Part shown: in pieces, positions 1-64,000 of the stretch
How positions within the stretch are numbered: the first letter of the stretch is position 1
How the letters are laid out: each line of letters opens with the position of its first letter
DNA from: a virus
Taxonomy: Duplodnaviria > Caudoviricetes
Direction: 5' to 3' (one strand)
Virus record (IMG/VR): IMGVR_UViG_3300010163_000006
Location: 32,001-96,000 of that record
DNA: 64,000 nt
Made by a program: the position numbers and the translations under genes
Notes under the pieces: generated by a model
Seen by the model: the letters and a program-made list of their open reading frames with translations, nothing else
Told to the model about the DNA's origin: nothing
Database searches by the model: none

Positions 1-22
1 CTATAAAAGGAGAAAAATAGAA

Positions 23-2581
23 ATGAGAATCATTTATATTAAACTTAAAAATTTCATTGGTGTCCACGCCGCAATGGGATTAAGAGAACTCGAATTATCG
101 TTCGATCAAATCAACAAACCCATTATTCAGATCTATGGTAAGAATCGTTGTGGTAAGACTGTTCTTATCCAGCAACTGCATCCTTTCAGCAGTATCAATT
201 TGAACGGTGATGAACGATCTGATCTTTCATTGATATTACCAAAAGAAGAGGGAATCAAAAACATTGTGTATGAGGTTGATGGTGAGGTATACAATATCAC
301 TCACACATACAGTCCTACCAGAACAGGTCATACAATATCATCATCAATTCTTCATAATGGTGAGGAGTTGAATCCAAGTGGAGGTGTAACAGCGTTCAAC
401 TCCATTATCGAACGCATACTCGGTATCAATAAGTATGTATTCCAGTTCATTATAAATGGAACACAACTTACATCATTTGCCAATATGTCAACGACCCAAA
501 GAAAGAATCTTTTAAACAAAGCATTGGGTATTGACATATATGACAAGATACACAAGCTTGCGACTGATGATTATCGTTACACTAACAAACTCATCACATC
601 TCTCAACAATACCAAGGAATACATTTTATCAACATATGGCTCATATGAAACGTTATGTGCAATGTTAAATCAAAAACAGAATGAAGCCGATATGTTGGCA
701 AAACAGATTCTTGATACCAAATCCAACATGGATAAATTGTCAGGAGAGATATCTGTCATCAACAGCCAATCTCCACAGCAGGAATTACTTACAATCAATC
801 ACCGTCTCACCGCATACAAGAACGTCATAGATGAAATGGGGACATATGATCCGAATATGTATGATAAACTCATACAGGAACAAATAGATCTCAATTCATC
901 ATTGAGTTCATTAAAGAATCAAAGGACGATGATTCGTAAAGACATCGATCTTCTTTATGAAAAGAAAAACGATATCGAGAATACGATGATGGCAAGTAAA
1001 CGGGCAGCTGATGATTACAACAATATGCTCAATATGAGAGATGAGTTAAAACAAAAGATATCTGATATTTGTATCGAAATGCATGTAAGCGGTTCTTCAT
1101 CATATTACCGCAGTATGATCCAACCGGCACAAGCAATCAATGATACATGTACAGAAATCGTATCTTGTTTGAATGAGAATCATCTCAAAATGTTTACGGA
1201 AATGATTTCAAACGGAATCGATGTTAATGCGTTCCTTATTCAGGAAGGAAGTATTTTACTTGATTCAGAAAAAGAAATAAGTGCAGTATCACGTGTTAGA
1301 AGAATGATTGAAGGTGTTGAAGGTGAATGGACTGATAAGAAGTGTGATTTCCCAAATTGTTTGTACCGTAATACACACAAGATGTTGGAAACATATTTCA
1401 AATCATATCAAGGAGCAACATCATCACAATTTACCCAGTATGATCTTGAACAAATAGAACATGCCAACAAGAATGTTCAAACAATAAAACGTCTTCTTGG
1501 AATTGAAGTTCCTGTTGAATTGAAAGAGGTGTTTAATCTCAATACCATTATGATGAACATTCAAAAACGTCAGATCGGTATTGATGTTTCATATATTAAA
1601 TACCTGATGGAGGAAGCAGCAAAGGGTGAACAGAGAACACAATTCATTTCTCAACTTAGTGATGTTGAAAGAACTATCACTAATATGAAAGGTTTAATGT
1701 TACCTACTGACAATATGGATGACACAATCAGGGGTATTGAAGAAAAGATATCTGATCTTCGTAATAAAGATACGGATATAGATGGCCAGATTAGATCTTG
1801 TGAAGGATTACTTGATACAAATGACAGACAGAGATTACTGCTCTCTCAGGTAAAACATCTGAACATTGATGACCTGAATAGACGACATGGTCAACTCACT
1901 CTGTTAATCCAGAAACTCCATGATTCTGAGCAAACTTACAATCAGCTTTATACCACATACAATGAGATGATTATGCGATCAAACGTTCTTAACAATGAAC
2001 TCAAGAACTTATCTGATGCATATAATCAATATGTAAACACTGTTGCAGAGATTGACAAGCATGATACCATCAATGGTAGATACAAGATCATTGCCGAAGC
2101 GACAAGCAGTACCAAAGGAAAACCTGTTATTGCGATACGTGATACAGTAGAGAATGCTTTATCAATGACAAATAGATTACTTGACATCATGTATGACGGT
2201 GAGATAGAAATGTTGGATCCAGTGATTGATGAGAACAACTTCATTCTACCTTTCAGATGTGGTTCTCACATGTCATCAGACATCAGATATGGTTCACAAT
2301 CAGAAAGCACGTTATTGTCGCTTGCATTAGAAATGGCTTTGTCGTCTTTATTAACAAAATACAATGTGTTTTTGATAGATGAATGTGATGGATACCTCGA
2401 CTCGGAATTATCCGAATCATATATAACACTCCTCAAAAGTGTATTATCGGTCATTGGAAGTAGTCAGTGTTTCGTTATATCTCATCATGTTGGAATAGAT
2501 AATGAGCATTTAGATATCCATCAATTAAATTTAGAAAACGAGGTGATTAAACAATGTCAACAGAACAATGGAAAGATTTAA
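23..2581 (+). CDS. sbcC: SbcC/Rad50 (gp46)-like SMC-family ATPase
   Basis: N-terminal LKNFIG, Walker A GKNRCGKT, long coiled coil with central CDFPNC (putative Zn hook), signature-like GSQSE, Walker B FLIDECDGYLD, H-loop FVISHH; RBS AAGGAG. Confidence 0.9.
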   Translation: MRIIYIKLKNFIGVHAAMGLRELELSFDQINKPIIQIYGKNRCGKTVLIQQLHPFSSINLNGDERSDLSLILPKEEGIKNIVYEVDGEVYNITHTYSPTRTGHTISSSILHNGEELNPSGGVTAFNSIIERILGINKYVFQFIINGTQLTSFANMSTTQRKNLLNKALGIDIYDKIHKLATDDYRYTNKLITSLNNTKEYILSTYGSYETLCAMLNQKQNEADMLAKQILDTKSNMDKLSGEISVINSQSPQQELLTINHRLTAYKNVIDEMGTYDPNMYDKLIQEQIDLNSSLSSLKNQRTMIRKDIDLLYEKKNDIENTMMASKRAADDYNNMLNMRDELKQKISDICIEMHVSGSSSYYRSMIQPAQAINDTCTEIVSCLNENHLKMFTEMISNGIDVNAFLIQEGSILLDSEKEISAVSRVRRMIEGVEGEWTDKKCDFPNCLYRNTHKMLETYFKSYQGATSSQFTQYDLEQIEHANKNVQTIKRLLGIEVPVELKEVFNLNTIMMNIQKRQIGIDVSYIKYLMEEAAKGEQRTQFISQLSDVERTITNMKGLMLPTDNMDDTIRGIEEKISDLRNKDTDIDGQIRSCEGLLDTNDRQRLLLSQVKHLNIDDLNRRHGQLTLLIQKLHDSEQTYNQLYTTYNEMIMRSNVLNNELKNLSDAYNQYVNTVAEIDKHDTINGRYKIIAEATSSTKGKPVIAIRDTVENALSMTNRLLDIMYDGEIEMLDPVIDENNFILPFRCGSHMSSDIRYGSQSESTLLSLALEMALSSLLTKYNVFLIDECDGYLDSELSESYITLLKSVLSVIGSSQCFVISHHVGIDNEHLDIHQLNLENEVIKQCQQNNGKI

Positions 2582-3432
2582 ATCATTATCAGATCCAAAA
2601 AGGTTACAAAATATCGTCATACGGCAGAATTCGGTTTATGGATGGTGATCCATATGAACCAACATACCCATCATCAAACGGATATGTTTATTCATTATTT
2701 GGATTAAAAAGAAATGGAAATGATATGCCAAGATCACAATTATTTCCGATTGATGATTTGGTAGCGATAATGTTTCCTCCAGTTCCAGAAGAATTAAAAG
2801 ATAAACCATTAAATGTTAATCATATTGACGGTGATACACGTAATAATCATTTGACAAATTTGGAATGGATTGAAAGTGTTGAAGAATGGAAAGAAATAAC
2901 ATACCCGGGTGTAACCCCGGGTATGTATGAAATATCCAATTTGGGTAGAGTACGGAACAAGATGTACAAAGTTATTTTGAAACAATTCCCAAAGACCGGA
3001 GGATATATGAATGTGTCTCTTGGAAGTTATGGTGACAGAGGAAGGGTATCAGTTCACCGATTGGTCGCCCATGAATTTATCAAATGGATATCATTTACAT
3101 CAAAAGATGTTGTAAATCATATAAACGGAATTAAGACAGATAATAGGCCAAAAAATATCGAATTAATTTCCCAGAAGAATAACGTATGTCATGCATCAAA
3201 AACCGGGTTGTTTCCATCACACAAAGGCTCTAAAAATAATCGTGCTATTATAAATGAATCTATAGTAAAAATCATCTGCAATCTATTGGTGAAGTATAAT
3301 GGAGCAAGTTATGAAGTTCAGAAGGAATTGGAATCAAAAGGATTGCTGATAAATTTTGGAATTATTTCATGTATTAGAAATAAGGTAACATGGACAGAAA
3401 TATCTGACCATTATTTTTCGAAAGTTTCTTAG
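2554..3432 (+). CDS. Free-standing HNH homing endonuclease with tandem NUMOD4-HNH modules
   Basis: YKISSYGRIR ... NHIDGDTRNNHLTNLEW, then YEISNLGRVRN ... VHRLVAHEF ... NHINGIKTDNRPKNIE; overlaps the sbcC 3' end by 28 nt. Confidence 0.88.
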   Translation: MSTEQWKDLNHYQIQKGYKISSYGRIRFMDGDPYEPTYPSSNGYVYSLFGLKRNGNDMPRSQLFPIDDLVAIMFPPVPEELKDKPLNVNHIDGDTRNNHLTNLEWIESVEEWKEITYPGVTPGMYEISNLGRVRNKMYKVILKQFPKTGGYMNVSLGSYGDRGRVSVHRLVAHEFIKWISFTSKDVVNHINGIKTDNRPKNIELISQKNNVCHASKTGLFPSHKGSKNNRAIINESIVKIICNLLVKYNGASYEVQKELESKGLLINFGIISCIRNKVTWTEISDHYFSKVS

Positions 3433-3437
3433 ATGTT

Positions 3438-3935
3438 ATGGTATCAGTGGGTGAGTCAATGGCAAATTGTTACAAATCAGAAGAACTTGAGGTTATTAAA
3501 AGAACTGAGGAAATTCTTCGTTCACATGGAGAAGTGGAAACTGCTGATGCACTAAAGAAGATCAGATACACCGCGACGGAAATCAGTGGATCAATGACAT
3601 CATCACCAAGAACAACCACCAGTACCAACAGAAGCACATTGGAACTGAAGATCGATGTCGAGAAGGCATTGAGCAAGTATTTCAAGAAGGACTGTGGTTT
3701 GTATAAGATTACAAATGATATTTGGGCAAAGGTTTTATACGACACAAACGGCGTGAGCATCATTATGCATCATAACGAGTTCACACTCGGACGTATCAAC
3801 ATGGATGATAAAACCCAGACGAGAATACGTATCGACGGGAATGGACATATTGTTCGTGCAGAAGTACTTGGCACCTATGCATACAGGCCTGAGTTCCAGA
3901 ATGCAATCGACAAGGTTCTGTCTATTCTCAGATGA
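3438..3935 (+). CDS. Hypothetical protein (start could be 3459)
   Basis: 165-aa ORF directly after the HNH gene, followed by a terminator. Confidence 0.6.
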   Translation: MVSVGESMANCYKSEELEVIKRTEEILRSHGEVETADALKKIRYTATEISGSMTSSPRTTTSTNRSTLELKIDVEKALSKYFKKDCGLYKITNDIWAKVLYDTNGVSIIMHHNEFTLGRINMDDKTQTRIRIDGNGHIVRAEVLGTYAYRPEFQNAIDKVLSILR

Positions 3936-3947
3936 AACAAGTATAAG

Positions 3948-3971
3948 CAACCGGGACATATGTCCCGGTTG
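3948..3971. terminator. Intrinsic terminator between convergent genes
   Basis: Perfect 24-nt palindrome CAACCGGGACATATGTCCCGGTTG followed by a T-tract. Confidence 0.8.
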
Positions 3972-3985
3972 TATTTTTTTTTCTT

Positions 3986-6949
3986 TCATCGAACATTTCC
4001 GTAGTAGTTAGAAGGAATCATATCGACATTATCAACGTTGATAATTATTTTGTATGAATCTCCCGTGCTGACGATATTTGCAATTACTTCAGTATCATCA
4101 CTGATACTGAACGGTGTTTTGGTTATTCTTTTTCCATCGTCATACCAAATATCATATCCTGTATTGATGATATTTTTGTATGCTGCCTTGAGTCGGAATA
4201 ATGCTTCGTCATATAACATACCAACATTATCATCCTGCATGTTATAATATACATCAGCACATGATACATCATACATTGTCATTGAATCGTTTGGTGCGAT
4301 TTGCATTACACCATGATCAATTTCATCAAACAGTTTCATCATTTCAGAGTTTCCACCATTATCAAATATTCCACCAAATATGAATGTAAACTCTTCTTTG
4401 GTGAATTCAACCATGTATGATTTGAAATATGATATCACTTCTTTAAGGATCCTGAAATACTCTTCAGAACCAAGGGCCTTACACTCCAATGCTGCAAGCG
4501 ATGTATTGGCATATGTTTCCAATGCTTTAATAATAGATCTTAGCATGAGTATAATATTATCATTACCATCAGCTTTCTGTTGAAGCATGTATTCATATAA
4601 TGTGGGATTTGATATCATCAACAAATTCTCAAATGTTGTAGGACCATATACTGAACTGCCGAGATCGATATTCACTTTGTCGATTATAATCCTCTTGTAA
4701 TTTTCTTTCACCTTTGGAGATAACGTTGATCGTTGTACATCTATGTCTTTTGTGTATGACATCATTTTGGCATCGAACAAACCAACAAATGTTCGGTTTC
4801 TGAAAACCGTTTCACCGTTAATCTCATAAGTGTAAGCATTGTTATTCAATATATCATGTAGATAGATATCATATTCTTTTTTGTTGTATGTTATTGTGAA
4901 ATCTGGTTCAACCAATTTTCCAGTATTGTCAATATAACCCGGTGATTTAAAGAAAGACTTCAGATGCTCCAGCTCAATTGATGAAATACCGTATTTTTCA
5001 CATAATAACTTATCCGTGTCGATCGATGATTCTTCGTACCAATCACGAACCGGATCAACCAAGAACAATGCATTGAAAGTGTCTGTTACTTGTCGGAACT
5101 GCCGGATGGTTCGGCATGATCTAAGCTTCTCTTCAAGATATTTGTAGATCAGTTTTATATCCGTCATTAACATTTCGCCCGGGTTTGTATTATGCATATC
5201 GAGCACTTTGTTCAACATATCCATGAATCGAGTAGGTTCGAGATATTCATATTCGTACATTGCCATGTATGCATTAATATCCGTGTTTCTTATATTGAAA
5301 TTGAAAGATGCTATCTTAAAAGGCCACCCCTCTTTCAATGGATTAGGTTCAAATCCTGTCATGCCATTGAATAACATATCCAAACACATATACTTTCCTT
5401 CAGATGGTATGTACATATTACCTGACAATGGGTTTCCTTTAAAATCCAACATCTGCCAATGCATCATTATTATCAATGATAACACAGCATCATATACTGA
5501 CATTGTTGAGCTGCCATTGATGTTCCTGTTTATATTCAACAATGTCGTTGATGTTTCTTGCCTTCTGTCAAGTAATCCTCTTAAGAAGATGACACATTGC
5601 CACCATATGTCAGACATCGACATGTGGGTTGACAATTGAATATACTTTGAATTCGACAACGTGAAATTCATATCTTCTAACATTGTATCTATCTCGGTAC
5701 AATTCCACCAGCGTGGATCTCCTGATGTTATTTCTTTCAAACTATATTCTTTTTTATTCTCACGGAATTTAAAATATGATGTGTTATCATCAGCAGTACC
5801 CATTCTCCTGAATACTATATTCTGAACAGGTTTCCCATCTCTGTATACTGGGATACCATCTTGGAATACTTGTTGCTTTACCATGACGAGAGTGTATATG
5901 TCAGTGTCCTGATAACCTATAAGGTCCTTGACTCTGTATACAACGTTTGTTCCCTTATCCATTAACAGTAAACGAAATTTCTTCAGGAACTCTATCATTG
6001 GTGCGCCTTCCATTATAACAGAGGGTAATCCATATAATGTGAACAGATTATTTGCAGTGACATTATTCATGTATATGAGTTTATTTGACTTTCGTTGGAA
6101 TTCATTCATTGATGCACCAATAGACATATAGATCGTCAAGAATCTTATAAGTGAATTGTAATTGGGGTATATACTTGAAAAATCTCCCCTTAATGTTTGA
6201 TACACATAGTTTCTTGTTGATTTATAGATGTTACTGAATGCATGAACGATATTCGGTTCAACAGAGACATTTCCGAAGACGTTATGGTACGTGGATAACT
6301 TAGAATCATTTATCATCATGATATCTCCATCCCTGGCTTTTCTCGATACGTTTATCGGTATAGAATTACCACCAATGTATCTCAGATAAATTGCGTTGGG
6401 ATGTGCCTTCACCATTGGTTCATAGAACTCCGAATTCATAAACAGTTCCTGATATTTTGAAGGAAGTTCATGTATCGGTTCTGATCTTTGTATTACTGCA
6501 TCGGCACTATAACGTTCATAGAATTCATTGGGAATCATTAATATTTCATCAGCAGGTGTTTTATCATCACCCCTAAATGGTTTTCCTGTCAAATTGACAT
6601 AGTATTTGTTTGGTTCCTTGTACATTGAAATGAACTTTTCCCGAGCTCTTGTCAACAAGGTGTCTTTTATATTTACAGGGATCATCACCGGATTCTTCAT
6701 TAATAAAAAAATACGATCTTCATCATATCCTGCCTTTGCTAAAATATCATAAACTTCATACTCTTCATATTTATATGACTCGAAAATGTCGGTCTTTGTA
6801 ACAGCCCTTACATATGCTTCCCCGTTACGTTTAGAATCAAGTGTTTCGTACTTATCCGCTTCCTCCTGATTCTTGAACTCGGAGTTCTTTATTATGAGCT
6901 GTAATTTAAGTAAATATTCAGCCATAGGATTCGCTATCTGAGCACCCAC
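3986..6949 (-). CDS. Large probable virion/baseplate wedge-like protein
   Basis: 987-aa ORF with AAGGAG RBS; segment LFTLYGLP...KKFRLLLMDKGTNVV...LIG resembles the KGT motif of P2 gpI-type baseplate wedge domains (weak). Confidence 0.45.
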   Translation of the reverse strand: MGAQIANPMAEYLLKLQLIIKNSEFKNQEEADKYETLDSKRNGEAYVRAVTKTDIFESYKYEEYEVYDILAKAGYDEDRIFLLMKNPVMIPVNIKDTLLTRAREKFISMYKEPNKYYVNLTGKPFRGDDKTPADEILMIPNEFYERYSADAVIQRSEPIHELPSKYQELFMNSEFYEPMVKAHPNAIYLRYIGGNSIPINVSRKARDGDIMMINDSKLSTYHNVFGNVSVEPNIVHAFSNIYKSTRNYVYQTLRGDFSSIYPNYNSLIRFLTIYMSIGASMNEFQRKSNKLIYMNNVTANNLFTLYGLPSVIMEGAPMIEFLKKFRLLLMDKGTNVVYRVKDLIGYQDTDIYTLVMVKQQVFQDGIPVYRDGKPVQNIVFRRMGTADDNTSYFKFRENKKEYSLKEITSGDPRWWNCTEIDTMLEDMNFTLSNSKYIQLSTHMSMSDIWWQCVIFLRGLLDRRQETSTTLLNINRNINGSSTMSVYDAVLSLIIMMHWQMLDFKGNPLSGNMYIPSEGKYMCLDMLFNGMTGFEPNPLKEGWPFKIASFNFNIRNTDINAYMAMYEYEYLEPTRFMDMLNKVLDMHNTNPGEMLMTDIKLIYKYLEEKLRSCRTIRQFRQVTDTFNALFLVDPVRDWYEESSIDTDKLLCEKYGISSIELEHLKSFFKSPGYIDNTGKLVEPDFTITYNKKEYDIYLHDILNNNAYTYEINGETVFRNRTFVGLFDAKMMSYTKDIDVQRSTLSPKVKENYKRIIIDKVNIDLGSSVYGPTTFENLLMISNPTLYEYMLQQKADGNDNIILMLRSIIKALETYANTSLAALECKALGSEEYFRILKEVISYFKSYMVEFTKEEFTFIFGGIFDNGGNSEMMKLFDEIDHGVMQIAPNDSMTMYDVSCADVYYNMQDDNVGMLYDEALFRLKAAYKNIINTGYDIWYDDGKRITKTPFSISDDTEVIANIVSTGDSYKIIINVDNVDMIPSNYYGNVR

Positions 6950-7006
6950 TTATATCACTCCTTTAGATAAAAAAAAATAACCGAGCGGAATTGCTCGGTT
7001 ATTAAT

Positions 7007-7921
7007 TCAGAATAAACCAGAATCAGCACCATCATCATCTTCCATGAAGTCAATATACTCTTGGTTCGCTCTACCAATGATATCCTCCCAATTGTTTATT
7101 AACAGATTTGAAGTTCCATTTATACTTCTAACCGGATTGATCGTTTCGGTACAACGACCAATAATGATTTCTCTGATGTGGTCCAATGAATAGTTACCCG
7201 GAGGTAACGGATCATCTGGAAACAACAGATGATAGAGTAACATGGTGGTATCAAAATCATACGCAAGTAAATGTGTTCTCAGATTGGAGATGGAACTGTA
7301 ATATTCCGAACTCGTTAGTGCCTGTGTAAAGTTTAACAGAAGATCAGCATTTCTTATTTCTTTAATGATTTGCTTTCCTCTCTCTTTGTTCCCTGTGTAC
7401 GTGCTGTATCCCCGACAGTCTTGTCTATACATGGGATCAATGAATAATATGTCAACACCAAAATTCATCGAAAGATATTGACATATTATATGCCCAAATT
7501 TAAGCAGTCGGGGAAAATCCTCAAACATCAGTATCTGGATACCGTTTCCCTGAAGAGGATCTTTAAATAGGAAATTGTAAACAGCAGTAAATGTTTCCGG
7601 ATTGTTTAGATGATGAACATAACTGTCCTCTCCAGAAACGTAACCACGTTCATCACTACCCATAACATATTCAACATCATGGGGTGTCGGGTCAATGCAT
7701 GTGCTGTACTTAACATTATGAACTGTGGCAAACTGTTTGACATCAACTTTTCCAGATGTAACGATTTCACCATATTCGTTGTATCCCATGTTCTCATTGA
7801 CATATGCCATGGCTTTGTTTGTTCTCTTATCACCAACATAATAGTTGGCTTTCAACAAAGTATCAGCATTCATCAACTGTGTCAAGACATTCAGGAAACA
7901 TCTTTTACTTGTTACGATCAT
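7007..7921 (-). CDS. Hypothetical protein
   Basis: About 304-aa ORF, RBS AAGGAG, followed by hairpin 6976-7003. Confidence 0.7.
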   Translation of the reverse strand: MIVTSKRCFLNVLTQLMNADTLLKANYYVGDKRTNKAMAYVNENMGYNEYGEIVTSGKVDVKQFATVHNVKYSTCIDPTPHDVEYVMGSDERGYVSGEDSYVHHLNNPETFTAVYNFLFKDPLQGNGIQILMFEDFPRLLKFGHIICQYLSMNFGVDILFIDPMYRQDCRGYSTYTGNKERGKQIIKEIRNADLLLNFTQALTSSEYYSSISNLRTHLLAYDFDTTMLLYHLLFPDDPLPPGNYSLDHIREIIIGRCTETINPVRSINGTSNLLINNWEDIIGRANQEYIDFMEDDDGADSGLF

Positions 7922-7999
7922 TACGATCACTCCTTTCGAATATATAAAATATATACGAGATTTTTATTTTTTATGCCCGGGATTTCCCGGGCATATGTT

Positions 8000-8542
8000 T
8001 TATTCTTCATCTACAGCTGTTTGTGTTTCCAGATAGATTGCTCCAAAAAAATTCCATATAGCCGCAATATGATGAGGTTCATCCGTTTCTCCTGAAATCC
8101 ATTGACATAAGTGTCTCAATCCGGAATCGCGGAAACTCTGTGCGGGAATTCCCTTCTTCCAATTATCGGCACCATATTTATCGGCTCCTTTTTCGTAATG
8201 CACAGCAAGTTCACGAAGCATCTTGGTAAAGCCGATCAAAAAATCGGATTGATGTATGATGATCTCGGTTTTATCCATTATGCTGTCTTTTGTGTATTTC
8301 TCATTAACGATAGATATTATGGATGTAATATAATCTCCTTTGTATGCAGAAGCTAATGCCACACTCTTGTAGTCATTGACATGTAAATCGTTCGTCCATA
8401 CATACTTAAAGATCTCAGCAATAACCTCATATGGTATGAGATCGAAACGACCCTTTCCAGTTTTCGTGTAGCGTATGCCACCACCTTCGAACTGATGGAA
8501 TTCCCCATCCATCTTAATTTCATAATCTTTTGTATCTTCCAT
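8000..8542 (-). CDS. dATP/dGTP diphosphohydrolase-like (DUF5664) protein
   Basis: GGGIRYTKTGKGRFDLIP and HYEKGADKYGADNWKKGIP...DSGLRHL...DEPHHIAAIWN motifs. Confidence 0.75.
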   Translation of the reverse strand: MEDTKDYEIKMDGEFHQFEGGGIRYTKTGKGRFDLIPYEVIAEIFKYVWTNDLHVNDYKSVALASAYKGDYITSIISIVNEKYTKDSIMDKTEIIIHQSDFLIGFTKMLRELAVHYEKGADKYGADNWKKGIPAQSFRDSGLRHLCQWISGETDEPHHIAAIWNFFGAIYLETQTAVDEE

Positions 8543-8613
8543 ATTAATTAATCCTTTCAATATAAAAAAAAATAACGGGGATATTATTCATATCCCCGTA
8601 TATGTGTTAATTG

Positions 8614-9615
8614 TTACTTCTCTTCATCCTTCTTACTTGTCGTTGGAACAGACTCCTGATTGGGCTTAATGCTTTCTGCTGAATTACCAGTACCGCGTTC
8701 CTTCAAACCAAAGTCAATCGGTTTTCCTTCAAAACAACAAGAATGAGCAGAGGCGTATCCAAGAAATCCAAGCATTTTATCAGATGTAAACATCTTGGAT
8801 ATCGCGGAGATGATATCAGCAGGATGTTTGAGATCACTCAAACAAACGGTTATCGCTGTCGATTCTCCGTTATTGTTTGACACAACAACATTCGAATTGA
8901 TATAATCATCGTTTCCGTTCATTGCATAATGGAAGATCGAAGCCATCATATTGACATCATCGGTGTCGCCCGTAAAGTTGATTTCGAGTATAGGACCATT
9001 ATAAGGTTTCCCAGAATTGTCTTCGCTCTGTTCCTTATTCTCTTCAGACTCATCTACTTCGTACAGTCTTCCCGTCTTTGGATCTTTCTTCAGCATCTTA
9101 CCTTGTGGAGCATGATGAGTGAGTACAGCGCCTTCGGGCAGTTCATAGATTTCCCTATATTTCTGGGTATTGTTAGCTGGACCCGCTGTGGCCCCGCCGG
9201 TTTCAGTAGAACTGAGAGGTTTTACACTTACGCCGAAAGGGTTTTTTGATGGTGAAGCCGCTGAAAAGGGCCCTTCCCAATCGTTGATGTAGTCAAATAC
9301 CCCCGCATCAAACAACTTTACCAATGTGTCAATGTACAGCTTAACAAAATCTTTCGTGCTCTTGTAAGTGCATTCCGTCAGGGCCACGTATTCCTTAGCA
9401 GTACAATTCTCCAGAATAGCCTTCATACGCAAACCTGGATGCAGACAAAGCGGTAGGGATCCCGCAGGTACTCCGATATCACCACTCAGATTAGTACGTA
9501 TTGCTATAGGATGTATTCTTTCATCTCTTAAGAACCCGGATCTTTTTCCGGACTCAATCAGTGATGCATTTTCATCCATGAGCTCTTTGAACTGTGCAAA
9601 GATGTTATCCTTCAT
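8614..9615 (-). CDS. Hypothetical protein
   Basis: Long ORF, GGAGG RBS, own promoter-like motif upstream and hairpin terminator downstream. Confidence 0.7.
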   Translation of the reverse strand: MKDNIFAQFKELMDENASLIESGKRSGFLRDERIHPIAIRTNLSGDIGVPAGSLPLCLHPGLRMKAILENCTAKEYVALTECTYKSTKDFVKLYIDTLVKLFDAGVFDYINDWEGPFSAASPSKNPFGVSVKPLSSTETGGATAGPANNTQKYREIYELPEGAVLTHHAPQGKMLKKDPKTGRLYEVDESEENKEQSEDNSGKPYNGPILEINFTGDTDDVNMMASIFHYAMNGNDDYINSNVVVSNNNGESTAITVCLSDLKHPADIISAISKMFTSDKMLGFLGYASAHSCCFEGKPIDFGLKERGTGNSAESIKPNQESVPTTSKKDEEK

Positions 9616-9687
9616 TTTTGTTTCCTCCATTTAAAGTCCGAAGACTGTAATATTTGAATAAAGATATTTGCTCTCTTTATTCAAATA

Positions 9688-9700
9688 AATAATATGTATA
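9688..9700 (-). promoter_or_regulatory. Putative phage early-type promoter motif (TATACATATTATT) followed by a 14-bp 5' hairpin (9651-9687)
   Basis: Same AT-rich motif recurs upstream of several transcription units in the window. Confidence 0.5.
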
Positions 9701-9746
9701 CCGATAATAAAAATAATAGGACCGGGATTATCCCGGTCCTTTATAA

Positions 9747-10259
9747 TTATTTATTGTCTGTAGAACCGTCATCAACAACTTCGACTTCTAACTCTTCTGA
9801 AGCTTCGTTGATAGTGTCTTCTGCCTGAGCAGCTTCACAGGTGGATTCGGATAACTCTTCCTCAATAAGCTGTTCATAAAGAGCCCGGGTGTTGATTGTC
9901 GAAATCTCCGTAAACCAGTCAACGATCTGTTTCTTAGTACCAACATCGAATGTCTTGTTATAGACCTCGTTATAGTCTTCATCACGTGCTCCTACGGTAC
10001 AGCGGGCAACCAAATGATCATCCTGTATTGTCTTTACCAGTATAACAACCTTAGTATCGTTGAAGTCGGGCTGAACCGTACAGTCAATTGTGTTGGTTGT
10101 GACACGATAGATCTTTGTTTCCGGATTTACATTCACAGATATGTCCGGACCGAATGTACGGGGAGCAAGAGCCAATACATAGTCTGTCAGAGCATATACG
10201 ATTTTAACACCTTCGATTGATTCCTCCATCAATTTAGCGGTAATTTCATTCATTGTCAT
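9747..10259 (-). CDS. Hypothetical acidic protein
   Basis: 170-aa ORF with AAGGAG RBS, overlapping the upstream gene. Confidence 0.7.
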   Translation of the reverse strand: MTMNEITAKLMEESIEGVKIVYALTDYVLALAPRTFGPDISVNVNPETKIYRVTTNTIDCTVQPDFNDTKVVILVKTIQDDHLVARCTVGARDEDYNEVYNKTFDVGTKKQIVDWFTEISTINTRALYEQLIEEELSESTCEAAQAEDTINEASEELEVEVVDDGSTDNK

Positions 10260-10929
10260 CTATCTCCTTTTCGACATAATCCTCGGCAGGGATATCTGCA
10301 TCAACATCATTATCGTATTCATCTGCATCATCGTCATCATGACAATATTCCTCATCTTCACGATAATATCTTTCATCGTCACATTCCATTTCCTGGTCAT
10401 CAGCAAGTGATTCATCGTACTCATCCGCGAATTGTTCAATCATTTCGCGATCTTCATCCGACATTGCATTGTCCGCGAGAATGATGAATTTAGAAATAGA
10501 ATATTCATCCATATCTATACAGAATATGAAGAACCAGAACATCGGATTGAGACAATCCGGATAATCATACTCGGTGACCTTGACCGCCATCTCGTATACT
10601 TCTCTGGGAATGTTCCATACAAATGATTTCTGGAGCACTTCTGCCAGAGGTATCTCCTTGAAATACTTGTCTCTGAACTCTAATAACCATGTCAAGACAT
10701 CAGCAATCTCATTATCTTTTAAAGATGTTGCATCATATCCCTGTGGAGGTTCATTATTTTTATTCGAAATGTCATTGATCATTTCCATGATCTTTTTAAC
10801 GTTGTCACTAAGTTCAACGTATTTGTCATCGGTCTTTGTTTCAACCGATTGAATGTTAGGTTCAGGAACTACCACCGGTTGTTGTATAACCGGTGGATCT
10901 GAAACCTTTAACATATCCCAATATTTCAT
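10246..10929 (-). CDS. Hypothetical protein with highly acidic C-terminus
   Basis: AAGGAGG RBS before MKYWD; D/E-rich tail. Confidence 0.7.
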   Translation of the reverse strand: MKYWDMLKVSDPPVIQQPVVVPEPNIQSVETKTDDKYVELSDNVKKIMEMINDISNKNNEPPQGYDATSLKDNEIADVLTWLLEFRDKYFKEIPLAEVLQKSFVWNIPREVYEMAVKVTEYDYPDCLNPMFWFFIFCIDMDEYSISKFIILADNAMSDEDREMIEQFADEYDESLADDQEMECDDERYYREDEEYCHDDDDADEYDNDVDADIPAEDYVEKEIDDNE

Positions 10930-10943
10930 TGTCGTATCCTCCT

Positions 10944-11801
10944 TTAATACCAATTCGACGTTTGATAACCTCCTAAATGATCCGATACATTCATTGCCGC
11001 ATCATATAAGTCAGGTGCATCAGGATTGGTATCATACTTAATATACTTGGGATCAACAGGATGTTCTTCGAACTCATCCTTCATGATTATGCCAGTAGCA
11101 TTATTGAATAATCTCATTCTTTCATTGTTAGATATTCTGGCTCTTAATTCTCTATCCTCGTATTCCTTTTTACATTTAGAACACCGATATCTCGAGAAAT
11201 CTCCCCCTACAAACTCCATTGCTTGGTTGCCACATATACATTTGAAGATGTCTATAGACACCGGGAACACATATGCGTAATCAATACATACAGGTCGACC
11301 TCCGGGAGCCAAACCCCAGTTTGCAAAGTTCTTACCAGTAATGCCAACATCTCCCAACAGAAATCTTTTACCCCAATCAGAGAGTATATTACTAATAGCC
11401 GATCTATGATTGTACATCTCTTGGGCGGATGTAAAAGCAGGACAGTAGGAGGCCACCAATAAGTGACCTCCTTTGCTTATTTCATGCGCATATGCAACAT
11501 TCGGCATCAGCGATTCACATACTGCATATTCCTGCATATTATCCGCTATGCCCTCTCGATCTAACGCGATTTTGAGGGCATAGCCGTCGTACTTTACAAT
11601 GAATCGGTTAGTACCTGTACCTATATCAAGCCATTCGATTTTATAATCATCAAGTAATTTGATGACCCTCTCTTTTCGAGAAGTTGCTCTCATGCCTTTC
11701 TGAAGAGGTATCTCTCCAACTTCATCTTTGAAATCCGGGGGGAGACTATTTAAACGAGACCTGAACGTTCGAATGTACTCCGACGTTACTGTTTCCGCCA
11801 T
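10944..11801 (-). CDS. Atypical protein-kinase-like protein with C-terminal Zn ribbon
   Basis: Gly loop IGTGTNR, beta3 Lys ALKIA, alphaC Glu NMQEY, catalytic loop GDVGITGKNFANWG, DFG-like CIDYA, then CICG...CSKC. Confidence 0.65.
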   Translation of the reverse strand: MAETVTSEYIRTFRSRLNSLPPDFKDEVGEIPLQKGMRATSRKERVIKLLDDYKIEWLDIGTGTNRFIVKYDGYALKIALDREGIADNMQEYAVCESLMPNVAYAHEISKGGHLLVASYCPAFTSAQEMYNHRSAISNILSDWGKRFLLGDVGITGKNFANWGLAPGGRPVCIDYAYVFPVSIDIFKCICGNQAMEFVGGDFSRYRCSKCKKEYEDRELRARISNNERMRLFNNATGIIMKDEFEEHPVDPKYIKYDTNPDAPDLYDAAMNVSDHLGGYQTSNWY

Positions 11802-11827
11802 TTAAATTCACACCCTTTACTGTTATA

Positions 11828-12532
11828 TCAGCGCTGATAAGACCAGTTTTCCATTGCCTTGTCCTTCCAGTTCATGGGAGCTGTCGGGAAAGGCTGAATC
11901 TGATACTGATTCATACAGAACTGGTTTGGACCGTAACAGTTCTGCTGCTGTTGCTGCTGTTCTCTCCAGTTGATAGTCGGCATCGGATAAGGTCTGTTCT
12001 GAGTATAGTAGTTGTCCCAGCTGTTACGTTTGTCGAATCCGAATGAATTATTATTGTACAACGCCAGGGTATTTGTATCAGGACCATAATAATAGTTTCC
12101 ATATGGATTCTGATCAAAGTACATCGGCGGCTGCTGAGGAGCAGGTGTTGTGGGATTGAAACCATTCATCGCCGGTGCCTGGGGTTTTGCCCAAGGGTTG
12201 TTCTGATTGGGCATCTGATTCGGAATGTTTCTTCTACTCTCAATTGCCGCATTAAGACCTCCGGGCTGTGCCATCGGTGAAGGCGGATAAGAAGAGAATG
12301 GTTGTACAGCCTGCTCAGGAACGGTAGATTGTGTCTGACCAAACTGAGCGAAGGGATTCGGAGCAGCCGGGTTTACAGGATTCATCATATTTCTTCTGGA
12401 GCCATCATTATAGCATCCTGAAGGATTGCCGGAGAATCCACCCCAGAAATACATGTCATTCCTTGGTGTGTTCTGATAGGTGTGCTGGAGGAAACCAGCA
12501 CCCTGATCTGTTGGGTAATCGGGATTATACAT
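11828..12532 (-). CDS. Low-complexity N/Q/P/Y-rich (prion-like) protein
   Basis: 234 aa, AAGGAGG RBS, few charged or aliphatic residues; two SRRN motifs. Confidence 0.7.
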   Translation of the reverse strand: MYNPDYPTDQGAGFLQHTYQNTPRNDMYFWGGFSGNPSGCYNDGSRRNMMNPVNPAAPNPFAQFGQTQSTVPEQAVQPFSSYPPSPMAQPGGLNAAIESRRNIPNQMPNQNNPWAKPQAPAMNGFNPTTPAPQQPPMYFDQNPYGNYYYGPDTNTLALYNNNSFGFDKRNSWDNYYTQNRPYPMPTINWREQQQQQQNCYGPNQFCMNQYQIQPFPTAPMNWKDKAMENWSYQR

Positions 12533-12553
12533 TTTAAATTCCTCCTTAAGATT

Positions 12554-13186
12554 TTAATGATACATCGATGATATCAGCTGTGAAATTACAGTGAGATCCT
12601 CGAATACCGACTCGGGTGTTGTGGACCTGGAAAGATCCCATTTTGTTCTCAGACACATAAAGTCATCATTAATACGCTGAATGTGACCGATGCTACAGAG
12701 AACATTGTTCGTGGGTACGAGATTTGTCATATAACGCGGTGGGATATATAATCCAGCGAAGCATGTTTCAACTTCTGTTACATGACATTTTCCAGAAACG
12801 TTAATGTCGAATATACCGTCCCTAACAATTCCGAAGTACTGCTCCATTGTTGCAAGAACATCGAAGAGGTTGTTAAGAGCGATAGTCACTTGTGACCGAG
12901 GAACGGGGAGAGTTATAACCCAAAAACCATCAGGCTTATCCATCTTTGTCTCTCTGATGAGACAACCCTTTCCTCTGAGAAATCCGAGGTTCGCATCGAT
13001 ATAACGAATACGATCCGAGGGATTTGTGCTGTAAGCCTGTGTGTCTGTACACAATACCTTGAAACCGATAAACGGCTCTTTCTGGATTGCATACGGAACA
13101 TAGGTCTGCATCACAATAGACGAGTAATCGACCGGTTCCTCCGGGCTGAGAACTCTGGATTGATACTGGGAAACCAGCATGTTCAT
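12554..13186 (-). CDS. Hypothetical protein
   Basis: 210-aa ORF, AAGGAGG RBS, first gene after promoter-like motif 13245-13256. Confidence 0.7.
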   Translation of the reverse strand: MNMLVSQYQSRVLSPEEPVDYSSIVMQTYVPYAIQKEPFIGFKVLCTDTQAYSTNPSDRIRYIDANLGFLRGKGCLIRETKMDKPDGFWVITLPVPRSQVTIALNNLFDVLATMEQYFGIVRDGIFDINVSGKCHVTEVETCFAGLYIPPRYMTNLVPTNNVLCSIGHIQRINDDFMCLRTKWDLSRSTTPESVFEDLTVISQLISSMYH

Positions 13187-13291
13187 GTGTAAATCCTCCT
13201 TTATGATAATATGGAGAAGATACTCTGTTGTATCTTCTCCATCGAAATTATATATGTCTTCAAAATAATTTATATTGAAGCCACATGTAGT

Positions 13292-13545
13292 CTATACTGC
13301 GGCAGTATAATTTATTCTCTGCTGTCCAAAGAAGATTGGTATTGATATACTTACATTTTCCATGATGTCGTCCTTCAATGCAAATGACTGTGGTGATAAG
13401 AATGGATGTCTAATAGCTGTTATTGAACTATCTGTGCTTTGATCAAGGTCTCTCTGTTTTGCTGCTTTAATCATTAATGATTTTACTTCACCATTATTCT
13501 CAATATTTATCAAAGCAATAAAATCGGCAACTTCCTGAATTTCCC
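13292..13545 (-). CDS. dnaB: DnaB-like helicase, exon 2
   Basis: Splicing gives ...GQIGSA-W-EIQEVADFIALINIE..., restoring DnaB motif H4; spliced product 498 aa. Confidence 0.85.
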
Positions 13546-14695
13546 CATTGTCTTCACATGGGTCGTTACTCCATGCAGTTCTCTTATGAACTTCTCTGTC
13601 ATTACAACAGAAGATGAGACTATATCACGATCTCATTATGAGACCCCTTTCATTTCGCTTTAATCGGGAATTACTGGATTATTACTCCACACCCGAACCA
13701 CTTGGCGCTACTCTACTCCTTTCGGACTTATGTCCTTATTCCAATCAATATGATTGAGTTAGTTTCGATAGTCGTTGAACCTTATAATTTTAATCCATGT
13801 TTCTTGAATATCTTATGAGATACTCCTGTTCTGGCATTACCATCTCGAATGTTTCGGATTATATTCTTATCAATAACAATGCCTTCTGATACAAGATCGT
13901 CATATACACCATCTATATCACAATCGTCCAATATGAGATACTCACATATCAAACTTACGTGCTCATCAGAAATTCTATCTATTTCTGATATAGATTCGCG
14001 TGTAAAATATTCGTCAGAAATCCAGCTCCAAATTTTCTTGTATTTTATGTCATGGATCCTACCAATATTTGTTTTAACACCAAATATTGGTATTGTGTGA
14101 AAAGTCTTAATACAATTACCGCAATAATATACTAACAACATGCATATTGTCCTAACACTCTCTTCATCAAGATTTGTATTTCCATTTCTCGATCCTCTCA
14201 TTATGGGTATTAGTCCATTAGCAAAACCGCGTCTAACATTTTCTGTTCTGGTAACCCATTCAAGATTAGATGGTTTGTTATTATTTTTATTCCCATCGAT
14301 GTGATCAACTTCGTTTTTCACATTCGTTCTTCCATTCACAAAATGAACAGCAACGACACGATGAGTTTTGATAGATCGGCTTTTGCCGTCCGAACATCTA
14401 AAGAGAGTCATGAGATAACCTTTCTCCGAAGGACATTGGGTCATAATATGACCTGTCAATTTATTTCGGATTCTCCCCATGTTAGACACTTGATACATGT
14501 CGGGTTTTATATTACGATATTCGACATCTTTCCATATTTCCTCCATAATAATCACCACCTTTGTGTTTATTATATCGGATTAAAATTATCTTGGCTGCTG
14601 ATCTCCTGCTACGTCATCCCGACGTTACTTTACGGAGTCCCAGACAATTAAAAAGGTTTGCTTAGTAACTCACGCTACTAAGGCGCCGGTAATTA
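13546..14695 (-). mobile_element. Group I self-splicing intron (1150 nt) in dnaB, carrying an HNH ORF
   Basis: 5' exon ends in U (GCG T), intron starts UAA and ends in omega-G; core R element GUUCAACGACUA and S element GAUAUAGUC (P7 GACUA/UAGUC); in-frame rejoining. Confidence 0.9.
13782..14558 (-). CDS. Intron-encoded NUMOD4-HNH homing endonuclease
   Basis: YQVSNMGRIRN, KTHRVVAVHF, VDHIDGNKNNNKPSNLEW; stop codon abuts the intron R element. Confidence 0.9.
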   Translation of the reverse strand: MVIIMEEIWKDVEYRNIKPDMYQVSNMGRIRNKLTGHIMTQCPSEKGYLMTLFRCSDGKSRSIKTHRVVAVHFVNGRTNVKNEVDHIDGNKNNNKPSNLEWVTRTENVRRGFANGLIPIMRGSRNGNTNLDEESVRTICMLLVYYCGNCIKTFHTIPIFGVKTNIGRIHDIKYKKIWSWISDEYFTRESISEIDRISDEHVSLICEYLILDDCDIDGVYDDLVSEGIVIDKNIIRNIRDGNARTGVSHKIFKKHGLKL

Positions 14696-15938
14696 ACGCA
14701 CTACCAATTTGGCCCCGAGACAATGCTTGATCGGTTTTGTTAAACCCACCATTTTTGACGATATCATCTACCTGTTTTGCAGCTTCTCTATTGAGCTGAT
14801 GACCTGTTATGATCGGAATATTAAACTCTGCCGCAACATTCTTCAATTCATTCATGATTGCATGAAGCTCTGTTTTCTCAGACGCGGTTGCAGCAGCATC
14901 TGTACGACCTGGTCTGATACGTTTAATATAGTCCAAGAACACCGCAACGACTTGATTCTCATCATTATTATATGATCGGATTATCGCTTCAAGATCCTTT
15001 GTGGACTTTTCACGATATCCGTAATAAAGAATAACAGAACGCATTCCTTTGGAGGCAAGTTCATTATTCATCATCTCACAGATTTCATCAACAGAAAACA
15101 TTGACATATCTGCAGTGGGGAATAGTATACTCCATAGACGACGTATTGTTTGAACCATTGTATTCTCCATTGAGATATACATGGAAATCGGCGTCTTTCC
15201 ATTTGTGGTATTTTTAATGTGTTCATTATATTTAAGGGTGTCAACATGTCCCTTGAGTAAGATACCAGATTTATAGTTACCCGGAAGACCTGCATAGACA
15301 TATAAACATCCAGACAGATATCCGGGAGAAAGAAGGTTGTTAAGTGCTCGGATTCCTGTTATAATACATTTATCAGGAGCTCGAGCATCTTTTGCATCAG
15401 CCACGACAATTTTCATTCCTTCTGGGTCAGAAGAATCGAACGAATGGGATACTGTAGTTATATTGGCTGACTCATATGCTTTTACTATTTCTTTAGAAAC
15501 AGTATATATCCGTTCAAGATGATCATGAAGATCCTCGGGTTCATCATCTGAATTGATGATGTCTATTGTCTTTATGAATCCATCAGTAGCTTTTAGCACA
15601 CCTGCAAACTTTACATAGTCTGACAATACTTGACAGAGCTTTGTACACTCTGATTGAGTTGTTATTGTTGGATTATGCATCAAGAACGTAATATTCTCAA
15701 TGATTTCTTGTTCTTCTCCTTCATCACGCATAACTTCCAATATGAGATTGATATTGTTAATATTCTTCTCAATAAAACTTATGACCCTATGTGCAACGAG
15801 ACAATATACTGATTTAGATGGATATACTGACAGTACCCGTGAAAATAGTACAATCATTTGAGACGTTCTTAAATTGTTTTTTGGGTTACAAAGAATGGAA
15901 GCAATATCTTTATAAATTGCATTTCGCAAAGTCTTCAT
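14696..15938 (-). CDS. dnaB: DnaB-like replicative helicase, exon 1
   Basis: Walker A GLPGNYKS, YISMEN (H1a), VFLDYI (Walker B), IITGHQLNR (H3). Confidence 0.9.
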
Positions 15939-16038
15939 GAAACCGTCGTCCTTTCAATGATTTCTAAGTAGTATTATGCTGTTGTCGGACGATTTTGATT
16001 TAAAGCCGGGGATTATCCCCGGCTTAATTATCAATATA

Positions 16039-17796
16039 TTATTGCCTCGTATAATGACCTTCATCATTTACAGCAGGAAGGATGTGTGCATCGAATACGA
16101 GAGCACGGCTCGTGAGAAGGTATTTAACAATTGACAACGATGCCGCAACTACCTCGAGATCATATTGTGCCGATGTAGGTAACTTCTGGCCAGGAAGGGA
16201 TGCATTACAAATGATATCGAATGACGTAAATTTACCATTTGAATAGTGGTCAGATCTTTGTTTGTCACGCGAATAGTTGCATTTATCACCGTATTTGGAT
16301 TGCCAAATATCATCGAACAATCCTTCGATTGAAAGTTCGATTGCGTTGATAACTGCATCAAGATCACCATGTGTCTCGTTGGCAAATGATCGCATCTGTC
16401 TCATTCTCGTATATGCATATTTGAGGAGATTCGGAACGATACCACTGGTAATCGCAGAATTAACGATTGAAATACAGTCATCGATCTTGTCAGTGATGAG
16501 CTTTGCCTCAAGTGTTGATCCACACTTAACTGTCAACATAGTGTCCTTTGTTTCCATCTTAAGTGCTTTTATTCTGTCATTGTATTCTTTTTCCTTAAGA
16601 TACGAATGTGTTGTATCTGCATCGAGTTCCGCTTTAAGGGTATTGATATATTGATCAACATATTCATCTCCTACCTCATAAAATGCAAGACAGTTTCCTT
16701 TGAACACGCTGACAATAACCATCGGAAGTTCAGCATGGTCAACAACCCCAGCATGGATATCAAATGCCTTGGTGCCGAGAAGATGTGCAAGGTCCTGGAT
16801 TTCGTGCTGAACATATGTTCCTTGCACTTCTGCAAGATAGATGTTGTTGACGCCATCACTCTTACCACACTTCTTTGCCATCTGGAGTTGTTTCAGATGA
16901 AGCACCCATTCGTTGGATAAAAAGCCTCGAGTAAATGTCCTTGCAAGGATGATCGTAGGATAACCGTCATAATCCTGGGTGAAGTTTATCCAGTCAGTAC
17001 TTCCGAATGCATGGTCATATATAGCACAACGTATCTGTGCCGGATTAGCGAGTTTGTTTGCTTCTTCAACACCGATGTTGACTCTCACGCGGTAATCCCC
17101 AGGCATGTACTCGAATGAATATGTTGCATTTGAATCTGCATCAAGAGATACATCCTCATTAGTAATTACATTACGAACACTGAGAACTTCTCCTGTATTG
17201 GGATCTACCTCCGGTTGAAGTGCTTCAACGATAACCGATGTGAGTTCATAATCGTAATTCGATGAGAGTGAGATGATTTGCTGCAGAGCGTATCTCGTAA
17301 GCGGTTCGATGTCTTTCAGCTCTCTACCTTTAGCAAGGAGATCTTTGTCCTGCAGCTTCTTCTCGATAAACAAGAGAATGTCAAGGATGTTTCTCTTATC
17401 GTCAGGAGTCTTGATAATATCGTTGAGATTGTTGAAGATCTTGTCTGCCAACAGAATACATGATGTTGTACCATCACCGACATTACGATTTACTCTATCG
17501 ATGATCTTCTGGATTGCCAGATAAACCATCCGCTTATAAGCATGATTGAATCCCATAGATTGGAATACGTTATAACCATCCTTAGTCGTCGTTGTCTCAG
17601 ACTGTTCAGATATGATAACTGACGAACCATACGGACCGTATGTCGAACGTAACACATCCGAGATCGTTTTGAACGTGTCACTGACAAGCCGTTTAAACGC
17701 CTCTTCAGGAATTACGTTAATATTGTTTTCATGGGAGTATTGAGTGTAATCGAAGACTCTCGAATACCCAGCAAGCTCCATTTCTTCATTAGTCAT
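16039..17796 (-). CDS. groEL: GroEL/cpn60-like phage chaperonin
   Basis: STYGPYG, TTKDGYNV, VGDGTTS motifs; 585 aa. Confidence 0.9.
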   Translation of the reverse strand: MTNEEMELAGYSRVFDYTQYSHENNINVIPEEAFKRLVSDTFKTISDVLRSTYGPYGSSVIISEQSETTTTKDGYNVFQSMGFNHAYKRMVYLAIQKIIDRVNRNVGDGTTSCILLADKIFNNLNDIIKTPDDKRNILDILLFIEKKLQDKDLLAKGRELKDIEPLTRYALQQIISLSSNYDYELTSVIVEALQPEVDPNTGEVLSVRNVITNEDVSLDADSNATYSFEYMPGDYRVRVNIGVEEANKLANPAQIRCAIYDHAFGSTDWINFTQDYDGYPTIILARTFTRGFLSNEWVLHLKQLQMAKKCGKSDGVNNIYLAEVQGTYVQHEIQDLAHLLGTKAFDIHAGVVDHAELPMVIVSVFKGNCLAFYEVGDEYVDQYINTLKAELDADTTHSYLKEKEYNDRIKALKMETKDTMLTVKCGSTLEAKLITDKIDDCISIVNSAITSGIVPNLLKYAYTRMRQMRSFANETHGDLDAVINAIELSIEGLFDDIWQSKYGDKCNYSRDKQRSDHYSNGKFTSFDIICNASLPGQKLPTSAQYDLEVVAASLSIVKYLLTSRALVFDAHILPAVNDEGHYTRQ

Positions 17797-18440
17797 TTTT
17801 TCAATTTCTCCTTTTCCGCTAATATATTAAAGCCCTCTGTTTGTAATTTGTATCTGATAACCATATCTGTTGGGGAATTGGGTACTTTGATATGTCCTTT
17901 GTAATCGGCATATATATCGACACCCATCGTTACTCTAACCACATCATATGCAATTGTAGATTGAAGGTTATACAATGCCGTCAGAGCTTCGTTGAGTTGA
18001 TACATGATAAATTCTTCAACAATTTCATGTGTCTTATTATATATTTCTTCCGATGACATTTCCGACAATTCTTCATGAGAAAATCTTTCAAACAATTTTG
18101 CTTTTGCCGCAGAAACATACATTTCTTCAAGTTGGTTCTGATTGCGCATCGCATCATGAAAGTGAAAGATTTTCTTTGAAAGAGTATCGAGGGCTTGTGC
18201 AACTGTGGTTATATTTGAAGGCATCGAGTATTTGTTATTTGTATAAATATCAAATAGAGAACGCAGTCTTTTAATTATTGATTTTGCATCAATAAAATCT
18301 TTATCAGACATCTCAGTCCCTGAAGTCAACAGTTGACCGAGATTATCACAATTCCTATCGATTTCATTAACCACGTTCTCGAATATTGATATGTCCTGTA
18401 ATTCCTTCTTTTTTACTAATCTGAGTCTATAACCGAACAT
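17793..18440 (-). CDS. Hypothetical protein
   Basis: 215-aa ORF overlapping the start of the chaperonin gene. Confidence 0.65.
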   Translation of the reverse strand: MFGYRLRLVKKKELQDISIFENVVNEIDRNCDNLGQLLTSGTEMSDKDFIDAKSIIKRLRSLFDIYTNNKYSMPSNITTVAQALDTLSKKIFHFHDAMRNQNQLEEMYVSAAKAKLFERFSHEELSEMSSEEIYNKTHEIVEEFIMYQLNEALTALYNLQSTIAYDVVRVTMGVDIYADYKGHIKVPNSPTDMVIRYKLQTEGFNILAEKEKLKK

Positions 18441-19543
18441 AATGATGGTCCCTTTATATTATTAACAAGCGTGATGTTGTTAGAATTTTTGATAATGGAG
18501 TACTTATCTCCTGCAGTAAGTGGTTTATCCAATATCAGGATGAGTTTGTTGAACCGATGATATTTTACTGAATAAGGTGTTATTATATTAGCAGGTTCAA
18601 CGCGTATAGTACCTCGTTTTGTTAACGAATATGGTATGTCATTATCATATTCAACATCGACCCCGCAAACTGTCTTAGAATTATATATCCTAAGTTGCAT
18701 CAGTGGATTAGATGATGGATTAGTTATAACAAGAAGTGAACGGCTTGTAAGGGCATGCCTTCTGTCATCATTAATTGCTCCAACAGAAACCATTCCTTCA
18801 GCAATAGAACCAGGACTGATCAAAACCTTCTGATTTTTCCGGAAAGGTGCATCCTTCTGCTTTTTAATGACATCCTCGTACAAGACCCAATCATTAGTAA
18901 CATACTGGTTGTCATCGATTTTACCAACAGATCTTCGGTTTATCTTACTTATTTCGGTAATCGTTCCACGAACCTTACGATCTACTGCTCTTGATTGGAA
19001 CCCATATACAGATCGAGCTAATGCAATCATCGGTGAAACTTTCTCAAGATGATCAACCAACACCGGCATATCTACGAATGATGACAGATATGCTCTTTCC
19101 AGTGGATCTACCACATGTATGATTTTTCCACTGAATTGGTGAGATAAGTGCTCATTAAAACCTGAAGGTATGAGATGTGAATTGAAAATCACAATCACAT
19201 CATACTGAGCAAGTAGTTTTGTATTTACCCTGTACATACTTTCAGGTTCAGGATTACAAATTCGCGGGCTCCATGGATCAATCGGTTTAAACCCGTCAAC
19301 AATCTCTTCTATCATTATATCGGCATAAAACAGAACATTGTTAAGAGGTTCTTTCATCAATCCGATATAATCCTGACAACCATTGAGAACCAGTATCTTG
19401 GAGAATGGAGTTGTTTTAATAGCGGAATCGAGGGTATACTTTTCGATTTGTGTACCTGCTATACCACCAACAATTGTTTCGTGACTGCTACTATCAAAGA
19501 ACTGATCCAGATAGTCAATCATTTCATTTATTTCGTATATCAT
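18416..19543 (-). CDS. Degenerate SF1 (Dda/RecD-like) helicase homolog, probably inactive
   Basis: Motif order retained but key residues lost: GIAGTQI (Walker A), VIVIFN (Walker B), VVDP (III), YVTND (IV), ANIITPY (V), KYSIIKNS (VI). Confidence 0.55.
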   Translation of the reverse strand: MIYEINEMIDYLDQFFDSSSHETIVGGIAGTQIEKYTLDSAIKTTPFSKILVLNGCQDYIGLMKEPLNNVLFYADIMIEEIVDGFKPIDPWSPRICNPEPESMYRVNTKLLAQYDVIVIFNSHLIPSGFNEHLSHQFSGKIIHVVDPLERAYLSSFVDMPVLVDHLEKVSPMIALARSVYGFQSRAVDRKVRGTITEISKINRRSVGKIDDNQYVTNDWVLYEDVIKKQKDAPFRKNQKVLISPGSIAEGMVSVGAINDDRRHALTSRSLLVITNPSSNPLMQLRIYNSKTVCGVDVEYDNDIPYSLTKRGTIRVEPANIITPYSVKYHRFNKLILILDKPLTAGDKYSIIKNSNNITLVNNIKGPSLCSVIDSD

Positions 19544-19609
19544 AAAATCCTCCATAAGATATAATACATGAGGGGAACGAATCCCCCTCATGTACCATTA
19601 TTAGATTGA

Positions 19610-20254
19610 TCAGCTGTTGAATACAGCATTCAATGAAATACCCGAAGAACCTGATACAGCATGTCTTTTGCTCGTTACAACGACTTCCCATCTGATTGTA
19701 TCAGAGGTTGTGCCGTAAACAGCAACGACTGCCATCTCGCCGTCAACCTTGTTTGATGAAGGATCTGCGAGCATGTCTTTGATGATCATCTCAGGTCTGA
19801 GATATACACCGTAGAGATTGGCAGCCGGACAGTACTTGAGATCCTGATTCATGATAATATCATTGAGACGCTCTCCATACAGGCCGAGCTGATAAAGTCT
19901 CTCAAGAGATTCTGTATTACTGAGGACATCCTTGGTTGACTCGGGATACATAAAGGGCTTCAATACATCCATAACATCGCCATTGAATTCGATGTCTGCC
20001 GCATTGGCCTCGAGTACGCGATCGAAGTAACCCTTAGGTCCACTCTTAACAACAATGTCCTCAGGATAGATTGCTGCTCTCATACGAACGTAGCAGATCT
20101 CCGGAAAAGGACCTGTCCAACGTGTGAAGTCATATGCAGCCAGGTCAAAGCCGAGCTGATCACGAAGATATCTGACAATGTCTGAACCAGAGATGACGAA
20201 TCTCTCAACAGGTACCTGCTTGATACCCGCCTTGTTTGAAACTGAATTTGCCAT
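19610..20254 (-). CDS. Hypothetical protein
   Basis: 214-aa ORF, AGGAGG RBS, hairpin 19565-19594 downstream. Confidence 0.7.
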   Translation of the reverse strand: MANSVSNKAGIKQVPVERFVISGSDIVRYLRDQLGFDLAAYDFTRWTGPFPEICYVRMRAAIYPEDIVVKSGPKGYFDRVLEANAADIEFNGDVMDVLKPFMYPESTKDVLSNTESLERLYQLGLYGERLNDIIMNQDLKYCPAANLYGVYLRPEMIIKDMLADPSSNKVDGEMAVVAVYGTTSDTIRWEVVVTSKRHAVSGSSGISLNAVFNS

Positions 20255-20272
20255 TGAAAATTCCTCCTATAA

Positions 20273-20620
20273 TTAATTTTGTATACAAATGTAAGCCGAC
20301 AGTACTTTTATTATTGACTGCTGACTTGCGTCCAATCTGTTTGGATATTCTGAGAAAATACCCATCGACAATTCGTAGATAATTCCATCAGGAATTTCTC
20401 CATCAACGAGATTGTTTTTCAGGATATCTTCATAATCCTCTTCTTCAAATGTCATTTCAACGAATGGCACATTGATAGAGTCGAATATCTTTCTCTTTGG
20501 TTTCATGATTTGAATCATTGCGTCAGTTGACTGCTTGTATCTGTCAGGGACCTCACTGAGTGCAACAGATTCAAATCCAACGTCTGTTGTCTTACTCTTA
20601 CAGAATTCGAGGAAGTTCAT
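20273..20620 (-). CDS. Hypothetical protein
   Basis: 115-aa ORF directly after the upstream stop; AAGGAGG RBS. Confidence 0.65.
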   Translation of the reverse strand: MNFLEFCKSKTTDVGFESVALSEVPDRYKQSTDAMIQIMKPKRKIFDSINVPFVEMTFEEEDYEDILKNNLVDGEIPDGIIYELSMGIFSEYPNRLDASQQSIIKVLSAYICIQN

Positions 20621-21028
20621 TTATCCCCACGCTCCTCCTTGCGGTCTATTTGGCATTGAGGGCATTACACCCATGCCAGTCGCGGTACCATAACCAGGGT
20701 TGGTGAATCCTTCATAACCACCATAGTTGTTCATTCTGTTGTTCATGAAGAAACCGGATCCGTGACTGTTATAACCACCATACGTCGAATACGGATTCTG
20801 TGTTTGATATGGTCCAGAGTCTCCGTAACCGTAACCGTATGTCACCGGTTGTGCATAACCGCCACCCATCTGGGGTTGGTTGGGAACATTCCTTCTCGAA
20901 TCTCCCATGAACTGTCTTACATCGTTGATACCGGCTGTCACCGCACCAATGGTATTCTGGGCTGCATTAAGAGCAGCGTTCGCACCACTGAACAGCATGT
21001 CCATATCAAGTTTCTGATTGTCTGCCAT
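20621..21028 (-). CDS. Low-complexity G/Y/N/M-rich (prion-like) protein
   Basis: AAGGAGG RBS before MADNQ; GDSRRNVPNQ motif then G/Y/N/Q-rich tail. Confidence 0.7.
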   Translation of the reverse strand: MADNQKLDMDMLFSGANAALNAAQNTIGAVTAGINDVRQFMGDSRRNVPNQPQMGGGYAQPVTYGYGYGDSGPYQTQNPYSTYGGYNSHGSGFFMNNRMNNYGGYEGFTNPGYGTATGMGVMPSMPNRPQGGAWG

Positions 21029-21145
21029 TTTAATTCCTCCTTTATCGTTTCCATGAAATGTATCGAACAATGATTCCTTATCTAAGGATCGCTCGATATA
21101 TTTCTACAATATGAGTACATATCGGTTCCCTCCTATCTATTTTTA

Positions 21146-21973
21146 TTACGTCGACACTGCCGTCGGTAATGGGCCGAATAACGGTCTTCCATCATTTGTA
21201 TAAAACATCGCAACAACACCATTATTGTCAGATTGTTGCTGTGGTGTTTGTCTAAGAATGGGATTATTCCAATTGAACATTGGAGTCCACTTCCTCGGCG
21301 GCGGTGGATATTGTTGTCTAACATTTTTCACACCACTCGCCATTTCTCCAAGCGTCCTATCAGCCCATTGTAACTCCTTTCCTGGATATGAATTTGGTCT
21401 GATGGGATTTGAATACATTTGTTGCTGTCGAACATTATTAATTGATGAATTTGTGTAATATGATCTCCAATAAGATCCATTACTATTATTCATGTTAGGA
21501 ACATTCATAATCGGTGCCATTGTGGGTATCATCGATGGATACTGCTGAACAGGAATATTGTTCAATGGAACCTGATACTGAATCTGGGGTATCGTCATGA
21601 ATCTTCTGGATGTGTTCTGTTCATATGCATTCATATTCGGTACCGGTGTGTCATAACCCATGTTCATTGTAGGGTATGCAAAATTAGGTGTCCAGAATCT
21701 TCTGCTCTCAGGAACAATGTGCTGCTGCACTGGGGGCATAGGTGCTACTGGATACTGGGGTGTCTGTGGTTGTACCGGAACATATACCGGTGTATTGTTA
21801 CAGTTGTTATTCACTGGCTGATTGTAATAAGGAAGGTTATTGTTGGCATTCGCAAATATCGGGTTGATCAGACCTGATTGATTTGCTTCTTTAGCTTTCA
21901 AAACCGCACTTATAACTTTGATTGCCGATAAACCAACAACAGTAGCAATTCTAATAACGCCAAAAACGTTCAT
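21146..21973 (-). CDS. Low-complexity N/P/Q-rich protein with hydrophobic N-terminus
   Basis: AAGGAGG RBS before MNVFG; two SRRF motifs. Confidence 0.7.
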   Translation of the reverse strand: MNVFGVIRIATVVGLSAIKVISAVLKAKEANQSGLINPIFANANNNLPYYNQPVNNNCNNTPVYVPVQPQTPQYPVAPMPPVQQHIVPESRRFWTPNFAYPTMNMGYDTPVPNMNAYEQNTSRRFMTIPQIQYQVPLNNIPVQQYPSMIPTMAPIMNVPNMNNSNGSYWRSYYTNSSINNVRQQQMYSNPIRPNSYPGKELQWADRTLGEMASGVKNVRQQYPPPPRKWTPMFNWNNPILRQTPQQQSDNNGVVAMFYTNDGRPLFGPLPTAVST

Positions 21974-22143
21974 AAAATTCCTCCTTAATACTATCATTGT
22001 TTACGACAGTTTGTGATGCGCGCATATCACAAATTGTTATTCGTATTTTATGGATATTCGTATGGTCTTTAAATTGGTATATCATACCTCCTTTACGTCA
22101 TAATTATATACGTATCTAAATTTATAATTATAGCTTCATCTCC

Positions 22144-22587
22144 TTACTCTTCGTCTGGTGGTAATTCATCAACGAACAGACGCGTTATTGTTGTTTCCGG
22201 ATTGGGTGTTTCTGTTAACTCCAACAAAGAATTCCCATGTTTGTCAATGGTGAGTGTGACATTTATATTTTCTCCTGATTCAAGAATGAAATCTATCAAT
22301 TCATCCGTACTTTTGTTGAAATGTATATCACACATTTTATCGAAGAACGTTGGTTCATCATAGATAAACGATTGGGCAATGTCCTCGGCTGCTTCATATG
22401 ACAATGCAAAGATATATGCGTTGTCCAAAGAAACATTCTTATTGGTTATCATCAACGCATCATCATCTTTGGGTATGGGTTCCTGGAGAAGTGACATCGC
22501 TGTTAGATATTCTTCGGAAAATAGCTCCACTTCTCTCAGAGCTGAACATCCTTTGGTTGCAACATATAATTTGTATTCCATTAACAT
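22144..22587 (-). CDS. Hypothetical protein
   Basis: 147-aa ORF with AAGGAGG RBS. Confidence 0.65.
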   Translation of the reverse strand: MLMEYKLYVATKGCSALREVELFSEEYLTAMSLLQEPIPKDDDALMITNKNVSLDNAYIFALSYEAAEDIAQSFIYDEPTFFDKMCDIHFNKSTDELIDFILESGENINVTLTIDKHGNSLLELTETPNPETTITRLFVDELPPDEE

Positions 22588-22683
22588 TCCTCCTTAATTT
22601 TAGGCATTGATATGCCCATCTTTCACTGTAAAAATATATTCATATAAAATAAAAAATATTGGAGGGCCACATGGCCCTCCCGT

Positions 22684-23484
22684 TTATTTCATAAGCGTTT
22701 TATACGATGTCTGTATCATTGAAGTCAGAGCTGGAAAATCTTCGGAATTATAACCGAGATAAAGCTGGGCAAACGTCCCTAATGAATCATGTTTGAAGAC
22801 ATTCAATACAGATATTCTTTTCCATTCATCTTTCATTTCATCAAGGAATTTCCATAACCAGCTTCTGTTATATGTGGAAACAACACACTGCATCTGGATA
22901 CCATCTTCATAATCAATCTTTTCTTCGTATATGTCTTGAAATGATCCGGTGTAACATTCAAGGTCAACAGTAATTCCATCATAACCTGTTTTTCTAAAGA
23001 TTTCTGTTCTTGAGAAATCATACGTTGTTTCGGTTTCGAAAGGATTAAATCCCATTCCTTTTCTGAATGAAGCTAAATTAAATCCACCATCATTCTTTTC
23101 TTCAATTAAGAAGATTTCAAGACTCTCCTTTATTTCATCAAGTCCTTGATATAATTCATGGACTCTCGATTTGTACATCGGTGGTGTTACGGTTCGAATG
23201 TAGTTGATTGCTTCAACCAATGATATCCTGATTAACACACATTTGTTACCAAGGTATTTTGACGATTGATGATATGTGCTACGACGCAGATATATGTGCT
23301 CCCACAGCAATCTATACAAGAAGTCCTGTGGATGATCTTTTGGATCATTCATATCAATCGTGATATCAACGAAGAATTTGTTTAGAAGAATATCGTTTGG
23401 AATATCTCTTTTCAGTAATCGTAAAATCATCTCTTTGTTGTATTCATCTATTGACGGAGCTATCTCAATGCTTTTGACTTTCAT
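22684..23484 (-). CDS. Hypothetical protein
   Basis: 266-aa ORF with GGAGG RBS; hairpin 22661-22680 after the stop. Confidence 0.7.
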   Translation of the reverse strand: MKVKSIEIAPSIDEYNKEMILRLLKRDIPNDILLNKFFVDITIDMNDPKDHPQDFLYRLLWEHIYLRRSTYHQSSKYLGNKCVLIRISLVEAINYIRTVTPPMYKSRVHELYQGLDEIKESLEIFLIEEKNDGGFNLASFRKGMGFNPFETETTYDFSRTEIFRKTGYDGITVDLECYTGSFQDIYEEKIDYEDGIQMQCVVSTYNRSWLWKFLDEMKDEWKRISVLNVFKHDSLGTFAQLYLGYNSEDFPALTSMIQTSYKTLMK

Positions 23485-23556
23485 TATTATAAGACCTCCA
23501 TTTAATTAGTTTGAATATTAGTTCACTAAAGTTATTATATAGAAAGGATTGATATT

Positions 23557-25281
23557 ATGGGTACACAATATTTGCTTCCCGGTGTAGGAGCTCAAATGGA
23601 ATCTGGAGATTCAGCTTCTCCCGATCAGGCAGCTCCTTTACTTAGATATTATTCACCAAGATTATTCGGTGCACCTCCTCAATTAACGAATCAATGCGAT
23701 ATGAGAATAATGAGTTCTGATGGAACCAATCCCGGGCCCGTTGGCGACTTCTATCTGTCAAAGATTCTTCAAGATGCAAACATTGCAAATTTTGTTGTTG
23801 GTCGTGCCCGTTTCATAGGCGGTATGAGTTCATGGGCAAACATCATCAGAGAGTGTTATTATTATGGAAAAGCATTATCCAAATACAACATCTTCGGTAC
23901 AGAGGATGAATTAATAAACACTGATAGTATCCGTGACACTCTTACCCGTGAAGCATCAGTCGATGCATACAAAACAGCATATGGGACTCGAGATACAGAA
24001 TCAATGACTTTGACAAAAGACGTCGATAGCGATACTTCTATATTGGAGATTTCGGGCATCATACAAAATGAAAGTTTGTTAAGTTCATTTGGAAACCTTG
24101 GTAAAGCGGGTGCTGGTTTTGTTGCAGCTCTTAAAACATCATTATCTGTACAGCAGCCCTTTTACACTTTTGAAGCAGATTGGTCTACATATATAAACAA
24201 TGTTAAAATGATGATCAATACTGCTGTCATCATGTTAGGATTACAACATGCATGTGTAAGAATCGGTGATGATTATTTACCTATCGGCATGTATTATAAA
24301 GAATCAGCGGAAAAAGATGTTTGGGCAAACTATCGTTTTATAACACCAACATCCGGTCTTGGTGATGTAACTGAAATCGCTACGGAAAATGGTGATACTT
24401 CACAATACGTATCATTCATGATAGATCCAACTGCTGTATCAGAAAGTATAAGTAACAGCTTTGGTCAATCACAAATATACTCGTCGGTAATTAATGCAGG
24501 AGGATCAACAGGTGCTGAAATTGCATTTATAACAAACTCAACCGGTGGTTCCTCATCTGATATGACGATTAACTTAACAAAGAAATCCAAAGAAGCAGCC
24601 GAAGAAGTTTTGAAAAATCTTTCTTCAGGCAATGGTAGATTTACTGCTGCTATCGCATCATCAATGGCTCGTTCATTTGTTGGTGATCATACAATATACC
24701 CAGAAGTTTTCCAAAGTCACTCTGCCACAACATCGATGGCTGTAACTGTTCATTTGACATCTGCTGGGGGAGATGCTTATTCTTATTTAACAGATATTTT
24801 GGTTCCTTTATTCTTTATCTTTGGAATGGCTTTACCAATGCTATCAAACAATAATGCTTCTGCATATTCATATCCTCCGGTAATCCAATGTAATATTCCC
24901 GGATTATGGGGCACTCGTTTAGGCGCAATAGAATCATTGTCTATTTCGAAAAATCCGAGCGGAAAGGATGTGTCAATTAATGGATATCCATTACAGGTCG
25001 ATGTCACCATGAACATTAAAGATTTACAACATGTTCTACTGACATCTCCTATGGATAAACCGGCAGTATTCTTAAACAACCATACAATGTTTGACTATAT
25101 TGCTCAGATATCTGGTGTTGATAAATACAGAGTAAACGGAAGCATGAGAACCATTGCAAGATTGGCATTAACTGCATCTGCTTGTTCACCAGATAACATG
25201 TTACACAACATGGGCGATGCATTACTTAGCGACTGGCATTCATTTGTCAACAACAAAGTTTTCAAGTGGGATCGTCAATGA
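23557..25281 (+). CDS. Probable virion structural protein (tail-tube initiator/baseplate hub-like)
   Basis: 574 aa, S/T/G/A-rich; C-terminal PPVIQC..PG...GAIESLSISK...GYPLQVDVTMNIKDL resembles tube-initiator-type domains. Confidence 0.5.
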   Translation: MGTQYLLPGVGAQMESGDSASPDQAAPLLRYYSPRLFGAPPQLTNQCDMRIMSSDGTNPGPVGDFYLSKILQDANIANFVVGRARFIGGMSSWANIIRECYYYGKALSKYNIFGTEDELINTDSIRDTLTREASVDAYKTAYGTRDTESMTLTKDVDSDTSILEISGIIQNESLLSSFGNLGKAGAGFVAALKTSLSVQQPFYTFEADWSTYINNVKMMINTAVIMLGLQHACVRIGDDYLPIGMYYKESAEKDVWANYRFITPTSGLGDVTEIATENGDTSQYVSFMIDPTAVSESISNSFGQSQIYSSVINAGGSTGAEIAFITNSTGGSSSDMTINLTKKSKEAAEEVLKNLSSGNGRFTAAIASSMARSFVGDHTIYPEVFQSHSATTSMAVTVHLTSAGGDAYSYLTDILVPLFFIFGMALPMLSNNNASAYSYPPVIQCNIPGLWGTRLGAIESLSISKNPSGKDVSINGYPLQVDVTMNIKDLQHVLLTSPMDKPAVFLNNHTMFDYIAQISGVDKYRVNGSMRTIARLALTASACSPDNMLHNMGDALLSDWHSFVNNKVFKWDRQ

Positions 25282-25289
25282 CAAAAAAT

Positions 25290-25317
25290 ATATCGGTGGG
25301 GCAATCCCCACCGATAT
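25290..25317. terminator. Bidirectional terminator between convergent genes
   Basis: 12-bp stem ATATCGGTGGGG/CCCCACCGATAT preceded by an A-tract. Confidence 0.75.
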
Positions 25318-25323
25318 TATCAA

Positions 25324-25872
25324 TCATTCTATCTTACCAAAGAATCTGAGCATGTTGATGCTATACACTATTGGGTCAAATCTTTTCAACATTTCACACA
25401 ACGGTATTGCATCTTCCAATGGTATTGTAACTGAACCCTGTTTCGTATTGATTTTTATCCCTGGGAAACATGCATCTGTTTCATCGTGCCACACTGATGG
25501 ATATGCCGTCATTCCAACGGTTGACAATGCTTTCTCAGTTTGGAATCGTTCGAGAACCCTCGAGTCGATCTCGAATTCTATCTTGTTTACATTTGGAAAT
25601 ATTGTAAACAAGTTTTCCGAAACTAAGGTGATTGCTTTATCCAACAATGTGACGAATGAGTAGTATCTGTTACCCGGAATGAATATCCTTGGTTTATCAA
25701 ATCCCTCAGATATCGATATACCAAACGAAGGATTTATCGAATAACCACCATTTCTTTTTTCCTTGATGGTCTGATACGTTCCTTCTGATTCGAACATGTA
25801 CAGATATAATACCAGCATATTAGGATTGACAGATTCTTTAGATCCCCTGTAAAGCTGTGTATCAACTGTCAT
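25324..25872 (-). CDS. Hypothetical protein
   Basis: 182-aa ORF overlapping the end of the RNAP gene. Confidence 0.7.
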   Translation of the reverse strand: MTVDTQLYRGSKESVNPNMLVLYLYMFESEGTYQTIKEKRNGGYSINPSFGISISEGFDKPRIFIPGNRYYSFVTLLDKAITLVSENLFTIFPNVNKIEFEIDSRVLERFQTEKALSTVGMTAYPSVWHDETDACFPGIKINTKQGSVTIPLEDAIPLCEMLKRFDPIVYSINMLRFFGKIE

Positions 25873-26221
25873 CCTCGGTATTACCTCCTAATTCAGGAAT
25901 GGTATATTCAAAGTTAACATAAGCTGCAGCAACCAGTCTATCCAAGATTCTGTTATAGTCAACAATGTTGTCACAATCAAATGTTATCGCAGATTCAGGA
26001 AACTCTTGGCAGATGAAGTTAAACAAGTCATACTTGATATTGGGATATTTGTTGACATCAGCATCCGATAACATGTGTGGATCTGCCCATGGAGAAATCA
26101 TACCACTCTGCCCAACGTCCTTGGTCGATTCTAACAGATCGACATTACCGATCATTGACGGATGCAACTGTTTATGACCGAAATTGATCTTGTGTTTATC
26201 AACACGGCCAAGTGAGTTTGG
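25862..26221 (-). CDS. Phage multisubunit RNA polymerase beta N-terminal subunit, exon 2
   Basis: PNSLGR...LHPSMIGNVDLLESTKDVGQSGMISP corresponds to the RpoB GPGGL...HxSHYGRxCP..ExxNxG region. Confidence 0.85.
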   Translation of the reverse strand, partial: PNSLGRVDKHKINFGHKQLHPSMIGNVDLLESTKDVGQSGMISPWADPHMLSDADVNKYPNIKYDLFNFICQEFPESAITFDCDNIVDYNRILDRLVAAAYVNFEYTIPELGGNTEDDS

Positions 26222-26607
26222 CTCTTGTGTTCACATGGCTCGCAAATTCCATGCAGTTCTCTTATGAACTTCTTCAGGCTTTCCCTGAATGGACTGACTA
26301 TATCTTGACATGCTTATCATCTCGACAATCATGTACTTTTCGTTTCCACCATCATAAGCTTATGGCGTACTCCCTTCCGGGATAGTCGATGAGACCGTGG
26401 CTATAAATTCATTACAGTCACTTGCCTGCGGATCAAGAATTTATCTTTAACCTTTTTACCATACCGATAGACATTACTCTTCGCCATCATAATGTCACCA
26501 TCATGATTTGGTAGTTAAAGCTTTATCCAACGCCCAAATGAGTCGCCCGTCGTTTATCCAGCACGACGTTTTCCCGCATATATGAAAAGTTAGGCCGCTG
26601 TAAGTTG
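26222..26607 (-). mobile_element. Group I self-splicing intron (386 nt, no ORF) in the RNAP beta subunit gene
   Basis: Exon 1 ends GGU, intron ends in G before CCA (restores RKG-PNSLG); R element UCAUCGACUA and S element AAGAUAUAGUC. Confidence 0.88.
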
Positions 26608-27894
26608 ACCTTTCCTTGTGAAGCGTAGCTGTTGATAATAGTCCAGATCATTCGCAAAATCGGTAACATGAACAGTTCCAAGCTTATACATGTTCCTCAG
26701 TATGAGATCAGGGTGGAATTTGAGAAGAGGTTGAAGTTCTTTCATTTTGATGAGAATTCCGAACTTAAACATTCTTTTCAGTTTATCGGAAACATCCGCA
26801 GTCACGATTGTTGAAATTACCTCATTCAAACGAAGTCTCTTATTCTCATATGAATAGATATTAACATCCGTGAACTCCGTCTGGAGACAGTATCTCAACA
26901 ATGATACCATATTCCGTTTGTCGATTTCGGGTATTGGGAGTACCTGAGCAGAGATTGTGTCAAGCATTCTTGCAACATGCATTTCATGACATGCACCACG
27001 ATGTTCGATTATATTGTCATAATACGACAACTGATATACCCACCATCTTGGATTCGTGAGATCATCGAGTGTTGGTGGTTGATGTTTTCTGATGAGATGC
27101 ATCGCCATTACAAGGATAGATCTGACATAATCAAACTTTTCCAAACCCTTCTTATATCCCTTGATGTAGATATCCTTATCAGGTATTGGTTGGAAGTAAT
27201 CATATTCATCTTTGTCGTCCGAGATATGATCGCAAAATATGAGCAATGGAAAAACCCCAAGGTAACACAACGGCGCCGGTATGTGCATGAAGCACGAAAG
27301 TATCGGTTCCATGGTTGTGAAGATTTTGACCATACCTATTTTTGATGAGTACAGTTTTCCATCGATTGATGTCTCTGAAGCTTCCTCATACTTAATAACT
27401 ATCGGAAGCAAAGACTTCAACGTGATGCTATCTTTACCCGATGGATATAAGAGCTTATCGACAAGCTGATACTCCGAGTATAACACATTCTCAATCAGAT
27501 ACCTTCCATGATCGTCTTCGATCGGAACGTAGATCTTATTGTGAATCACATCTGTTTCAAGATTTTTGTTCTTGTCACGTGCCCCACAATAAATGTCGAA
27601 CTCGAGAATTCCAAGTCTCGAGTTACCTATAACCTTTGTGGATACCTTGTCACCTGTTTCGCGACGACGGTGTTGGATTTCCGCAGCCGCAGGATACGGA
27701 TTCCATTTCCAATTACCGACATGAATGAATGGCATCGTCGAATAATCATCGATCGGATTCATTCCCAAAACATTGATGATTTCAATATCTTGGATTGCTT
27801 TCTGGACGTATTTCCATAATGGTTGGTCAACGCCCAAATCCACTTGAATGTTACTCAGTGGATTGTGTGCCTGTCTGATGAAATAATCAATCAT
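26608..27894 (-). CDS. Phage multisubunit RNA polymerase beta N-terminal subunit, exon 1 (spliced 548 aa; size fits the non-virion RNAP subunit of phiKZ/AR9-type phages)
   Basis: IYVPIEDDHGRYLIENVLYSEYQLVD (RpoB region A/B-like), NKRLRLNE, LRFTRKG. Confidence 0.8.
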
Positions 27895-27999
27895 TGCATT
27901 TCCTCCTGTTCTTTTAATCAGAGTATAGGACAGTTATCCTTTTACTCGCAAAAATAATGTGTATGTCAATTTAAAAATAATAATCATGAGGTGATATAA

Positions 28000-30900
28000 T
28001 TGAATGATAAAACACCTATGGAGTTTTCTCCATTTGTTGGTCCCGACTCTCTCAGGGAAACAACAAGGCTATTGAAAAACCTCTATGATCTCCACACAAA
28101 ACGTTATTGTGGATATGAAGATATAAACGGTTCCCAGTATGTGGGAACCGTTGAAAACTTCGGTTCAGAACAACTGATCGAATCTCGAAAGATTCTTATG
28201 GATAAACCATCTTTGAAAAATATATTTATCGAGAACACCTTCGATTTTTATTTCGATATACAGTATTCTGGTTCTGTTAATACGTACGATCAACAGAACA
28301 TGTTGTCGGCTGTATTGAAAAAGGATGTTTTATTATCCAATGAAACATATCGTATCAGATTCGATAATGTCGAGATATCAAATGTTCCAAGGTCTAAAAG
28401 TTCAAGTGATCCTAATGTCATAAAGGACTACTTCCTCCACACAGAAACGTCGCCCCATTTGGTTATTGAATCAACTGATGGATCGATAGAAGAAAAAGAA
28501 CTCAGGCTTTCTGATAAGGACGGTATTAACGGAGATTACTATTTCCACATCGATCATGAGACGATTGACATGTTTGATGAATCTGAATTGGATGATATAA
28601 TAAACACAAAAACATTCATAACGAAACCTATTACGGATAATATGTACGGAAGAGAATTGGTATGGATTTGTGTTAATGTATTCAAACTGTTACCGAACAT
28701 CGGCTTTGTCAATAATGAATTGAATGGAGTTAAGTTATTTACACTCGGTATGAATGGTCACGATAATATCCTCATGTACCCCCTGATCAACCATAACTGG
28801 GAATCGTTAGATAATCATTACCTTATTAAAGTCATACCAATTGACAGTGATGCTTTTATCGAAACGGGATCCGAGATTAACTTCAATACCAAAGTTGGTG
28901 AGATCCAGATTCTCCACTTTGGAGATAATAAAAATGTTGATCCTCGATGTGAACCCGATTCAATTATAAAAATAACATACGATCAAAAATATTCAAAAAT
29001 CACATTATTCAATTTTGATCAAACTAAAAATCCTGGGTTCTCAACAAATATCCCCTATCGCGGAAAATGGTATTTTAGAAAACCAGTTCAAGGTGATTAT
29101 GATTACGACGGGAAAACATATCACAACAGATGTTATGCATATACTTCACTGAGCAGTTTCTCTATTAATACATCCGATAATCCGATTCTTATTGCTGCTA
29201 TGTCCGTAAAATTCGATGATGCTTTTTTACATGAATACGAAGGTTTGAATGAGAACGCTTGTTCTGGTATTCATATCGATGTAACATCAGATCATTCAGA
29301 TAATGGTGTCTCTAAAAAGAATGGTGTTATCTATTCAATGGGAGAATTCGACGGTTTACCGAAATATTTCAAATACATGATAGACGATACTATCCACAGA
29401 GCTCATGTGGAAGCATATGCAATAAGAGACAAAATTAATGATGTTAACCAGTTACCAAATGAGAAACAAACTGCTGGTATCATTATAGATTCTGCCATTC
29501 CCCAAAATGAAGTTCAAAAAGTAACAGAGAACATGGTTCCGGTAATCTGTTTCGATATGAACAATTTTACTGGTATACATTACAAATACTATCCAGAGAA
29601 AGATGAGGGATTATCGAAATCCAATTACCTTTCAGAAATCTGTTATATTGATGACAATCATATGGGTAACTCAAACATCGTCGAACAAAGCATGTATCCG
29701 AAATTCGTTTATCATGGCAACCGTCATTTCTCACTTGGACTTATGGGTTTTGACCCAGAACTTGAAGTAGGTCGAGTTTATATTATCTCTAATGATAAAG
29801 CTGTTTATGAGAACAATGAAACCACAGACACAACTAAAGCCCCAATAACATTTGCAAGAATATGTGATATACCCACCGACTTTTCTCAATTGGTTAATAA
29901 TAGAGAAACATCACCTACATTGGTAATTGATCCAGAATACGTACGTATGATTGCATCATTTGATACCGATGATAAAGATGCCATGTATAATAGATCATTC
30001 CAGGATAAACTCATTCGGTTTAATGGAATGATAGTATTACATTCTAACAATGGAATGGATGTTGCAATGGTCAACGAAATGAATGAACAATATCCTCAGT
30101 ATATCAGGTTGAATGAAATGATTGATATATCTGATACGGATCATGTTAAATTCGAATTACATTCGAGCGGCGAAGGATATGAACTTGGTGATGAGTTCCT
30201 TTTCTACATCGGTGGTTTATGCATCAAGGGCGTTGTTAATTCCATTGATACTGGGACCGTAAATGGTATAGTATATAAAAATTATGATAATGAAGGTAAT
30301 GTCATCAATACAGAATATCCCATCCTGCAGCATACATTAATTGCAAGGTCTAACTTTGAAAATCGTGTCACCACATATGAAACAAAGACTGTTTCCGGTA
30401 ATGGATTTGGATTAACTGTAATGATTACCATTTCTCCGTCAATATGGGACAATACTGGAATGACAACCAATGGACATCTTGAGGATTGTTTTTATTTTGC
30501 CAAGGATGTCTATGATAACATATGGGCATACACTTATGATGAAACTGCGTCAGAGTTTAATCCTACTGCTCAAATCACCGGATGTGAAATGTTTCCCAAT
30601 GTATATGATCCATCTAACACGCTTGAAGAACGAACGCTTTTAAATACTTTCATGTATAATATGTTAACTCCTATAGACACCGATGTTAGTTCCACACCAG
30701 ACATATCATGCATATTGAGTAATATCCGTAAAGATGAAGAAGATATTATGAGCGATTATGATTTCTCATATAAATTAAATTTAGGAAACTTCAATAACCA
30801 AGATAGCTTGTTCATACTTGATACCGGGTATGAAACTTCCAATTTTCATAATATCATAAGAATTGAATATGGTGGACGTCCTAATGCATCCCATAATCAG

Positions 30901-31764
30901 ATGAAACATCCCGCATATAGTGACTTATCATATTATTCTTATTATAACAAAACGAACAGACTTCTTCATGCATTTGATGATACGCAACCTATGTTATTTA
31001 TATTCGATCCAACATCACCGATCGCCTATTATAATGAAGAGGTAATATGTAAGGATATGGTAGATATTGGAATATATGAACCGCTGTTAATATCTGCTAT
31101 GATGCCAACACTCACTGATATTGTTGATGCATCAGGAACACTCAAGAGAAATATATACATCTCAGATGAGTTCAATACTTCTGACCATGACAAGATGATC
31201 GAAGAGTTAAACGTTTACACACGAGATGGTCTTATCAATTACCTGAAAGAGAACTTCAATGATGCATATCCCTTGCGCTTCGAAAATACAGATTATGCAT
31301 TCTCCAAGGAAATGTTAATCAATTATATAATGAAGAATACATTACGTTGGGGAAGAGCTGCAGGATATACGGATGGTCCTGAATCATTATATCGTCTACC
31401 TGAGATACGTTTATTCAGGAAAAAAGGTGAACAGGTTCAGGATAAGGCAGGACGTCCTATAGGGGATCAGCCCAAGGGTATGTTCAAGTGTATATCAAAT
31501 GAAAAATTTGATAAGAATGTTAATGTTGATAAAGCTTCGCATGAAGCAAGTCCATTATTCATATTCAGATTAGACGTTGATGAAGAGAATATTTCTCTTG
31601 AAGGATTCAGGTTGTATGATGAGATGAATAAAGATATATCTGAAATGTCATTGTTAATAGTTAATGACAAGAAATATGTTTTTCATAATAACAAAGGAGA
31701 AGGAACATTCGGTTGGATATGTTTGAATAAGACTGATAACGAAACGGAGGAGAATAAGGAATGA
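28000..31764 (+). CDS. Large probable virion protein, paralog A
   Basis: 1254 aa; shares VGRVY.SND and ARICDIPT motifs with the next ORF; SGEGYELGD / SGNGFG motifs. Confidence 0.6.
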   Translation: MNDKTPMEFSPFVGPDSLRETTRLLKNLYDLHTKRYCGYEDINGSQYVGTVENFGSEQLIESRKILMDKPSLKNIFIENTFDFYFDIQYSGSVNTYDQQNMLSAVLKKDVLLSNETYRIRFDNVEISNVPRSKSSSDPNVIKDYFLHTETSPHLVIESTDGSIEEKELRLSDKDGINGDYYFHIDHETIDMFDESELDDIINTKTFITKPITDNMYGRELVWICVNVFKLLPNIGFVNNELNGVKLFTLGMNGHDNILMYPLINHNWESLDNHYLIKVIPIDSDAFIETGSEINFNTKVGEIQILHFGDNKNVDPRCEPDSIIKITYDQKYSKITLFNFDQTKNPGFSTNIPYRGKWYFRKPVQGDYDYDGKTYHNRCYAYTSLSSFSINTSDNPILIAAMSVKFDDAFLHEYEGLNENACSGIHIDVTSDHSDNGVSKKNGVIYSMGEFDGLPKYFKYMIDDTIHRAHVEAYAIRDKINDVNQLPNEKQTAGIIIDSAIPQNEVQKVTENMVPVICFDMNNFTGIHYKYYPEKDEGLSKSNYLSEICYIDDNHMGNSNIVEQSMYPKFVYHGNRHFSLGLMGFDPELEVGRVYIISNDKAVYENNETTDTTKAPITFARICDIPTDFSQLVNNRETSPTLVIDPEYVRMIASFDTDDKDAMYNRSFQDKLIRFNGMIVLHSNNGMDVAMVNEMNEQYPQYIRLNEMIDISDTDHVKFELHSSGEGYELGDEFLFYIGGLCIKGVVNSIDTGTVNGIVYKNYDNEGNVINTEYPILQHTLIARSNFENRVTTYETKTVSGNGFGLTVMITISPSIWDNTGMTTNGHLEDCFYFAKDVYDNIWAYTYDETASEFNPTAQITGCEMFPNVYDPSNTLEERTLLNTFMYNMLTPIDTDVSSTPDISCILSNIRKDEEDIMSDYDFSYKLNLGNFNNQDSLFILDTGYETSNFHNIIRIEYGGRPNASHNQMKHPAYSDLSYYSYYNKTNRLLHAFDDTQPMLFIFDPTSPIAYYNEEVICKDMVDIGIYEPLLISAMMPTLTDIVDASGTLKRNIYISDEFNTSDHDKMIEELNVYTRDGLINYLKENFNDAYPLRFENTDYAFSKEMLINYIMKNTLRWGRAAGYTDGPESLYRLPEIRLFRKKGEQVQDKAGRPIGDQPKGMFKCISNEKFDKNVNVDKASHEASPLFIFRLDVDEENISLEGFRLYDEMNKDISEMSLLIVNDKKYVFHNNKGEGTFGWICLNKTDNETEENKE

Positions 31765-34700
31765 TTCCAAAGAAATTATTCTGGATGTTGGGATATAACA
31801 ATTTATCCGTCATTCTTGAACAGGAACGTCGGCATTGGTTAATGAAAACTGATGCCAATAAGCAAGTACAAAACACATTGACGGGTGATATTTTCCAAGG
31901 ACAGATTGAGAATATCGGTTCGGATGTAATACTTGAATCCAAGAAGCTTCCATATAAATACGACTTTGTATCTGAAATTGTTTTTAAATTGTCCAGTGCA
32001 AATAAGATTCTGGTAATAACAAATTCTGCTTTTCCTCATTCTGCAATGGTGAATGGATTGATGTTTGCAAGAATAACATCAACAAACTTCTCATACAATG
32101 ATGCAGGGGCTTTGGAATATAATCATTACAAGATCAGATTCAATAATGCGGAAAAATGTATACTTCCTTTTGGGGCAAGTTCATCTTCCAATGAAGTATA
32201 TGCAGACAGATGGATACGGACAACAACGCCACCTACGATTATGCTCCTTGATACAAATACGGGAAAATATACAATAACCAGAGAACTTGAATTCGCCGAG
32301 AATGTGACCAATGTTGTTTATTATTATCCATTGGCAGAAACATTACAACCGTTGGAATTAACTGATTTGGAGAATGGAAGATACGAACTTCAAGCAGTAA
32401 ACGATGATGGTTTCATAGGTTATCCGTTATTCTGGTTCACATGTGACCAAACAAATGTCGGTTCAAATTTGACATTTGAGAACAACATCAATTCCAGAAA
32501 TGAACAGATCTTCTTCATATCCAATGCAGGTGATACATCACCTTTTAATGCTAAGATATATACTGGTGTGGATGGTAATTTAGATGCCACACCTGATGGA
32601 CAATTATCTATTAATTACAAGATCAGGTGTTCGTGTAAATCTGACGAAGTGTTTACCAATACTTCATCTGACTTTAATAAAGCAATCGACCCTGCATCAA
32701 TCAAGCTGATTAATAATGTGGAACAAACTGAACACAGTGTTCCATTTATATGTAATGACAGCGATATCATAACTATGTCATCTGATATACCATGGGTATA
32801 TGTAGATGATCATACATATGAAATTGAAATGTCTTACTTTGATCAGAACTGCATTAATGTCGTAACAACGTCCACGCCATTGATTTCAATATTCGATGTT
32901 CATTTCGATGAGTCTATTCCTTTCGTCAAGAAATCCTCGGATGCTGGAATCGCCGGTGTAAGAATGAGTGCATCCAATCCGACATCAGACGTACATGAAA
33001 GATATCCTTACAATATCAACAAGTGGAAAGGTTTGCCTGAATGGATGAACAATCTTGATGAAGGTATGGTACCAGAGCATCTTATTATGTATGCATTTCA
33101 TCAACCGCCAACATATGATTCGGAACATCCTGAAACAATGCAGGGTGCTGGATTGATACTGGATCCTGGTAAACATACTACTGGTGATGATGCATTTGAT
33201 GAACTGGGAAATCCGATCGTTACTGCCGATAATGTAGGTAGAGTATATGTGTTGTCTAATGATGACATCGAATACAAAAATAATGCAAATGAATATTATC
33301 CCAAGCCCGCAAGAACGGCCGCACGAATATGTGATATCCCGACATCAGTAATGCAACTCACCGGCGTTAAAGGATTATCACCGGAACCTATTGTCGATAA
33401 AAGATATGTCAGATCAGAAGCAAGTTATACCAATGCCGATAAGAATAAATTATATAATGAATTGACATCCAGATGGGTGCGTCCAACGGCATTAACCAAA
33501 AACAATAAACCTGTTTGGGAAGAAATGGGATTCCCAAATAAGTTTGCTTTTGAGACACTTGAAACGTTAGAGAATGTTGATATGTATGATCACAATAACT
33601 TCCGTTATTGGGATAATTTAAATCCAATGGTCGATGTATCCAAAATTTCGGTTGAGAAAATAACCAATGGTGGATCCGGTTATAAGAAAAATGACATGGG
33701 TGTTTGCGTTGTTGGCGGATATTCATTCACATACATCGTTGATGATGTTACTGACGATGGTGCTGTAACAAAGATCTATTTATCTCCGGACGATAGAGCC
33801 GCTAATATCAACCTCAGCAATTTCAATATATCTGAAGAATACAACGGTAGCTCTGACGAATATGGAACATCTCCTACATCAGGAAAAGGTAAAGGATTAA
33901 AGTTTACATTCCGTATTAATTACGATTACTATCATTCTATACTCCCGAAAAGAGGAGAGTTCTATCCTGATCTGTTTGCATTAGTCAGAGAACGAAATGG
34001 CTTATATGTTTACAATTACAGAATCGATGAATCATCTGAAGCATCTCCCAAGCCAGGTAAATGGGAAAAAGGAATGATGTTATCAGAATATGAGGTAACA
34101 TCATTTGACAAGAAAATCGGTGGTGTTGCAACACAGGAATCATATATCAATTCCATAATTCCATCCGTCAGAGATCTTCCTATTGCAATGAAAAATAACA
34201 ATACTGATCCTACTTCACTCGTAGTATTACAGACTGCTTCATTTATCAATATCATAGACAAACGATATACTCCCGTTGTACCTGATATGAGCTCTGATGA
34301 TATGATAGAGAACAACGTTGTTGATATGTGTAAATTCTGTTGTGATGGTGTATTGGAAGCAATGGCCGAAGAAAAATCTGTTGAAGGTGTCCGTAAAAAG
34401 CTTAATGAATTAAATGTTTTGAGATTTGATTCATATGTAATCTGGAGATGGAAATCAACGGATGACCGTAACAAAATGTTTGAATACGGTATCATATATC
34501 GTGGCTTCAGCAATCTATTCACGACTGATGAAATCACGATGTTACCTACGAACAAGCTGGTGTGTGACAATTATGTTCATACAAATGCCAATACAACAGT
34601 CGTATGGAATGATGTTCCCGGAATAGGTGTAATGATGTGGGTATATGATCCTTCATATAACAAAAAAGAAAACTATTACATTGACCCAGAAACAATGGAT

Positions 34701-35186
34701 CTGCATATCACACGTGATGATATGACATATGAGAGTATCGATATTCGTCAATCATCAGATGGAACAGTTATCAAGATCGTCGAAGATGGTGTATACAAAT
34801 TCAATGTAATGACAAACAATCCAATGTCCGTTGAAGATCCTGGTACATTATCTCCAATATATCAACAACCGGAAATGACACAACTTGACGATGTTCGGGT
34901 TGGTAAAACTGTTGGAGAAACGGTTAAAGAACATATGCCATGCGGAAACTGGAGACTCGTATTCCCAAGAGTTAATTCATTCACTCTTAAGAATGATAAA
35001 ACCAATACACAATGGATTCCTAAAAAGATGCAAGTCATCAAAGGTAGATTCGTTGGTGATATTGGTAGTGTATATGACTCCGAAGGAAATGATGTTTCTA
35101 TGAAGAGTATCATAATGGATGAGACAGATGATGGTGCTCGTCTAAGGATATTCAATTCAACTACCAAAACATGGGATGAAATATAG
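31761..35186 (+). CDS. Large probable virion protein, paralog B
   Basis: 1141 aa; ATGA overlap with paralog A; GGSGYKKND / SGKGKG motifs. Confidence 0.6.
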   Translation: MIPKKLFWMLGYNNLSVILEQERRHWLMKTDANKQVQNTLTGDIFQGQIENIGSDVILESKKLPYKYDFVSEIVFKLSSANKILVITNSAFPHSAMVNGLMFARITSTNFSYNDAGALEYNHYKIRFNNAEKCILPFGASSSSNEVYADRWIRTTTPPTIMLLDTNTGKYTITRELEFAENVTNVVYYYPLAETLQPLELTDLENGRYELQAVNDDGFIGYPLFWFTCDQTNVGSNLTFENNINSRNEQIFFISNAGDTSPFNAKIYTGVDGNLDATPDGQLSINYKIRCSCKSDEVFTNTSSDFNKAIDPASIKLINNVEQTEHSVPFICNDSDIITMSSDIPWVYVDDHTYEIEMSYFDQNCINVVTTSTPLISIFDVHFDESIPFVKKSSDAGIAGVRMSASNPTSDVHERYPYNINKWKGLPEWMNNLDEGMVPEHLIMYAFHQPPTYDSEHPETMQGAGLILDPGKHTTGDDAFDELGNPIVTADNVGRVYVLSNDDIEYKNNANEYYPKPARTAARICDIPTSVMQLTGVKGLSPEPIVDKRYVRSEASYTNADKNKLYNELTSRWVRPTALTKNNKPVWEEMGFPNKFAFETLETLENVDMYDHNNFRYWDNLNPMVDVSKISVEKITNGGSGYKKNDMGVCVVGGYSFTYIVDDVTDDGAVTKIYLSPDDRAANINLSNFNISEEYNGSSDEYGTSPTSGKGKGLKFTFRINYDYYHSILPKRGEFYPDLFALVRERNGLYVYNYRIDESSEASPKPGKWEKGMMLSEYEVTSFDKKIGGVATQESYINSIIPSVRDLPIAMKNNNTDPTSLVVLQTASFINIIDKRYTPVVPDMSSDDMIENNVVDMCKFCCDGVLEAMAEEKSVEGVRKKLNELNVLRFDSYVIWRWKSTDDRNKMFEYGIIYRGFSNLFTTDEITMLPTNKLVCDNYVHTNANTTVVWNDVPGIGVMMWVYDPSYNKKENYYIDPETMDLHITRDDMTYESIDIRQSSDGTVIKIVEDGVYKFNVMTNNPMSVEDPGTLSPIYQQPEMTQLDDVRVGKTVGETVKEHMPCGNWRLVFPRVNSFTLKNDKTNTQWIPKKMQVIKGRFVGDIGSVYDSEGNDVSMKSIIMDETDDGARLRIFNSTTKTWDEI

Positions 35187-35192
35187 AAAAAA

Positions 35193-35222
35193 TAAACATG
35201 GGGGCCGTTGCCCCCATGTTTA
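35193..35222. terminator. Bidirectional terminator
   Basis: 13-bp stem TAAACATGGGGGC/GCCCCCATGTTTA between convergent genes. Confidence 0.75.
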
Positions 35223-35227
35223 AATTC

Positions 35228-35392
35228 TTATTCATTCTCTGTGTTGAGTTCAGGGAAATCGAAATCGTCATCAATGTAATCAACGTCACAATCATCCTCA
35301 TCGCAATTGAGTATGGAAACTACGATAAGTACAAATGAACATATTGCCGTTATACATGTGATAACACCCACAACCTGAAGAAACTTCTTCAT
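35228..35392 (-). CDS. Small membrane protein with acidic tail
   Basis: AAGGAGG RBS, MKKFL plus a hydrophobic segment, then D/E-rich tail. Confidence 0.6.
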   Translation of the reverse strand: MKKFLQVVGVITCITAICSFVLIVVSILNCDEDDCDVDYIDDDFDFPELNTENE

Positions 35393-35411
35393 TATGTTAT
35401 ACCTCCTTTCC

Positions 35412-35954
35412 TTAATATCCTTCATGTATCTCCAATGAATCATCATTAGATACCCAATGATCAGTATCAATCTGGATCGATCCAGATGAGGATGCAACGA
35501 TTACATATTTGATACCCGCATTAATTATGCATCGTTTACACATTGCACATGGCTGCGCATTCTTTGTAAACGAACCATCATTTTCAATACCGGCCAAATA
35601 CATTACTGATCCGGTCATTTCTTCTTTGGATGCATTTATGATTGCATTCATTTCGGCATGAACCGAACGACACAATTCATATCGTTCGCCCGGTTTGATA
35701 CCTTTCTCATTACGAAGACAAACGCCTCTATCGCAACAGTTGACTCTACCACGAGGAGCCCCAACATAACCCGTCGAGACAACTCTGTCGTCCTTAACGA
35801 TTACAGCACCAAACCTCCTCCTCAAGCAGGTACCACGTTCAGCCACAACAGCCGCCATTTTGAGATAATAATCGATCTTGGAAAGCCTCTTTGGCTTATT
35901 AGAATCGGCATCCCTCGGACCTTTGACATTCATTTCAACTTTACTGTCTTTCAT
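35412..35954 (-). CDS. dCMP deaminase (ComEB-like)
   Basis: TCLRRRFGAVIV, STGYVGAPRG, HAEMNAII, PCAMC motifs. Confidence 0.9.
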   Translation of the reverse strand: MKDSKVEMNVKGPRDADSNKPKRLSKIDYYLKMAAVVAERGTCLRRRFGAVIVKDDRVVSTGYVGAPRGRVNCCDRGVCLRNEKGIKPGERYELCRSVHAEMNAIINASKEEMTGSVMYLAGIENDGSFTKNAQPCAMCKRCIINAGIKYVIVASSSGSIQIDTDHWVSNDDSLEIHEGY

Positions 35955-35956
35955 TT

Positions 35957-36904
35957 TTAAACCTTCCTTTCTATTATACGATGAATATCCAACTCATCAG
36001 GTTTAACCCCATAATCATGAGCAGAGATATTCTCGTAAATATCGATTCGTTTGAATAGATACCTGTATTTGTTATCTATCCATATCTTGTTTGTAGGAAC
36101 ATCTGAATCCTTGAATATCTTAACAGAAACACCAGTTCCAAAGATACCACGAGATATCATATATTCCATTCCTTTGATGTAATTCTTTCCGGTAGTAGCA
36201 ATGTAAATATTGTTCTCACAACCATGATAGTTGTAGTATAACCCTATCACATCCATAACTCCCTCGGCAATAACAACATTGATAGGTTGATATAGATCAA
36301 TGGGCAACGCAAGTTTATATAATCCATAATGTTTAATTCTGGAAGATTTATACTTACGCCATCGAATATCATTGTTGTCATCCTTCCATCTACCGATTAT
36401 ATTACCATTCGTCATCTGAAACCAATATCGGTCATGGATAACACCAATATCATCAATCCCAAGGTACTTTGTAACATACCCATGAGGATCACCAACATAG
36501 TTGAATATCTGTAGATCAGCCAATGTAGGACGTACACCAACACGTGATTCAATATAAGATACAACCTTACTGATGTCATCACGTTCATTTACATTCACCA
36601 ACGGTATCTTTGATGATACCTTTCCATCGGTGTTCAACTTAGTATACCCATTGAACTTCGGTATTGATATATCATCAAGACCTATGCCCTCGATAAACTT
36701 CTGACCAACTATTCCGGAAGAATTACATTTAAAACAATTGAACATTACCGGTTCATCTGAGTTGATATCTATCTTGACATAACAGTGCCATTTTCTGTCG
36801 CCGCAAATAGGACACTCTTTCAATCTGTATTGCACATTGGAAACGCGTTTGAACAGTCCGGAGTTCAATAAACTTTCTTTGAACATGTAGATCTTCTTGT
36901 CCAT
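35957..36904 (-). CDS. DNA primase-like protein (Zn finger + TOPRIM)
   Basis: CPICGD...CFKC Zn finger; IAEGVMD and FKDSD TOPRIM motifs. Confidence 0.75.
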   Translation of the reverse strand: MDKKIYMFKESLLNSGLFKRVSNVQYRLKECPICGDRKWHCYVKIDINSDEPVMFNCFKCNSSGIVGQKFIEGIGLDDISIPKFNGYTKLNTDGKVSSKIPLVNVNERDDISKVVSYIESRVGVRPTLADLQIFNYVGDPHGYVTKYLGIDDIGVIHDRYWFQMTNGNIIGRWKDDNNDIRWRKYKSSRIKHYGLYKLALPIDLYQPINVVIAEGVMDVIGLYYNYHGCENNIYIATTGKNYIKGMEYMISRGIFGTGVSVKIFKDSDVPTNKIWIDNKYRYLFKRIDIYENISAHDYGVKPDELDIHRIIERKV

Positions 36905-37050
36905 AGTTCCTTCCTCACCATCTTTCCCTTTCTATTCTTCTTTCTTTTAATCTATTTTTACAAGATATTGATAATATGATAAATAAGTTCATTATCTATT
37001 ACCCACGTCAATATTATTATATATAGATTTAGAAAAAGAAAAAATAGAAA

Positions 37051-37488
37051 TTAAGATGATTCATCCATGATGTTTTTGAGATGTTGTATTCTTCTTGCAT
37101 TCCAAGATTTCATCACCCAGGGAAGCAGTAAGTCATACCAGTTGTTTATCTCCCTATTAAGATATGAACCATCATCAGGTACATTATCAGATTCAAAGGT
37201 GAAATAGTCTGTTTGGTATTGTTTCTCCTCATTGAATACAGAAAACACACGTGAGTTCCTGAAAGTAATGAGTTTGTTTTTAGGAAACTTATTCTTGATG
37301 AAAATGGAATCCCTTGCACCAAAACCAACCTTGAATACGGAAGGTGTGCAATTGATGATTTCTTCTACTTCGAGAATGGAATAGTACTCTTTCCCTACGC
37401 ATAAATACACCGGAATTATTATTCCATCCGTACCATCGAGTTCGTCTATGATCTTTTTGATCAATTCCTTGTCTTCGATATTGAACAT
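37051..37488 (-). CDS. Hypothetical protein
   Basis: 145-aa ORF with GGAGG RBS. Confidence 0.65.
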   Translation of the reverse strand: MFNIEDKELIKKIIDELDGTDGIIIPVYLCVGKEYYSILEVEEIINCTPSVFKVGFGARDSIFIKNKFPKNKLITFRNSRVFSVFNEEKQYQTDYFTFESDNVPDDGSYLNREINNWYDLLLPWVMKSWNARRIQHLKNIMDESS

Positions 37489-37586
37489 AAAATCAAACCT
37501 CCATAAATATATTTTTAATTTGGAATGAAAGACACGGTAAAATTGTCTTTAGAAATTGTTATTTAAAAGAAAGGAGACTATATAAA

Positions 37587-37862
37587 ATGTATATGTACGG
37601 AGATTTCCAAGAAAATAAAGAAATCAAACTTTCACTTGGTTCTATCAAATATCTTACAAGACAGCTACATGATTTCGTTCGAACTTATGAAAAGGATATA
37701 CTAATTACTGATCCAGAAATCAAAGCTAAGTTTGAAAAATTAAAAGAGATATCTGAATTGTTAGATAGACAAAGATATGACGTACTAATATCAGATCCAT
37801 CTTACGTTATCGATTTTAATGATGATAACGAAGATTATCTTCCATCTTATTATCCTATATAA
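37587..37862 (+). CDS. Hypothetical protein
   Basis: 91-aa ORF, AAGGAG RBS, terminator 37869-37894. Confidence 0.65.
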   Translation: MYMYGDFQENKEIKLSLGSIKYLTRQLHDFVRTYEKDILITDPEIKAKFEKLKEISELLDRQRYDVLISDPSYVIDFNDDNEDYLPSYYPI

Positions 37863-37959
37863 ATTGACAACGGGGGGTATTTACCCCCCCCGTTATATTT
37901 TTTCTTGGATTCATCCATCGGGACGTAATATTAACCTTTTAAGGAAGGAGGTTTTTGAA

Positions 37960-38295
37960 TTGAATGAAAATGTCGACATGTTAAATGATGAACAGATTTT
38001 TTCTGATGTAGTCGCTTTAATGGAGAAACTTCAGAAAAATCAGGAACTTCAGGATCTTGCAGAAAGAAACGGTCTTGATGTCAAGAACAGTATCCGTCTC
38101 AATAAGACAACACAAGACAATGTTGCAATTGCTACCGTAGCATTGCTGCTTGCTCGTAGAGCGGGGGATCCTAAATATAGGACTCTCACACAAACAGGAC
38201 TTCAGAAGAGAAGACTTAAGGCGGAAATCATTAACGAGTACAAGGGACTCGCTAATCAATTGATACAAAAGTATCGGGGTTCAAAAACCGTTTAA
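37960..38295 (+). CDS. Hypothetical protein (possibly virion-associated)
   Basis: AAGGAGG RBS before TTG at 37960; basic helical protein. Confidence 0.6.
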   Translation: MNENVDMLNDEQIFSDVVALMEKLQKNQELQDLAERNGLDVKNSIRLNKTTQDNVAIATVALLLARRAGDPKYRTLTQTGLQKRRLKAEIINEYKGLANQLIQKYRGSKTV

Positions 38296-38403
38296 TCCCG
38301 ATATAATAAGCACAACTTTGTAATTTACACAGTAACCAATATTAGGGGGCTCTTATTGTTTATTGATGTGAAAATCCATAATTCGAAAGGAAGTTATACA
38401 CAA

Positions 38404-39417
38404 ATGAAGGTATCAGATGTTTTGTTAGACCTTGCTACTGGTGATGCATCTAAGTACGATGCATATATTCAGGAAGCAGTTGGTCAGGTAAAAGTTTCTG
38501 CAGCTATATACGACGCCGCATATCAGATTGCGGCTCTCAACGATAAAGATCGTGAATCAATTGTTCAGGAGGCTGCGGCCGCAGGTCTTCCTTCTGACAG
38601 AGAACAGTCTATCGATCTTTTGTATGAGGCAACAAGTCGTGAGCTTATCGGTACCGTAAGAAACTTCTACGCTGAAATGGCAATGTTCCTTGAATCAGGA
38701 ACCAGCTCTACTTCACCTATCGCTGCTATCAATAGCATCGCAACAAAGTTCGGTGTTAAAAGCAGAACAAAAATGTCTCCGGATTATGCTGACGAAATCG
38801 CCGAAGCAATTCTTAAAAAGTCCGGTGAACTCAAGGACGGCGCAAAGTTCGTTAAGTCTAAGAAGGCACAGTCAGCTACTACAAACTATCTGAACGGCGT
38901 ATGTCTTCTCGCTAATACATTCGGTCTCAGCACCGAAAAAGTATGTGCGGATCCCATGTTCTCAACAGTAAACCGTGCTCCTCTGTCAACTAATTCAAAA
39001 CATGAAGACGGTGTAGCAGATCTTCCTGCAATGACTGCAACAATTAAGAATGTAAACACCCTTCTCTCAAAGGCATCCATCAAGGAAGCTGACTATACTA
39101 CAACTCCTACAGCTAAGGATGTTTCAATGTATCTCGCATGCGTATATGCAATCCTTGGTATGGCTCATGAATTTAAGATTGATTTGAAAGGTGAAGACGG
39201 CGGTTCTAAGATCGAGAAGTGCATCGAAAAGAAGCTGAGAAAGTGCAAGGACAGCAGAGCCTGCTCCGATGAAGTCAAGGAACTCAATGCGAAGGACAAA
39301 GAGACCGGTAAGAAGCCGATCGTCGAACTCAACGAGTCTCTTTCCAAGACGACCAAGAATCTCTTGGGTGCCTTCAATAATTCTGTATATTCTATCACTG
39401 AAGCTCTCTTCGGATAA
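38404..39417 (+). CDS. Probable internal head protein
   Basis: A/K-rich helical protein; N-terminal YIQEA, IVQEA, LLYEA, FLES motifs. Confidence 0.5.
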   Translation: MKVSDVLLDLATGDASKYDAYIQEAVGQVKVSAAIYDAAYQIAALNDKDRESIVQEAAAAGLPSDREQSIDLLYEATSRELIGTVRNFYAEMAMFLESGTSSTSPIAAINSIATKFGVKSRTKMSPDYADEIAEAILKKSGELKDGAKFVKSKKAQSATTNYLNGVCLLANTFGLSTEKVCADPMFSTVNRAPLSTNSKHEDGVADLPAMTATIKNVNTLLSKASIKEADYTTTPTAKDVSMYLACVYAILGMAHEFKIDLKGEDGGSKIEKCIEKKLRKCKDSRACSDEVKELNAKDKETGKKPIVELNESLSKTTKNLLGAFNNSVYSITEALFG

Positions 39418-39438
39418 TAAAACGGCGGCGGTTAAGAG

Positions 39439-39759
39439 GTGATACATGTGTTATTATCCCATAGAAAAGATTCGTTCACGGTTCCCCATTCGTCAATGTG
39501 CATTATACATACGAAAGGAATTATACATGATGGAGACACAGTTGAAGTAACATCTCCGGTATTTGCTTCGGTCAATTTCTCCTCAAGAGCGGTTAATATG
39601 AGTGATAGATTCAATGTCGTTGCCCGTATCTCAGCATCAGGCGGTAGCATAGAAAATAATCTTCCCGATGGAGAATTCAAGGGAACTTTGAAATGTGATG
39701 ATAATGATGTATTCCATATGTATGTCGAAATATACAATGAAAAGGAGATGATGATTTAA
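39439..39759 (+). CDS. Hypothetical protein
   Basis: 106-aa ORF in a + strand structural operon. Confidence 0.55.
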   Translation: MIHVLLSHRKDSFTVPHSSMCIIHTKGIIHDGDTVEVTSPVFASVNFSSRAVNMSDRFNVVARISASGGSIENNLPDGEFKGTLKCDDNDVFHMYVEIYNEKEMMI

Positions 39760-40172
39760 TGACGTCGGATGAAATGACTCTACTACCCTCATTGTTAAAA
39801 TATATTGAGTCTGATTTGTTTACGTTCAAGAACATCTCTTCTTCTGTTTTATTGGAAGCGCCTACAAAAGATATATTAGGTAATGATGCCAAGTGGGAGG
39901 CGGTTGTTTCATACCTCCCACTTAAGTTCTATCGGATAATTAATTCGATAACAGACATGATTACTATAGAGGATTTCGATCCGAAATATATCAGGAATCC
40001 AAAGTTGTGTGCATATGAACGTTATGGATCCACTAACATGTGGAGACCATTAATGATACTGAATAGATGTCCTACTATAATGGATTTCAACTTCAAATTC
40101 ATACGTTACTACAACATTGAGAAGTTTTCCAATATATTATCAGTATTGATATCGAGGGTTCAGAGTGAGTAA
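39759..40172 (+). CDS. Baseplate wedge LysM-like protein (T4 gp53/P2 gpX-like)
   Basis: YIRNPKLCAYERYGSTNMWRPLMILN fits the RPD.LA..LYG...LWW.I...N pattern. Confidence 0.6.
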   Translation: MTSDEMTLLPSLLKYIESDLFTFKNISSSVLLEAPTKDILGNDAKWEAVVSYLPLKFYRIINSITDMITIEDFDPKYIRNPKLCAYERYGSTNMWRPLMILNRCPTIMDFNFKFIRYYNIEKFSNILSVLISRVQSE

Positions 40173-41526
40173 CTATTCGGATACCCATCCTAACAAGGAT
40201 AATATCAATTATCTCAATGAGGGTAAAATAAACCATGGCGTACATGATCCAATGACGAGTTACCAATATAACGGATTATCTCCACGAGGACATGAACATG
40301 GTTATTCCTTATCACTTGCATGTCAGAGTGGTACGGATATGATGCATACTATCGGAAATGTAACTGCGGTTGCCTTACAATTTATACTTGATCTGTTTCC
40401 TTCAGATACATTTGCAACAGCATTTCCTTCAACTCAATTAGCACATAGACAACTGAGACATACACCTAAACAAATCCGTACACAACCGTATCCAATGTGT
40501 ATCGTTGCACCAAGAGTGTCTTTATCTGGTTTGGATAATAGATTGGCTGCTGGTTCGTTCGCAACAACAACTTGGTCCACCACGTCAAATCGTTTTCAGA
40601 ATCGCTCTGAGATGCCGGAGTTATTCTTCGACAAACAGAAGAAAATAATGTGGCGGGGAAAGATCAATCGTGTTGTTGTATACTTTGATTTTGTATTATC
40701 ATTTCAAAGTTATTCTGAACAACTCCGGTGGGCATCCTATCTGATCAATAAGATTCCAACAGATGGTGGATTCTTCGATATAGATACTGCCTTAGAGATG
40801 GCAATCCCTGATGGGTTCTTGGAAGAAACAGCACGGTATGCGGGTATACCTGTTAAAGATGAGAATGGAGATGTATCTGCGTTTGTGGACTATTTGAATA
40901 TGAATAGTACATTTCCTGTTTCGTACCGTTTTTCTTCAGGAAGACATACTGATGCATTCTATTCTTATTATATGGCCGCTCTGTTATGTAACATAGGAGA
41001 ATTAAACTACTCGAATGGAAGTAAGTCGAATAATCTCGTTGAATCGGATTATCCGATAACATTTACCATGAGATGTGAGTTTAATACAATAGGAATGTAT
41101 GATTTATGCGTTCCTAATCCTGGTCCTGTGCGGATACTCCAACCCAAGGAATATTCAATCGCAATTCCGATATTTTCTGATGTTTGGAATGAAAAGGATT
41201 TCCCTTTGATGTATGGCTGGAAAATACATGCACGACCAATCGTCAAAATGGACTGGGGAGAAAGAGAGATCTATATCGGTTCGACATTCGGTACAACCAT
41301 CAACAGAATGATTGATTATCATCTGGAACACCATTTGGATGTTGGACTGTTCATATCTGTTAAGCTTCGCGAAAACAGATGTTTAATAGATGATGGATAC
41401 TATATTGACTGGTCACGCCGGACATTGGTATTTGACAATATTAACTATGTTCATACATACCGTCTCATCATCGCGGTCAATAAACTGTATATTCAAAATA
41501 TGCTGAAAGACATGTATGAAAAATAA
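40165..41526 (+). CDS. Probable virion structural protein
   Basis: 453-aa ORF overlapping the gp53-like gene. Confidence 0.5.
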   Translation: MSNYSDTHPNKDNINYLNEGKINHGVHDPMTSYQYNGLSPRGHEHGYSLSLACQSGTDMMHTIGNVTAVALQFILDLFPSDTFATAFPSTQLAHRQLRHTPKQIRTQPYPMCIVAPRVSLSGLDNRLAAGSFATTTWSTTSNRFQNRSEMPELFFDKQKKIMWRGKINRVVVYFDFVLSFQSYSEQLRWASYLINKIPTDGGFFDIDTALEMAIPDGFLEETARYAGIPVKDENGDVSAFVDYLNMNSTFPVSYRFSSGRHTDAFYSYYMAALLCNIGELNYSNGSKSNNLVESDYPITFTMRCEFNTIGMYDLCVPNPGPVRILQPKEYSIAIPIFSDVWNEKDFPLMYGWKIHARPIVKMDWGEREIYIGSTFGTTINRMIDYHLEHHLDVGLFISVKLRENRCLIDDGYYIDWSRRTLVFDNINYVHTYRLIIAVNKLYIQNMLKDMYEK

Positions 41527-41547
41527 TATGTGAAGGAGATTTTAACA

Positions 41548-41820
41548 ATGGCTGATATCATTAAGAATGATTTTGATTTTGATTTTAGTTCAGACACATC
41601 GGCAGTGCAGGAAAGCTATGATGCTGCAAGCTCGGGATTCAAGGATCTTTTCGATGAGAAGTTTACATCTTTCAATCCTGAGGCAATTATATCCAGCGGC
41701 AATAACAAGCTTAACAGTGGCATGTTTGATATGGAGATCGAAAGTACGCCTGATATTTCATTCGGCTACAAGAAGAACGATACTCCGCTCGAACCCAGGA
41801 GACCCGGCAGATTCTTCTAA
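41548..41820 (+). CDS. Small acidic protein with AVQES motif
   Basis: AAGGAG RBS; terminator hairpin at about 41862-41883. Confidence 0.55.
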   Translation: MADIIKNDFDFDFSSDTSAVQESYDAASSGFKDLFDEKFTSFNPEAIISSGNNKLNSGMFDMEIESTPDISFGYKKNDTPLEPRRPGRFF

Positions 41821-41914
41821 TCGGCGAGACAGTGCCGAAAACGTTACACCATAAAAAGGATGGCGGGGGATAATCCCCCGCCGAATCCTTTCATTAAGGA
41901 GTTGAAATGTTTAA

Positions 41915-43423
41915 ATGGAATTTTCTACTATTATAGATGACATTGATAATGCTGTTTCTTCATCAGAAATAGATGTATTAATAGCAATTGGTGAAAGCTA
42001 TCAAAAGCTCCTTGACATGATGGAATATACTGACCTTGATGAAAGTATCATCCAGGAGACATGCCTGTTCATGGAAGCTGATGATTCTAATACAAACAAC
42101 GATAGCAAGTCATCTATCAAAGCTGTATTCAATAAAATAATTGATTTTATTAAAACTGCGTTTTCAAAGATTTCAGACATATTCCGAAAGAAGTTTATCA
42201 AGAATAAAGAATCGATGACGATTGTTGCTAACATGTTTACTATCATGGATAGTGTTAAACATGTAAAACAACCAAAACCCACAAAAGAATCTTACTATGG
42301 TGACGAAGATGACGAGGTTGTGCAAGAGGGACTGTTTAACAAAACCCCTCAAGAAAAACTTGCAGATCAGGCTCGTAAAAATATAAAGGCGGAAAATAAA
42401 CAAAAGGCGACTGAAGAAAAGAAACTTTCGAAAGAAAAAGCAAAACTCAACAAAGCCTTGTCAAAGGAATACAAGAGTGCTATTCGTAAGAGACAACTCA
42501 CGAAGAACGACATCAAGGCAATATCTGAACATATTGCGAATGTGTTGACTCCTGAAGAATTCAAAAACCTCCAGAACGCAATAAGTCAGTTTGAAAAAGG
42601 CCAACTCGAAAGAATCAGTAAGGATACTATTAAGAATGTTTTACTCATTGATACGTTGAGTAAACATCTTATGGAAATAAATGAAGTTGCTGACCGTATA
42701 TTGAAACCAGGTTACATATCAGGACATTCTGACAATGTTAGATATCTTAATAAAAAAGATATGAAAGTTGTTGAGAATATTAACAAACAAACAGAAAAAT
42801 CCAGCAGGGTTAAGGTTGAAAAAGATTTAAAACTCATGCGGAAGTTTGCAGAGACTCTTGGAAAAGAACTCAATGAGCTGTCTAAAACAGATAACTTCTC
42901 ATATGAGAACCTTAAACGAATGATGTATGGGGGTAATACCTTTGGAACCATGTTGGCATCAACAGCCAATTGTTTATGGAATATCGGAAAGCGTGCACCG
43001 AAGCTTGTCACCGATTTAAGTAAACATGGCGAAAAGCTATATATTGCTCATCATATGCTTGATGATTACATGATTGAAGATGACGCACTCCGCAAAGAAC
43101 TTGGTGTTGAACTTAACAAAACCATGAAGATTCTCAAAACGGTCGTACTCGATAATATTAAGGAAGAGACATATGGCTGGCAAGATGATGAAGCTTTCAA
43201 TGACAAATCCTATCGGGATCAGAATTTAACAACGTTGTGTTTGGGTGGTCCTATTACATTGAGTTTCAAACTTATAATGCTTGCAATTACAAGAGACCCC
43301 TCTGCGTTGGGAGTACCGGGTGATGTTGGTCCTGTGGATCTGGCATTAATGGGTGTTGCCAGATCATTGAATCCCACTGGTGTTAAATGGAAAGATATAC
43401 AGGGTAATGGAGCAACGTCTTAA
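41915..43423 (+). CDS. Probable internal head/ejection protein
   Basis: Acidic N-terminal segment with IIQET, FMEA, VVQEG, then a K-rich helical region. Confidence 0.5.
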   Translation: MEFSTIIDDIDNAVSSSEIDVLIAIGESYQKLLDMMEYTDLDESIIQETCLFMEADDSNTNNDSKSSIKAVFNKIIDFIKTAFSKISDIFRKKFIKNKESMTIVANMFTIMDSVKHVKQPKPTKESYYGDEDDEVVQEGLFNKTPQEKLADQARKNIKAENKQKATEEKKLSKEKAKLNKALSKEYKSAIRKRQLTKNDIKAISEHIANVLTPEEFKNLQNAISQFEKGQLERISKDTIKNVLLIDTLSKHLMEINEVADRILKPGYISGHSDNVRYLNKKDMKVVENINKQTEKSSRVKVEKDLKLMRKFAETLGKELNELSKTDNFSYENLKRMMYGGNTFGTMLASTANCLWNIGKRAPKLVTDLSKHGEKLYIAHHMLDDYMIEDDALRKELGVELNKTMKILKTVVLDNIKEETYGWQDDEAFNDKSYRDQNLTTLCLGGPITLSFKLIMLAITRDPSALGVPGDVGPVDLALMGVARSLNPTGVKWKDIQGNGATS

Positions 43424-43447
43424 AACAAATAAAGGAGTTGATAAACA

Positions 43448-44602
43448 TTGTTTGAAGAATTTGATCATTTCTTTAACAAACCCCGTTCCGAGAATAATCC
43501 AATGTGTCTAATTGAAGTAGAACTTGCGAAAAACAGAACACGTTCAAAATCACGTAAGATCGTTCAAGAAGGTTCAGACTACACAGTTCAGAACAGGATG
43601 GGTTCAGGGTATAAACTGGAACAGATCAAAGATATGTACAAATTCATCAAGAGTTGTGAATATGGATTCATCGGGACCGATGGAAAACCCATATACTCTC
43701 CATCAGAGGGAGATTTCCAATCGTACAGATATTCCAGTCCTGATGAATTCAGAAAGAATAAGATTGGTACATGCTGGGATTTTTCTGCATATGAATATGA
43801 TGAGCTTCGTTCGTACGGAATCAATTGTAAACTCTTATTCATAAATCTTAAGTATCCCAATAATGAATTTGATACACATACATTTGTCATTGCAAATATT
43901 GATCGCAATAACTTCTATTACATTGAAGGAGCGTTCCGTAAATATATGGGTATCTACCATGTATACACGGAAAATGAAGAAGAAGTCGTTGATATTGTAT
44001 CACAAGTGATTGCAAAGAGAATGTTGACCGAAAGTGGTCATGATAAAGGAAATTACTGGGTATACTCTTATGAGGATAATCAACCTCCTTACGGTTGTAC
44101 ATGTAACGAATTCATGGAACACATTTGGGATACTGGAGAAGATGTTGTATCCGGTGAACCCATTTCCATTGATACAGAACTTGATTCAGATCTTCAGATA
44201 TATTATGAAGGTAAGATTAAACGAGTTAATGACAAGGGTAAAGATGTTCCTGAGAAATGTGACAAGTGTGGTTCTGATGTAAAGATATTCCTTCATGGTG
44301 AACCTGTTTGGTTATGTTCAAATAAGAAATGTAAAAAGTATTTCGGTACTGTACCATGCAATATCCAGGAATCAAAACTTCCGACAACCAAACGAAATAA
44401 ACTCGATGATTCTGATTTCGGTATTCCTGAAAAACGTCAATACCCATTACATGATAAAGAACATGTAGAAGCTGCAGTAAGGATGTTTCCACATGCTCCG
44501 TTTAAGGACAGAAAGAAACTCGCACACAGAATTCTTTCAAAAGCAAGAGAATACGGTATGAATACATCAGGATGGGAATCGTTGAAAATATATAAAGAAT
44601 AA
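43448..44602 (+). CDS. Multidomain protein: transglutaminase-like + Zn ribbon + DUF6582-like
   Basis: GTCWD / THTFV / YIE triad; CDKCG..CSNKKC; RNKLDDSDFGIPEKRQYPLHDKEHVEAAVRMF. Confidence 0.6.
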   Translation: MFEEFDHFFNKPRSENNPMCLIEVELAKNRTRSKSRKIVQEGSDYTVQNRMGSGYKLEQIKDMYKFIKSCEYGFIGTDGKPIYSPSEGDFQSYRYSSPDEFRKNKIGTCWDFSAYEYDELRSYGINCKLLFINLKYPNNEFDTHTFVIANIDRNNFYYIEGAFRKYMGIYHVYTENEEEVVDIVSQVIAKRMLTESGHDKGNYWVYSYEDNQPPYGCTCNEFMEHIWDTGEDVVSGEPISIDTELDSDLQIYYEGKIKRVNDKGKDVPEKCDKCGSDVKIFLHGEPVWLCSNKKCKKYFGTVPCNIQESKLPTTKRNKLDDSDFGIPEKRQYPLHDKEHVEAAVRMFPHAPFKDRKKLAHRILSKAREYGMNTSGWESLKIYKE

Positions 44603-44622
44603 CAATAAAGGAGTGTGTTAAA

Positions 44623-46581
44623 ATGTTTCCAAGAAGATTCAATGTATACCAGGAATCTGTCGATGACAATGATCAAACAACAACAGAAACCCCGGAAGAT
44701 GAAGCAGTCCAGGAAGGAATGTTTGATGCCGGATTCAGTAATCTCCGTTCTAAAATTGCTCAATCCCTTGGAGGTAAATTCAAAGTAACGAATGTCGTTA
44801 AGGGTATGGGCGGTAAGGACAAGTTCGATATTACTGAGCAAGATGCGGATATTGATTCAACAAAGACAACTGTTGAATCAACAGGTACTGGGGCTAAGGT
44901 GGTATCCAGAGGAAATGGCAAATTTAAATGCCATTTTACAAATATCCCATTATCACAAGCACTGAACAAAATTCTCGCATTGTTTGAAAAGCCGGAGTTG
45001 CTTCTTGAGGATGCTTTGTTTGATATACGTCGTTTCGGTGGTTCTATGTTCATGGAAGATGCTGAAGAAGAGATCCCTGCAAATGCAAAAGGGAGTATTC
45101 CAGAAGAGGGGGATTTCGATGCATACAAGAGCCAGGGTGAAGAAGCTATAAAGAAAATGGATGACAAAAATGATGAATCAAAAGATGATGAACTTTCATC
45201 ATTCGGAACTGACACATCTGATGTTCAAAATGACTTCAATCCAAAGGACATTGAAACTTTGAATAAGTTGATTGCAGCTGAATCGGAAGCAATCAATGAT
45301 TACTTCGATGGTGCTAAGGATGCTCATGATGAGAATCTCCGTCGTCTGTATGGAGACATCGGTCATGAAGAAAGATTCCATCTGGAACAGTTGCTGTATG
45401 CTAAGTCGACACTTACTGGTGAAAAGTATGAACCTCGAGATCCCGAAGTAAAGAGTGAATATGAGGAACTCGTTGCAATGGGTATGGATGAAGAGACGGC
45501 GGCTTCAACGGCTATCGATAAGACATCGTTAAATGACTCTGGTGACGACGGTGACATTGAGAAACTTGAACAAGAGGCAGCTATAGTAGAAACAATGCTC
45601 TTTCATAATGAGATCCTTCTGGGAATATGTGAACAGTTTATCCCCAACGGATATAATGCAGCATACTCTAAATCAATTGGTGTATTCGTAGAAGCATACA
45701 TTCAGGAAGAAATGGAAAACGTTTCACAGGCACCAAAGGAAGTTAAGAGAATCGGTAATCCTGTTCGTCTCCTGTCTAAAGCATTAAAAGCGTCGGTTAA
45801 TGGTTTGATTCGATTGAGTGGCGTCGTTCGTGATGCCGCACAGAAAACAAAGTTCAAAAACCATTGGAAGAAAGAATGGATTAAGAAGCATGGTGTTGCT
45901 GATCTGTTTAAGGGTGGTATACACCTCTATTTCTATTCGGATAAATTTGACAGATTCGACTTAGATACACCATGTCAATATATTGATTTGATGTACAGGA
46001 TAACCGTGCAGATTGGAAAAGAATGTGGGATTAAAGTAAACGGACCTCGTAATCAAAGAACAATCAAAAATCCTATTAGATTCAAAACAGCACAAGAAGG
46101 AATCGATAAACTCAATGGTGCCGTACTTGCAAAGACCAAGGTTGTTGTTACAGACAGCAACAAGGATGCACTTGCCAAAGAATTCTTCGGGTATACTGAT
46201 GAGAAGATCAATGTCAAAACTACCAGGGGAGACGGACCGGCAATCAATGAGAGTGGTAATATCTATAACAGAATCGATGTATTGGCTGTGGTTACAAAGG
46301 CATACTGTGATATATCACAAGAAGTATTGGATAAACTAATCGCTTTCGAAGGTGATGTTAACAGCATTTACTATAAGAACAGGAAAGCATATAATGCTGC
46401 CATTGAGAAGATGAAGACTATTGTAAACAAATACAGTCAATTCATCAAGTGTATGGCACACGATCTCTCATCTATACTGAAACTCGACAACGGTTTGTTG
46501 GAGCTTACAAGACAACGTGACAAAGTTGAACAGACTGGTGGTACGTGGACTGGACGGGATATACGTGCTAATACGAAATGA
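44623..46581 (+). CDS. Probable internal head protein containing a ferritin/rubrerythrin-like segment
   Basis: VYQES, AVQEG, YIQEE motifs; LIAAESEAINDY...IGHEERFHLEQL (E..ExxH). Confidence 0.55.
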   Translation: MFPRRFNVYQESVDDNDQTTTETPEDEAVQEGMFDAGFSNLRSKIAQSLGGKFKVTNVVKGMGGKDKFDITEQDADIDSTKTTVESTGTGAKVVSRGNGKFKCHFTNIPLSQALNKILALFEKPELLLEDALFDIRRFGGSMFMEDAEEEIPANAKGSIPEEGDFDAYKSQGEEAIKKMDDKNDESKDDELSSFGTDTSDVQNDFNPKDIETLNKLIAAESEAINDYFDGAKDAHDENLRRLYGDIGHEERFHLEQLLYAKSTLTGEKYEPRDPEVKSEYEELVAMGMDEETAASTAIDKTSLNDSGDDGDIEKLEQEAAIVETMLFHNEILLGICEQFIPNGYNAAYSKSIGVFVEAYIQEEMENVSQAPKEVKRIGNPVRLLSKALKASVNGLIRLSGVVRDAAQKTKFKNHWKKEWIKKHGVADLFKGGIHLYFYSDKFDRFDLDTPCQYIDLMYRITVQIGKECGIKVNGPRNQRTIKNPIRFKTAQEGIDKLNGAVLAKTKVVVTDSNKDALAKEFFGYTDEKINVKTTRGDGPAINESGNIYNRIDVLAVVTKAYCDISQEVLDKLIAFEGDVNSIYYKNRKAYNAAIEKMKTIVNKYSQFIKCMAHDLSSILKLDNGLLELTRQRDKVEQTGGTWTGRDIRANTK

Positions 46582-46637
46582 TTTTTACTACTTCCAAATA
46601 TATATTATTTGATTGGAATAATATAGGAGGTGATAAT

Positions 46638-46883
46638 ATGCCCAATATCATATATACCGATAGCATCATCAGCGATAATGGGTTACCAGTAAACAATACA
46701 CCGGCGGCGGTCTTTAGCGTGACGGATCTTGAAACGATTCTCGATCGTATTAAGGACGGATCAATCCAATGTGGAACGGGACAACCATATCCTGTTGCAT
46801 GGGAGAATGACAACATGGATCGAGAACCCCCGTGGGATAACACGGTTGGTATGGGTAACCAAAACCCATGGAAAAATTACTAA
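46638..46883 (+). CDS. Hypothetical small protein
   Basis: AGGAGG RBS before MPNII; promoter-like motif 46598-46610; hairpin after the stop. Confidence 0.6.
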   Translation: MPNIIYTDSIISDNGLPVNNTPAAVFSVTDLETILDRIKDGSIQCGTGQPYPVAWENDNMDREPPWDNTVGMGNQNPWKNY

Positions 46884-46995
46884 TGATATTAATGGGTCCC
46901 ATGCGGGACCCATTGGTATTAATTTCTTTGGAAAATAATTAAGAAAGTAATATGTCAACCCAAAGACGTTAACATTGGGGGAATAGGAGAATATT

Positions 46996-47973
46996 ATGAA
47001 GAGAATGTTTAAGGTGCATACAGGTCCTCGCCCAGCAGAAGACTGTATCGCTATTCCTGGTTTTACGAATGGCACAATAGTAATTGTTTCAACACTTAAC
47101 ACTGCAGTGAAATTGTGTGTTAACAACACTGGGTTTCTTTTTGCGATTATCGATGAATATCGCCCTATCTGTTATATTAACGACATAAATGCAATTAAAT
47201 TGGGCCTTGATGTAGACGGTGATCATGTTATGATCGACACCGTAAAATATGACCCAACAAAACGCTTAAGCGTTAATTCCATTAAACAAAAAGAAGAGCT
47301 TGAAGATAGATATCTTGAACGTTTAGGACTTGATTCTACCGAATTAATTCCTGAGATTTTCGAAGAGGTTATCAAGCTTGAAAGCGGATACATTTATGCG
47401 ATTGATGGTCATAGTTCTATGAAAATAACATACGAACAGTCAGCATTGGCTCCCGTATCAGACGGTTCAACACACCGTTTCAATTTCATCCTGAAGAAAC
47501 ATAAGTACATTCCATCAAGTGGATACTGTGTTGACAAATATCAAAAGCGTGTGCAGGTTTGGATCAATTATGACCAAATCCAGGAGTTATACAAAGATCC
47601 GTATGAATTCTGGATAAAGTATATTGAACCGAGACCCTTGGGAATATCTGATATATTTGGAGAAGATGCCGAAATAAAGTGCTATGGCGTACTTGCAACC
47701 GTAAAGCAAGATTTACCCGACACAGAGGTTGTACTTCCGGGAATAAATACTGGAGATGTTGTAGTGATATACGATGACGAAGGTCAAACCCATTACAGAG
47801 CCATTGTAAATAATGATAATATAGAGGGTCTTGATGGCGGTCATATGTATATCAGTACAGATCTTGCTTTCAAACTTGGTTATCGTATTATTGGGGATAC
47901 TACTGATTTTAAAATAGCTTTAACTGTCGGAATGAAAGGAGAAATGCCTGATGATAACGAAGGAACAACTTGA
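46996..47973 (+). CDS. Hypothetical protein with an apparent N-/C-terminal internal repeat
   Basis: 325-aa ORF, AGGAG RBS. Confidence 0.65.
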   Translation: MKRMFKVHTGPRPAEDCIAIPGFTNGTIVIVSTLNTAVKLCVNNTGFLFAIIDEYRPICYINDINAIKLGLDVDGDHVMIDTVKYDPTKRLSVNSIKQKEELEDRYLERLGLDSTELIPEIFEEVIKLESGYIYAIDGHSSMKITYEQSALAPVSDGSTHRFNFILKKHKYIPSSGYCVDKYQKRVQVWINYDQIQELYKDPYEFWIKYIEPRPLGISDIFGEDAEIKCYGVLATVKQDLPDTEVVLPGINTGDVVVIYDDEGQTHYRAIVNNDNIEGLDGGHMYISTDLAFKLGYRIIGDTTDFKIALTVGMKGEMPDDNEGTT

Positions 47974-49810
47974 CGAATACATTCGTCTATACCAAGAAGG
48001 AACACCAGCAATTACTGACGAAGAATACGACAGTTTGCTGGAAGAGTATCTTAGGGAACATGGTGAAGACAAAAGGCCGTTCCTCAGATCACAACAGAGC
48101 GATTCTGTGAATGACCTTGTAGGAACTCTTCCAAAAGTTTACGGAACCACAACACCGATGAGAGAAGGTCAGAAAACGTATGAGTCTTGGTTTAATACTA
48201 AGAAGATCGATCCGATGTATGATATCATCATTCAGCCGAAGTTTGATGGTTGTAGTGTTGCTTTGGATGTCACAACGGGGAGATTTTTCACACGTGGGGA
48301 TTATGACAACGGAGAATCAGTTGATGTAACCGAGTTGTTCGAATTCCATAGAAAGAACATGAATCTTCCAAGTGACATTACTGCGATCAAGTTCGAAGCG
48401 ATAATGGCACAAGAGATATTCGAAAGTACTGGATTGAAAGATAAGTATCTCAGACCCCGTGATGCGGTTGCCGGAATAATCACATCACGAAATATAGAGA
48501 TGGCTCAACTGATTACTCTGATTCCATTACGTCAGTATTCTGGTGGACACCAAATGATTCCTGATAAACTTGAGGAAGTATCAATCAAAGCAAAAGTCGA
48601 TGACTTTGATACCATCCAAGGATTCATTAATGACAAACTGTCTGATGGGGCAATCACAAAGTTCTATGATGGGCATTATGCGATCGATGGTGTTGTTGTG
48701 TCTGTTGTTGATGATTCTGGTAAGGTCTTTGTTGATAAAGAGATTGCAATCAAGATCTTGAATAACATTCAGGAGACCAAGATTATCAACATCGAGTATC
48801 AGTATGGAAAGACAGGTAAGATTACTCCCGTTGGAATACTTGAACCCGTTAAGTTTGATAACATCACTGTTGATCATGTTGGTTTATCGACATTAGAACG
48901 AGTCGTTGAGCTCGGCTTACAATACAATGATACGGTACGAATTGTGTACAACATCGTACCATATCTACTATCGACATACCATGATGGAAACTATCCAATC
49001 CCAGTCCCAACAAAATGTCCTATATGTGGGGCAGAACTTAACTACAAAACCCTCAAGACAGTGAGATGCACAAATCCACATTGTAAGGGTTTGAAGATTG
49101 GTATGATCATCAGATACTGTGAGAAGATGAAAATGCTGGGTTTGTCAAAGGGGATAATAACCAAGTTGTTTGATGCGGGGTTGATTGAAACAATTGGGGA
49201 TTTATACAGATTAACACCCGAAAAAATAATGACACTTGATGGATTCAAGGAAAAGAGTGCAACCAACATTTGTAAGACAATATGGAAAGCATCAACCGAT
49301 GTTAGATTAAGCAGATGGTTAGGGGCTTTACCCATAAAAGACATCTCTGACAAAACATGGCAACTCGTCATCGATGCGAAATTCCCAATGAACGAGATGA
49401 AAGCAATGAATGCCGTGAAATACAATATCGAACATGGTACTGTTATGTCGTTCATGACTGAATGTGTTCCTGAATATGTATATGGATTCTCAAAGAACAC
49501 ATACTCATCAATCAAGGAAGGGTTGACATTATATTGGGATGACATCGTGGATATCATTCAATACGTGAACTTCAGATGTACAACTGATCTGACTCGACAT
49601 ATAAAAGGTCGTGTGACATTGACAGGAACTCGGGATGACAAACTTATATCATACCTTACCGAAAAGGGTTATGATGTAAACGACTTCTCCGCAAAAACAA
49701 TTGCATTGGTTATACCTCATCCAACGTATGTATCAAGTAAGGTTGTCAAGGCGAAGAAAAGTGGAATCCCGATATATACAATAGACCAAGCTTATGAAGC
49801 CCTCAAGTGA
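47951..49810 (+). CDS. ligA: NAD-dependent DNA ligase
   Basis: ITDEEYD, QPKFDG (KxDG), FTRGD, IDGVVV, GKTGKITP, CPICG..C....C Zn finger, BRCT-like tail SSKVVKAKKSGIPI. Confidence 0.95.
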   Translation: MITKEQLDEYIRLYQEGTPAITDEEYDSLLEEYLREHGEDKRPFLRSQQSDSVNDLVGTLPKVYGTTTPMREGQKTYESWFNTKKIDPMYDIIIQPKFDGCSVALDVTTGRFFTRGDYDNGESVDVTELFEFHRKNMNLPSDITAIKFEAIMAQEIFESTGLKDKYLRPRDAVAGIITSRNIEMAQLITLIPLRQYSGGHQMIPDKLEEVSIKAKVDDFDTIQGFINDKLSDGAITKFYDGHYAIDGVVVSVVDDSGKVFVDKEIAIKILNNIQETKIINIEYQYGKTGKITPVGILEPVKFDNITVDHVGLSTLERVVELGLQYNDTVRIVYNIVPYLLSTYHDGNYPIPVPTKCPICGAELNYKTLKTVRCTNPHCKGLKIGMIIRYCEKMKMLGLSKGIITKLFDAGLIETIGDLYRLTPEKIMTLDGFKEKSATNICKTIWKASTDVRLSRWLGALPIKDISDKTWQLVIDAKFPMNEMKAMNAVKYNIEHGTVMSFMTECVPEYVYGFSKNTYSSIKEGLTLYWDDIVDIIQYVNFRCTTDLTRHIKGRVTLTGTRDDKLISYLTEKGYDVNDFSAKTIALVIPHPTYVSSKVVKAKKSGIPIYTIDQAYEALK

Positions 49811-49844
49811 GGGCTTCATATTCTAAAGGAGGTATCAAATAAAT

Positions 49845-50144
49845 GTGAAGAAATTTACAGAGGTATTGGCAACAGCGATTGCTTTACTGTTGTTCACGGC
49901 ATTCTTGATTTGGTGTGGATACTCGACGATTCTGACAATCGATGTTGTTGTTGATATGATTCTCAATGAGCTTACACCACATCAGATTGTCAAGGTAATT
50001 ATATTCGATTTCGTATCTTTTCTGGGAATATCTTGGATTATTGTAGAACACGAGCAAGAACAGAAAGAACAAGAAAAGAAGGAACACGAGCAAAGACAAA
50101 TAACCTGGAATGATTTATTTGGCAATGGCAATAGGAGGAAATAA
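49845..50144 (+). CDS. Small membrane protein (2 TM)
   Basis: AAGGAGG RBS, two hydrophobic segments, charged tail. Confidence 0.6.
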   Translation: MKKFTEVLATAIALLLFTAFLIWCGYSTILTIDVVVDMILNELTPHQIVKVIIFDFVSFLGISWIIVEHEQEQKEQEKKEHEQRQITWNDLFGNGNRRK

Positions 50145-50145
50145 A

Positions 50146-50661
50146 ATGAGTACATTTGAAATACAACCAAAACAGCCGCGTATTGACATAGAGAAATTTC
50201 TGGGTGCCGTTAAGGATTGGCATGCATGTTTGGAAAGGCCCTTGCCAAAATTGGTCCCGATATCAGAAAGCCAAGAAGAATTCATATCAGCTCCGGGTGT
50301 CTATGAGGTTATTACAGGATCAACCCAATGTTTCAAGCCACTCAAAACAATAACCAATCTTGAGTGGCTTGCAGAATATATAAAGCTTCACACCCTCGAT
50401 ACCAGAGGTTTTTCGTTAATGGTAAGCCCTCAGCCTCCTACTGTAGACACCACTATCAGTATCAAGAACGTGATACACAGCATCACTCTTGAGATAGATT
50501 CCCTGATAGATGTGTTTAAAATACCTATTGATGCGTTTATACATTCACATCCAGTTGTTATGCGACCTGACCCCACGGTTCATCATAACTTCATTCAGCC
50601 CCAAGAATATTATCTCAAAGACATAAAGATAGAGAAACCAAGAAACTTCGTTTCCCTATAA
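50146..50661 (+). CDS. Hypothetical protein
   Basis: AGGAGG RBS before MSTFE. Confidence 0.65.
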   Translation: MSTFEIQPKQPRIDIEKFLGAVKDWHACLERPLPKLVPISESQEEFISAPGVYEVITGSTQCFKPLKTITNLEWLAEYIKLHTLDTRGFSLMVSPQPPTVDTTISIKNVIHSITLEIDSLIDVFKIPIDAFIHSHPVVMRPDPTVHHNFIQPQEYYLKDIKIEKPRNFVSL

Positions 50662-50815
50662 TAAACCTTGTTGACCTACCCATCAGGTTCCTTCTCCGAA
50701 ATGGGGATGGATACTTGCGTCGCGACATCTTTAATAAAAATAAAAATAAAATATAAAATCATCTATATTAAGGGAAGTTTATTGCTTCCCTTATTTTTTA
50801 TAAGGAGATGCTTAA

Positions 50816-51526
50816 ATGAATATAAAGGAACACAAGCTGAAAGAAAATAAACTTGATGAACAACTGAAAGATCCCAAAGAGTCTCATTCAAAAGAAATTG
50901 CAAAATTAATTGATAAAACCATTAAAGGTAAACATATGGTGTACTTATCAACGGATTGGCATCTTTGGACAAGACTTGAAAAAGGAAAACGGGCATGCAA
51001 GAGAAGAAATGGATTTGAAGAAATCATTAAGAATGCAAACGAGGCAATGACTAAAGATGATCTCCTCATTTATATGGGCGATCTTGTTGACGGAGAGTTT
51101 GATGATAAGGACGAACTTAAATCCATATTAAAGACAATCCCAGGTAATAAGATTCTTGTTATCGGAAATAATGACATATTTGATGTGTCTTTCTACAAAT
51201 CTTGTGGTTTCGAATATGTCGTTAGATCATTCGTGTGGCATGATATTTTATTCACCCACATACCGGTCGTAAATGATAACCAGCTAAACATACACGGCCA
51301 TCTACATAATTTTCGAACATATTGGGTTCCATATAAAAACCATATCGATGTAGCATCATGTGGAGGTCGAGAGAAACCCGTTGAACTATGGATGGTTATA
51401 AAATCTCAAAAATCATACTCCAGAACAATCAAAGAAAGTCCGGAACATTTCAATGAATCTTACGACTTGTTTTATACGATAATGAGAACAAATTACTTTA
51501 TCCCGGATCCATACGAGGCTGAATAG
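50816..51526 (+). CDS. Calcineurin-like metallophosphoesterase
   Basis: STDWH, MGDLVD, IGNND, FTH, IHGHLH. Confidence 0.85.
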   Translation: MNIKEHKLKENKLDEQLKDPKESHSKEIAKLIDKTIKGKHMVYLSTDWHLWTRLEKGKRACKRRNGFEEIIKNANEAMTKDDLLIYMGDLVDGEFDDKDELKSILKTIPGNKILVIGNNDIFDVSFYKSCGFEYVVRSFVWHDILFTHIPVVNDNQLNIHGHLHNFRTYWVPYKNHIDVASCGGREKPVELWMVIKSQKSYSRTIKESPEHFNESYDLFYTIMRTNYFIPDPYEAE

Positions 51527-51554
51527 GTCTGATCTAATATTTTAATTATTCATG

Positions 51555-51566
51555 CATATATTATTT
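51555..51566 (+). promoter_or_regulatory. Putative phage promoter motif CATATATTATTT followed by hairpin GGACAAA/TTTGTCC
   Basis: Identical 12-mer on the minus strand at 59854-59865. Confidence 0.55.
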
Positions 51567-51617
51567 CTACGGACAAACAGAAAACAAATTCACTTTGTCC
51601 AGAAGGAGTAATAAAAG

Positions 51618-52709
51618 ATGAAAACAGAAGTTTTTGAAAAGATCATGGAGGGCCTTGACACAGAAATTCATGATCAAATTGCATCACAGGATCGCTACAG
51701 AATACAACTCTTGAACGAGTACAACACAGCCGAACGTGGAACCAGAGAGGCCATTGGTAAACTCAATGCTCTCATAGATCAGGAGAATGTACTTAATACC
51801 TTGATTCTTATGCATAAGCATTGGCTCGAAATTCTCAAAGAATTTAACGACCAGTACTTTAAGGCAATGGGAAAGTCGACTGAGGTAGAATACTCTACAG
51901 GTACAATGACTGGCGAATTACGAATGATCATCAACTATGAATGTGTCCGTCTGGTTCCATTAGGAGTTGCAACTAAGTTCAACAAACCGATTGGATTCAA
52001 ATTAGGATTGGAAATTGATGATGAGCCAAAAGATAAGTTTAAAACATATGTTGCATCTAACATTGACTCAGAATCCCGCGCACATATCTTAGATGATATT
52101 ATCAGCAATATAAAGAAGAAAATAAAACCTATTGATTACGTAATAAGACAACAGTACTTTGCCGATGTAGACAGGGTACCCATTAAGGGTATCAAAGGAG
52201 TAAATGATGGGCATTATTCCATATCTGATCAAGGCGTCGTACGAAACGAGTATATCGACGCTAATGTCATGACATACATTGATACCAAAAAGAAAACTGT
52301 GCTGGTCACCGAAAATGGATCTACAATTGTCAGAAATGTGGATACCCTTGTTGTACGTGCATTCCTGGAGATTCCTCCATGGCTTCCTACCAACAGGCTT
52401 AATATCGTCCATATAAACGGCGATGAAGACAACTGCAAACTCAAGAATCTAAAAGTCTTGATTACCGGGTCACCAGCTCCAGGCAGAAGAAGTTGTTTGA
52501 CATTAGATCAGTATACGGACGTTTGTAATGTTATCAGAGAAACGATGGAAAAATGGAAGATCTATGATACTGTAGCAATGTTTGATTATACAATCAATGA
52601 CATTGTTATGCCGGATATCATCGGTACCTGTAAACGCAAGTTAGGTATAAAGGTATATACCAGATACATTTGCAAGATTTTACGCGAAGCCGGCAAACAA
52701 TTGCTTTAG
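51618..52709 (+). CDS. Protein with N-terminal coiled coil and degenerate NUMOD4-HNH module
   Basis: YSISDQGVVRN, VDTLVVRAF, IVHINGDEDNCKLKNL. Confidence 0.55.
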   Translation: MKTEVFEKIMEGLDTEIHDQIASQDRYRIQLLNEYNTAERGTREAIGKLNALIDQENVLNTLILMHKHWLEILKEFNDQYFKAMGKSTEVEYSTGTMTGELRMIINYECVRLVPLGVATKFNKPIGFKLGLEIDDEPKDKFKTYVASNIDSESRAHILDDIISNIKKKIKPIDYVIRQQYFADVDRVPIKGIKGVNDGHYSISDQGVVRNEYIDANVMTYIDTKKKTVLVTENGSTIVRNVDTLVVRAFLEIPPWLPTNRLNIVHINGDEDNCKLKNLKVLITGSPAPGRRSCLTLDQYTDVCNVIRETMEKWKIYDTVAMFDYTINDIVMPDIIGTCKRKLGIKVYTRYICKILREAGKQLL

Positions 52710-53128
52710 AATTTAATCATGGGGGTATATACCCCCATGATTTTTTTTCTTCTTTTGTAAGAATATTATTTATTTGGAAATTCATATCAACATTCTAACA
52801 AACTTTATTTAGGAGGATATTTATAATGAGAGAGTCATTACGAAAATTATGTAATCAGGAGGTGGCGATTGCTGCTGATATTGTTGATAAGGATGTGATA
52901 TAATGAATAAGAGGATTAAGAAGAAACCGCAGAAAAATATTCTCAATGAAATGCAACGAATGATACATGATACATGATACATGTACGGAACACGTGTTCA
53001 AGTTTGTCGATCCGGATATACCGCCGAATAGAACAGAACAACTACCTCCTTTTGAAATGGAAGAATTTCCTAAGGGAATGAAGGCATATGTATTCAAGAA
53101 ATAATGTAGAAAGGGGGATGAGGAATCT

Positions 53129-54187
53129 TTGTTAGCTTTCATAGGAGATCTGCATATTGGGACAAAGCTTCCTCAGGCAGATTATTTAAAATCTCTTGAC
53201 AAGTTCCTTGGTTTGATCAAAGAACATAAGGAAGAATGTCATTGTATCTTCGTGTGTGGTGATTTATTCGATCACAAGTTAACAATCGATGAAGCCAAGT
53301 TTGCTTCAATTTTCCTACTTAATCTCGTTTGTAATAACTGTGGTCGGAACGGTCACCAACATGTTCCAGTACATTTCATTCATGGGACATATGGTCATGA
53401 CCATGACCAGTACGAAATATTCTTACCAATGCTTGATAGAATTCCTAATGTCAATATATTCTATACAAAGACCGCGTGCATCAGTGTATTACGTAACGGA
53501 TTGCGTGTTTTATATTTACCCCAGGAATATGGAGATGTCGATTATTCTAAAGCATTTGATAAGAAATATGACATCATTGTTGGTCATGGACCATTGTCAT
53601 CAGAAACTAAACATCCGTGCAAATCAACACAGTATGAGATACTTCATTCTGCTGAACAACTCGGTGATATATCGAAACTTTGTGTTTTCGGACATTATCA
53701 TGGATATACTGATTTTGGTAATAATGTTTATTATACTGGACCATGGTTACGATGGAAATACGGTGAGGATGAACCAAGAGTCTTCTTCTTCTGTAACGAC
53801 AATTTCGAAGTGGAAACAGTTCCAAACGAATTTGCATTAGAATATGAAACTTTTGAAATACACTCTCCAGAAGAACTTCGTAGAGAGGTATCAAAGGAGA
53901 TTAACAATCCTCACAGATTTATCATTCATTGTAAGAACGATGAACTCACCGAGTATCATGCTATAATGAATGTGTTCAAGAAGAATCAATTCTTGAAATA
54001 TCAAATCATATCAGAGACCATCAGCAAAGATGATTCCATCAAGAAGTTTGATAGTAATCAAATAACCAATCCAATTGTTGAACCGGTTCCTGCATTGATA
54101 GAATATGTCAAGGATAAATATGACATTGATGTGTCTACTGAGATAAAGGAATACGAGACAAAAATCAACCGTGATAGAAAGGAATAA
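53129..54187 (+). CDS. sbcD: SbcD/Mre11 (gp47)-like nuclease
   Basis: IGDLH, CGDLFD, HGTYGHD, VGHG, FGHYH, YTGPW....GED motifs. Confidence 0.85.
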   Translation: MLAFIGDLHIGTKLPQADYLKSLDKFLGLIKEHKEECHCIFVCGDLFDHKLTIDEAKFASIFLLNLVCNNCGRNGHQHVPVHFIHGTYGHDHDQYEIFLPMLDRIPNVNIFYTKTACISVLRNGLRVLYLPQEYGDVDYSKAFDKKYDIIVGHGPLSSETKHPCKSTQYEILHSAEQLGDISKLCVFGHYHGYTDFGNNVYYTGPWLRWKYGEDEPRVFFFCNDNFEVETVPNEFALEYETFEIHSPEELRREVSKEINNPHRFIIHCKNDELTEYHAIMNVFKKNQFLKYQIISETISKDDSIKKFDSNQITNPIVEPVPALIEYVKDKYDIDVSTEIKEYETKINRDRKE

Positions 54188-54189
54188 AA

Positions 54190-54522
54190 ATGTACACTCA
54201 AAAATCCTGTACAATAGTCGATACTGAAGAAAAAACCACCAATATTTGGGATGCTTATGGGAGACCAAAATGGCTTGAAACACGTTATGTTTACAAGGCT
54301 GATGGCGATCCTATGTTAATCGGGAAAGATATGAATTTTCCTTTTATTATTAAAAAGGCATTCGTCTTTTTCGAGCAGGATATAAACCCAAAAGAAATCA
54401 GAAGGGACGAGCAAAGCGTTAGGATTTGGGTTGATACGCGTGAGATGAACATGTTGTATACAAATCCCAGAGAATTTATCAACGCACTCTTCCCGGACAT
54501 GAACAAACCATGTTGGTCTTAA
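54190..54522 (+). CDS. Hypothetical protein
   Basis: 110-aa ORF directly after sbcD. Confidence 0.6.
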   Translation: MYTQKSCTIVDTEEKTTNIWDAYGRPKWLETRYVYKADGDPMLIGKDMNFPFIIKKAFVFFEQDINPKEIRRDEQSVRIWVDTREMNMLYTNPREFINALFPDMNKPCWS

Positions 54523-54568
54523 TATAGACTAACAATATTTATGCAATATGCAGAAAGGAATAAAAATA

Positions 54569-55366
54569 ATGAACAATTTAACTGAGAACAAATCCGATAT
54601 TTCTGTGGAATATGACATTGATAAAAATGTCATTTCTGATGAAGATCCCGAGGCTGTTAACAACCTTCTGAAATATACGAACTTCGAACTCAACGACAAC
54701 CTTAAGAAATTCATCACGGTTGTTGATGGCCTTAAGGGTAGCACAGACAATCTTGAACAAATGATCAAACACATCAAGTCATCTATATACAATGTGGATA
54801 TTGATGATAACAACGGATTGTCTATACACCTCAAAAACTGTAGGTTGTATCCTGTTCCTGAAGATAGGGAACAACTTAACACAGTTCGTGAATTCAAATG
54901 TGTTGTTAATAATCCGTCTCTGAAATCAGCGACAGAAAACAATACGATCTTGATCACACCTGACCTTTTCGAACTGGATTGTATAAAAATCACCAACGCG
55001 CATTACAGCCACGCCGATGCAACAGACCTCTTCAGATTTATTCTTTTGAATAAATATACTGATAATGTGGTATCATATAAATTCAATGTATCGGCTTTCA
55101 AGAAATTACCAAAGTTAGACGGGTACAATACGTTTCTCTGTTTGCAGTATATATTCGGCAACATTAAAATTGCACAGTTGCGTGGTATATCAGAAGATAA
55201 TATCATGTTGGAAATTAATAATTCTTACTACGATTACAATCCAAGACAATTCCTTTCCGGACAGATATTTCCTTTCGCTGAGGTTAAGGATGTTAGTCGG
55301 ACAGAAGATGGATTGATTGTACCCAAGGTGACTCGCATCATCCCGTTGGCAGAAGCTGAGATATAA
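54569..55366 (+). CDS. Hypothetical protein
   Basis: About 265-aa ORF upstream of recA. Confidence 0.65.
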   Translation: MNNLTENKSDISVEYDIDKNVISDEDPEAVNNLLKYTNFELNDNLKKFITVVDGLKGSTDNLEQMIKHIKSSIYNVDIDDNNGLSIHLKNCRLYPVPEDREQLNTVREFKCVVNNPSLKSATENNTILITPDLFELDCIKITNAHYSHADATDLFRFILLNKYTDNVVSYKFNVSAFKKLPKLDGYNTFLCLQYIFGNIKIAQLRGISEDNIMLEINNSYYDYNPRQFLSGQIFPFAEVKDVSRTEDGLIVPKVTRIIPLAEAEI

Positions 55367-55418
55367 ACGACGATCAAGGTACATCATTATACTAAAAATA
55401 GGAAAGGATTATGTTTAA

Positions 55419-56759
55419 ATGGCTACTAAAAAACAAAGTGTACTTGAAGCTGAACTTGCTAACGCTGACCTGATGTCCATCCTTTCGAGCGGTAGTTCTT
55501 CCAAAGTTTTTGAGAAGAACGAATTGGTCGATTACTGTTATCCAACGGGTATATCAGTAATCGACTATGCCCTTGGTTACAAGGTCAATGTCAGAGACGA
55601 ATCAGGTACCATCATCAAACAGAGAATATGTCTTGGTCTTCAAGCAGGTTCTTTCAACGTTCTCACCGGAGCAACTCAGTCGTTTAAGACAACACTTGGA
55701 ATGCAGATGTGTGCAAACATTGCTTATTCTCATGCGGGTAACGTGGTTCATATCGATGCCGAGAACAGACTGTCGTTACAGAGAGCGAAGACTTTAACTA
55801 AACTCCCCGAGGATTGGTTTGATGGGGATCATCCTCGTTATGCTATCAAGTATGGTGCTATTGGTTATGACACTCTTCAGGCATATGTTACTGAGATCTA
55901 TGAACGTAAGATGAGTCACAAGACATTACTGCTGAAAGATACTGGAGAAGTTGATGATCATAACAGACCCATATGGCTTATGCCTCCAACGGTAATGTTT
56001 CTTGACTCTATCTCTGATGTTATATCCAAGGAATACGACATGAGAGATAAAAAGGAATGGGATAAACAAAAAGAGATGCGTTCAAATACAGATGGTATGC
56101 AGAATGCAAAAACTCTTAAAGGTGTTATCTCTGACATACTGCCCATGATGAAAGAGGCTAACATTATATTTATTACAATCGCTCATGAGAATGCAAATGT
56201 TGCAATGACTGCATTTGCAGGACCGAAGAAACAATTCCAGTATGGTAACAAAGATATCAAGATCTCCGGTGGTAAAGCTATCGAATACAATGCTTCCGCA
56301 CTTATGACGTTTACTGGTGAGATTAAAGAAGATTCTCGCTATCATATCAATACTGATGGTTTCGAAGGAAACACTGTTCTGTTCGAACCAACAAAGGTAT
56401 CAACAAATGAATCAGGCAATGCTAAGACAGGTCTTGGATTCAGAATCATCGTTGATAAACGTAGAAACGGTGCGGACAATGTTAGAACCCTTGTTAAGTT
56501 CCTTGAAGACCGTGGTCGTATCAAGGGTGACAGGAGAGGTTACAAGGTGCTGTCTTCTACTGGTGAAGAGATAACAGATAAGTTCTCATGGAAGAACATA
56601 TACGAAGATTTCCAGAAAGACCCGGTAGCATACAAAACATTCATTCTGACCGCCAAGGAAGAACTCGAAACATTGTTAGCCGATGCTCCTGATGTAGCAG
56701 GTCAGATCGATCCTTTCAATATTGATAAGATTTTATCGGGAATGGATTTAACGGCATGA
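55419..56759 (+). CDS. recA: RecA/UvsX-like recombinase
   Basis: PTGISVIDYALG, Walker A GATQSFKTT, IDAE, FLDSI, SGGKAIEYNAS. Confidence 0.88.
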   Translation: MATKKQSVLEAELANADLMSILSSGSSSKVFEKNELVDYCYPTGISVIDYALGYKVNVRDESGTIIKQRICLGLQAGSFNVLTGATQSFKTTLGMQMCANIAYSHAGNVVHIDAENRLSLQRAKTLTKLPEDWFDGDHPRYAIKYGAIGYDTLQAYVTEIYERKMSHKTLLLKDTGEVDDHNRPIWLMPPTVMFLDSISDVISKEYDMRDKKEWDKQKEMRSNTDGMQNAKTLKGVISDILPMMKEANIIFITIAHENANVAMTAFAGPKKQFQYGNKDIKISGGKAIEYNASALMTFTGEIKEDSRYHINTDGFEGNTVLFEPTKVSTNESGNAKTGLGFRIIVDKRRNGADNVRTLVKFLEDRGRIKGDRRGYKVLSSTGEEITDKFSWKNIYEDFQKDPVAYKTFILTAKEELETLLADAPDVAGQIDPFNIDKILSGMDLTA

Positions 56760-56801
56760 GTCGAAAGAAAAAATAAAAATAAGACAAAAGAAAGTTAAAA
56801 A

Positions 56802-56822
56802 CCGGGGGCATAATGCCCCCGG
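56802..56822. terminator. Bidirectional terminator
   Basis: CCGGGGGCAT-A-ATGCCCCCGG between convergent genes. Confidence 0.7.
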
Positions 56823-56834
56823 ATAAATAACCTT

Positions 56835-57311
56835 TTATATATCGTCCAGAGAGACCTCATTCCGGAAGTCTTTCGGGAAGACATAATAATTGTAACCCGC
56901 ACCACCGCCATTAGATCGAGCGTATTTTGAAAATAACGCTTTCTCCTTCAGTTCAGGAAACTCTGTGCCACGAGATGGCTCAAAGCAGCCTCCCCATGTA
57001 GTGCGAATTAATATATGTGAACCGTCTTCTTTGGGTCGGAAGCACGGGGTTCCCTTTTTTGACACCCAGAATTCTCCTGGCATCCATTCAACTTTCTTTG
57101 CGTCGAAAGTAGCATTAATGTCGATCCCGTGGTATGTTACATCTAACCAATGCTGATCGATATTGTTTTCTGTTAACAGAAAACACATTGCTGGTTGGTA
57201 CTTTTCATACCGGCGTATTAATGTCTCTCCATTTCCAAGCTTGATAGATTTGTTGACCTCGAAATATTCCGGCCATGTAATCTTAGCGATTTCAATCATA
57301 TTATTACTCAT
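56835..57311 (-). CDS. Hypothetical protein
   Basis: AAGGAG RBS before MSNNM. Confidence 0.65.
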   Translation of the reverse strand: MSNNMIEIAKITWPEYFEVNKSIKLGNGETLIRRYEKYQPAMCFLLTENNIDQHWLDVTYHGIDINATFDAKKVEWMPGEFWVSKKGTPCFRPKEDGSHILIRTTWGGCFEPSRGTEFPELKEKALFSKYARSNGGGAGYNYYVFPKDFRNEVSLDDI

Positions 57312-58278
57312 AAATATACTCCTTTTTGTCATTATCAAATACAAGTTCTCTGTCACGTGTGTCGCAATTCTTTAAATCACGAGCAACACCCTTCCAGTAA
57401 CCCTGGATGAATATCTTCTTACCGTTCGAATAATGTCTCCAATGTCCAGTCACGTACCATAAAGGTTTAGTCTTTGTGCTCTTGGGTTTTGCATTGATGA
57501 CTATGTCTTCTTTGTCCATCTTGTTTGTGTTAATGTATATCCGGCGGATATATTTCTTTGGTGGTTGTTTTCCACCCTTGTGTTTCTTTGAAGGTGCTGA
57601 CAGTATTGGCTCTCGTCCAGTACTGATGCATTTCTTTATCACCGGATTTTGCAAGAGAACATTAACGGCATACCAGAATGCAGTAAAGATATATCTCACA
57701 TCATCGATTACTCTAAAGATTCTACCAACATCTATAGACAACATATCAAACCTGTAAGAATACCATATATCTGTCACTGCCTTGGGTCCTTTGAAACCCA
57801 AATCCGGTTTGACAACGATCATGTTTGTACCTGCCTCTACGTAGATTACACAGAAGACTTCAAGTTTTTGTGACATATTAATTAATGTCACATAGACAGA
57901 AACAATGCCAATCGCACCCATTTGTTTTTTACCATCGATTACTTGCTGTAATTCCATGTGACGATATTCATCATCAAACAATGTCACACGACCAGCAATA
58001 TTGTGGAATTTAAATTCCACACTTTTAAGTGGAATATTATCCGCAAACACAATGTCGATCGGGATTTTAAAGTCAGAATCATCTTCTTCTTTTTGTCCGG
58101 TAATGTTCCTGACAATTGATATCAATCGCTCATCAAGATTATCAGAAACTTCCAATTTGTCTGTTGGTTTCGAAATGAGATGGTCACAGAAATCATTAGC
58201 AACTTCTTTGTTCATTATATAAACATATTGCGTTGGCACCTGTGCAATACTTTCTAAAAGTAGTTCATTAAGCTCCAT
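57304..58278 (-). CDS. Hypothetical protein with basic C-terminal GHWR motif (possibly nucleic-acid binding)
   Basis: WYVTGHWRHYSNGKKIFIQGYWKG. Confidence 0.65.
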   Translation of the reverse strand: MELNELLLESIAQVPTQYVYIMNKEVANDFCDHLISKPTDKLEVSDNLDERLISIVRNITGQKEEDDSDFKIPIDIVFADNIPLKSVEFKFHNIAGRVTLFDDEYRHMELQQVIDGKKQMGAIGIVSVYVTLINMSQKLEVFCVIYVEAGTNMIVVKPDLGFKGPKAVTDIWYSYRFDMLSIDVGRIFRVIDDVRYIFTAFWYAVNVLLQNPVIKKCISTGREPILSAPSKKHKGGKQPPKKYIRRIYINTNKMDKEDIVINAKPKSTKTKPLWYVTGHWRHYSNGKKIFIQGYWKGVARDLKNCDTRDRELVFDNDKKEYIYE

Positions 58279-58301
58279 CGTTTAACAACCCCCCCCCTTC
58301 A

Positions 58302-59003
58302 TTAGTCAATGTTAAACAGCTCCATCATCTTCTCAGAGCATGTGTTCAATAGGAACCTTGACATTCCCGGTTTCTCATAACCTTGAACATAATTACAGTT
58401 GTTATACTTCCACAACCTGATGTGCTTGATTATGTCTGTCAGGTCAACGGGATGGCAATCTTCTCTGCATATACAGATATTATCATCCGGATACGCGTGA
58501 TAATACGCTATGGAGTCAACATCTGTGTTGTCCCGGTGCATATGCCCGTGGACGTTTGTATGACATCCAGTGTCTTCCGTAAAATGGAGTGGAACCGATA
58601 TATGACTGAAGAAGATATCCTTGTATCGGATACCATACACGACTTCGTCAAACCCGAGATTCTTATACGAATGGTCAGAGAAGGTATCGTTGTTCCCTCT
58701 GATCATGAACTTGTACTTTCCTGTCAACTGCCGTTCTGCTCGACATCCCAAAAGTTCATATATTGGCATGAATTCGGGTAAATCATCATCAACGAGATCG
58801 CCAAGGAAGATGAATACGTCGTTCTCCCCACATGCCTTGTTTTGCATGCGGATGATGTCTTCCCAATCCTGTTTAAGATAGAACGTACCGGCACTTTTGT
58901 CGTACCTGATTAAATGCCAATCGGTACCTAAGATTACCTTGTTACCGTTCTCGATTGTTGACGTAATGATTTCTGTTATTTCCTGATCCGTATATTTTTT
59001 CAT
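58302..59003 (-). CDS. Calcineurin-like metallophosphoesterase (paralog of 50816..51526)
   Basis: GTDWH, LGDLVD, RGNND, FSH, VHGHMH. Confidence 0.85.
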   Translation of the reverse strand: MKKYTDQEITEIITSTIENGNKVILGTDWHLIRYDKSAGTFYLKQDWEDIIRMQNKACGENDVFIFLGDLVDDDLPEFMPIYELLGCRAERQLTGKYKFMIRGNNDTFSDHSYKNLGFDEVVYGIRYKDIFFSHISVPLHFTEDTGCHTNVHGHMHRDNTDVDSIAYYHAYPDDNICICREDCHPVDLTDIIKHIRLWKYNNCNYVQGYEKPGMSRFLLNTCSEKMMELFNID

Positions 59004-59067
59004 AAAATATTCCTCCTATATTTCGGGAGGGTTTATCCCTCCCGAAATATGTTTTATTATTGTACCT

Positions 59068-59792
59068 TCATTCCAACTGGAGTGAATCTGCGTCTTCCTG
59101 TCTCTGCCTCAACCGTTTCATCGCAAACGCTTCCTGCCTGAGACATTTAATTGTCTTTACGTTTGTGAAATTGTCTGCTGTAACTGCTGCTAATGCAGAC
59201 TTTGTTTCCGCCACTTCAGTTGACCATCCGAAGATCTTGTCAGTTAACATACCCAATGTGAAGCATACAATGACACATATGAACGATATCACTGCCATCC
59301 GCCAATCATACATCGCTTCCTTAACAATCAGAGTACCAAACGGTACAATGAATGGAATCATGTTGATAAATGACATTACGATCATTCCCTTCATTGTTGA
59401 CAGAGATGTTACGGTTCCAAAGATTTTGCCTGATGAAACCCTCTGAATATCTGGCATCTTTGAACGGAGGGTTTTCTCAAGATTGTGATTATACTCGCGA
59501 TCACAACTCTTTGTTCTGTAGGCCTTCTCTGCTGTACGTCCAATAAGTCTCGAAATCAACCACCATACATACAGCATCATTATCGCCCAAAAGATAGTCA
59601 TGCTGAACTGTTTAATCAGCGATGGCTCCTTGAGGTTTATTTTGGATATAAATGCACCTTCCAAAATACACGCGATGATTTTGCCATGAGCAATACCCAA
59701 TCAGGTATTCTCATCAGCCATTTCGACGTTGCGGTTCTTACTTTTTCCGCTGTACGCAACATCTTTGAAATTCTGGTCCTTAACTTTTTCAT
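59068..59792 (-). pseudogene. Frameshifted, truncated ABC exporter transmembrane domain
   Basis: Two overlapping frames joined near 59680; SSGKIFG, YDWRMAVISF, DNFTNVKTIK motifs of the ABC_membrane domain; no ATPase domain. Confidence 0.6.
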
Positions 59793-59853
59793 GGACCACC
59801 ACATTCCTTTCTGGACAAGGTGATTTGAAATTATTCTTTTCATTTGTCCAATT

Positions 59854-59865
59854 AAATAATATATG
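59854..59865 (-). promoter_or_regulatory. Putative phage promoter motif CATATATTATTT followed by hairpin TGGACAA/TTGTCCA
   Basis: Identical 12-mer at 51555-51566; hairpin 59812-59850. Confidence 0.55.
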
Positions 59866-59954
59866 TATAGAATGTTAAAATAATAGAAGCTGTAGCATAC
59901 AAAAAATATTAATTAAACAAAAAAAAGAGGACGCTATGCGTCCTCATAATTTCT

Positions 59955-60662
59955 TTAATGGGTTTTCTGTTGTTGTTTCTTTTTCGCACGTTTCTTCTGT
60001 TTTCGCGACCTGGTTTTCTTCCGTCGTTTCTTCTTCGGAGGATTCTTCTGTTGTCCCATACCGTCGTGTTCTACTGCCGTTTCATCTGTTTTGAGATTTT
60101 CTCCATTTGTCTCGGGTTGATCTGCTTCTGTGTTTTCTCCCTCTATTTTATTGATTTCTCTAACGAGGTTATCTTGCGTTTTATAGATAAGAGACATTGC
60201 GTCGTTTTCAATACAATTAAATTGTTTCGTAAGCTCTACTGTAAAACGAGATATCTCAGTATCGGTTAACGGTCGATTGTTCAGTTTAAAAGAACCCAGG
60301 ATGACGGCCTGAATATGTGCCTTCATATCAACCGTGTTAAAATCAGGAGGACTGGGGTCCTCGTTTGACGAATCGTCGGATGACACATCATCATCCTCTG
60401 CATCAGGTGTGTCTGTTGTTGCAGGAGGAGTTGTGATGTTCTCGTTGTTGTTAGCAGCCTTTGCAGCTCTCTTTGCAGCAATTGCTGCAAATCCATGCTT
60501 AGCAGACTTACAAGCTGTTGTTGCCATTGCTGTTGCAGCAATACCAGTGATAGCACTACCAATTCCAACAGCGGCAACGGGGTTCTTCTTGGCTACCTTT
60601 GACGCTTTCTTAACGATTCTCTTAGAGGACTTGTTAATCTTCTTAACAAATGTCTTTTTCAT
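59955..60662 (-). CDS. Hypothetical protein: N-terminal hydrophobic helix, acidic linker, highly basic C-terminus
   Basis: AAGGAG RBS before MKKTFV; KKKRRKKTRSRKQKKRAKKK tail. Confidence 0.65.
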   Translation of the reverse strand: MKKTFVKKINKSSKRIVKKASKVAKKNPVAAVGIGSAITGIAATAMATTACKSAKHGFAAIAAKRAAKAANNNENITTPPATTDTPDAEDDDVSSDDSSNEDPSPPDFNTVDMKAHIQAVILGSFKLNNRPLTDTEISRFTVELTKQFNCIENDAMSLIYKTQDNLVREINKIEGENTEADQPETNGENLKTDETAVEHDGMGQQKNPPKKKRRKKTRSRKQKKRAKKKQQQKTH

Positions 60663-60834
60663 AAGTATTCTCCTTCTCCCTCTATATGTATGAGGGTATA
60701 AAATTATTTGAATAATTTGAAACACTATATTTCTTTTTATTCAATATAATAATATATATTTAGAGGATTGAAATAATAGGTGGTAGCATAGAAAATATAC
60801 TGTATAATGGGGAGGGATATCCCTCCCCATTAAA

Positions 60835-61074
60835 TTAGTCTTTCTCAAAAGCCAATGCATCATATTCATTGGCTACATCTACTACGGCATTACTCATTAT
60901 TTTATCATGGGATTCAATAATCCCGTTTATAATTGTTTGTGACTCCGGAGATGATTCCAATAATCTCTTTTTAACACGATCAAGATTACCAGCTTCTTGA
61001 TCGTATATTGTTACAAATAATACAGCAAGATTGTTTATTTCTTCATTTGTTAATTCTGTATTCATACACTTCAC
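60835..61074 (-). CDS. Hypothetical small protein
   Basis: 79-aa ORF with GAGG RBS, hairpin 60806-60831 after the stop. Confidence 0.55.
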   Translation of the reverse strand: MKCMNTELTNEEINNLAVLFVTIYDQEAGNLDRVKKRLLESSPESQTIINGIIESHDKIMSNAVVDVANEYDALAFEKD

Positions 61075-61092
61075 CTCTTTTACTTTACAAAA

Positions 61093-61122
61093 AATAATCC
61101 CCCAAATATTTGGGGGATTATT
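61093..61122 (-). terminator. Terminator closing array 1
   Basis: Perfect 30-nt palindrome AATAATCCCCCAAATATTTGGGGGATTATT with an A-tract on its left (U-tract on the minus strand). Confidence 0.75.
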
Positions 61123-61128
61123 GTCTCT

Positions 61129-61595
61129 TCACCAAGCATCACAAGACTGAACCAAGCCTCACCATGACAGAACTAAAATAAACTATACTTAGCTTCACCA
61201 TCACTCTACATGACGTTGCCTCACCAGTACCAAACAACACAATACCTGACAATATCATACCATGACGATACTTGGCTGAACCATCACGTTAATATACCCG
61301 ACACCACTCAACTTTACCAATACACCACCCACTTCAATACACCTGACAACACTCTACCAATACATGACGGGACTGAACGATGCCACACCAACACATTGCA
61401 TCACCCCACGAAACATGACAAAGCCTTACATTCACTTAACTCTGCAACACTATGCGTAACCTTAACGTTACTGTGCAACTCACAGCTATGCCTTTACTGA
61501 ACATCAGGTCATGTAATACTATATACATACCATCACATGACCTGACTACACCACACTTTAATACGCCACACTTCACTTTACCATGGCTGTGATAT
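61129..61595 (-). repeat. Array 1: non-coding 5-nt-periodic array (minus strand NGY-NN, about 90 units); putative guide-RNA precursor
   Basis: Plus strand parses acc-aa gca-tc aca-ag act-ga acc-aa gcc-tc acc-atg aca-ga act-aa...; starts about 10 nt after the stop codon of the Cas7-like gene. Confidence 0.85.
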
Positions 61596-61605
61596 TTGTG
61601 GCTGA

Positions 61606-62238
61606 TTAGTGTTCTGAAGCATTACCCCCGATTACATTTCCGTCGGCATCAAGCTCTTCCCAGACAAATTTACCCTTTCCACTGTTGCGCCACTGACCCG
61701 TTCCGTGGTAGAATCCATAGTCCAACCATTCACGAACGAGTGTTTCATCTTCATCCACCATACACAGTACGGTGAATTCGTTAGTGGAGCCGACCGGCAC
61801 GGTTTCTGAACATGCCAGTGAAACACGTTCACCCTGTGGTGTGTTGGCTCTTAACGGTCTCTGACACAACGTTATCTCACCATTAACGTTGATGACGGAT
61901 TTGCGTTCCTTGATAAAGATCAGACCGTCTATCTGTTTCTTAAACGCTTTGATCTTTGATGAAGCGGTACCTTTAACCTTTTTGAGGAAACTACAGGTCT
62001 CCTTGAAGTAACCTCGCCACTGATAGTCGTAAATGATCAGATTTCCGTCATCGTCTCTCGGGAATACGGTTGTTCCCTTTTCAACAGTCGGATCAACACC
62101 GACAGATGCTACCTCATCATCGATTGTGGTTGCATCGGGTGACTTCGAAGCGATGTAGCTTCTGTAGATTTCCTGGTCATTGGTTGCTGTGCCAAGCAGC
62201 TCCTCGATAAATGTTACGCGTACTCTGATTTCTTTCAT
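61606..62238 (-). CDS. Stand-alone Cas7/Csm3-like RAMP-superfamily protein (210 aa)
   Basis: RAMP motif order: IRVRVTFIEELLG (beta1), FPRDDDGNLIIYDYQWRGYFKE (P.I.gss.KG..R-like), ETVPVGSTNEFTV (E.v..Gt.F.f), G-rich loop GTGQWRNSGKGKF; AAGGAGG RBS. Confidence 0.75.
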   Translation of the reverse strand: MKEIRVRVTFIEELLGTATNDQEIYRSYIASKSPDATTIDDEVASVGVDPTVEKGTTVFPRDDDGNLIIYDYQWRGYFKETCSFLKKVKGTASSKIKAFKKQIDGLIFIKERKSVINVNGEITLCQRPLRANTPQGERVSLACSETVPVGSTNEFTVLCMVDEDETLVREWLDYGFYHGTGQWRNSGKGKFVWEELDADGNVIGGNASEH

Positions 62239-62341
62239 AGAAATCAACCTCCTTTAGATAAATAATAAGTAGTTTATGGATATCTCATTTCTGATATATC
62301 CATAATAATTAAATATATTTCAAAAATAAGAAAAATAGAAA

Positions 62342-62362
62342 GTCCGGGGATAATCCCCGGAC
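62342..62362 (-). terminator. Intrinsic terminator upstream of the RAMP gene promoter region
   Basis: GTCCGGGGAT-A-ATCCCCGGAC with an A-rich tract on its left. Confidence 0.7.
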
Positions 62363-62377
62363 ATGAAATTCTTCTAT

Positions 62378-62764
62378 TTATGGAGCCGGATATATGACAA
62401 AAGTTTTCAGACCTTTGATCTTGAACCCGCCGTCTTCTGTCGGTTCTCCGAACACTCTTGGGACGGCAATCAATTTGGGATTGTTTGACACAAATTCCTT
62501 GATCATTTTGTCAGATTGGTCAAATTCAACATCTATCCACCCACCAACAAATCCCATATCATAACCAGTTATCACTCCTATGATATCATTTATATCAACT
62601 CTCAAATGTAAAATATCTACTGTTTTACAGTCTGTTCCCTTCACAACCTTCATACCAACCAAACCATGTGTAGATATATGTTTGTATAAGTCTTTAAATG
62701 ATAGACATTCGTTGATTCTGACGGGAATGGTTTTCCTGATCTTCTTAGGGATCCTGACTTTCAT
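62378..62764 (-). CDS. Hypothetical protein between array 2 and the RAMP gene
   Basis: AAGGAG RBS before MKVRIPK; about 128 aa. Confidence 0.6.
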   Translation of the reverse strand: MKVRIPKKIRKTIPVRINECLSFKDLYKHISTHGLVGMKVVKGTDCKTVDILHLRVDINDIIGVITGYDMGFVGGWIDVEFDQSDKMIKEFVSNNPKLIAVPRVFGEPTEDGGFKIKGLKTFVIYPAP

Positions 62765-62791
62765 TAATTTATCACTCCTTTCCATATAATA

Positions 62792-62828
62792 AAAAATAAC
62801 CCCCGTAAGGTGGGAGGAGGTTATTTTT
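62792..62828 (-). terminator. Terminator-like hairpin closing array 2
   Basis: AAAAATAACC...GGTTATTTTT arms around a GC-rich imperfect inner stem. Confidence 0.55.
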
Positions 62829-62840
62829 CTTTAAGATATG

Positions 62841-64000
62841 TCGTTACCATTACTCTACAAGACCCAACTTTGATGAACCATTACTGAACCAAACCGCGCT
62901 TTGCCTTACAACACTTGGCATCGCCGCACCGTAACACCGCTATACTGGGCTGAACTATGCCTTTACGCAACAGCACTATTCGACGCTACACCATAACTTC
63001 ACAATACCCACGCGGTACAATGCGTTACAGGACATAGCCTTTACTGGTACCATTCGACACCTTACCTGCACATGACATCGCCACCTATCACAACACAACA
63101 CCAATACAGAACAATACCGAACGCCACACTACCTTTACGATACATACGAACACGAAGCTCAATATTACTATACTTAACATTACCCGTTACGTGACCATGC
63201 GGCACCTGACCTTACCAAAACATTACTCTACGCCTCCTGGCTTTACCCAAACATTACGCTCGCAGCATTACTGCACCATCACAGCACCATACGTAAACTG
63301 ACTATACATTACCGATACAATACGAATCAGTACGGAACATCACGGAACCCATTACGTAACGTAACGCCACTTGACCGAACTGCACCCTCACAAAACTATC
63401 CCATACTGTACCATTAATGTACACTGCGTGACTAAACACGACTCTACCTGTACTTTACTATGAGCAACGTATCTCCGCTCCGCTTTACCTTTACTAAGCA
63501 TTACCTGGTATTGCTTAACCTTGCCTATACGATACCAAGCGTGGCATTTCTTCACCGCACCGTTTACTCTACATTACTCGACTTCACTCCAACATTACCC
63601 TCACATGGCATCATAAGACCACACTTTACCTTTACGACACCTCACAGAACAGGACCAAACCATGCCTGAACATTACCTTTAGATCACAATACGCGACGAT
63701 ACTTCACCTTACCATTACCAGAGAAAACGTCACCATACCGATACCGCAACCATGCTTCACCTTACTTAACCCTTACTTGGCTTGGCGGAACAAAACTATA
63801 CTATACCGTTACATAATCATACCGCACCCGGCCTTACCCATAACATCACAAAACTTTTCTGTACACTTCCTTTGCGGAAACTATGCCCGACACAGCATCA
63901 CGACACTATACCGGAACGCCACGTCACTCTACGGTACACCACCATGCTATACCAGCACAGTGCATTACTTGACATTGCTTTACCTTACCAATGCTGTACA
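62841..64000 (-). repeat. Array 2: non-coding 5-nt-periodic array (minus strand NGY-NN, over 200 units), running off the window end
   Basis: Minus strand from 64000 reads TGT-AC AGC-ATT GGT-AA GGT-AA AGC-AA TGT-CA AGT-AA TGC-AC TGT-GCT GGT-AT AGC-AT GGT-GG... Confidence 0.88.

What the first reader, a model, noticed from the sequence alone, without database searches (positions are those of the whole stretch)
61093..64000. Candidate minimal RNA-guided system: lone Cas7-like RAMP gene between 5-nt-periodic NGY-NN arrays
Seen: a 210-aa ORF (61606-62238, minus) with RAMP/Cas7-Csm3-type motifs in the right order, including the C-terminal G-rich loop GTGQWRNSGKGKF. No cas1/2/3/5/6/10 and no CRISPR repeat-spacer array appear in the window. 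Two long non-coding tracts (61129-61595 and 62841-64000+) share one grammar: a near-constant GY dinucleotide every 5 nt on the gene's strand, with the other positions variable and non-repeating. Array 1 begins just after the RAMP stop codon, and both arrays end at hairpins, so both look like minus-strand transcripts. Established: Cas7-family proteins polymerise along RNA with a fixed nucleotide step per subunit and present bases for target pairing. Inference: each 5-nt unit is one protomer footprint, the constant NGY is the protein-bound handle, and the variable NN positions together spell a gapped target. That would be a one-protein programmable effector, possibly aimed at competing phages/MGEs or host genes. 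I recall a recent report of viral RAMP proteins guided by alternating GGY/NN RNAs (called VIPR) but cannot verify it here; if correct, this locus would be a divergent member with relaxed NGY.
Basis: partly seen in the sequence, partly recalled or inferred. Interest (0 to 1): 0.97.

Follow-up and report, generated by a model that had tools for sequence, protein, structure and literature searches.

The report
Phage VIPR system with kilobase guide arrays

Summary
Two minus-strand tracts carry a G-Y dinucleotide every 5 nt: window 61129-61595, and 62843 to beyond the window end (really about 1.53 kb). They are the only such tracts in the 155,671-bp phage genome. The 210-aa gene between them folds with high confidence as a Cas7/Csm3-type RAMP. 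It also aligns over its full length to the experimentally characterised Vipr protein of phage SUSP1. The family is large (5,675 homologues). In 81 of 82 IMG/VR relatives and 11 of 11 other contigs, a period-5 tract touches the gene.

It is a divergent member. The handle is xGY rather than GGY. That fits replacement of the two SUSP1 residues that read the first G (H17 to T, D177 to Q), while the G2 and Y3 contacts W and R are kept. There is no 3' tail and no recognisable vap gene. The arrays are cut into modules of about 6-8 pentamers by 6-nt steps that restore a full GGY. Relaxed motifs and staggered arrays are already mentioned in the preprints.

No targets were found. Transcription and RNA binding could not be tested. 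Verdict: a real, new member of a known kind.

The parts
61606..62238 (-). vipr gene: 210-aa stand-alone RAMP (Cas7-like) protein with G-loop GTGQWRNSGKGKF
   Evidence: The ORF has an AAGGAGG ribosome-binding site. The AF2 model has pLDDT 92 and pTM 0.86. Foldseek best hits are Csm3, type VII Cas7 and Cas7-11, E 6e-8 to 1e-6, TM 0.5-0.58. The family profile hits type VII Cas7 at E 3e-5. hhalign against SUSP1 Vipr gives probability 82%, E 1e-5, over the full length. A three-copy model gives ipSAE 0.61 against a best control of 0.15.
61129..61595 (-). vrRNA array 1: about 90 pentamers G-Y-N-N-N, directly 3' of the vipr stop codon, in about 15 modules
   Evidence: There is no terminator between the gene and the array, so co-transcription with vipr is inferred.
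61093..61122 (-). Intrinsic-terminator-like hairpin closing array 1 (13-bp stem, then a T run)
62843..64000 (-). vrRNA array 2, the part inside the window. The whole array runs to window-equivalent 64372 (genome 94843-96372): about 1.53 kb, about 300 pentamers, about 60 modules. It starts 3 nt after the stop codon of a 434-aa Sigma70_r4 plus RNAP alpha-CTD gene that lies outside the window.
   Evidence: A 300-nt piece shows no selected RNA structure (z = -0.31). No Rfam family or hammerhead ribozyme was found.
62800..62817 (-). Terminator-like hairpin closing array 2
62378..62764 (-). 128-aa ORF between array 2 and vipr, with its own terminator at 62342-62362. It sits where a vap gene would, but is not recognisable as one.
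   Evidence: It has one homologue among 5.8 billion proteins and no Pfam or PHROG match. The AF2 model has pLDDT 35. It is absent from the 82 related loci.

Best explanation
This is a phage-encoded VIPR (Viral Interference Programmable Repeat) system of a divergent clade.

Proposed mechanism:
1. The two arrays are transcribed on the minus strand as 3' extensions of protein genes. Array 1 follows vipr. Array 2 follows a sigma-r4/alpha-CTD gene.
2. Vipr protomers polymerise head to tail along the RNA, one per 5-nt unit.
3. Each protomer pair sequesters the fixed G and Y and exposes the two following bases.
4. The exposed dinucleotides of successive units pair with a DNA target in which every third base is skipped, and the bound filament blocks transcription of a competing mobile element.

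What is specific to this clade:
- The first G of the canonical GGY handle is not read.
- There is no structured 3' tail.
- Guides are chained without spacers. Each module of about 6-8 pentamers begins with a full GGY, created by a 1-nt phase step.

Status of each step. Shown here: the fold, homology to Vipr, the array grammar, gene-array linkage, hypervariable arrays, and the predicted self-association. Taken from the literature on SUSP1 and P. fulva, and only inferred for this locus: RNA binding, the 1-nt-skip rule, dsDNA silencing, and inter-phage targets.
For: Fold: AF2 pLDDT 92. PDB neighbours are all Cas7-family RAMPs at E about 1e-7. The family profile hits a type VII Cas7 and the Csm4 G-loop.

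Homology to a tested Vipr: hhalign against SUSP1 ALH47069.1 gives probability 82%, E 1e-5, colinear from residue 1 to the C-terminus. The SUSP1 locus itself was recovered by the same period-5 scan.

Residue mapping onto the cryo-EM description:
- SUSP1 W178 and R179, which contact G2 and Y3, correspond to W183 and R184 here. W183 is invariant and R184 nearly invariant (at least 90%) in the 68-sequence alignment.
- The G1 readers H17 and D177 correspond to T17 and Q182. This matches an unconstrained base before the fixed G in every family member examined.

Linkage: a period-5 tract abuts the gene on its strand in 81 of 82 IMG/VR relatives, 5 of 5 close relatives and 6 of 6 distant representatives.

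Hypervariability: arrays of 80%-identical proteins share almost no 13-mers with this one.

Modules: 6-nt steps are spaced 5k+1 nt apart, most often 31 and 36 nt. In 83% of them the extra base is G, against 20% at ordinary unit boundaries. The same punctuation is seen in relatives.

Self-association: a three-copy model gives ipSAE 0.61 against a best control of 0.15. That mark was reached by 20 of 30 proteins solved as pairs and 1 of 23 solved as single chains. Runs agree in at least 21% of contacts and partner pLDDT is at least 75. The arrangement is head to tail and involves the G-loop. The pass may reflect the model's memory of solved Cas7 filaments.

Other support: the base composition of the two reading positions resembles codon positions 1 and 2, as expected if the skipped base falls on the wobble position. 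There is no cas1 and no CRISPR array.

Literature.
Against: - No target was found.
- A plain HMM search of the SUSP1 genome with the family profile finds nothing. Homology to a tested Vipr therefore rests on one profile-sequence alignment at 82% probability, plus fold and motif.
- There is no conserved 3' tail and no recognisable vap, both typical of the characterised type II systems.
- Modules of 6-8 units are shorter than the 9-16 repeats of characterised vrRNAs.
- Expression of the arrays could not be examined.
Confidence: 0.88

Rival explanations
1. The RNP is real but acts on RNA rather than DNA. It would resemble type III or type VII Cas7 backbones, binding or cleaving complementary transcripts of competitors or of the host.
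For: The closest solved folds are the RNA-targeting Csm3, type VII Cas7 and Cas7-11.
Against: The only tested Vipr systems bind dsDNA and silence from either strand. The protein aligns colinearly with SUSP1 Vipr, including the helical bundle that holds the skipped DNA base. No nuclease partner is encoded nearby.
Confidence: 0.06
2. The arrays are not guides against outside targets. They would be decoys or sponges: long tracts of handle motifs that soak up Vipr proteins of competing phages, or that buffer the phage's own Vipr.
For: Satellites and phages carry solo vrRNAs that redirect a competitor's VIPR. The arrays here are unusually long (about 2 kb in all) and no target was found.
Against: The arrays sit beside a cognate, intact, single-copy vipr gene. 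The variable positions are information-rich and hypervariable between close relatives, which a pure sponge does not need. The failed target search has little power because the host and its mobile elements are unknown.
Confidence: 0.05
3. The period-5 tracts are DNA-level features unrelated to the neighbouring gene, such as decayed microsatellites, curved DNA, or an origin or packaging signal.
For: None beyond the absence of direct RNA evidence.
Against: Only two of the five positions are conserved and the other three are near-random, unlike a decaying microsatellite. The signal is strand-specific. It co-occurs with the gene in 92 of 93 related loci across 40-80% protein identity while the sequence itself turns over. 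Terminators bracket the tracts on the gene's strand.
Confidence: 0.01

Closest known systems
VIPR type II systems of Escherichia phage SUSP1 and a Pseudomonas fulva prophage (bioRxiv 10.64898/2026.04.26.720920, .720927 and 2026.10.15.759431)
   Same: - A stand-alone RAMP of about 200 aa with the G-loop motif GxGxWR.
- Pentanucleotide tandem-repeat RNA genes flanking it on the same strand.
- Encoded by a phage.
- No cas genes and no CRISPR array.
- The G2 and Y3 contact residues W and R are conserved.
   Different: - The handle is xGY, not GGY. The G1-reading residues H17 and D177 are replaced by T and Q.
- There is no invariant 3' tail or pseudoknot.
- Guides are not separate 100-nt genes but modules of 6-8 repeats chained in 0.47-kb and 1.53-kb tracts.
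- There is no vap1 homologue.
- Sequence similarity is detectable only by profile comparison.
- The host phage is a 155-kb genome that encodes its own multisubunit RNA polymerase.
Non-canonical VIPR variants already listed in the preprints: YNNNG / NNNNG repeats and 'staggered arrays' (fig. S18 legend), and WGT/NN and TGH/NN motifs (10.64898/2026.10.21.760802)
   Same: The handle is relaxed or altered at the first position. Arrays have neighbouring vrRNAs that overlap by one nucleotide. Two vrRNAs that each begin and end with GG and share one G would give the 6-nt Y-to-Y step seen here.
   Different: I could not see the figures or the supplementary tables, so I cannot say whether this protein clade is one of the seven published types or one of the 21 non-canonical clusters. 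The second preprint states about 10 repeats per non-canonical array; here there are about 390.
Cas7 backbone of class 1 CRISPR effectors (Csm3 of type III-A, type VII Cas7)
   Same: RRM core, G-rich loop and beta-hairpin thumb. Polymerisation along a guide RNA with a fixed step and periodic base flipping.
   Different: The step is 5 nt rather than 6. There is no repeat-spacer array, no Cas5, Cas6, Cas10 or Cas1/2, and no second RRM. The guide information is interleaved with the handle instead of lying in one spacer.

Membership tests
VIPR system | Vipr protein: a small stand-alone RAMP with RRM core, glycine-rich loop and thumb | tested here: met
   AF2 pLDDT 92. The secondary-structure order is beta-alpha-beta-beta-alpha-beta, with a long hairpin at residues 123-147 and the G-loop at 178-190. 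The top 40+ PDB neighbours are Cas7-family proteins.
VIPR system | Homology to an experimentally characterised Vipr (SUSP1 ALH47069.1) | tested here: met
   hhalign probability 82%, E 1e-5, residues 1-207 against 1-192. GVGDWR aligns with GTGQWR. Caveat: the template is a single sequence, and an HMM search of the SUSP1 genome gave no hit.
VIPR system | Tandem pentanucleotide repeats with a conserved GGY (or related) handle and hypervariable NN, next to vipr on its strand | tested here: met
   G is 90-95% and Y 95% at unit positions 1-2, and the other positions are near-random. The handle is xGY. The preprint accepts YNNNG as a related consensus.
VIPR system | Gene-array linkage conserved across homologues | tested here: met
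   81 of 82 loci, 5 of 5 and 6 of 6.
VIPR system | No CRISPR array and no adaptation genes; mostly viral or proviral | tested here: met
   The genome is a virus record with direct terminal repeats and has no Cas1. There are no CRISPR-like repeats.
VIPR system | vipr-accessory protein (vap1-6) in the operon | tested here: not met
   The only candidate is the 128-aa ORF. It is a near-orphan with no family and no usable model, and it is absent from relatives. The preprint says vap is 'typically' present, so it is not strictly required.
VIPR system | Discrete vrRNAs of 9-16 repeats capped by an invariant structured 3' tail (type II architecture) | tested here: not met
   There is no recurring tail, no Rfam hit and no selected RNA structure. 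The arrays are instead punctuated by 6-nt steps. This fits the 'staggered array' architecture that the preprint describes for other types.
VIPR system | vrRNAs are expressed and co-purify with Vipr | not testable with these tools
VIPR system | Targets recognised by the NN / 1-nt-skip code; natural targets on competing mobile elements | tested here: inconclusive
   Matches did not exceed shuffled controls in the phage's own genome or in 1 Mb of related phage DNA. Exact scans of three public collections gave chance-level, unrelated hits. The host and its mobile elements are unknown.
CRISPR-Cas class 1 (type III / VII) | Cas7 encoded together with a repeat-spacer array and other cas genes | tested here: not met
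   Pfam RAMPs (PF03787) does not match the protein.

The most novel reading that the evidence does not exclude
This very large, mostly metagenomic clade (1,680 clusters at 50% identity) may use a vrRNA grammar that has not been characterised.

- The G1 pocket is lost, so the fifth base of each unit is free.
- Guides have no tail and are only about one helical turn long (6-8 protomers).
- Guides are chained by the dozen in kilobase 3'-UTR-like transcripts. A GGY phase step may serve as the start, stop or processing signal.
- The RNA might even be used without processing.
- The freed fifth base might be a third reading base.

A partial correlation would also make the handle itself evolvable: the residue between the two G-loop glycines (T, I/M or F-S) tracks the base after the fixed G (U-rich, C-rich or A-rich).
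Probability: 0.2. Interest if true: 0.7.

Novelty: new member of a known kind. Interest (0 to 1): 0.45.

Why it matters
VIPR is a recently described way of aiming a protein at DNA with RNA. This locus shows that a blind read of raw sequence can recover such a system.

It adds a well-anchored example from an uncultured 155-kb phage. The example has the largest guide load seen here: about 390 pentamers in about 75 modules.

The residue mapping gives a simple, testable reason why some VIPR clades use xGY rather than GGY: the H17 and D177 equivalents are lost while the W and R equivalents are kept.

The 5k+1 punctuation gives a rule for cutting such arrays into individual guides. That rule is needed before targets can be predicted for the thousands of gut-phage members of this family.

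Tried and rejected
- **Period-5 Fourier power on 200-nt windows:** no signal, because of the phase steps. Replaced by lag statistics and a parse.
- **Pfam and PHROGs on the three ORFs:** nothing.
- **Self-targeting:** modules of at least 6 units were decoded under nine rules (NN with 0-3 skipped bases, NNN, shifted register). None matched the phage's own genome better than shuffled modules.
- **Targets in related phage DNA:** the same result in about 1 Mb of related loci. The 10 perfect hits come from one 12-base guide on one conserved gene, which is within the shuffled range.
- **Exact scans of public collections:** the 10-unit guide gave 0 hits in viral contigs, 2 in genome contigs and 4 in metagenome contigs. 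The 9-unit guide gave 2 hits in viral contigs. These numbers are as expected by chance. The hit ORFs are unrelated to each other and to this phage, and other guides do not converge on them.
- **Idea that N3N4N5 are whole sense codons:** stop triplets were 7 against 17.3 expected under one parse. The effect fades under a G-only parse, and family-wide the stops are no more depleted than several ordinary triplets. Dropped.
- **A simple residue-180 to base code:** only partly holds.
- **128-aa ORF as vap:** no evidence.
- **Neighbouring genes as conserved accessories:** none is shared with relatives.
Full report
**What is there**

The window is bases 32001-96000 of a single 155,671-bp virus record with direct terminal repeats. 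On the minus strand the order is as follows.
- A 434-aa gene with Sigma70 region 4 and an RNA polymerase alpha C-terminal domain. It lies just outside the window.
- Array 2, beginning three bases after that gene's stop codon and about 1.53 kb long (window 62843 to window-equivalent 64372).
- A terminator-like hairpin (62800-62817).
- A 128-aa ORF (62378-62764) with its own terminator.
- The 210-aa gene (61606-62238).
- Array 1 (61129-61595).
- A strong terminator-like hairpin (61093-61122).

A multisubunit RNA polymerase beta-prime-like gene lies further upstream. It resembles jumbo-phage polymerases at about 25% identity.

**Is the periodicity real?**

Yes.
- Lag-5 identity is 0.43-0.44 against about 0.23 at other lags.
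- 61-62% of GY dinucleotides are followed by another GY exactly 5 nt later, against 11% after shuffling.
- A parse into units gives 80-82% pentamers, 89-92% of them starting with GY. That score is far above all 200 shuffles and above the complementary strand.
- In the whole genome only these two tracts score.
- Unit positions 3-5 are nearly unconstrained.
- The RNA has no more predicted structure than shuffled sequence (z = -0.31).
- No Rfam family, including hammerhead ribozymes, matches.

**Second-level grammar**

The pentamer phase advances by one base about every 6-8 units. The spacings are 5k+1 nt, most often 31 and 36 nt in this phage. Across relatives the order of frequency is 31, 36, 26 and 41 nt. 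At these steps the extra base is G in 83% of cases, against 20% at ordinary unit boundaries. Each module therefore begins with a full GGY.

This is the geometry expected if neighbouring vrRNAs each begin and end with GG and share one G. It matches the wording of the preprint's legend for 'staggered arrays'. I could not see that figure.

**The protein**

It has no Pfam or PHROG match but belongs to a very large family. There are 5,675 homologues at E <= 1e-3 in the 90% clusters and 1,680 clusters at 50% identity.

With a 68-sequence alignment, AlphaFold2 gives pLDDT 92 and pTM 0.86. All the best PDB neighbours are Cas7-family RAMPs: Csm3, type VII Cas7 and Cas7-11, with E 6e-8 to 1e-6 and TM 0.5-0.58. 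The sequence profile alone reaches a type VII Cas7 at E 3e-5 and the Csm4 G-loop at E 2e-3. The nearest viral model in BFVD is a 55%-identical gut-virome protein already labelled 'Cas system-associated RAMP superfamily protein'.

A three-copy model passes the binding test. The score is 0.61 against a best control of 0.15. That mark was reached by 20 of 30 proteins solved as pairs and 1 of 23 solved as single chains. Runs agree in at least 21% of contacts and partner pLDDT is at least 75. The arrangement is head to tail and uses the G-loop face. This may partly be the model's memory of solved Cas7 filaments.

**Link to VIPR**

Four 2026 preprints are relevant. Three describe Viral Interference Programmable Repeat systems. 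The fourth reports non-canonical VIPR arrays as part of a survey of prokaryotic noncoding sequence. In the three VIPR papers:
- A stand-alone RAMP (Vipr) polymerises on vrRNAs made of GGY/NN pentamers.
- The GGY is held by the protein.
- The NN dinucleotides pair with dsDNA while every third target base is skipped.
- Transcription is silenced.
- Natural targets are satellites and competing phages.

I located the SUSP1 locus with the same period-5 scan. The family profile aligns to its Vipr over the full length (probability 82%, E 1e-5). A plain HMM search of the SUSP1 genome found nothing, so the relationship is remote.

Mapping the cryo-EM contacts gives this picture:
- W178 and R179, which hold G2 and Y3, correspond to W183 and R184. 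W183 is invariant and R184 nearly invariant (at least 90%) in the alignment.
- H17 and D177, which read G1, correspond to T17 and Q182.

In every family member examined, the base before the fixed G is unconstrained. Loss of the G1 pocket is therefore a simple explanation for the xGY handle. This step is an inference from one alignment, not a structure.

**Linkage and turnover**

A period-5 tract abuts the gene on its own strand in 81 of 82 IMG/VR relatives. The same holds in five close relatives at 71-80% identity and in six distant representatives. Arrays of the 80%-identical proteins share almost no 13-mers with this one, so the arrays turn over much faster than the protein.

**Accessory gene**

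The 128-aa ORF has one homologue, no family and no usable model. No neighbour of the gene is conserved in relatives. In the temperate 40-55 kb relatives the gene instead sits beside a divergent pair of XRE-type repressor genes.

**Targets**

None was found.
- Decoding modules under nine rules gave no excess over shuffled modules in the phage's own genome or in about 1 Mb of related phage DNA.
- Exact scans with the two longest clean guides gave chance-level numbers of hits in viral, genome and metagenome collections.
- Those hits lie in unrelated ORFs, and no other guide converges on them.

Guides of 12-16 specified bases are too short for collections of this size, and the host is unknown. The negative result therefore has little weight.

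One weak positive signal exists. The base composition of the two reading positions resembles codon positions 1 and 2 of coding DNA, as expected if the skipped base falls on the wobble position. An apparent depletion of stop triplets did not survive controls.

**Verdict**

The locus is a VIPR system with a relaxed handle, no tail, no recognisable vap and very long punctuated arrays.

Relaxed motifs (YNNNG, WGT/NN) and staggered arrays are already mentioned in the preprints. I therefore class it as a new member of a known kind.

Three questions remain open:
- Whether this clade is among the seven published types.
- How the GGY steps are used.
- What the roughly 75 guides are aimed at.

Noticed in passing
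L001:6373-7677 (-), genome 96373-97677, just beyond the window end: A 434-aa protein joins Sigma-70 region 4 (E 2e-8) to an RNA polymerase alpha-subunit C-terminal domain (E 4e-17). Array 2 starts 3 nt after its stop codon. The close relative L087 has a Sigma70_r2 gene upstream of its vipr.
   Followed up: partly
L001:10425-11819 (-), genome 100425-101819: A multisubunit RNA polymerase beta-prime-like gene (Pfam Rpb1 domain 2), 24-26% identical to the polymerases of phiKZ-like and phiR1-37 jumbo phages. The phage probably transcribes with its own polymerase.
   Followed up: partly
vipr residue 180 (window 61699-61701) and the arrays of L002-L105: The residue between the two G-loop glycines is equivalent to SUSP1 position 175 in the Y3 pocket. 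It tracks the base after the fixed G. T180 lineages are U-rich and A-poor. I/M180 lineages are C-rich with T at most 0.19. The F180-S181 clade is A-rich (0.55-0.65). F180-G181 members do not fit, so this is not a clean code.
   Followed up: partly
window 64199-64244 and 63677-63712; 64117-64157 and 63953-63988: Pairs of modules inside array 2 share runs of 3-4 identical pentamers and then diverge, as if they were variant guides for related target alleles.
   Followed up: no
L091:7189-8645: A 71%-identical relative carries two tandem 214-aa genes before a 0.85-kb array. Only the second gene was shown to be a Vipr homologue; the first was not compared.
   Followed up: no
L004-L083, about 0.5-1.5 kb upstream of vipr: In about 68 of 87 related loci, mostly 40-55 kb phages, vipr lies next to a divergent pair of XRE-type helix-turn-helix genes. 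This looks like a lysis-lysogeny switch region.
   Followed up: partly
L104:1-88 and L087:5083-6027: Near vipr in relatives there are other conflict-related genes: an AcrVA2-like gene in a MAG contig labelled Ruminococcus sp., and a PemK-toxin-domain gene plus a tRNA cluster in the 243-kb relative.
   Followed up: no
window 62239-62341: The AT-rich region upstream of vipr holds an inverted repeat (GGATATATC ... GAGATATCC). It could be an operator or a phage-polymerase promoter element. Sigma-70 consensus scans are uninformative here.
   Followed up: no

Follow-up and report, generated by a model that had tools for sequence, protein, structure and literature searches.

The virus contig studied here carries two tracts of tandem 5-nt units that are best read as tail-less, "staggered" vrRNA arrays of a phage VIPR system. 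We assign a probability of roughly 60% to this reading, according to which a GG doublet that breaks the 5-nt register every few units would be the point where one filament of the protein Vipr ends and the next one starts, and the module between two such steps would be one short guide. The extra base that creates the steps is real and non-random. That the steps are guide or filament boundaries is the best-supported explanation for them, suggested by their conservation, by a sequence motif at the boundary, and by insertions and deletions that tend to fall there.

Organization of the locus

The 155,671-bp contig contains two pentamer tracts (arrays 1 and 2) and no others. The following features are given in positions of the window, i.e., the whole 64,000-nt stretch of DNA that was analyzed, except for the last one, which lies beyond it.

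61093..61122, minus strand: terminator-like hairpin with T-run at the end of array 1 (13-pair stem, then TTTTGTAAAG)
61123..61592, minus strand: array 1, 92 units reading GYNNN in the RNA sense, about 12 modules of the form (GYNNN)k+G (semi-Markov parse, lag-5 identity, and spectrum)
61504-61514 with 61535-61545, minus strand: inverted repeat inside array 1 with an 11-bp perfect core (read from the sequence)
61606..62238, minus strand: vipr, 210 aa (P0001), single-RRM RAMP with the G-loop GTGQWRNSGKGKF (fold and profile comparison)
62342..62362, minus strand: terminator-like hairpin 3' of the 135-aa gene and 5' of vipr
62378..62785, minus strand: 135-aa gene between array 2 and vipr (open reading frame)
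62800..62817, minus strand: terminator-like hairpin with T-run at the end of array 2
62828..64000, continuing to the equivalent of window position 64369, minus strand: array 2, 298 units, about 48 modules (parse)
Genome 96373-97677 (L100:473-1777), past the window end, minus strand: 434-aa gene with Sigma-70 region 4 and an RNA polymerase alpha CTD

Array 1, which includes the region singled out by the original prediction (61161-61495), is a G-poor, C/A-rich, non-coding tract when read on the plus strand. On the minus strand, it starts about 14 nt past the stop codon of vipr. Both arrays and all neighboring genes are on the minus strand. This gene orientation and the position of the terminators point to the minus strand as the likely transcribed strand of the arrays, where each array would be transcribed together with the gene upstream of it and end at an intrinsic terminator. 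Since the terminator-like hairpins and the neighboring genes are all on this strand, the arrays are most likely GYNNN-repeat RNAs.

The inverted repeat of array 1 (61504-61545) separates a 10-unit block at the 5' end (61546-61592) from the remaining array. The pentamer parse is irregular at this position, and the repeat forms the dominant hairpin of the predicted minimum-free-energy fold; this putative element could have a structural or processing role. A search against Rfam revealed no ribozyme or other family between the units, and its sub-threshold matches were on the terminator hairpin only.

Two other genes of the locus are possible candidates for accessory functions. The 135-aa gene had no match in Pfam or PHROG, and its structural neighbors in the Atlas include prohead-protease-like domains (TM of ~0.6), which is a weak lead; it is a possible accessory (vap) gene. 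Array 2 starts directly after the stop codon of the 434-aa gene, whose domains were identified with E values of 2e-8 (Sigma70_r4) and 4e-17 (RNA_pol_A_CTD). This gene may be a DNA-binding accessory (vap) gene of the VIPR locus or a phage transcription factor. Among the downstream neighbors (window 58302-59700, minus strand), we found a calcineurin-like phosphoesterase (PF00149; PHROG 547) and another 210-aa protein, matching an ABC-transporter transmembrane region.

The gene between the arrays encodes a Vipr protein

VIPR, an RNA-guided DNA silencer related to CRISPR, was introduced in preprints of 2026 (10.64898/2026.04.26.720920; 10.64898/2026.04.26.720927). It combines Vipr, a lone ancestral RAMP protein, with vrRNAs built from GGY/NN pentamers. 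Each repeat is bound by one protomer, and pairing with DNA goes through the NN bases and leaves out every third base of the target (10.64898/2026.04.26.720920; 10.64898/2026.04.26.720927). The methods of the discovery preprint also name the repeat variants YNNNG and NNNNG (10.64898/2026.04.26.720920).

The 210-aa protein had no match in Pfam or PHROG, and its homologs form more than 5000 clusters, largely from gut metagenomes and phage contigs. Its AlphaFold2 model (pLDDT of 92) had type VII Cas7 and the type III protein Csm3 as best Foldseek matches (probability of 1.0, TM of ~0.54), and the profile of its family matched type VII Cas7 (E = 6e-5). We then compared the family with the Vipr protein of Escherichia phage SUSP1 (KT454805 28474-29061, minus strand) by hhalign; over 169 columns, the probability was 78.6% and the E value 1.7e-5, and the two G-loops were aligned with each other. 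In SUSP1 Vipr, H17 and D177 contact the first G of the repeat, while W178 and R179 hold the second G and the Y (10.64898/2026.04.26.720920; 10.64898/2026.04.26.720927). In the alignment, the two first-G contacts are changed to T17 and Q182 in the 210-aa protein, whereas the second-G/Y contacts are kept as W183 and R184. These changes fit an array in which G-Y is conserved and the first G of G-G-Y is lost.

Given the Cas7/Csm3-like fold of the predicted model and the alignment to SUSP1 Vipr, the locus is identified as a VIPR system with YNNNG-type repeats. It shows several features of such systems: the predicted model is that of a small RAMP of the single-RRM kind, which has a G-rich loop and a thumb; a pentamer array with fixed and variable positions (G(G)Y and NN, here in the YNNNG variant) lies beside vipr on the same strand; and the minimal locus is encoded by a virus (a virus record in a single contig of 155.7 kb) without a CRISPR array. 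Tandem Repeats Finder detected neither a repeat-spacer array nor direct repeats of CRISPR size in the window.

Other explanations for the association of the gene with the arrays were considered. TRAP-like (G/U)AG repeats, Rho-loading sites, and a DNA helical-phase element were dropped, since the RAMP fold and the VIPR literature explain the gene-array pair. They had come into consideration through the mean period of 5.15-5.19 nt, by which two units span ~10.3-10.4 bp. The system also resembles the filaments of class 1 CRISPR systems (Cas7 or Csm3 on crRNA) in the RAMP fold, the G-rich loop, and the binding of one protomer per short RNA segment. Yet the class 1 filaments have a period of 6 nt with one flipped base, against 5 nt here, and class 1 systems come with repeat-spacer arrays, Cas6 processing, and further cas genes, which do not appear at this locus. 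A class 1 system (type III/VII-like) was therefore rejected, given the 5-nt period with occasional six-nt units, the lack of CRISPR-size repeats, and neighboring genes unrelated to cas.

In a 111-kb phage contig whose Vipr is 71% identical, a gene with a weak precomputed Pfam match to TROVE (Ro60-like; L012:5759-7438) sits a few kilobases upstream of vipr.

A one-base step punctuates both arrays

The 5-nt rhythm is clear in both arrays, with a lag-5 identity of 0.44 (array 1) and 0.43 (array 2) versus 0.25 in a coding control. Neither of them has spectral power at exactly 5.00 nt. The peaks are at 5.12 and 5.24 nt in array 1 and at 5.19 and 5.22 nt in array 2, with a power of 7.2 and 15.9, respectively, versus a maximum of 3.5 in shuffled sequences. 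The autocorrelation rebounds at lags of 26, 31, and 36 nt, not at 25, 30, and 35 nt. With the peaks off 5.00 nt and this rebound, the phase slips are visible without any parse.

We parsed both arrays with a semi-Markov model (HMM) anchored on NNNRC on the plus strand (GYNNN on the minus strand). The approximately 390 units, in about 60 modules, comprise 322 units of five nt, 59 of six nt, 5 of four nt, and 4 of seven nt. The fourth position of the plus-strand unit is A in 78% and G in 17% of the units, and the fifth is C in 92%. In the sense orientation, this corresponds to G at position 1 (92%) and Y at position 2 (96%), while the other three positions are variable. The parse placed the six-nt units and one shorter unit of array 1 as follows (minus strand, plus-strand starts).

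61163, 61199, 61225, 61261, 61282, 61318, 61358, 61389, 61430, 61461, 61492, minus strand: 11 six-nt units, spanning 61163..61497
61582, minus strand: twelfth six-nt unit of array 1
61329, minus strand: compensating 4-nt unit (array 1 parse)

The original prediction had named 11 slips in array 1. Ten of them are the same six-nt units, named 2 nt earlier, and the remaining one, given as 61464, is one unit off. The module that had been given a length of 40 nt holds the compensating 4-nt unit. Among the 11 six-nt units, 10 read cNNNRC and 1 reads ATTCAC. Taking the two arrays together, the first base is C in 93% of the six-nt units, which makes a GG doublet on the minus strand, versus 20% of the ordinary units. 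This bears out the preference for RCC (GGY on the minus strand) that had been proposed for the six-nt units, and the claim that array 2 is punctuated like array 1 held as well when both were parsed together.

The steps are regularly spaced. Intervals of 5-8 units account for 77% of those between six-nt units, versus 25% when the order of the units was shuffled (5000 shuffles, p<2e-4), and the coefficient of variation of the intervals is 0.42, versus 0.88 in the shuffles. The most frequent intervals are 36 nt, with 18 cases, and 31 nt, with 11 cases. Individual intervals range from 1 to 10 units, and some six-nt units are adjacent. Over long distances, the phase is only weakly coherent, with p=0.02 (array 2) and p=0.22 (array 1) in a residual-sd test. 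The pattern is better described by modules of 5k+1 nt than by a strict non-integer period.

Such slips could in principle also reflect chance irregularities, slippage within a loose repeat of pentamers, or a parsing artefact, and the occasional units of 4 or 7 nt and a few irregular stretches are of the kind that these processes would leave. We regard this explanation as extremely unlikely. None of the 5000 shuffles reached the observed coefficient of variation or the observed share of 5-8-unit intervals, the 26/31/36 pattern is present in the parse-free autocorrelation, and the enrichment in G persists when the emission of the extra base is left untrained (the trailing sense base is still G for 61 of 74 extra bases). 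The pattern is also replicated in 62 arrays (see below). The slips are accordingly neither randomly placed nor devoid of GGY enrichment, the two outcomes that would have spoken against punctuation.

Two exact repeats were found inside array 2, one of 26 nt (64251 and 63719) and one of 19 nt (64139 and 63980). The copies of the 26-nt repeat start at a module boundary and span the first four units of two modules, which then diverge; the 19-nt repeat covers three units and has different offsets in its two modules. Judging from these sequences, the modules concerned may carry related payloads, directed to the same or related targets.

The step and its flanking motif are conserved in related arrays

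We scanned 94 related loci, and 93 of them (all except L040) have at least one G-rich 5-nt-periodic tract of at least 150 nt on the strand of the gene, mostly directly adjoining it. The arrays beside 89 related genes were parsed, which resulted in 62 non-redundant arrays with 7,239 units, 1,241 of them of six nt. The extra base is G in 80% of these 1,241 units, while ordinary units have G as their fifth base in 22% of cases. The gaps between steps peak at 26 nt (237), 31 nt (261), and 36 nt (215), and gaps of 5-7 units make up ~61% of the total, versus ~20% expected under a geometric distribution. The punctuation also holds in clades with C or A, instead of U, at the second position of the unit.

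The G is embedded in a wider boundary motif, GYAANG|GRA in the 62 arrays and GUAAUG|GUA as the consensus at this locus. A occupies the fourth position at the boundary in 80% of the cases, versus 33% for interior units, and it is also the third base of the following unit in 71%, versus 41%. The motif most likely represents an end or processing signal. The Vipr proteins of the compared arrays are 49-80% identical, and the G is kept in 80-93% of the steps.

The spacing of the steps allows a different explanation, in which the array is one long guide, or a few of them, and the extra G is a hinge that restores the helical register of a long Vipr filament or RNA-DNA hybrid once per turn without delimiting guides. 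SUSP1 filaments have 6 protomers per turn in the binary complex and 5 in the ternary complex (10.64898/2026.04.26.720920; 10.64898/2026.04.26.720927). Since the steps are most often 5-7 units apart, which is near these numbers, we keep the hinge as a minority alternative, although an unlikely one; the stable, non-integer mean period (5.12-5.19 nt) and the little specificity that a single module contains also favor it. A geometric lock is nonetheless poorly compatible with spacings that vary from 1 to 10 units and with adjacent six-nt units, and the weak phase coherence over long distances also argues against it. Furthermore, the boundary motif restricts bases that should be free NN positions if the guide continued through the step, and a G in the register of the upstream module followed immediately by an anchor G looks like an end plus a start.

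Insertions and deletions tend to fall at module boundaries

Comparison of related arrays revealed 19 distinct pure indels, 11 of which can be placed exactly at module boundaries, versus 4.7 expected (binomial P ~0.002). Their junctions carry a microhomology of 4-32 nt, which usually includes the boundary motif. The breakpoints of replacements are barely enriched, with 26% of them within 3 nt of a step versus 20% for random positions. The expectation that differences between strains fall at module boundaries is thus borne out for pure indels and hardly for replacements. The arrays of the closest relative (P0002), which is present in four samples, are identical across samples.

The whole-module size of many indels and the microhomology at their junctions are also what one would expect if the steps were neutral scars of array growth by module-wise insertion, duplication, or recombination, with no role in the RNA. 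This explanation is highly unlikely in our view, since a neutral scar is expected to decay, whereas the G, the spacing, and the flanking motif are kept across unrelated payloads and divergent proteins. Internal duplications are also few, with 14 exact repeats of at least 16 nt in the 62 arrays. The suggestion that the steps are scars of module-wise acquisition does not, on its own, account for such conservation of the G, nor for replacement breakpoints so near the random level.

GG steps as probable filament boundaries

Based on the SUSP1 structures, the pentamer G-Y-N-N-x would be the footprint of one Vipr protomer, which would grip G and Y and display the NN bases so that they can pair with DNA. 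A module would then consist of (GYNNx)k plus one anchor G, with a length of 5k+1 nt, where k is mostly 6-7 at this locus and 5-7 across the family. The terminal G would be in register with the upstream module, and the next G, one base further on, would start the register of the downstream module. Because the two anchor Gs are 1 nt apart and neighboring protomers need a spacing of 5 nt, the GG step would have to end one Vipr filament and start the next one, whether the RNA is cut or stays intact. With the filaments separated by the step, each module would be one short guide of about one helical turn. The original prediction had proposed boundaries of individual guides of about 4-8 units, and this remains the best-supported reading, with indirect evidence from the VIPR locus, the conserved step and spacing, the boundary motif, and the indels.

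Some observations count against separate guides. With 5-7 units per module, 10-14 nt are specified, and fewer still if the flanking units serve as handles; such modules are short compared with the 9-16 repeats of characterized vrRNAs; the replacement breakpoints are, as seen above, hardly enriched at the steps. In a more unusual reading, the arrays of the YNNNG clade would stay uncut, like beads on a string, and the working unit would be a mini-filament of one turn, with 5-7 Vipr protomers. We consider this quite unlikely. If true, specificity would come from many short guides acting side by side or tiled on the target, and the GG step with GYAANG|GRA would be a start/stop signal for filaments instead of a cleavage site. 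Such multi-guide recognition would be a mode undescribed for the characterized VIPR types.

Search for targets

The modules were also used to search for targets. With rules specifying NN, NNx, NNxx, NNxxx, or NNN, the real arrays performed no better than shuffled ones in 1.8 Mb of sequence, where the sole excess came from 5-nt-period rules picking up unmasked array remnants. We then searched sequence collections for the exact NNx patterns of the two longest modules (9 and 10 units), which have 18-20 specified bases. The 10-unit module had 0 matches in viral_contigs, 2 in genome_contigs, and 4 in the metagenome collection, and the 9-unit module had 2 in viral_contigs; all these numbers are at chance level, and no natural target emerged from the searches. 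None of the matches that were checked for extension ran into flanking modules. Their locations are also implausible: the viral matches were in two large virus contigs, one of them labeled GVMAG, and the match in a Firmicutes MAG ran antisense to a housekeeping-type gene, where the skipped base did not coincide with the wobble position. Scoring the NN dinucleotides by codon-position likelihood separated the six possible readings by less than 0.2 bit per unit, too little to be informative.

Relation to described VIPR arrays

The discovery preprint distinguishes "staggered arrays," in which the ends of the vrRNAs overlap by 1 nt, according to the legend of its fig. S18 (10.64898/2026.04.26.720920). 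Going by this legend, the punctuation described here probably corresponds to these staggered vrRNA arrays. The resemblance includes a lone small RAMP gene in a phage, tandem pentamers on the same strand, and a fixed G-Y with variable bases. It extends to the continuous, tail-less arrangement, where no tail separates the units and a one-base offset of their ends lets each end mark where the following unit begins: each (GYNNN)k+G abuts the following anchor G. The modules of 26, 31, and 36 nt, the motif GYAANG|GRA, the enrichment of indels at boundaries, and a repertoire of about 60 modules and 390 units go beyond what this accessible text says of staggered arrays (10.64898/2026.04.26.720920). 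Small-RNA sequencing confirmed the other two vrRNA layouts only, not the staggered one (10.64898/2026.04.26.720920).

The type II VIPR system of phage SUSP1 (KT454805) shares with the present one a homologous Vipr, the G-loop, the conserved W-R pair, and pentamers beside the gene. SUSP1 has four separate vrRNAs of ~100 nt, each with 14-17 GGYNN units in a single register, a structured 3' tail, and no six-nt steps. In contrast, the arrays described here have no conserved first G, no tails, and a +1 shift of register every 5-8 units. A later preprint describes motifs of the WGT/NN type, repeated ~10 times (10.64898/2026.10.21.760802). Our arrays are similar in their unit, x-G-Y-N-N, where x is usually U or A and Y is usually U, and in their position beside a protein with a Vipr-like fold. 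They differ from the ~10 repeats described there, and we found no mention of register steps in that preprint (10.64898/2026.10.21.760802).

Implications

The locus is a good new example of a known VIPR layout and not a new kind of system, and the punctuation leaves the picture of the VIPR system itself unchanged. Its value lies in being a large and clean phage example, with about 390 units and about 60 modules, of the layout that the authors of the preprint left without experimental confirmation. The comparison of related arrays provides rules for calling guides across the family: modules of (GYNNN)k+G, k of 5-7, and the boundary GYAANG|GRA. Two predictions follow for the biology of these systems. 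The ends of the RNAs or of the filaments should lie between the two Gs of the step, and a Vipr without the first-G contacts (T17 and Q182 in their place) should be paired with repeats that have lost their first G.

What the first reader, a model, noticed from the sequence alone, without database searches (positions are those of the whole stretch)
62841..64000. Array 2: over 1.15 kb of information-rich 5-nt-period DNA that is not a simple tandem repeat
The plus strand parses almost continuously as RCN-NN (acc-att act-ct aca-ag acc-ca act-tt gat-ga acc-att act-ga acc-aa acc-gc gct-tt gcc-tt aca-ac act-tg gca-tc gcc-gc acc-gta...). Only two of five positions are constrained, and I see no long exact duplications, so slippage expansion explains it poorly; it looks like a maintained scaffold with diverse content. 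The plus strand is strongly G-poor and A/C-rich, unlike the rest of the window. It is separated from the RAMP gene by another gene and terminators, so it would act in trans as an independent RNA reservoir. CRISPR and tandem-repeat finders would probably miss it.
Basis: seen in the sequence. Interest (0 to 1): 0.88.

Follow-up and report, generated by a model that had tools for sequence, protein, structure and literature searches.

The report
Phage VIPR guide-RNA array
This 1.5-kb stretch of 5-base units is real and is best read as a very long guide-RNA array of a phage VIPR system, a Cas7-like protein plus pentamer-repeat RNAs first described in 2026 preprints, so it is a new example of a known kind.

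Summary
Window 62846-64000 is the larger part of a 1.53-kb non-coding array, which runs on to 64370 outside the window. It has about 272 units: NNNRC(C) on the + strand, (G)GYNNN on the - strand. RC-to-RC spacing is 5 nt in 159 of 319 intervals, against 34 expected.

The 155.7-kb phage genome holds only one other such array, at 61126-61603. That one sits directly behind a 210-aa gene whose model has a Cas7/Csm3/Cmr4 RAMP fold (Z up to 11.1).

On the - strand both arrays start at a stop codon and end in an intrinsic terminator. The RAMP family has more than 2000 clusters at 50% identity, mostly in gut Clostridia contigs. Of 80 loci, 60 carry a same-strand array, and arrays compared between relatives share no sequence.

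This matches the VIPR systems of bioRxiv 10.64898/2026.04.26.720920: a Vipr RAMP with vrRNAs of GGY/NN pentamers.

This clade differs in four ways:
- Only GY is fixed, the paper's alternative "YNNNG" repeat.
- A 6-nt GYRAWG unit closes modules of mostly 26-41 nt.
- There is no structured tail.
- No conserved accessory gene was found.

Expression, processing and targets were not shown; my target searches found nothing reliable. Earlier notes of this scan cover the same genome only, not other DNA.

The parts
62846..64000 (-). Array 2, the finding: the window part of a 1.53-kb vrRNA-type array. About 272 units of (G)GYNNN are arranged in modules closed by a 6-nt GYRAWG unit. It continues to window 64370 (genome C1 96370), 3 nt from the stop codon of a 434-aa sigma70_r4 + alpha-CTD gene that lies outside the window.
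   Evidence: for periodicity and parse. for the boundaries. for no coding signal. for no excess RNA structure (z = +0.26).
62790..62817 (-). Intrinsic-terminator-like hairpin with a T run that closes array 2 on the - strand.
   Evidence: L001 2817-2800 plus tail; sequence.
62378..62785 (-). 135-aa ORF between array 2 and vipr. It is not a conserved partner of the system and has no Pfam or PHROG match. The Atlas structure search points to the prohead-protease (Peptidase_S77) fold.
   Evidence: No similarity to SUSP1 vap1.
62342..62362 (-). Terminator-like hairpin after the 135-aa ORF and upstream of vipr.
61606..62238 (-). vipr-like gene: a 210-aa stand-alone RAMP (Cas7-like) with an invariant G-loop motif G-x-G-Q-W-R. 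An AAGGAGG ribosome-binding site lies 9 nt before the ATG at 62238.
   Evidence: Model pLDDT 81.6. Foldseek E about 1e-6 to type VII Cas7 and Csm3. VIA-align Z up to 11.1, with ranks 1-34 all CRISPR RAMP chains. hhalign to SUSP1 Vipr E 1.7e-4 over 174 columns. It is the only copy in the genome.
61126..61603 (-). Array 1: at least 67 parsed units of the same GYNNN code, starting at the vipr stop codon.
61093..61122 (-). Terminator hairpin (13 pairs) with a T run that closes array 1.
   Evidence: sequence.

Best explanation
Array 2 is a kilobase-scale guide-RNA (vrRNA) array of a phage-encoded VIPR system.

Inferred mechanism:
- The - strand is transcribed, most likely as the 3' extension of the upstream sigma-like gene, and stops at the hairpin at 62790-62817.
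- The 210-aa Vipr RAMP encoded about 600 nt downstream polymerises along the RNA, one protomer per pentamer.
- Each protomer holds the fixed G-Y and exposes the variable bases.
- The variable bases then read a gapped sequence in the double-stranded DNA of a competing mobile element and silence it.

Features of this clade:
- Only GY is fixed, not GGY.
- A 6-nt GYRAWG unit every 26-41 nt creates a GGY and shifts the phase by one base. This probably marks the boundaries of some 45-60 short guides, the 'staggered array' layout of the preprint.

Shown here:
- the array anatomy;
- the RAMP fold of the neighbouring protein;
- linkage of protein and array across the family;
- turnover of array content between relatives.

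Inferred by analogy with the SUSP1 and P. fulva work:
- transcription and processing;
- filament assembly on the RNA;
- DNA targeting.
For: 1. Array anatomy. About 272 units with fixed GY and three near-free positions; spacing of 5 nt in 159 intervals against 34 expected.
2. Rarity. Only two such arrays exist in 155.7 kb, both on the vipr-sense strand, each running from a stop codon to a terminator.
3. The protein. The model has a RAMP fold with a thumb hairpin and G-loop. Its profile aligns over the full length to the characterised SUSP1 Vipr (E 1.7e-4, probability 49%).
4. Residue match to the repeat.
   - In that alignment SUSP1 W178 and R179, which hold G2 and Y3 (10.64898/2026.04.26.720927), correspond to W183 (invariant) and R184 (at least 90% conserved).
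   - The two residues that read G1, H17 and D177, are T17 and Q182 here.
   - That fits the loss of G1 from the repeat: the base before GY is G in only 21% of 5-nt units, against about two thirds in SUSP1.
5. Family linkage. L002, L017 and L020 carry arrays of 0.55-1.5 kb directly after the homologue. Of 80 genome-contig loci, 60 carry a same-strand array. Across 42 further arrays of the family, the 6-nt closing unit ends in G in 90% of cases and module lengths peak at 26-36 nt.
6. Content turnover with a conserved scaffold, and identical arrays in independent assemblies of one phage.
7. Literature. VIPR is a Vipr RAMP plus GGY/NN pentamer vrRNAs. The preprints list the alternative repeats NNNGG, YNNNG and NNNNG, staggered arrays, and non-canonical motifs such as WGT/NN.
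Against:
- No promoter was identified.
- No structured 3' tail and no ribozyme lies between modules.
- No conserved vap gene was found.
- Sequence-level homology to SUSP1 Vipr is only moderate.
- Modules of 5-8 repeats are shorter than the 9-16 repeats of characterised vrRNAs, so 10-16 informative bases per guide may be too few if the NN rule holds.
- Whether this clade is among the preprint's 667 systems, and which of the seven types it belongs to, could not be checked because the supplement is not held.
Confidence: 0.85

Rival explanations
1. The array is a decoy or sponge rather than a set of working guides. The long GYNNN RNA would soak up Vipr protein, the phage's own or a rival's, or tune the stability or translation of the sigma-like mRNA whose 3' end it forms. 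Its variable bases would then carry no target information.
For: - The array starts 3 nt after the sigma-like stop codon.
- No targets were found.
- The third variable base has background composition.
- Satellites use solo vrRNAs to redirect Vipr (10.64898/2026.10.15.759431).
Against: - The published decoys are still sequence-specific guides.
- The module punctuation is conserved across the family, which suggests discrete processed units.
- A sponge would not need near-maximal diversity at the variable positions.
- My target searches were exact-match only, or ran against small databases, so their failure carries little weight.
Confidence: 0.08
2. The signal acts at the DNA level. AC/GT steps about every 5.2 bp, half a helical turn, would form a binding lattice for a DNA-coating protein or a structural element, with no RNA involved.
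For: The mean period of 5.12-5.22 bp is close to half of 10.5 bp.
Against: - There is strict strand asymmetry, with GY always on the sense strand of the adjacent RAMP gene.
- Placement runs from stop codon to terminator.
- The non-integer period is produced by discrete 6-nt units ending in G, not by smooth drift.
- The linked protein has the fold of an RNA-binding RAMP.
Confidence: 0.04
3. The tract is a decaying microsatellite, an assembly artefact or a translated repetitive CDS.
For: A few short internal duplicates exist. The G-poor + strand has chance open frames of up to 189 codons.
Against: - Two positions stay fixed while three vary. Decay of a microsatellite would blur all five.
- Identical arrays occur in three and in two independent assemblies of related phages.
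- Period-3 power is 0.28, against 3.8-6.7 in neighbouring genes, and all six frames contain stops.
Confidence: 0.02

Closest known systems
VIPR systems, type II (Escherichia phage SUSP1, P. fulva prophage); bioRxiv 10.64898/2026.04.26.720920 and 10.64898/2026.04.26.720927
   Same: - A small stand-alone RAMP of about 200 aa, with the G-loop motif GxGxWR.
- Pentanucleotide repeats with a fixed G-Y and hypervariable bases.
- Arrays in the intergenic DNA flanking vipr on the same strand.
- Phage-borne.
- Array content differs between relatives.
   Different: - SUSP1 has four discrete vrRNAs of about 100 nt, each with 12-16 GGYNN repeats and a pseudoknot tail, plus vap1.
- Here two continuous arrays of about 0.5 and 1.5 kb have no tails.
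- G1 is not conserved here.
- A 6-nt punctuation unit is present here.
- No vap1 homologue was found.
- The G1-reading residues H17 and D177 are replaced by T17 and Q182.
Non-canonical and 'staggered' VIPR arrays: YNNNG repeats and fig. S18 of 10.64898/2026.04.26.720920; WGT/NN-type motifs in 10.64898/2026.10.21.760802
   Same: - The repeat with only G and Y fixed equals YNNNG.
- The base before GY is A or T in 63% of 5-nt units, which resembles WGT/NN.
[quoted passage not shown]
   Different: - I could read only the legends and methods, not the figures or supplement, so identity with those classes is inferred.
- The language-model paper reports about 10 repeats per non-canonical array. Here there are about 272 in one tract.
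Class 1 CRISPR-Cas backbone (Cas7/Csm3/Cmr4 on crRNA)
   Same: The protein fold is the same (Z 8-11), and a protein filament binds the RNA periodically.
   Different: - There are no repeat-spacer array, no other cas genes and no adaptation genes.
- The period is 5 nt with a fixed dinucleotide in every unit, instead of 6 nt on an arbitrary spacer.

Membership tests
VIPR (Viral Interference Programmable Repeat) systems | Stand-alone small RAMP protein with RRM core, glycine-rich loop and thumb | tested here: met
   AlphaFold model pLDDT 81.6, with a beta-hairpin at residues 123-147 and a G-loop at 179-190. Foldseek top hits are type VII Cas7, Csm3 and Cmr4, E about 1e-6. VIA-align Z up to 11.1, with ranks 1-34 all CRISPR RAMP chains.
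VIPR (Viral Interference Programmable Repeat) systems | Homology to an experimentally characterised Vipr protein | tested here: inconclusive
   hhalign of a 47-sequence family profile against SUSP1 Vipr gave E 1.7e-4, probability 49%, 174 aligned columns, with GxG[Q/D]WR aligned. The narrower profile gave E 0.05. An HMM search of the SUSP1 genome found nothing. The SUSP1 Vipr structure (36pp) is in the PDB sequence copy but did not appear in either fold search.
VIPR (Viral Interference Programmable Repeat) systems | Tandem pentanucleotide repeats (GGY/NN or a related consensus) on the vipr-sense strand in the flanking intergenic DNA | tested here: met
   for this genome. for relatives. The consensus here is GY/NNN, which is the YNNNG variant named in the preprint's methods.
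VIPR (Viral Interference Programmable Repeat) systems | Non-CRISPR context: no repeat-spacer array and no cas operon | tested here: met
   TRF found no array with a period of 25-80 nt in the 8-kb locus. The neighbouring proteins have no Cas family hits. The genome holds a single RAMP gene. The rest of the genome was not screened for cas genes.
VIPR (Viral Interference Programmable Repeat) systems | Accessory vap gene next to vipr | tested here: inconclusive
   The 135-aa neighbour and the sigma-like gene have no homologues in 90 related loci. The 135-aa protein shows no similarity to SUSP1 vap1. The preprint says loci 'typically' carry a vap, so absence does not exclude membership.
VIPR (Viral Interference Programmable Repeat) systems | vrRNAs expressed, processed and bound by Vipr | not testable with these tools
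No RNA data were available.
VIPR (Viral Interference Programmable Repeat) systems | Variable bases match natural DNA targets under a gapped (1-nt skip) rule | tested here: inconclusive
   No excess over reversed controls in the phage's own genome or in about 0.7 Mb of related loci. Exact-pattern scans gave 0 or chance-level hits. Searches that tolerate mismatches against host pangenomes were not possible.
VIPR type II (SUSP1 / P. fulva clade) | Conserved G1 (full GGY), discrete vrRNAs of about 100 nt with a structured 3' tail, and vap1 | tested here: not met
   G precedes GY in 21% of 5-nt units. The RNA folds no better than shuffles (z = +0.26) and there are no Rfam hits inside the arrays. 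No vap1 homologue was found. So this locus is a VIPR but not of type II.
CRISPR-Cas class 1 | Repeat-spacer array together with multiple cas genes | tested here: not met

The most novel reading that the evidence does not exclude
This gut-phage clade may use a decoding rule different from the characterised type II VIPR. With G1 freed, a guide unit may present three bases instead of two. Kilobase arrays would then be cut at GYRAWG|G junctions into dozens of very short guides of 5-8 repeats, giving one phage a repertoire of about 60 guides. That is far larger than any described VIPR locus.
Probability: 0.2. Interest if true: 0.6.

Novelty: new member of a known kind. Interest (0 to 1): 0.33.

Why it matters
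That is a useful validation of the scan but not a discovery.

What this locus adds is modest:
- It is an extreme example, with about 340 repeat units in two arrays and about 1.5 kb in one of them.
- It belongs to a very large, uncharacterised gut Clostridia-phage clade: more than 2000 clusters at 50% identity, mostly Oscillospiraceae-type MAG contigs.
- The substitutions T17 and Q182 at the two G1-reading positions parallel the loss of G1 from the repeat. That gives a testable link between protein residues and repeat code.

The clade would be a good system for asking how staggered arrays are processed and whether the 1-nt-skip rule holds for GY/NNN repeats.

Tried and rejected
1. A fixed period-5 Fourier scan in 300-nt windows did not flag the array. 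The cause is phase slips; autocorrelation and anchor spacing do detect it.
2. blastn of the array and of the 7.8 kb beside it against the phages collection found no match.
3. Rfam at E up to 1 over the 8-kb locus found only tRNAs. There was no hammerhead or other family in the arrays.
4. Target searches:
   - The rules NNx, NN0, NNxx, NNxxx, NNN0 and NNNx against the phage's own genome and about 0.7 Mb of related loci gave no excess over reversed-pattern controls.
   - IMG/VR exact patterns for the 10-unit module gave 0 hits under four rules.
   - The 9-unit module gave 2 hits, in A-rich coding DNA of a 334-kb viral contig and of a giant-virus MAG, which is about the chance level.
   - The metagenome scan gave 4 hits. 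All lie in open frames, but the NNx pattern itself fixes the peptide. The best hit matches 6 of 10 wobble bases inside a RecB-like helicase and is not significant.
5. I tested whether the three variable bases behave as codons. Stop triplets are depleted in array 2 (4 against 12.9 expected), but not in array 1, in relatives, or in 144 modules from 49 arrays (z = -0.4 sense, -1.3 antisense). There is thus no support for a three-base codon-like reading.
6. Mismatch positions in diverged internal duplicates were too few to say which positions are constrained.
8. The supplementary tables of the preprint are not held, so the VIPR type of this clade could not be assigned.

Full report
**Observation**

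I read window 61800-64000 and laid the whole genome, a 155,671-bp virus record with direct terminal repeats. The window is C1 32001-96000.

- The A/C-rich, G-poor tract runs from window 62846 to about 64370, so the window cuts it.
- Same-base autocorrelation peaks at lag 5 (0.431 against 0.275, z = 12.6) and then at 10, 15/16, 21, 26, 31 and 36.
- The spectral peak is at 5.12-5.22 nt, so a rigid period-5 scan missed it.
- Successive [AG]C dinucleotides are 5 nt apart in 159 of 319 cases, against 34 expected, and 6 nt apart in 39.
- A chained parse gives 272 units, 192 of 5 nt and 46 of 6 nt. Read on the - strand they are G-Y-N-N-N, and the extra base of the 6-nt units is a G placed before the next GY in 85%.
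- Only one other place in the genome has this signal: window 61126-61603, in the same orientation.

**Not coding, not an artefact**

- Array 2 has 11-40 stops in each of the six frames. Its period-3 power is 0.28, against 6.67 and 3.82 for the flanking genes.
- Its - strand RNA folds no better than shuffles (z = +0.26).
- Rfam finds nothing in it.
- Related phages assembled from three and from two independent samples carry 100% identical arrays. Such tracts therefore assemble reproducibly.

**Layout**

On the - strand the order is:
1. a terminator;
2. a 434-aa gene with Sigma70_r4 and RNA-polymerase alpha-CTD domains;
3. array 2, starting 3 nt after that gene's stop codon;
4. a terminator at 62790-62817;
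5. a 135-aa ORF;
6. a terminator at 62342-62362;
7. a 210-aa gene at 61606-62238;
8. array 1, starting at that gene's stop codon;
9. a terminator at 61093-61122.

**The protein**

- The 210-aa protein has no Pfam or PHROG hit.
- It has more than 5000 homologues in metagenomes and 2045 clusters at 50% identity.
- Its model (pLDDT 81.6) matches CRISPR RAMPs. The matches are type VII Cas7, Csm3 and Cmr4, with Foldseek E about 1e-6 and VIA-align Z up to 11.1. Ranks 1-34 of that list are all CRISPR RAMP chains.

**Linkage across the family**

- Homologues in L002, L017 and L020 (71-81% identity) are followed directly by arrays of 0.8, 1.5 and 0.55 kb that end in terminators.
- Of 80 loci from prokaryote assemblies, mostly Oscillospiraceae and other gut Clostridia MAGs, 60 carry a same-strand array. 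Most of these start at the end of the gene.
- Arrays of different relatives share no sequence beyond chance 17-18-mers.
- The unit structure and the punctuation are conserved. Across 42 further arrays of the family the 6-nt closing unit ends in G in 90% of cases (GYRANG). In this phage and its nearest relatives it reads GYRAWG.
- Module lengths follow 5k+1 nt. They are mostly 31, 36 or 41 nt in this phage and peak at 26-36 nt across the family.
- None of the other neighbouring genes (135 aa, sigma-like, 79 aa) recurs in the 90 related loci.

**Literature**

[quoted passage not shown] It describes VIPR systems:
- They are mostly phage-borne.
- They consist of a small ancestral RAMP (Vipr) and vrRNAs built of GGY/NN pentamers.
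- The NN bases pair with double-stranded DNA while skipping every third target base.
- They silence competing phages and satellites.
- Seven types are described, with alternative repeats NNNGG, YNNNG and NNNNG.
- Some types have 'staggered arrays' whose vrRNAs overlap by one nucleotide, and others have ribozyme-interspersed arrays.

The companion structural preprint shows one protomer per repeat. H17 and D177 read G1, R138 and W178 hold G2, and R179 with a narrow pocket holds Y3.

Two later preprints extend this. One covers satellite decoys and solo vrRNAs. The other covers non-canonical 5-mers such as WGT/NN next to Vipr-like folds.

**Direct comparison with SUSP1**

- I located the SUSP1 locus (KT454805.2, 27.6-29.25 kb) by its GGYNN repeats.
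- Its vrRNAs are discrete. Each has 12-16 repeats and a structured tail, and about two thirds of GY are preceded by G.
- A diverse family profile aligns to SUSP1 Vipr over 174 columns (E 1.7e-4, probability 49%).
- W178 and R179 align with W183 (invariant) and R184 (at least 90% conserved). H17 and D177 align with T17 and Q182.
- This parallels the loss of G1 from the repeat here. That link is an inference from a moderate-confidence alignment.

**Conclusion**

Array 2 is a vrRNA-type array of a VIPR system, but not of type II. It is unusually long and probably of the staggered kind.

- Shown: the anatomy, the protein fold, the linkage of protein and array, and the turnover of content.
- Inferred: transcription of the - strand (probably together with the sigma-like gene), processing at the 6-nt units, filament formation and DNA silencing.

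Targets were not found. Local searches under six skip rules gave no excess over controls. Exact-pattern scans of IMG/VR and JGI metagenomes gave nothing above chance.

The third variable base shows no codon-like constraint across 144 modules. That is compatible with the canonical two-base reading but does not prove it.

**Earlier notes**

The earlier notes of this scan all concern this same genome. They made the same reading, a lone RAMP with pentamer arrays and 6-nt punctuation, and I confirmed it independently.

Noticed in passing
L001 4373-5677 (-), i.e. window 64373-65677, just outside the window: A 434-aa protein combines a Sigma-70 region 4 domain (residues 227-262) with a C-terminal RNA polymerase alpha-subunit CTD (residues 364-418). 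This is an unusual fusion for a phage transcription factor. Array 2 sits in its 3' untranslated region.
   Followed up: partly
L001 5968-7143 (-), i.e. window 65968-67143: A cluster of five tRNA genes lies upstream of the sigma-like gene. The vipr loci of relatives L002 and L017 also lie beside tRNA genes.
   Followed up: no
L005 1050-3088 and 8755-10236: In a 255-kb contig of a Ruminococcus sp. MAG assembly, the vipr homologue lies near two AcrVA2-like genes and a Cas12f1-like TnpB gene. This looks like a cluster of RNA-guided and anti-CRISPR functions.
   Followed up: no
L003 1-1478 and 4281-7021: Another homologue sits in a contig with ParA/ParB partition genes, and has arrays both upstream and downstream of vipr. 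The element may be a phage-plasmid.
   Followed up: no
window 62378-62785 (-): The 135-aa ORF between array 2 and vipr resembles the prohead-protease (Peptidase_S77) fold in the ESM Atlas structure search (TM by query 0.63-0.66). It is not conserved beside vipr elsewhere.
   Followed up: partly
window 62846-64370 (-): In array 2 alone, stop triplets among the three variable bases are depleted (4 against 12.9 expected), and many modules read as plausible peptides. The effect is absent from array 1 and from related arrays. It remains unexplained and may be chance.
   Followed up: yes
window 63694-63719 and 64226-64251 (-): Two modules of array 2 begin with the same 26 nt (first four units identical) and then diverge. 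This suggests module duplication followed by diversification.
   Followed up: partly
L002 7790-8050: After the array and two tRNA genes in the relative L002 there is about 250 nt of G+C-rich, apparently structured non-coding sequence of unknown nature.
   Followed up: no
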